A stretch of DNA of 20,000 nucleotides from an uncultured virus (IMG/VR IMGVR_UViG_3300042484_001250) (Duplodnaviria > Heunggongvirae > Uroviricota > Caudoviricetes), in IMG/VR virus record IMGVR_UViG_3300042484_001250, positions 113,286-133,285 of that record; one strand, written 5' to 3'. Made by a program: the position numbers and the translations under genes. Below the pieces are notes generated by a model. It saw only the letters and a list, made by a program, of their open reading frames with translations, searched no databases and was not told the origin of the DNA. How positions within the stretch are numbered: position 1 is the stretch's first letter; every line of letters begins with the position of its first letter. Below, one piece after another: positions 1 through 20,000 of the stretch.

Positions 1-1131
1 GGCAAATCTACCAATTATATGATTCAGAAAATAAAAGAGTCTGGTAAACGTATTCACTTTACAACTGTTGATACGTTTAAAGGAACTGAATCGGAACCTT
101 GGCATAACCCAGTGGTTCAACATTATAATGGAGATTTATTTCCTGAATTTATTGATAACACATTATTATCAAACAACTATGGGTTATTTGATATTATAAA
201 AGATAATTCCGTAAATGCAGCAAATCAATTTAAGAATAATAGTATTGATTATATAATGATTGATGCCGGGCATACTTACGAAGATGTTACAACTGATTTA
301 AAAACTTGGTATAAAAAAGTAAAACCGGGTGGTATTATTAGTGGTGATGATTATACAATAACCGATGGTGTAACCAATGCTGCAAACGATTTCTTTTATG
401 GGCAATTTGATAAAACGTATTATAGGGCATTCTTACGAAAGAAACCTAGAATTCAAATCAAACATTTATTAACATCTCCATTTAACGCAAGAGAATATAT
501 TAGTATTGCTTCCATAAAACAATTACAAAAATATGGAATTGATTACACTCAAAGTGTAACTGAAGTGTATAAAGATATTCCACCTACCGAACATTGTAGG
601 AGACCCGAACATATAAGTAAAGATAATAAGCCGGGTGAGTTATGGCCTGGCGCTGGATTGGGTTGGATAACTGGTGGACATTATGGGTGTTATTTAGCAC
701 ATAAGAACGCAGTTGATAGCTTGGATGATAAATACGATTACACTCTTATATTCGAAGCAGATGCGTTCATTTACACCGGTTTGGAAGAGTTTGTAGATAT
801 AGTTCACAAAGCGTGTTTCATTTCGGAAAGAGACGATGTGTACTATATTGGATTGGCAAATAACCCATCTCGTTCAAAAGAAAAGGTAGATGAATTATTT
901 TCACAAACCGCACATAACCAAGACCTTGCACATGCTTATTTGGTTAGAAACAAAGATAAACAATGGTGGAAAGATAGGATAGCAGATTGTGAATGGGATG
1001 TTGGTGATTTATGGTATAATCACGTATTTGCTAAATATCCAATGAAAAGATATACTACAAACAAAATGTATAGTAATCAGACGGAGGGATTCTCATTATT
1101 AGACCAAACAATTAAAACTTGGAACGTATGA
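1..1131 (+). CDS. 5'-truncated fusion: class I SAM-dependent methyltransferase (Methyltransf_24-like) plus a C-terminal glycosyltransferase-like (GT25-like) domain
   Basis: Frame is open from base 1 (GKSTNYM...). Methyltransferase-type motifs VDTFKG, IDYIMIDAGHTYE and KVKPGGIISGDDY are followed by GCYLAH, LIFEADA and AHAYLV, as seen in GT25-type enzymes. Confidence 0.75.
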   Translation, partial: GKSTNYMIQKIKESGKRIHFTTVDTFKGTESEPWHNPVVQHYNGDLFPEFIDNTLLSNNYGLFDIIKDNSVNAANQFKNNSIDYIMIDAGHTYEDVTTDLKTWYKKVKPGGIISGDDYTITDGVTNAANDFFYGQFDKTYYRAFLRKKPRIQIKHLLTSPFNAREYISIASIKQLQKYGIDYTQSVTEVYKDIPPTEHCRRPEHISKDNKPGELWPGAGLGWITGGHYGCYLAHKNAVDSLDDKYDYTLIFEADAFIYTGLEEFVDIVHKACFISERDDVYYIGLANNPSRSKEKVDELFSQTAHNQDLAHAYLVRNKDKQWWKDRIADCEWDVGDLWYNHVFAKYPMKRYTTNKMYSNQTEGFSLLDQTIKTWNV

Positions 1132-2276
1132 TATACGAAAATTTAAAAAGAAATATAAATAATATAACCGAAGTAAAAAACAGCGTATCGGTTAATTTTG
1201 TTAAAGGTGCATTTGTAGAAATAAAAGGACCTTACAAAGCAGAGTACACCGTTGATTTTATAGATAATAGGAGTGGTAAACGTATATTTGCATCTGATAT
1301 TGGAAATAATTGTTGGACACGGTGTACTAAAGAATATTTTGTAGAATGGAAAATACAAATTTATCAAAATGGAAAACTTTGGTATGAACATTTATATGAT
1401 GCAACTGATAAGAGAGTTTACATCCCATTGGATTCAAAAGCATTGGGTGATACAATGGCTTGGTTTCCATATGTAGATGAGTTCCGTAAAAAACATAATT
1501 GTAAAGTTGTAACATCTACTTTTATGAATGATTTATTTGTAGATGAATACCCTGAATTAGAATTTATTAATCCCGGTGAAGCAGCTGAAAACCTTTATGC
1601 AATGTATTCGGTTGGTTTATTTTACAATGATAATAACGAACCAAACTTACAAAAAAACCCAAATGATTTTAGAAAACAACCATTGCAAAAAATGTGTTCG
1701 GATATTTTAGGATTAGATTATGTGGAGGTTAGACCTAAAATAAAACACAATCCAATTGAAATAAATTCAGAATTAAAACAAATTACTATTGGTGTATTTG
1801 GTACGGCTCAACCTAAATTTTGGAATAACAAAGATGGCTGGCAGTATGTAGTTGATTGGTTAAACTCAAAAGGATACACAGTCAAACTAATATCAAAAGA
1901 AGGAGATGATTATATGGGGAATAAATTACCAACGGGAATTGTTAAACATCCAAACGGTCCTTTGAGTGATGTAATTGATGAACTTAGAAAATCAAAAGCA
2001 TTTATAGGAATTGGTAGTGGGTTGAGTTGGTTAAGTTGGGCAGTTAATACTCCAACGGTATTGGTGAGTGGATTCTCATATGATTGGGCAGAAATGCAAG
2101 ATTGTGTAAGAATTGGTGCACCTGAAGGAAAGTGTAGTGGATGTTTCAATCGGTATAGATTAGATGCTGGTGATTGGAATTGGTGTCCTGACCACAAAGG
2201 TACGGATAGACAATTTGAGTGTACCAAATCAATAACACCACAATCGGTAATAAAAGAATTAGAAAAATTCTTATAA
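1128..2276 (+). CDS. Aah/TibC-like (autotransporter O-heptosyltransferase family, GT-B fold) glycosyltransferase
   Basis: Motifs SKALGDTMAWFPY and FIGIGSGLSWLSWAVNTPTVLVSGFS, plus the Cys cluster CSGCFN...WCPDH...FECTKSIT that matches the iron-binding region of Aah/TibC. Start set at ATG 1128, an ATGA overlap with the upstream stop. Confidence 0.8.
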   Translation: MIYENLKRNINNITEVKNSVSVNFVKGAFVEIKGPYKAEYTVDFIDNRSGKRIFASDIGNNCWTRCTKEYFVEWKIQIYQNGKLWYEHLYDATDKRVYIPLDSKALGDTMAWFPYVDEFRKKHNCKVVTSTFMNDLFVDEYPELEFINPGEAAENLYAMYSVGLFYNDNNEPNLQKNPNDFRKQPLQKMCSDILGLDYVEVRPKIKHNPIEINSELKQITIGVFGTAQPKFWNNKDGWQYVVDWLNSKGYTVKLISKEGDDYMGNKLPTGIVKHPNGPLSDVIDELRKSKAFIGIGSGLSWLSWAVNTPTVLVSGFSYDWAEMQDCVRIGAPEGKCSGCFNRYRLDAGDWNWCPDHKGTDRQFECTKSITPQSVIKELEKFL

Positions 2277-2290
2277 AAATTAAAAAACAA

Positions 2291-2300
2291 TATATTTATA
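2291..2300 (+). promoter_or_regulatory. Putative phage late promoter motif TATATTTATA
   Basis: Recurrent intergenic motif, 25 nt before ATG 2326. Confidence 0.6.
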
Positions 2301-2325
2301 TATAAACAAACAAAACAATAATATT

Positions 2326-2688
2326 ATGGCATTAAATGTTCCACAAATACAAAACGTAGAGATTGCAACTGCAAAATTGGATGAAGATGTAATTAAACAA
2401 ATTCAAGAATTAAACCAAAAATCTTCTATATTAATTAATGAGTTTGGTTCAATATATCTTAGAAAACAACAAATTCAAGAAGAATCACTTCGTATGGATG
2501 AGTTTTTAGAAAAAGCTAATGATGATTATAAAATGTATCAACAACAATTAAACGAAATTGGAGAGCAAATTGATGAAAAATATCCACAAGGTAGAATTAA
2601 TATCCAAGATGGTACTGTTCAATATCAACCAGGTGCACCAACTCGTAAGCAATTAGCTGAGCAACAATCTCAACAAGCTAATCAATAA
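2326..2688 (+). CDS. Hypothetical coiled-coil protein (Gln/Glu-rich, 120 aa)
   Basis: Clean ORF between two promoter motifs; heptad-like pattern ending in YPQGRINIQDG. Confidence 0.7.
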   Translation: MALNVPQIQNVEIATAKLDEDVIKQIQELNQKSSILINEFGSIYLRKQQIQEESLRMDEFLEKANDDYKMYQQQLNEIGEQIDEKYPQGRINIQDGTVQYQPGAPTRKQLAEQQSQQANQ

Positions 2689-2700
2689 AAATTTATTCTA

Positions 2701-2710
2701 TATTTATATA
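2701..2710 (+). promoter_or_regulatory. Putative phage late promoter motif TATATTTATA
   Basis: Same motif, 24 nt before ATG 2735. Confidence 0.65.
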
Positions 2711-2734
2711 GTATAAAGAGTAATACTATATTTA

Positions 2735-5700
2735 ATGAGTGAATTATCTAACTTTTTAGTAGAAAGCATATTAGGGGAATCTGCCGAAATGGAAAACGTA
2801 ATAGTTGTCTATTCTGGTAGATTTCAACCTTTTCATAAGGGGCACTTCGCCACATACAAACAACTTGTATCAAAATTCGGAAAAGATGATGTTTACATAG
2901 CAACATCCAATAAAACCGATAACCAAAAATCTCCATTTGATTTCAGAGAGAAAAAAACCATAATGACTAAAATGTTTGGTATCCCATCAAACAAAATAGT
3001 TCAGGTTAAAAATCCATATCAACCTACGGAAATTGTAAGTTCATACGATGCAGCTAAGACTGGTTTAATAGTTGTAGTTGGTGAGAAAGATGAACAACGT
3101 TTGGGTGGAAATTATTTTACTCCATATAAAGGTAAGGTAGAGATGGGATATTTGGATAAGGGATACGTTTATGCTTCACCTGCTCAATCAAATCCTATAA
3201 GTGGAACTGATGTTCGTAATTGGTTAAGTAAAGGAACTGATGACGAAAAGAAAGAGGGATTCTTAAAAGCATATCCAAAATTTGATGCAACTGTTTTCAA
3301 ATTTATTACTCTAAAATTAGCAAAACTTTCTGAAGATATTAACTTAGATGTGAATGTAGGTGATACTCTTTTGATGGGCAAGTTTAAGAACAAAAGAGTA
3401 GTTGTAAAAAATATTGATAAAGATGAGCATGGTATGCCAACTATCAATGGTAAGAAAGCAACTACATTTAGAATCCCACCAAAATCAAACCTATTTAATG
3501 AATCATCTAACTTTGGTATGGCTGGTGCTGAACCAGGTGAACCAAACCCAAACTACGTTGCCGATGGACAAGCTCGTATATTAGATAAAGGGAAACCTGA
3601 AGGTTGGTTTAGACAAGGTGGATACACCCAAATAGATAAACCAAAGGGTGATTGGATGCGTGGTAAGGGTAGAAAAAAAGAATCGGAATCAACATTTAGA
3701 AAAGTAACATATTCACTTAAAAACTATAAAGAATCTGAACTAAATCCAGCGCAAGACCCATACCATACTGAAGATTGGGTAGAAACTGAACCAAAGAAAA
3801 AAATTAAAAAACCAAAAAGATTTTGGGAAGATACTGAAATGGATGTAAAAATATCATTAATATCTGAAGAAGAATTAAACGAAATTGCTGAAGATTATAT
3901 AACCGCATTGGATGAAATGGGATTGGGTGGAGGAGCCGGTGTTGGTTTATCTTTACCGGGTGGATACATAAATGGTGCTCCGAAAGCAGATGATGTTGCC
4001 AAAGTAAGTAAGAAGTTGAAGAATAAAGGTATGAGTGGGTATGAGGAGGTTGATGAAGAAACTATTTTAGAATATAGTGGAAATGGTGCATTCTACAACG
4101 ATGGTAATGCAACAAGTGGTACAATGTGGAATGCTGATTGGGATGATTACAATAATGCAGAATACTATTTAGATAATTTAGAGGGTTGGTGTTTTTATCA
4201 CGAAGACCCATCTGAATATGAAAAGAAAAAATCAGTAGACCAAAAGTTACCAACGGATGACCAAAACGATGGAAAAACTGATAAGTACAATCGTATATTA
4301 AAATACAACTTTCCTAAACCAGAAGATTTAACGGAGATGGCTAAATCTGATTTAGACCAGGTTGAGAAATATGCTGACCAACAATTATCTCCCGAAGATA
4401 TTGAATTGGGAAAGGAAACTGACCATTTTTTCCAAAGATTAAATGACCCTCGTAATGGTAAACAAATATCAGCAGCCGAATTAACTGGTTTCTTTAAAAG
4501 ATTGGCAAAAAATAAAAAGAAATTTTTAGATTTTGTAAAACAATATAAGGAGTTTGTAGTTAAAGATAAGAGAACAAACATCAATATTCCATTTATGACA
4601 GTAGCAAACAAATTGATTGCTAAAACCATAATGAGAAAGGATGATTTCAAATCTTCAACACCAGTTTATGTATCCGAACAATCTTTGAGTGAAATTACAA
4701 AAGGTATCTACGGAAAGAAAATAAAAATCAATGGTGAAATAATTGAATTACAAGTTGAGTTAGTTGGGGCTGATAATAAAACAAATGAATTTATTACAAA
4801 AATAGTTCATATTGATAAAAAATATCAAAACAAATATCCAATTGGTTCTACACTAAAAGTACCGGCACGAATATTTAGATTACCCGGCGGTGGTTGGTAC
4901 AAAGTTAAAAATAAAGCATTTGAAGCAATAACTTCAAAAAATCATAAAGCAGATGGAACTGCTGACCACAATTTTACACAACATCATAAATCATCATCAT
5001 ATACACCTGATTATGGTTATCCTGCTGAATTAGATACAATTGATTTTGATGATGATAGAGAAATAGAACCTGGTCATCAAACGGATACAAAAGATAAACA
5101 AAACAAAGGATACGAACCTGTTAAAAAAGTAAACGAAAGTAAAGATTTAATAATTGAAGGTGGGGCTTATGGACACATGCACCATCCGTTTGATATTGAA
5201 ATGAACCTTACGTTCTCTGACCTAAAGAACATCGTTAAGAAAGCACTTACTGGAGATTTGGATGTAGCAAGAGAAAAAACCGATGGACAAGCATTGGCAA
5301 TTAGTTGGGTAAATGGAAGATTAGTTGCTGCTAGAAACAAATCACATCTAAAGAATAAAGGTGAGGGTGCTATGACAATAGGACAGGTAGCTGATAAGTT
5401 TGCTGGTAGAGGCGGACTAACCGATGCTTACAACTTTGCTATGAGTGATTTATCAAAAGCAATTGGTTCATTATCCGAACCACAAAGAAAAAAAGTATTT
5501 AATGATGGAAGTTCGTTTATGAATTTGGAAGTAATATATCCAACATCGGTAAACGTAATTCCATACAACCAACCACTATTAGTATTTCATGGTACATTTG
5601 ATTATGATATCGATGGTAATATAAGTGGTGAGAATCAACAATCAGCACGAATATTAGCTGGTATGATTAAGCAAGTAAATGCAAGTGTTCAATCCAAATA

Positions 5701-6349
5701 CACAATACAAGGACCACCAATGCAGAAATTACCAAAGAGTGAGAATTTAACAAAACTACAATCAAAGTATATGAGTATGATATCTAAACTACAAAGTGAG
5801 TTTGGGTTATCTGATTCTGATGGGGTAGCTGATTATCATCAAGCGTGGTGGAGTAACTTTGTGGATAAAAACGCAAAAGGATTAGATGCACAAGAAAAGA
5901 TTGGTTTGGTTAAGAGATGGGCATTTGGAGATAAAGGATTCAGAATAGCAACAATACAAAACCCTAAATTAAGAAGTTGGGCAGACAATACTGAAAAGAA
6001 AGACCAAGCTAAAATAGCAAAAGATAACCTAATGAAATTTGAAGAAATATTCTTAGGTGTTGGTGCAGATGTACTTTCATTTATGGAATCAGTACTTACC
6101 GCAAATCCAACGGAAGCAACTAAACAAATGGTAGCTAGATTACATAAGACGGTTGATGATGTTAGAAAGTTGGGAGACCCTAAGAAGTTGGATAAACTTA
6201 AATTAGAATTACAAAGATTACAGGCATTAGGTGGATTTGAAAAGATAGTTCCAAATGAAGGTATCGTATTTGTATATAACGGAAACACTTACAAATTAAC
6301 AGGAGCATTCGCTCCACTTAATCAAATATTAGGTCTTTTTTACGAATAA
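2735..6349 (+). CDS. Multidomain putative virion protein: N-terminal HxGH (cytidylyltransferase-like) nucleotidyltransferase, several small modules, and a C-terminal KxDG ligase-like (DUF6267-like) domain
   Basis: YSGRFQPFHKGH and ISGTDVR at the N terminus. GGAYGHMHHPFD, EKTDGQ and EGIVF...YKLTG at the C terminus. Acidic (I/L/V)xE linkers lie between modules. Confidence 0.75.
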   Translation: MSELSNFLVESILGESAEMENVIVVYSGRFQPFHKGHFATYKQLVSKFGKDDVYIATSNKTDNQKSPFDFREKKTIMTKMFGIPSNKIVQVKNPYQPTEIVSSYDAAKTGLIVVVGEKDEQRLGGNYFTPYKGKVEMGYLDKGYVYASPAQSNPISGTDVRNWLSKGTDDEKKEGFLKAYPKFDATVFKFITLKLAKLSEDINLDVNVGDTLLMGKFKNKRVVVKNIDKDEHGMPTINGKKATTFRIPPKSNLFNESSNFGMAGAEPGEPNPNYVADGQARILDKGKPEGWFRQGGYTQIDKPKGDWMRGKGRKKESESTFRKVTYSLKNYKESELNPAQDPYHTEDWVETEPKKKIKKPKRFWEDTEMDVKISLISEEELNEIAEDYITALDEMGLGGGAGVGLSLPGGYINGAPKADDVAKVSKKLKNKGMSGYEEVDEETILEYSGNGAFYNDGNATSGTMWNADWDDYNNAEYYLDNLEGWCFYHEDPSEYEKKKSVDQKLPTDDQNDGKTDKYNRILKYNFPKPEDLTEMAKSDLDQVEKYADQQLSPEDIELGKETDHFFQRLNDPRNGKQISAAELTGFFKRLAKNKKKFLDFVKQYKEFVVKDKRTNINIPFMTVANKLIAKTIMRKDDFKSSTPVYVSEQSLSEITKGIYGKKIKINGEIIELQVELVGADNKTNEFITKIVHIDKKYQNKYPIGSTLKVPARIFRLPGGGWYKVKNKAFEAITSKNHKADGTADHNFTQHHKSSSYTPDYGYPAELDTIDFDDDREIEPGHQTDTKDKQNKGYEPVKKVNESKDLIIEGGAYGHMHHPFDIEMNLTFSDLKNIVKKALTGDLDVAREKTDGQALAISWVNGRLVAARNKSHLKNKGEGAMTIGQVADKFAGRGGLTDAYNFAMSDLSKAIGSLSEPQRKKVFNDGSSFMNLEVIYPTSVNVIPYNQPLLVFHGTFDYDIDGNISGENQQSARILAGMIKQVNASVQSKYTIQGPPMQKLPKSENLTKLQSKYMSMISKLQSEFGLSDSDGVADYHQAWWSNFVDKNAKGLDAQEKIGLVKRWAFGDKGFRIATIQNPKLRSWADNTEKKDQAKIAKDNLMKFEEIFLGVGADVLSFMESVLTANPTEATKQMVARLHKTVDDVRKLGDPKKLDKLKLELQRLQALGGFEKIVPNEGIVFVYNGNTYKLTGAFAPLNQILGLFYE

Positions 6350-6374
6350 TTTTTAACCTTTTTTCCAAAAAGTA

Positions 6375-6384
6375 TATACTTATA
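6375..6384 (+). promoter_or_regulatory. Putative phage late promoter motif TATACTTATA
   Basis: Motif variant, 23 nt before ATG 6408. Confidence 0.6.
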
Positions 6385-6407
6385 TATACGAATATATAGG
6401 AAATAAT

Positions 6408-7097
6408 ATGGCAAAAGAATTCAATCGAAAGTACATGCATCCGACTCGTAGAAAGTTATCGGATATGGTATTACGTGGGCAGGAATATGAAACAAATGCA
6501 CAAATCTCATTATCAGTAAATCCGGAAGCTAATATTACAAGAGAAGTTGGAGAAACTTGGACTGATTCAAACGGAGTTCAATGGGAACAAAAAAAATGGG
6601 GTAAGGAGCAGATATCATCATTAAGTGATACAATGGCTGGAGTTAGAAACTATTTAGCAGAACTTAATAGATGTAAAGGTGTTGGATGCAAAACAATCAA
6701 ATTAGGTAGAGTTGATAAAAAGTTAATATCCAAAACAGGATATTGTATAACGTGTCTTGCTATAAAAGAAACTCAAATAAAAACTGATGGATTGTGGGAT
6801 GCATACGAAACCTACAAATTAACATCAAATATGATTGACCATGGTACTGACGTACTTGCTCAATTTAATCAAGCATATAACGATGCAAAGCAGGAATATG
6901 AGTATGTAAACGAAAATGGTACAACTGAAAAGTGGACTATGGAAAGGCCTGTTGAGGAATTAAAAGCTGAAATATTATTAGAAATTACAAACGTAGAAGC
7001 TGAAGTTATACAAGTTACAAAATTAAGAAATGAAGCTTGGGAATTACTAAAAGATAAAAATTATGATTTAGTAAAACCACCTAAAGATTTAGTATGA
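6408..7097 (+). CDS. Hypothetical protein with a Cys cluster (CKGVGC...CITC), coupled to the terminase gene
   Basis: 229-aa ORF with an ATGA overlap to the terminase gene; possible Zn-binding motif. Confidence 0.7.
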   Translation: MAKEFNRKYMHPTRRKLSDMVLRGQEYETNAQISLSVNPEANITREVGETWTDSNGVQWEQKKWGKEQISSLSDTMAGVRNYLAELNRCKGVGCKTIKLGRVDKKLISKTGYCITCLAIKETQIKTDGLWDAYETYKLTSNMIDHGTDVLAQFNQAYNDAKQEYEYVNENGTTEKWTMERPVEELKAEILLEITNVEAEVIQVTKLRNEAWELLKDKNYDLVKPPKDLV

Positions 7098-8686
7098 GTA
7101 ACGGAATACAACAAAAAAAATCTCTAAAGCAAATTATTGCAGAAGAATACAAAAAGTGTGCTAGTGACCCTATCCACTTTATGAAGAAATATTGTATGAT
7201 TCAGCATCCGGTGAAAGGTAAAATACCATTTCACCTATTTCCGTTTCAAGAGAAAACATTAACCGAATTTAAGAACAATCGTTTTAACATCGTTCTTAAG
7301 TCACGTCAAACTGGTATATCCACATTATCAGCAGGATATGCTTTGTGGAGTATGTTATTCAATACGGATTTCAACGTATTGGTTATTGCAACAAAACAAG
7401 AGGTTGCAAAGAACTTAGTAACAAAAGTAAGAGTAATGTACGAACTATTACCATCGTGGTTAAAGGGTGGTGCATTGGAAGATAACAAACTCTCACTCAA
7501 ATTACAAAATGGTTCACAAATCAAAGCAATTGCTTCCTCACCTGATGCAGGACGTTCGGAAGCATTATCACTTCTAATATTTGATGAGGCAGCTTTCATT
7601 GATGATATCGATGAGATTTGGAAAGCAGCTCAATCTACTCTATCAACGGGTGGGGCGTGTATTGCCCTTTCAACTCCCAATGGTGTAGGTAATTGGTTTC
7701 ATCAAACGTGGAGTGATGCGGAATCATCTATAAATCCATTCAATACAATCAGATTACATTGGACAGTTCATCCAGAAAGAGACCAGACGTGGAGAGATGA
7801 GCAAGAAAGATTGTTGGGAAGAAAAGGAGCCGCACAGGAATGTGATTGTGACTTTATTTCATCTGGAGATAACGTAATTGACCCAGAACTCTTAATGTTC
7901 TACAAAGAAACTTATGTTCAAGACCCTGTTTCAAAAGGTGGTATAGATAATAACTTTTGGAGATGGGAATATCCTACATCAAATGCATCTTATATGGTTG
8001 TAGCTGACGTTGCAAGAGGAGATGGTGCCGATTATTCTACATTCCACATTATGGATATTGTAACGGCAACGCAAGTTGGTGAATACAAAGGCAAGATAGA
8101 TACAAAAGATTTTGGAAATTTGTTAGTAGCAATATCAACTGAATATAATGATGCTTTATTAGTAATTGAAAACGCAAACATTGGTTGGGCAACAATACAA
8201 CAGGTAATAGATAGGGGGTATCGTAACCTATTCTATATGAGTAAAGATTTGAAATATGTAGATGTTGAAAATCAATTAAACAATAGATACAGAGCAGAAG
8301 ATAGAGGATTAGTTGCTGGTTTTTCAACAACATCAAAGACAAGACCTTTAATCATATCAAAGTTGGATGATTATTTTAGAGAAAAGACGGTTATAGTACG
8401 TTCTTCTCGATTGATTGATGAATTGTTCACATTTATATATTCAAGTGGTAGAGCGGAAGCTATGAAGGGTTATAACGATGACTTGGTGATGGCATTCTCT
8501 ATTGGATTATGGGTAAGAGATACTGCGTTAAGATTAAGACAAGAAGGTATTGATTTAACAAAAATGGCAGTAGCTGGAATTACTGCAAATACATACGAAG
8601 GTGTGTATTCACCATCTAATATGGATGAGAATCCTTGGAAGATGAGAGTAGGTGAAGGGTTCGAAGATTTAACCCAATGGTTATAG
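7094..8686 (+). CDS. terL: Terminase large subunit (T4 gp17-like)
   Basis: Walker A LKSRQTGIST, Walker B LLIFDEAAF, coupling motif STPNG, nuclease motifs VVADVARG and NDDLVMA. Confidence 0.96.
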   Translation: MSNGIQQKKSLKQIIAEEYKKCASDPIHFMKKYCMIQHPVKGKIPFHLFPFQEKTLTEFKNNRFNIVLKSRQTGISTLSAGYALWSMLFNTDFNVLVIATKQEVAKNLVTKVRVMYELLPSWLKGGALEDNKLSLKLQNGSQIKAIASSPDAGRSEALSLLIFDEAAFIDDIDEIWKAAQSTLSTGGACIALSTPNGVGNWFHQTWSDAESSINPFNTIRLHWTVHPERDQTWRDEQERLLGRKGAAQECDCDFISSGDNVIDPELLMFYKETYVQDPVSKGGIDNNFWRWEYPTSNASYMVVADVARGDGADYSTFHIMDIVTATQVGEYKGKIDTKDFGNLLVAISTEYNDALLVIENANIGWATIQQVIDRGYRNLFYMSKDLKYVDVENQLNNRYRAEDRGLVAGFSTTSKTRPLIISKLDDYFREKTVIVRSSRLIDELFTFIYSSGRAEAMKGYNDDLVMAFSIGLWVRDTALRLRQEGIDLTKMAVAGITANTYEGVYSPSNMDENPWKMRVGEGFEDLTQWL

Positions 8687-8702
8687 TGTTTTAATATTTT
8701 TA

Positions 8703-8712
8703 CATATTTATT
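8703..8712 (+). promoter_or_regulatory. Putative phage late promoter motif CATATTTATT
   Basis: Motif variant, 24 nt before ATG 8737. Confidence 0.6.
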
Positions 8713-8736
8713 GTATATATCAAAATACTATTTACT

Positions 8737-9174
8737 ATGATTAAGTTAAAATCTTTACTAAACGAAGATGAGTATATAGACCAAGCATATGCTATGGGTG
8801 ATACTCCGCAAGATAATCCAATTGATGATTATGATGAATTGGATGTTGAGCAAGAAGATATGGATGACTTTATTGCATACTTACAACAATACTCAAACGA
8901 ATTGAATGAGACAAATTGTAATTGTGTGTTTGAAGCAGAATATCAGGGAAGAGAAGTAAAGTTAGGGAAACCGATGCAAGGCGATGTAAAGAAATTTAAG
9001 GTCTACGTCAAAAACCCAAAAACAGGTAAGGTGATTAAAGTGAATTTTGGACAGAAGGGAATGGTTATTAAAAAAGACAATCCAGCAAGACGAAAATCAT
9101 TTAGAGCAAGAATGAATTGTGATAATCCCGGTCCAAGAACAAAGGCAAACTATTGGAGTTGTCGAAAATGGTAA
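8737..9174 (+). CDS. Putative internal head protein: acidic N-terminal propeptide and a basic C-terminal domain
   Basis: MIKLKSLLNE leader and acidic first half. After VFE comes a very basic domain KKFKVYV...VNFG...RRKSFRARMNC...ANYWSC, a small domain recognisable from other viruses. Confidence 0.7.
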   Translation: MIKLKSLLNEDEYIDQAYAMGDTPQDNPIDDYDELDVEQEDMDDFIAYLQQYSNELNETNCNCVFEAEYQGREVKLGKPMQGDVKKFKVYVKNPKTGKVIKVNFGQKGMVIKKDNPARRKSFRARMNCDNPGPRTKANYWSCRKW

Positions 9175-9185
9175 AATAGAAAATT

Positions 9186-10949
9186 ATGGCAGAATTAAAT
9201 GATGATAGAAGTTTTTTTGGTAGACTAAAGAAATTGTTTGCAACACAAGCCGTTGTCCGAATTGATAAAGATGGGAAACGTAAAGTTGTTGATACAGATG
9301 ATAGACAGTACAATACAAACTTTATTAATTTAAGAGATAGATATACAAAGTTACAAAAATCATTCTACGAACAACAAGGTGGTGCTCAATCAATGGCATA
9401 TTCGCAAGTTCGTAGAGAATTATTCAGAGATTATGATGCAATGGATAATGACCCGATACTTTCATCGGCATTAGACATTTATGCGGATGAATCAACTACA
9501 AAAGATGAATATGGTGAGGTATTAACAATCAAATCATCTAATGAAAATGTAAAAGAAGCATTACACAACTTATTCTACGATATAATGAACGTAGAGTTTA
9601 ACTTGTGGCCTTGGGTTCGTAATATGGTTAAGTATGGTGATTTCTTTTTGGCATTGGAAATTGGTGAGAATCAAGGAATTGTAAATGTAAAACCATATTC
9701 TGTCTACAATACTGAGCGATTAGAAAATACTGACCCATCAAATCCTAACTATGTTAAGTTTAAAGTAGAGTTGGATGAGATTGGAAAGAAGGAATATGAG
9801 AACTATGAAATGGCTCATTTTCGTTTACTTTCAGATACAAACTTCCTACCATATGGTAAATCAATGATTGAGGGAGCAAGAAGAATTTGGAAACAATTAA
9901 CTCTTATGGAAGATGCGATGTTAATCCATCGTATTATGAGAGCTCCTGAAAAGAGAGTATTCAAAATTGATATTGGTAACATTCCACCGCAAGAGGTTGA
10001 TAACTATATGCAAAAAATTATCAACAAAATGAAGAAAACTCCATTCGTTGATAGAAATACAGGAGATTACAACTTAAAATACAATATCCAAAACCTTACG
10101 GAAGATTTCTTTTTACCTGTTAGAGGTGGAGATAGTGGTACATCAATTGAAAATATTAGTGGTTTAGAATATACTGCAACGGAAGATATTGATTACTTAA
10201 AAAACAAATTATTTGCTGCATTGAGAGTACCAAAGGCTTACTTATCTTATGATGAGAACGTAAATGGTAAAGCAACTCTTGCGGCAGAAGATGTTAGATT
10301 CGCAAGAACTGTTGAAAGAATTCAAAGAACAGTAGTAAGTGAATTAACTAAAATAGCAATCGTTCACTTAGCAGCTCAAGGTATTGATGATGCTGAAATG
10401 GTAAACTTTGAATTAACTCTTACAAACTCATCTACAATCTATGAGCAAGAGAAAGTAAATCTTTGGAGTGAGAAGGTGAGATTAGGAACTGATATTAAAA
10501 ATATGAATATGTTATCTACCGATTGGGTATATCATAATGTATTTAATATGAGCGAAGATGAAATAAATACGGAGAGAGCTAAAGTAATATTAGATATCAA
10601 AGATAGATTTAGACATAACTCAATTGAACAGCAAGGTGAAGACCCAGCAAATCCACCAAAACAACAAAATGTGGAGCAAGAGATAGAGGAGTTGAAATTG
10701 GGTATGAGTCAAGACAAAGGTGGTAGACCAAGAGAAGGTAACACATATGGTAAAGATAAACACCCATATGGTAGAGACCCATTGGGTGATAAAGAAAATC
10801 ACGGAGAAAGAAAAAGAGAAAATAGAAACATATCAACTGCAAAATTAGCAAAAGAATATATAAATGGAATATCAGCTAAAAGAAAGGTTTTGATTGAGAA
10901 ATCTGGTATGTTAGATGAAAAAAATTTATTAGATGACACAAAAATTTAA
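9186..10949 (+). CDS. Portal protein (T4 gp20-like)
   Basis: WKQLTLMEDAMLIHRIMRAPEKRVFKIDIGN, EDFFLPVRGG and DIDYLKNKLFAALRVP motifs; position downstream of terL. Confidence 0.95.
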   Translation: MAELNDDRSFFGRLKKLFATQAVVRIDKDGKRKVVDTDDRQYNTNFINLRDRYTKLQKSFYEQQGGAQSMAYSQVRRELFRDYDAMDNDPILSSALDIYADESTTKDEYGEVLTIKSSNENVKEALHNLFYDIMNVEFNLWPWVRNMVKYGDFFLALEIGENQGIVNVKPYSVYNTERLENTDPSNPNYVKFKVELDEIGKKEYENYEMAHFRLLSDTNFLPYGKSMIEGARRIWKQLTLMEDAMLIHRIMRAPEKRVFKIDIGNIPPQEVDNYMQKIINKMKKTPFVDRNTGDYNLKYNIQNLTEDFFLPVRGGDSGTSIENISGLEYTATEDIDYLKNKLFAALRVPKAYLSYDENVNGKATLAAEDVRFARTVERIQRTVVSELTKIAIVHLAAQGIDDAEMVNFELTLTNSSTIYEQEKVNLWSEKVRLGTDIKNMNMLSTDWVYHNVFNMSEDEINTERAKVILDIKDRFRHNSIEQQGEDPANPPKQQNVEQEIEELKLGMSQDKGGRPREGNTYGKDKHPYGRDPLGDKENHGERKRENRNISTAKLAKEYINGISAKRKVLIEKSGMLDEKNLLDDTKI

Positions 10950-10965
10950 CAAATAAAAAAAGGTT

Positions 10966-10975
10966 TATATTTATA
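10966..10975 (+). promoter_or_regulatory. Putative phage late promoter motif TATATTTATA
   Basis: Same motif, 41 nt before ATG 11017. Confidence 0.6.
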
Positions 10976-11016
10976 TGTGTTACTATACGGTCGTAAGTTA
11001 AATATAGGGTAAATAA

Positions 11017-11898
11017 ATGAAAAAAATAAAGCACAGTAAATTCAAAAATACTGGAGTGTTATTTGAATTATTAGTAAGACAAATAACATTAGAGGTATTG
11101 AATGGAGATAAAACGGAAAATGCTAAGAAGATAGTTAAGGAGTTTTTTGCTCCCGGAACGGAACTTAATAAAGAGTTACGTTTGTATGAACTACTTTTAA
11201 AAGAAAAATATAATACGGAGAGTAGAGCAGAGAAATTTGTAGATACTGTATCCCAAGCTCACTCAAAATTAAATGAGGGAAAACTAGCTAAAGAAAAATA
11301 TGGTTTAATTAAAGAAATTGGTGCTAAATTCGAAATAGAGCAATTCTTATCATCGCCAATTACCAACTACAAAGTATTAGCTTCAATTTATAAAGTATTT
11401 GAATCTAAAAAATCGGAAAACTACGATATTAAAGATATATTCAATTCGAAGATTACCCTAATTGAAAACATCATAGCAAGACCTGCTAAAGTAGAAGCAG
11501 TTAAAAATGTTGAATCGATTAAGTTAATGGAAACTTATTCTCAACAAGAAAAAGATTTACGTTTATTGACTTATAAGATATTGGTTGAAACTTTCAATAA
11601 AAAATATACTAATTTAGATACAAAACAAAAAGGCTTGTTGAAAGAGTATATTAACAATATGAGTAACACAACTAAATTCAAAGATTATGTTGTTACCGAA
11701 GTTCCTAAAATCGCAAAAGAACTTAGATTAATTGAAACTAAAGTTTGTGATAAAGTAACTAAAATCAAATTATTAGAAACAATTTCAGTATTAGAAAAAA
11801 TGAAGATTGGAAAGACTGTTTCCGATTCTCAAGTTTCATCTATTATGCTTTCTTATGAATTAGTTAAAGAATTAAAGAACAAAGTAAATGGAAAATAA
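11017..11898 (+). CDS. Conserved head-module protein of unknown function (possible prohead core component)
   Basis: Helical 293-aa ORF starting KHSKFKNTGVLFELLVRQ, located between portal and protease. Confidence 0.7.
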   Translation: MKKIKHSKFKNTGVLFELLVRQITLEVLNGDKTENAKKIVKEFFAPGTELNKELRLYELLLKEKYNTESRAEKFVDTVSQAHSKLNEGKLAKEKYGLIKEIGAKFEIEQFLSSPITNYKVLASIYKVFESKKSENYDIKDIFNSKITLIENIIARPAKVEAVKNVESIKLMETYSQQEKDLRLLTYKILVETFNKKYTNLDTKQKGLLKEYINNMSNTTKFKDYVVTEVPKIAKELRLIETKVCDKVTKIKLLETISVLEKMKIGKTVSDSQVSSIMLSYELVKELKNKVNGK

Positions 11899-12454
11899 AT
11901 TAAGAGAAATAATCAGAACATTAGTCAAAGAGATTCAATCCGAAGATGAATTGGAGGAAATGACTGGAACTGGTGCAGTTGCTGGTTACAACACTCCTGC
12001 TGCATTTTCTAAACCCGGTCAAACTGGAAAGAAAAACAATAGATTAGCTAAAGTTACTGGTGGGACTGTTGTAGATGATTTAGAGGAAGGTAAATTAAAA
12101 GAAGATATTGGTGTATTGGATTTAGACCCACATAAATTAAAACCAACAGCAACTCCATCAAAAAAAGAAAATGATAAAGATGAAACTATGGCAGATGTAT
12201 CTTCTATGGAATTGGTTGAAAATCGTTGGTTAGAATTAAAAAGAGAAGATGCTTCTCCACAAAAGAAAATAGCTGTGGGATTGAGAAGTGTAAAATCTCA
12301 ATTATCTGAAATTGAAAAGTTTGTTAATTGGTATTCAAGATTAAAAACTGAAAACAATTTGGACAGAACAGGTTACTACAAAAGAACATATAGTAACTTA
12401 AATACTATCAAAGAAAGATTAAATAAAATAGCGGAGAAAATCCACTCAATGTAA
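11888..12454 (+). CDS. Putative internal head protein
   Basis: KLREIIRTLVKE leader, LEE|MTGTGAVAGYNTP segment and a coiled-coil C terminus. Confidence 0.7.
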   Translation: MENKLREIIRTLVKEIQSEDELEEMTGTGAVAGYNTPAAFSKPGQTGKKNNRLAKVTGGTVVDDLEEGKLKEDIGVLDLDPHKLKPTATPSKKENDKDETMADVSSMELVENRWLELKREDASPQKKIAVGLRSVKSQLSEIEKFVNWYSRLKTENNLDRTGYYKRTYSNLNTIKERLNKIAEKIHSM

Positions 12455-12455
12455 T

Positions 12456-12662
12456 ATGGCAGGTATAACAAAACAAAAACTAAAAGAATTAGTTAAGGAA
12501 GTAATGGTAGAAGAAACTGAATATCAGGCATTCTTCCAAAAGGCATTAGATAAAGCTGGTAAATCTATTCCATCTATGAGTGATGATGAAAAGAAAGCAT
12601 TCTTTGATAAAATTGATGCAGCATGGAATGGTAAAGGTGAAAAATCCGAATCCGTAAAATAA
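12456..12662 (+). CDS. Small putative head protein (68 aa)
   Basis: KLKELVKEVMVEE leader; tightly packed in the operon. Confidence 0.7.
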   Translation: MAGITKQKLKELVKEVMVEETEYQAFFQKALDKAGKSIPSMSDDEKKAFFDKIDAAWNGKGEKSESVK

Positions 12663-12669
12663 TAACAAA

Positions 12670-13257
12670 ATGAAGAATCTTTTAATAGAAACCAAATTAT
12701 TCGAAGGAAAGGTGCAAGAGGATGCTGGTGGTAGAACTATCGTTAAAGGTGTTCTTCAAAGAGCTGGTGCGGAGAATCAAAATGGTAGAGTATATCCAAA
12801 ACCTACATTGATGAGAGAAGCTCAAAAGTATGAGCAACTTATCAAAGAACGTAGAGCATTAGGTGAATTGGACCACCCTGATTCAACTGTAATCAACTTA
12901 AAGAACGTATCACACAATGTTAGAGAAATCCATTGGGAGGGCGATGATTTATGTGGTACGGTTGAAATCCTTGCAACTCCATCTGGTAATATCCTTAAAG
13001 AATTACTTAAAGCTGGTATCCTATTAGGTATATCATCAAGAGGTATGGGTTCTACAAAACAAATGGAAGGAAATAAAGTAGAAGTTCAGGAAGATTTTGA
13101 ATTAATCGGTTGGGATTTTGTTTCTAATCCATCTACACATGGTGCATTTATGGTACCTGTAAACGAATCGGTAACAAAACAAATTGGAACTGATGTTTGC
13201 GGAGATTATTGCAAAGCACAAGATTTAATGAGAGAAATTATAACTGAAATATCATAA
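12670..13257 (+). CDS. Prohead core protease (T4 gp21-like)
   Basis: NQNGRVYP, ALGELDHP (catalytic His), GISSRGMGS (catalytic Ser) and DFVSNPS motifs. Confidence 0.95.
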   Translation: MKNLLIETKLFEGKVQEDAGGRTIVKGVLQRAGAENQNGRVYPKPTLMREAQKYEQLIKERRALGELDHPDSTVINLKNVSHNVREIHWEGDDLCGTVEILATPSGNILKELLKAGILLGISSRGMGSTKQMEGNKVEVQEDFELIGWDFVSNPSTHGAFMVPVNESVTKQIGTDVCGDYCKAQDLMREIITEIS

Positions 13258-13814
13258 TGAGCAAGCCATTTGACATATACGATTATGTACACAATAATAA
13301 GATTAGCTTAAAAGTAGAAGCTAATAGAAAAGCAACTAATGTAACTAAGGGGTACAATGACATTCGTAAAACTAATTTAAACGAAGTAAAGATTGTAAAC
13401 GGAAAGTTTAGCATTAAAGAAAGTTTAAACGGAGATAAAAGACCTTTAAGTAATGAGGTTAAGAAACACTTTTTAGAAATCATCTCTACATACAACACAT
13501 TCCAAGAGCAAATGCAAAGAGCATCCGATTTAACGGAGGTTGCAAATACTTTAGGTGGAATTGTTGAAGCAGCAAAAGAATTAACTTTAAGAGAAACTGC
13601 AGATTGGTTTGATGGTGTAACTGTTAAACGTAATATGAGTGAATTGGATAAGATGGATAAAAGTTTCCAAAAGTTCGCAGTAGAAGCAAGAGCAATGGAT
13701 GAAAGATTACATTCATTATACGAAGATATGGGACATATTCTATCTCGTTACTATGAGATTGCAGATATTCAGCCTGATGTTATGAGAGAAAGATTGGGTT
13801 TAAGAAAAAAATAA
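13257..13814 (+). CDS. Hypothetical head-module protein, helical
   Basis: 185-aa ORF whose ATG overlaps the protease stop codon; LNE and IKE candidate cleavage sites. Confidence 0.7.
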   Translation: MSKPFDIYDYVHNNKISLKVEANRKATNVTKGYNDIRKTNLNEVKIVNGKFSIKESLNGDKRPLSNEVKKHFLEIISTYNTFQEQMQRASDLTEVANTLGGIVEAAKELTLRETADWFDGVTVKRNMSELDKMDKSFQKFAVEARAMDERLHSLYEDMGHILSRYYEIADIQPDVMRERLGLRKK

Positions 13815-13815
13815 T

Positions 13816-14427
13816 ATGATTCGTTTAACTGAAATGTTTAACTTTGCTGATAGTTCTACTTATGGTAAACTAAAACCACAATTAGGACAGGTAATGTCTA
13901 ACCCTTATGCAAGAGCATTCGCTCCGCAAGTTAAAGAGGGTGAAGACCACGAAGTATCAATGGCAAATAACACTTTGGATGCAATTATAAAGAACGCAAC
14001 TGAATTAAAATCTAAAATCGGTGGAAACGAAAAGAACATACCTGCGTGGATTCAAGACCACATTACAAATGCAGGAAACTTTATTTCACAAGCTGCTGAA
14101 AACTATCACGAATACGGAAAGAACGAATCAAAGCAACAAATCAAAGAAGCAACTGCAAAGTTTGATTTTGTTCAAGCGAATGGTGTTCAATTCTATGTAT
14201 CATCTCCAAATAACAATATAGTTTTATTACCACAATCAAGAAAAGAAATTGAAAAGATTGATACCATAAAACAAAAATTGGGTGATGGTGCAGACGAAGA
14301 TTTTTTATCATTATTACAAATCCGTTTAGAAAAGAAATTAGGAGTTTCAGTAATACCAAACAAAAGATACGCTGGAGCCGGTTATGCATTTGATATTGAT
14401 ACTGAAAAATTATTTAATAAATTATAA
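13816..14427 (+). CDS. Putative internal head protein with two modules
   Basis: MIRLTE leader, helical module VKE|GEDHEVSMA...IPAWIQDHIT, and a second module after IKE. Confidence 0.7.
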   Translation: MIRLTEMFNFADSSTYGKLKPQLGQVMSNPYARAFAPQVKEGEDHEVSMANNTLDAIIKNATELKSKIGGNEKNIPAWIQDHITNAGNFISQAAENYHEYGKNESKQQIKEATAKFDFVQANGVQFYVSSPNNNIVLLPQSRKEIEKIDTIKQKLGDGADEDFLSLLQIRLEKKLGVSVIPNKRYAGAGYAFDIDTEKLFNKL

Positions 14428-14428
14428 A

Positions 14429-15943
14429 ATGATTAAATTAAATCAACTACTTAAAGAGGAAACGTTTACCGCAACTAATAAATCAACTGGTAAAACTTCT
14501 GTATTCAAATCTAAAGATAGTAGAGATGCTGCAATCAAAGCAGGTACACATGATACTATAAAAGATAAAGAACAACCATCGGCACCAAAAGCAGCTGGTA
14601 GTGATATGTTTGGTGGAGATTATACAAAAAATAGAGGTGGTGAAGCTCCTAAATCTGATGCTGGTAAAGAAGAAACTCCAAAGTATGATTTAGGTGTAGA
14701 CTCAGTTGTATATAACAAAAGAACAAAGACAGTTGGTATTGTAAGATTGGGGGATGAAAGAGGTGAAACGAAAACTGATGCAGATGGTAATGTAAATACT
14801 GATGAGTTAGAACCATACAACCCAATGAAGTTTCCATATCAAAAAGATGCACAAGTTGCACCATCAACATCAAAAGAAATTGAAAGTAGAAAGTTATTCA
14901 ATCCGTTTTCACAAAAAAATGACCCTATAAAATCAGAACCTAAAAACCAAAGAAAAGGTAATCCACAAGTAAACAAAGAAGCAAAAAAGAAAGCAGAACA
15001 ATATGGTATTACTCCTCAAAAGTTGGGTAATGAAAAATATAAAGAAGCAATGTTACAAGCAGCAGTTTCTGCATTAACTGATTCAAACTTCCATAGTGAA
15101 GCAAGAGAATTAGTTGCAGCAATTGAAGGAAAGCCTGAATTTGCAAAAAAACCGGAGTACCCATCGATGAAAGACCCTAAGTATAAAGAAAAAATGGCAG
15201 ATATTCGTAAGAATTCCGCAGATGGTTCGATTTATATGAATGGTACTGGTGAGATTGATGATTATGGTACGGATGTATCACAAGCATCTGGATGGGATGG
15301 TGTTGATGCAGCGGATAGTATTGCATTTACATTAAGAATGAATGGTTTCCATAAAGAAGCAGATTTGATTCAATCGGTATTTGATAATAAACCATATATG
15401 AAAAATGAGGGTACAATTAAATTAACAAAGTTAATGGAAAATGACCCTTGTTGGAAGGGATACAAACAAGTTGGAATGAAAGACAAGAATGGTAGAGAAG
15501 TTCCAAATTGTGTGCCTGAAGGAATTGTGAATGAGCAAACATCATATGCATTTGGTAAACAACAATATACCCAAAAAACTCTTACACCATCTCAAATTTT
15601 AGATTTAGCTACTGCATATGTAAATGTACCAAATTTGGAAAAAATTTTTAATGGTAAACTTGATAATATAGTTAATGTAGCTAATGATTTGGCTAGATTA
15701 AATGGTACTATTCAATTAGATGCAAAAACAAGAGGTAAAAAACCCGCACTTATATTATCTTTATTAAACAATAAATTAATTAGTAAAGATGATTATGTTA
15801 AATTGTATAGAAACTTAATAGAAAAACAAATATTGACTGTAAAAAGATTAAAAAATGCAGACCCAGCATCAAGAATGATAAAGGGAGCAGCTGCTAGACA
15901 AGCTTATAAAGATATGAAGGGTGAGTTTGATGAAACAGATTAG
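14429..15943 (+). CDS. Modular putative internal head/cargo protein
   Basis: Likely start at ATG 14429 (MIKLNQLLKEE), 1 nt after the upstream stop. Contains an internal leader-like IKLTKLME and a CWKGY...VPNCVP motif. Confidence 0.7.
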   Translation: MIKLNQLLKEETFTATNKSTGKTSVFKSKDSRDAAIKAGTHDTIKDKEQPSAPKAAGSDMFGGDYTKNRGGEAPKSDAGKEETPKYDLGVDSVVYNKRTKTVGIVRLGDERGETKTDADGNVNTDELEPYNPMKFPYQKDAQVAPSTSKEIESRKLFNPFSQKNDPIKSEPKNQRKGNPQVNKEAKKKAEQYGITPQKLGNEKYKEAMLQAAVSALTDSNFHSEARELVAAIEGKPEFAKKPEYPSMKDPKYKEKMADIRKNSADGSIYMNGTGEIDDYGTDVSQASGWDGVDAADSIAFTLRMNGFHKEADLIQSVFDNKPYMKNEGTIKLTKLMENDPCWKGYKQVGMKDKNGREVPNCVPEGIVNEQTSYAFGKQQYTQKTLTPSQILDLATAYVNVPNLEKIFNGKLDNIVNVANDLARLNGTIQLDAKTRGKKPALILSLLNNKLISKDDYVKLYRNLIEKQILTVKRLKNADPASRMIKGAAARQAYKDMKGEFDETD

Positions 15944-15971
15944 TTAGTTAAAAAATAAAATATAATTAAAG

Positions 15972-15999
15972 AAAAGCTTGGTAATCCCAAGCTTTTTTT
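15972..15999 (+). terminator. Intrinsic terminator
   Basis: AAAAGCTTGG (15972-15981) / CCAAGCTTTT (15987-15996) inverted repeat running into a T-tract. Confidence 0.75.
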
Positions 16000-16008
16000 G
16001 TATATTTG
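15978..16008 (+). promoter_or_regulatory. Bacteroidota primary-sigma-type promoter (-33 TTG, -7 TAnnTTTG)
   Basis: TTG at 15978-15980, 20-nt spacer, TATATTTG at 16001-16008; 20 nt before ATG 16029. Confidence 0.7.
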
Positions 16009-16028
16009 TGGTTACTATAATAAAACCC

Positions 16029-17363
16029 ATGGCAATTAAACCATTTTCAATTTTAGATACTCGCACCAAAGAATGGCAAGACCGTAAACGTTGGTGGATA
16101 CAAACCTATAATATCAAATCAGAGTTAGGTAGGGAAGATACTCAATCAAATAGTAAGTTTTGGGATGATGAAGATACTGTTTCAGTATTCGATGCTACTC
16201 TATCCGAAAAGATGTATGAGTGGTTTGTTCCAAAGGGTGGTAAGATATTAGACCCATTTGCTGGCGGAAGTGTGAGGGGAATTGTGGCAACGGAGATGGG
16301 ATTCAAATATGATGGTATCGATATATCACAAACACAAATAGATGCAAATAGAAAACAATCCGATAAACCTCGATGGATGGGTGGGGATAGTTACCTATTA
16401 TTAAATGTATTGGAGGAGAATACCTATGATTTTGTATTTACTTGCCCACCATACTACGATTTGGAGGTATATAGTGATAATGCGAATGATTTATCTAATA
16501 TGGCGGATGCACAATTTGATGATAGATACATTTCTATATTACAAAAATCAGCAGAAAAGTTAAAGAACAATAGATTCTTTGCAGTTGTGGTATCGGAAGT
16601 TAGAGAGGTATCAAAGACAGGGGATTACAAAATTGGAAAGTATAGAGGATTGGTAAACAAAACTATTTCAGCAATGGAAGAAGTTGGTTTACACTTCTAT
16701 AACGATATGGTACTATTTAATTCACAACATCAGGCTGGAAGAGTGGTAGATACATATTTCAAACGTAATCGTAAGGTAGCATCTGTTCATCAAAACGTAT
16801 TAGTATTTGTAAAAGGAAATCCTGATTTGGCAACGGAAGATATTGAATGGGATGGTACTTACAAATGTGTAGTTGGTGGAAAACAATACAAATCATTCAG
16901 AGAAGCGGCAATTTCAATAAATCCAAATGAGTTAGTAGCATCGGAAGTAGAAAGAAGATGCCTTTCACCAAAAACCAAATACAAAGGGTGGCAGGTAAAT
17001 GGTGAGGAAACATATCCTATCTTAAAATATTGTATAGATGGGTATTACTTTGAGTCTCCTGTACAAGCTGCAGAGTACATTGAATATAGTGAAACTGAAA
17101 TTCGTAATCGTTTAGAATCAAAAGCTGACCATTATAGACATTGGAAAAAGTTGGAAACTCCTTTAACAACTATTACTTATGATGCACATGAAAGGACTCT
17201 AAAGGACATCCAAGTTAGAGATAAGGTACATACGATAAGTTGTGAGGGAGAACTATTCTACACACTAAAAGATGCAGGTGAAAGATTTGGTGTATCGGAT
17301 GAACGAATCAGACAAAAAATCCAATCGGACAAACATACTGACTATTTTTACTTATTTTCATAG
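16029..17363 (+). CDS. DNA amino-methyltransferase (N6A/N4C) with three C-terminal NUMOD1/HTH-like repeats
   Basis: Motif I ILDPFAGGSVRG followed by motif IV FTCPPYY. C-terminal repeats resemble G..Y.S..EAA......I..R. Start moved to ATG 16029, downstream of the promoter. Confidence 0.85.
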   Translation: MAIKPFSILDTRTKEWQDRKRWWIQTYNIKSELGREDTQSNSKFWDDEDTVSVFDATLSEKMYEWFVPKGGKILDPFAGGSVRGIVATEMGFKYDGIDISQTQIDANRKQSDKPRWMGGDSYLLLNVLEENTYDFVFTCPPYYDLEVYSDNANDLSNMADAQFDDRYISILQKSAEKLKNNRFFAVVVSEVREVSKTGDYKIGKYRGLVNKTISAMEEVGLHFYNDMVLFNSQHQAGRVVDTYFKRNRKVASVHQNVLVFVKGNPDLATEDIEWDGTYKCVVGGKQYKSFREAAISINPNELVASEVERRCLSPKTKYKGWQVNGEETYPILKYCIDGYYFESPVQAAEYIEYSETEIRNRLESKADHYRHWKKLETPLTTITYDAHERTLKDIQVRDKVHTISCEGELFYTLKDAGERFGVSDERIRQKIQSDKHTDYFYLFS

Positions 17364-17368
17364 AATCT

Positions 17369-17378
17369 AATATTTATT
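17369..17378 (+). promoter_or_regulatory. Putative phage late promoter motif AATATTTATT
   Basis: Motif variant, 24 nt before ATG 17403. Confidence 0.6.
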
Positions 17379-17402
17379 CCATATAACCAAAGGAATAATA
17401 TT

Positions 17403-19574
17403 ATGCCTGCAAAATCAAAAGCACAACAAAGATTTATGGGAATGGTTCACGCCGCTCAAAAGGGTGAATTAGATAATCCATCATCGGAAGTTGAAAAAGT
17501 AGCTGATTCAATGAGTGATGCAGACGCAAAAGATTATGCATCAACTAAACACAAAGGTTTACCCAATCATGTGAAAAAAGAAAATATGGAAAAACAATTA
17601 AAAGAAATCATCCGTCAAACATATAGAGAGAGTTTGAGAGAATCGGTAAACGAAGATGCAACTGAATTGCCTCAAGCAACAATACCATCCGCTGTAAAAG
17701 TTAAATTACAAATGGCTATTGATAAAATAAAAGATTCAAAGTTAAGTAACAATGCAAAATTACAATTGGTGGCACAAGTAATAGATGCATTAGATGTGGA
17801 TAAATCTCAATTATCAAATATTGCAAATAAGATTCGTTCTAAAATGGAATCGGTAAACGAAGCTAAGATACAACCAAAAGATGATTGGGGAGTTAGATTA
17901 GTTGTGGCTATTAATAATAATGTTGCTGCATTACATACATCCGTTATAAGAGAAAAGAAAGATGTACAGCAAGCAGTTGCTGCTTTTGGTAATGTGTTAA
18001 AAAATGCTATTAAAGAAACTCTAAAGCACAAATACAAACCACATCCAAAATATACTGAAGCTGATAGCAAAATAAAAACATTTATTTCTGAACTTAAAAA
18101 GTTTGAAAATATTGTAGATATGGTTATTTCTAAACCAACAAAATCTGGTATTGTAAAATTGGATGATGCTTGGCGAAATATTTGGAATCATAAATATGGT
18201 GCGGCAATTGCGTTATCTGGTGATTTGTTTAATAGTATTATAGAAAACGAATCGGTAAACGAAGCAAAATACCCAACCAATTTATATGTTGGTTCTATAA
18301 TTTATGGACAAGGATTTACTGGATTAAAAGGAATCGAAGGTGGTAAATACTACAAAGTTGTTGAAATGGATGATACTACTGCAACATTAGCACCATGCGA
18401 CCAAAAAGGTAAGATAACAGGTTCAAAGAAAGTTAGACATAAATTAGATTCAATCGAAGGTGGTATCAAAACTGCTAAAAGAGGAGATGAAAACGGAATT
18501 GTTATCGAATCGGTTATTGTTGAAGATATTAAATCCGATATAAACAAATTCTTAGATAAATTAAACAAACAATTTCCTGAACAAGAATATACTACCGATT
18601 TCAAAGGTGGAAAATATGCTAGAATTGTTCAACAAAATAGAAAATATTCTGGAAATCGTTCTGCATGGGGATTTGTAGCAATGGAAGATAATCCATCCAA
18701 AGGATTTAAGAAAGGAGATTTATTAAAAGCAGCAGGATTTAATACACCTGCAAAGGGTGCTAGGGGTAATATATTAGATGGTACTGCAAAATATGATAAA
18801 TACTCACCAGTATATTTAAGAGAATCCGTAAACGAATCAATATCACATGAAGCAATGGGAATCGCTTCAATGACTAACACTAGAAAAGAGGCAGTTCAAA
18901 AGTTTATTGATGATAACAACTTAAATGCAAAAGAAATATTAACTCACGTTACCAAAGGCAAATTGCCGGAGAGAATTCGTTTTGTTCAGGCATTAGTTGG
19001 AACTCCTAATAATTCTTCTTTCAAATGGTATGTAAAAAATTACACAAACGAATCGGTAGTAACTGAAGGAAAGAAAGCATTCAAAATAAATCCACCAATC
19101 GGTAAAGCAAAATATAGTATTAGTGCTCACAATGGTGTATCAAAACACAAAGATGGTAGTGATTTTTGGGATATTCTTATCTTTAAGAACAAAGCAGATT
19201 TAGAAAGAAGAGCTAAATATTTTAGAGGTGAAAAATACATTGAAGAATCGGTAATCAAAGAAGGTGTTTACAAATCAATTTTATCAAATAACAAAGGAAA
19301 GTTATTCTTTAGTTTAGTTGATGATGAAACTGATAAAGTAACGGATGTTGATGCAAAGGCTTGGTTAAAATCAACTATTAAAGATAAATCATCCGATAAC
19401 TCAAAAGAATTGGTATTAAGTGCATTAGTAAGACAAATCAATCAATTTAATAAAAAAGTTGATTTTAATATGTGGGTTAATGCTAACAAACCAACTTGGG
19501 AAGAAAAGGTTAAATATTTGTTTGATAAGGGATTAGCAAACAACGTAAATAAGACTGGTATTAAGGTTCATTAA
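17403..19574 (+). CDS. Modular polyprotein-like putative virion cargo protein: N-terminal DUF3008-like domain plus seven modules separated by ESVNE/ESVxxE linkers
   Basis: MPAKSKAQQRF...ASTKHKGLP N terminus; seven ESV linkers separate unrelated modules. Confidence 0.8.
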   Translation: MPAKSKAQQRFMGMVHAAQKGELDNPSSEVEKVADSMSDADAKDYASTKHKGLPNHVKKENMEKQLKEIIRQTYRESLRESVNEDATELPQATIPSAVKVKLQMAIDKIKDSKLSNNAKLQLVAQVIDALDVDKSQLSNIANKIRSKMESVNEAKIQPKDDWGVRLVVAINNNVAALHTSVIREKKDVQQAVAAFGNVLKNAIKETLKHKYKPHPKYTEADSKIKTFISELKKFENIVDMVISKPTKSGIVKLDDAWRNIWNHKYGAAIALSGDLFNSIIENESVNEAKYPTNLYVGSIIYGQGFTGLKGIEGGKYYKVVEMDDTTATLAPCDQKGKITGSKKVRHKLDSIEGGIKTAKRGDENGIVIESVIVEDIKSDINKFLDKLNKQFPEQEYTTDFKGGKYARIVQQNRKYSGNRSAWGFVAMEDNPSKGFKKGDLLKAAGFNTPAKGARGNILDGTAKYDKYSPVYLRESVNESISHEAMGIASMTNTRKEAVQKFIDDNNLNAKEILTHVTKGKLPERIRFVQALVGTPNNSSFKWYVKNYTNESVVTEGKKAFKINPPIGKAKYSISAHNGVSKHKDGSDFWDILIFKNKADLERRAKYFRGEKYIEESVIKEGVYKSILSNNKGKLFFSLVDDETDKVTDVDAKAWLKSTIKDKSSDNSKELVLSALVRQINQFNKKVDFNMWVNANKPTWEEKVKYLFDKGLANNVNKTGIKVH
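17640..19263 (+). repeat. Dispersed in-frame direct repeat GAATCGGTAAACGAAG (7 copies: 3 exact, 4 variant)
   Basis: Exact copies at 17640, 17847 and 18249. Variants at 18507 (GAATCGGTTATTGTTGAAG), 18822 (GAATCCGTAAACGAA), 19050 (GAATCGGTAGTAACTGAAG) and 19245 (GAATCGGTAATCAAAGAAG). Confidence 0.85.
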
Positions 19575-19607
19575 TACCATTCTTAAAAAATATAGAAAAA
19601 ACTAAAG

Positions 19608-19642
19608 AAAATTAAACATATTTTTATGTTTAATTTTTTTTT
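19608..19642 (+). terminator. Probable intrinsic terminator (AT-rich hairpin)
   Basis: AAAATTAAACATA (19608-19620) / TATGTTTAATTTT (19625-19637) with a 4-nt loop, followed by a T-run. Confidence 0.6.
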
Positions 19643-19643
19643 A

Positions 19644-19653
19644 TATACTTATT
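19644..19653 (+). promoter_or_regulatory. Putative phage late promoter motif TATACTTATT
   Basis: Motif variant directly after the terminator, 140 nt before ATG 19794. Confidence 0.6.
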
Positions 19654-19793
19654 GATAACAATAACCTATTTCATATAGGTTTAAGACAGTTGGTTAATGA
19701 ATACCCATTTATATGAGGTGACCGAACAACCGAACTACCTACATTGAAGTCCCAAATCAAATGACTTCAGAATAAGAAAAACAAAGTAAAAGA

Positions 19794-20000
19794 ATGGCAA
19801 GTTCAAAATTATTAAAAGAAGCTATCGCTGACGCTAAAGCTGTACGTGAAACTGCTATTGCCAACGCTAAAATCGCATTAGAAGAAGCATTTACTCCTCG
19901 TTTACAATCTATTCTTTCTAGAAAATTACAAGCCGAAATGGAAGGTGATGAAGAAGAAGCAGATATGAACGAAGATAATGATGTATCTAGTGAAATTGGT
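19794..20000 (+). CDS. Probable prohead scaffold/core protein, 3'-truncated (not in the ORF track)
   Basis: MASSKLLKEAIADAKAVRETAIANAKIALEEAFTPRLQSILSRKLQAEMEGDEEE..., open to the window end. A helical N terminus followed by an acidic tract, and the position in the head module, fit a scaffold. Confidence 0.75.
   Translation, partial: MASSKLLKEAIADAKAVRETAIANAKIALEEAFTPRLQSILSRKLQAEMEGDEEEADMNEDNDVSSEIG

Follow-up and report, generated by a model that had tools for sequence, protein, structure and literature searches.

Integron cassettes represent ordered arrays of exchangeable small units that are separated by a repeat. Among bacteriophages, a comparable organization has been described for the PeSLs of RB49 and phi1. 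These elements, made up of a promoter and a stem-loop, lie between genes and mobilize entire early genes, and minicircles were demonstrated for them (PMC2839356). In such PeSL or Botstein-type linker shuffling, conserved repeats flank small variable units, which recombination inserts, deletes or replaces; the same paper compares PeSLs with integrons and cites Repoila 1994 for variable internal-protein loci of T-even phages that are bounded by conserved elements (PMC2839356). The other relevant system is formed by the internal proteins of T4 (IPI, IPII, IPIII), small, basic and variable products of a T4-type head module (PMC9026906; PMC12373910). Internal proteins bear targeting leaders of 10 to 19 residues, IPIII being processed at residues 8 and 10, and the T4 protease gp21 cuts after Glu in L/I-X-E (PMC9026906). 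Ip1, Ip2 and Ip3 act as inhibitors of Type IV restriction enzymes (PMC12373910).

The window analyzed here, a stretch of 20,000 nucleotides (positions 113,286 to 133,285), forms the last part of the 133-kb virus record IMGVR_UViG_3300042484_001250, which is ∼70% complete. The source virus is a T4-like jumbo phage from a lake. The window contains a T4-type head module with family profile matches to Terminase_6N, Portal_T4 and Peptidase_S77, phage with the array is present in lake metagenomes, and the same array protein was also found on a contig of up to 280 kb. The closest proteases in cultured phages are those of Microcystis phage Mel-JY01 (54%) and Flavobacterium phage immuto (50%). Scaffold and capsid genes come after the array in the relative L002. 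Of 53 long array loci, however, no more than 37 had a head gene within the flank, which counts against the reading proposed below. No tRNA was found within the window and no bS21 match in the ∼70%-complete record; a bS21-like ORF was seen by eye on locus L010. Phages of Bacteroidetes that encode bS21 have a similar head region with hypothetical genes, and arrays are not mentioned in the examined part of that text (PMC9723584). Inside the head module, adjoining the array, is a gene (15978-17363) for a DNA methyltransferase whose C terminus bears an I-TevI-like DNA-binding tail; L004 and L005 have it too. A further large gene (2735-6349) encodes a 1,204-aa cytidylyltransferase-like protein that is apparently mosaic as well; NMNAT-like proteins are recurrent in cyanophage virion proteomes (PMC9602691).

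The array ORF consists of eight small units and seven in-frame Glu-Ser-Val linkers, four of which read ESVNE (Table 1).

Table 1. Features of the array ORF and of the surrounding head module (window coordinates; counts refer to 93 full-length homologues)
Feature	Position	Strand	Comment
Cassette-array ORF P0001, 723 aa	17403..19574	+	Between prohead protease and scaffold genes
N-terminal unit, DUF3008 at aa 3-57	17403..17639	+	Stand-alone homologue in cyanophage S-SCSM1
Linker 1, ESVNE	17640..17654	+	
Module A, 64 aa	17655..17846	+	In 54/93
Linker 2, ESVNE	17847..17861	+	
Module B, 129 aa	17862..18248	+	In 11/93
Linker 3, ESVNE	18249..18263	+	
Module C, 81 aa	18264..18506	+	In 55/93
Linker 4, ESVIVE	18507..18524	+	
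Module D, 99 aa	18525..18821	+	In 23/93; C-terminal in several relatives
Linker 5, ESVNE	18822..18836	+	Serine is TCC
Module E, 71 aa	18837..19049	+	In 56/93; predicted five-helix domain
Linker 6, ESVVTE	19050..19067	+	
Module F, 59 aa	19068..19244	+	In 62/93; predicted three strands plus helix; tandem duplicate in L004
Linker 7, ESVIKE	19245..19262	+	
Module G, 103 aa	19263..19571	+	In 31/93; N-terminal or internal in relatives' other genes
Prohead serine protease, Peptidase_S77	12670..13257	+	E = 7.5e-26; proposed processing enzyme
Ten-residue leader ending in L-x-E at positions 8-10	8737..8766	+	Like T4 capsid-targeting sequence
Second ten-residue leader	14429..14458	+	Same kind

The array works like PeSL shuffling and like T4 internal-protein processing and is a member of neither system, since its repeat is coding and in frame and its units are fused. 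As in PeSL shuffling, conserved repeats flank small variable units, which recombination inserts, deletes and replaces (PMC2839356), and no dedicated recombinase has been identified; in contrast to the PeSLs, the array linker is not a promoter plus stem-loop but a 15- to 18-nt in-frame coding sequence in a late gene. It shares with integrons the ordered, exchangeable small units with a repeat between them. In contrast to integrons, its units are joined in frame, and neither an integrase nor an attC-like inverted structure was found. With the T4 internal proteins it has in common the T4-type head module, the small, basic and variable products and the proposed cut after Glu (PMC9026906; PMC12373910), as well as ten-residue leaders ending in L/I-x-E, which here sit on the genes neighboring the array. 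However, the T4 proteins are encoded by separate genes with a leader each, whereas a single ORF encodes many array units in fused form, its internal sites being mostly V-x-E; no sequence or fold match of the T4 internal proteins to array units was found. Known members of DUF3008 and DUF7717 are likewise stand-alone proteins of ∼70 to 115 aa, while here they appear as cassettes in an array. Judging from the sequence, we consider it reasonably probable that the ORF encodes a shuffled cassette polyprotein of head-packaged proteins, with the linker serving as a likely DNA joint and a likely protease site.

An earlier, sequence-only reading of this locus had proposed that modules are gained, lost or shuffled in frame at the linker, and suggested comparing indel boundaries in related genomes with the repeat. 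Both the breakpoints in relatives and the integrity of the modules strongly support this proposal. We used 120 listed proteins from a total of 788 homologues. Among the 119 homologues listed in the match comparison, 403 of 451 ends of ungapped matches (≥75% identity) fell no more than 8 aa from a linker, with 21.5% expected, the match ends not being independent as the homologues are related to one another. Modules were all-or-none, 461 of 466 module matches spanning at least 85% of the module. The 93 proteins with the same start displayed 31 combinations of the window's modules; their order changes (module D, for example, can come last), F-F is a duplication, and modules such as G move between genes. 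In L004, L005 and L006, the nucleotide identity, inspected by eye, switches in or at the edge of a linker at 13 of 13 changed junctions. The linkers at these junctions are single and intact, neither broken nor doubled at random. L004 has TCA where both flanking copies in the window have TCG and is thus no simple deletion product.

Breakpoints at domain edges are also expected from selection alone. According to one alternative, which we regard as unlikely, the linker is a protease site or spacer, breaks occur anywhere by illegitimate recombination and only those at module edges survive, so that peptide selection and codon context suffice and the likeness of the linkers at the DNA level reflects default coding and shared ancestry. 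The single and intact junction linkers argue against this explanation. As to the earlier claim that shuffling is mediated by microhomology, the relatives bear out exchange at the linker; microhomology would be its likely cause rather than a mark of the breaks that survived. No linker-to-linker joint or circle was observed in contigs from 4 of the 20 runs with this phage, contigs being a source in which rare variants are dropped. Loose ends at 17865, 18244, 18270, 19058 and 19247 (among 24 of 124 rows listed) lie near linkers and may belong to other strains.

The linker codons of this genome at first appear to be conserved beyond the peptide. Copies 1 to 3 share perfect runs of 16, 16 and 17 nt, in agreement with the earlier statement that three linkers are identical over 16 nt, and GAA TCG GT(A/T) is indeed used in six of the seven linkers, the exception being copy 5 with TCC. 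The alternative coding also occurs, with GAA TCA GTA found at 6086-6094 (residue 1118 of ORF 2735). For pairs involving copies 4 to 7, perfect runs extend over only 5 to 13 nt, which is short for a recombination system said to need patches of <50 bp (PMC2839356) and counts against the linker as a joint. Under a neighboring-base codon model, the probability was 0.002 to 0.004 for at least six of seven TCG and 0.003 for at least three of four identical ESVNE linkers. The tripeptide background of the 133-kb record gave a different picture: ESV elsewhere is encoded with GAA TCG in 6 of 13 cases and VNE as GTA AAC GAA in 8 of 10, these default codings being found in non-head genes, too. On this background, which is small, the probability of three identical ESVNE out of four rises to 0.135 to 0.16, and TCG in 6/7 linkers versus 6/13 elsewhere yields p = 0.16 (Fisher). 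With default codings at P ∼0.14 to 0.16, the window alone is no proof of DNA-level conservation, and in this genome the explanation by peptide selection and codon context fits.

The sequence-only reading had itself cautioned that TCG before G is not rare in the window, and this effect turned out to be larger than anticipated. TCG accounts for 18% of serine codons before G and for 2 to 6% before other bases (140 TCG versus 141 TCA before G; 64 versus 698 before other bases), and Ser, Thr, Pro and Ala alike have elevated NCG and reduced NCA codons when G follows. We conclude that TCG usage here mostly reflects local codon context. Moreover, the serine codon at the junctions of close relatives is often TCA or TCC, so that TCG itself is not a conserved sign. 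TCG-GTA is largely the default coding in this genome, whereas the variant breakpoints clearly do coincide with the repeats. Depletion of CAG, GTTAAC and CGAG pushes codons toward the linker version, which again favors codon context. The whole record (G000) contains no GATC, with 479 expected, and is also depleted in CATG, CTAG, GTTAAC, TACGTA, CTATAG and CAG; this suggests strong restriction-site avoidance that shapes codon context. As a methodological point, silent-site identity is easily overstated here unless the tripeptide context is considered.

Across the family, by contrast with the window, sameness of linkers at the DNA level beyond codon bias is supported. Two pattern scans with most silent positions left free, together with loci found earlier, gave at least 293 loci and at least 765 nonredundant ORFs; for the first linker copy, GAA and TCN were prescribed by the scan pattern. 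In the 147 ORFs with two or more ESVNE linkers, 54% of within-gene pairs were identical over 15 nt, compared to 3.5% expected from codon use at the same locus (125 of the 147 ORFs had enough background) and to 21% for pairs between ORFs. When lineages were clustered by shared modules, pair identity fell to 0.36 with 39 clusters and to 0.31 with 25, against a cluster-level expectation of 0.03 (pooled) or 0.14 (worst case), and only 18 of the 39 clusters exceeded 0.2. This range of 0.31 to 0.54 versus 0.03 to 0.14 expected from tripeptide use is difficult to reconcile with codon context and peptide selection only, as is the near absence of AGY serine, observed in 1 of 282 linkers outside pattern-fixed positions, whereas AGT reaches 14 to 27% in comparable Ser-Val contexts (0 of 20 in one small class). 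Thus, what the earlier reading claimed for DNA-level conservation holds family-wide, and its argument from TCG does not, since TCG before GT and GTA-AAC-GAA are near default in this genome.

Linker versions were specific to lineages (TCA-GTA-AAC, TCC-GTA-AAT, TCA-GTT-AAT and TCG-GTA-AAC), varying at three silent positions, and each lay above its own di- and tripeptide background, although grouping by dominant version is partly circular. In one example, TCC-GTA-AAT was present in 62 of 81 linkers, TCC being used in 13 of 111 Ser-Val pairs elsewhere. Perfect runs had a median of 15 nt, and those of at least 25 nt were limited to 0.8% of the 519 pairs; identity was confined to the linker, and since it stops there, recent long duplications are no explanation. 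Within-gene and cross-gene identity did not differ significantly (0.50 versus 0.29; p = 0.11, n = 21), and linker identity did not fall off with distance (0.51 to 0.61). A single-genome test for any version in six other records was clear only for G001 (0.007), giving 0.04 for G002, 0.06 for G004 and 0.29 for G006, with two records uninformative. In G002, GTA AAC GAA occurs in 4 of 5 linkers and is not a default there, falling outside the six commonest versions among the 14 other VNE of that genome, which argues against codon context; the mixed linkers of G006 are what that explanation leads one to expect.

One linker version makes up 142 of 328 array linkers, and linker matches cluster in one short region per record in 5 of 5 records. 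Both features would suit a dedicated site-specific recombinase that recognizes the 15-mer in the manner of an integron, an explanation which we nevertheless consider highly improbable given the variation of linker versions between lineages at three silent positions. In addition, a search limited to tyrosine integrases (PF00589) found no match in the complete relative G006 and none in three fragments, among them the present one. G006 encodes a RecA-family protein; no RecA match was found in the present fragment. Overall, the linkers show the pattern of a short repeat in concerted evolution, which speaks for exchange that depends on homology rather than for a fixed recognition site.

We thus favor a model in which the 15- to 18-nt in-frame linker, at which whole units are gained, lost, duplicated and reordered among relatives, would likely act as a short homology joint for the general recombination of the phage. 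Crossovers between linker copies, within one genome or between coinfecting relatives, are likely to shuffle the units and at the same time to keep the copies alike. The copies would need to be identical to one another rather than to adhere to any particular sequence. Since a crossover in the linker would keep both the frame and the site, almost every exchange would yield a processable chain.

The linker peptide likely resembles a protease site of the T4 gp21 type. Inside 202 nonredundant modules, [LIV]-x-E is halved, with 62 occurrences versus 129 ± 11 expected; both V-x-E (20 versus 41) and L/I-x-E are depleted. No depletion was detected for [LIV]-x-D and [LIV]-x-x-E, nor in non-virion proteins (221 versus 218). 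As a contrary point, [LIV]-x-E-[AGS] in modules is undepleted (22 versus 23), many instances looking like degenerate linkers. Glu makes up 4.6% and Asp 7.3% of module residues. Immediately after the linker, A, G or S follows in 273 of 405 cases (67%) versus a background of 18.6%, with the linker expression requiring the final Glu. Val is located three residues from the putative cut in 361 of the 405 and Ile or Leu in 44; L/I-x-E is present in linkers 1, 4, 5 and 7 of the window, and module B has three internal I-x-E. The prevalence of Val and these internal sites speak against a protease site. The window modules have masses of 7.5 to 15 kDa and pI values of 8.0 to 9.7 (family median, 9.5). Furthermore, 61 of 91 ORFs starting with MI[KR][LM] have Glu at position 10, all of these with L, I or M at position 8, which is the spacing described for the T4 targeting sequence (PMC9026906). 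P0001 itself has no ten-residue leader and starts with DUF3008, such leaders being located on neighboring ORFs. A family-wide ten-residue [LIM]-x-E leader could tag head-packaged proteins throughout the genome. Given the depletion, the small residues after Glu and the leaders, the peptide has a selection signature of its own, and the earlier wording that set DNA conservation against selection on the peptide alone was too strong.

Alternatively, shuffling may be real and the product a single uncut multidomain protein, an internal scaffold whose linkers would be flexible spacers or would bind the core. Such a role fits both the Val at P3, which is not in line with the T4 rule, and the presence of the motif in acidic core and scaffold-like proteins (immuto gene 192). 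P3 can nevertheless vary between phages, as SPN3US shows a different P3 preference, along with multiple cuts (PMC10052503). We find an uncut protein quite improbable because the depletion of [LIV]-x-E in modules, which extends to V-x-E, is specific to this register, small residues follow the Glu, and module D and the N-terminal unit occur as stand-alone proteins. With cleavage as the preferred reading, there is a good chance that the final Glu of the linker is where the S77 protease cleaves the chain, on its C-terminal side. It would then free the units in the prohead, and some would be ejected.

In the array ORF, DUF3008 (PF11450) at the N terminus was the only family above cut-off (32.8 versus 24 bits). 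Its homologue SSCSM1_93 in cyanophage S-SCSM1 is annotated as a "virion protein"; virion mass spectrometry was performed for this phage, and SSCSM1_93 is not listed in the supplement examined (PMC9602691). Module D has a match to phrog_5014 (E = 1e-10) and is similar, with a TM score of 0.8, to DUF7717 (PF24835) clusters, which consist of stand-alone phage proteins. The whole-protein AlphaFold model was poor (pLDDT 46), while a model of modules E and F contained two confident domains (mean pLDDT 89) and a low-confidence linker, this low confidence being partly built in because no alignment row spans the linker. For E+F, no Foldseek match at E ≤ 0.001 was obtained in BFVD or PDB and an Atlas search found nothing; the best VIA match, in a comparison that hardly probed module E, was to PH-like sheets, which are widespread (Z = 5.9, 55 aligned, rmsd 3.4). 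A PDB sequence profile search returned nothing credible, Pfam analysis of 20 array proteins only DUF3008 and sub-threshold DUF5872, and PADLOC two weak, unconvincing matches. The module E pattern gave no match in prokaryote genomes, and Pfam, PADLOC and structure searches identified no module function. No paper describing the linker or the array, or DUF3008 in connection with phage, was found in the non-subscription literature searched.

Arrays with the linker occur in further contexts. Locus L065 (110-4924, minus strand) encodes a 1,605-aa array with 13 recognized linkers and entirely different modules. In L051 (2651-4372, minus strand), the same linker is found in an array beside a cytidylyltransferase-like gene, in a different neighborhood that recalls a cyanophage virion-protein cluster. 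At L296 (1335-3860), gene 192 of Flavobacterium phage immuto_2-6A, encoding an acidic head-region protein, carries ESVNE and ESLNE.

By analogy with the T4 internal proteins, released units may be ejected into the host as counter-defense or host-takeover proteins, a role that we propose tentatively. It is conceivable, if somewhat speculative, that the arrays constitute an integrase-free, in-frame cassette system in which one 15-nt word is read twice, in DNA as a recombination joint and in protein as a maturation-protease site, allowing aquatic jumbo phages to rebuild combinatorially a payload of dozens of small injected proteins that would form a large untapped counter-defense pool. Modular evolution by way of linkers has been proposed for phages, and the locus offers a concrete instance that can be tested and that operates inside a gene rather than between genes. 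A simple motif marks ∼200 distinct small proteins in our sample, which are probably delivered with the virion. Since their T4 equivalents block restriction enzymes (PMC12373910), the arrays represent a ready candidate list for counter-defense screens.
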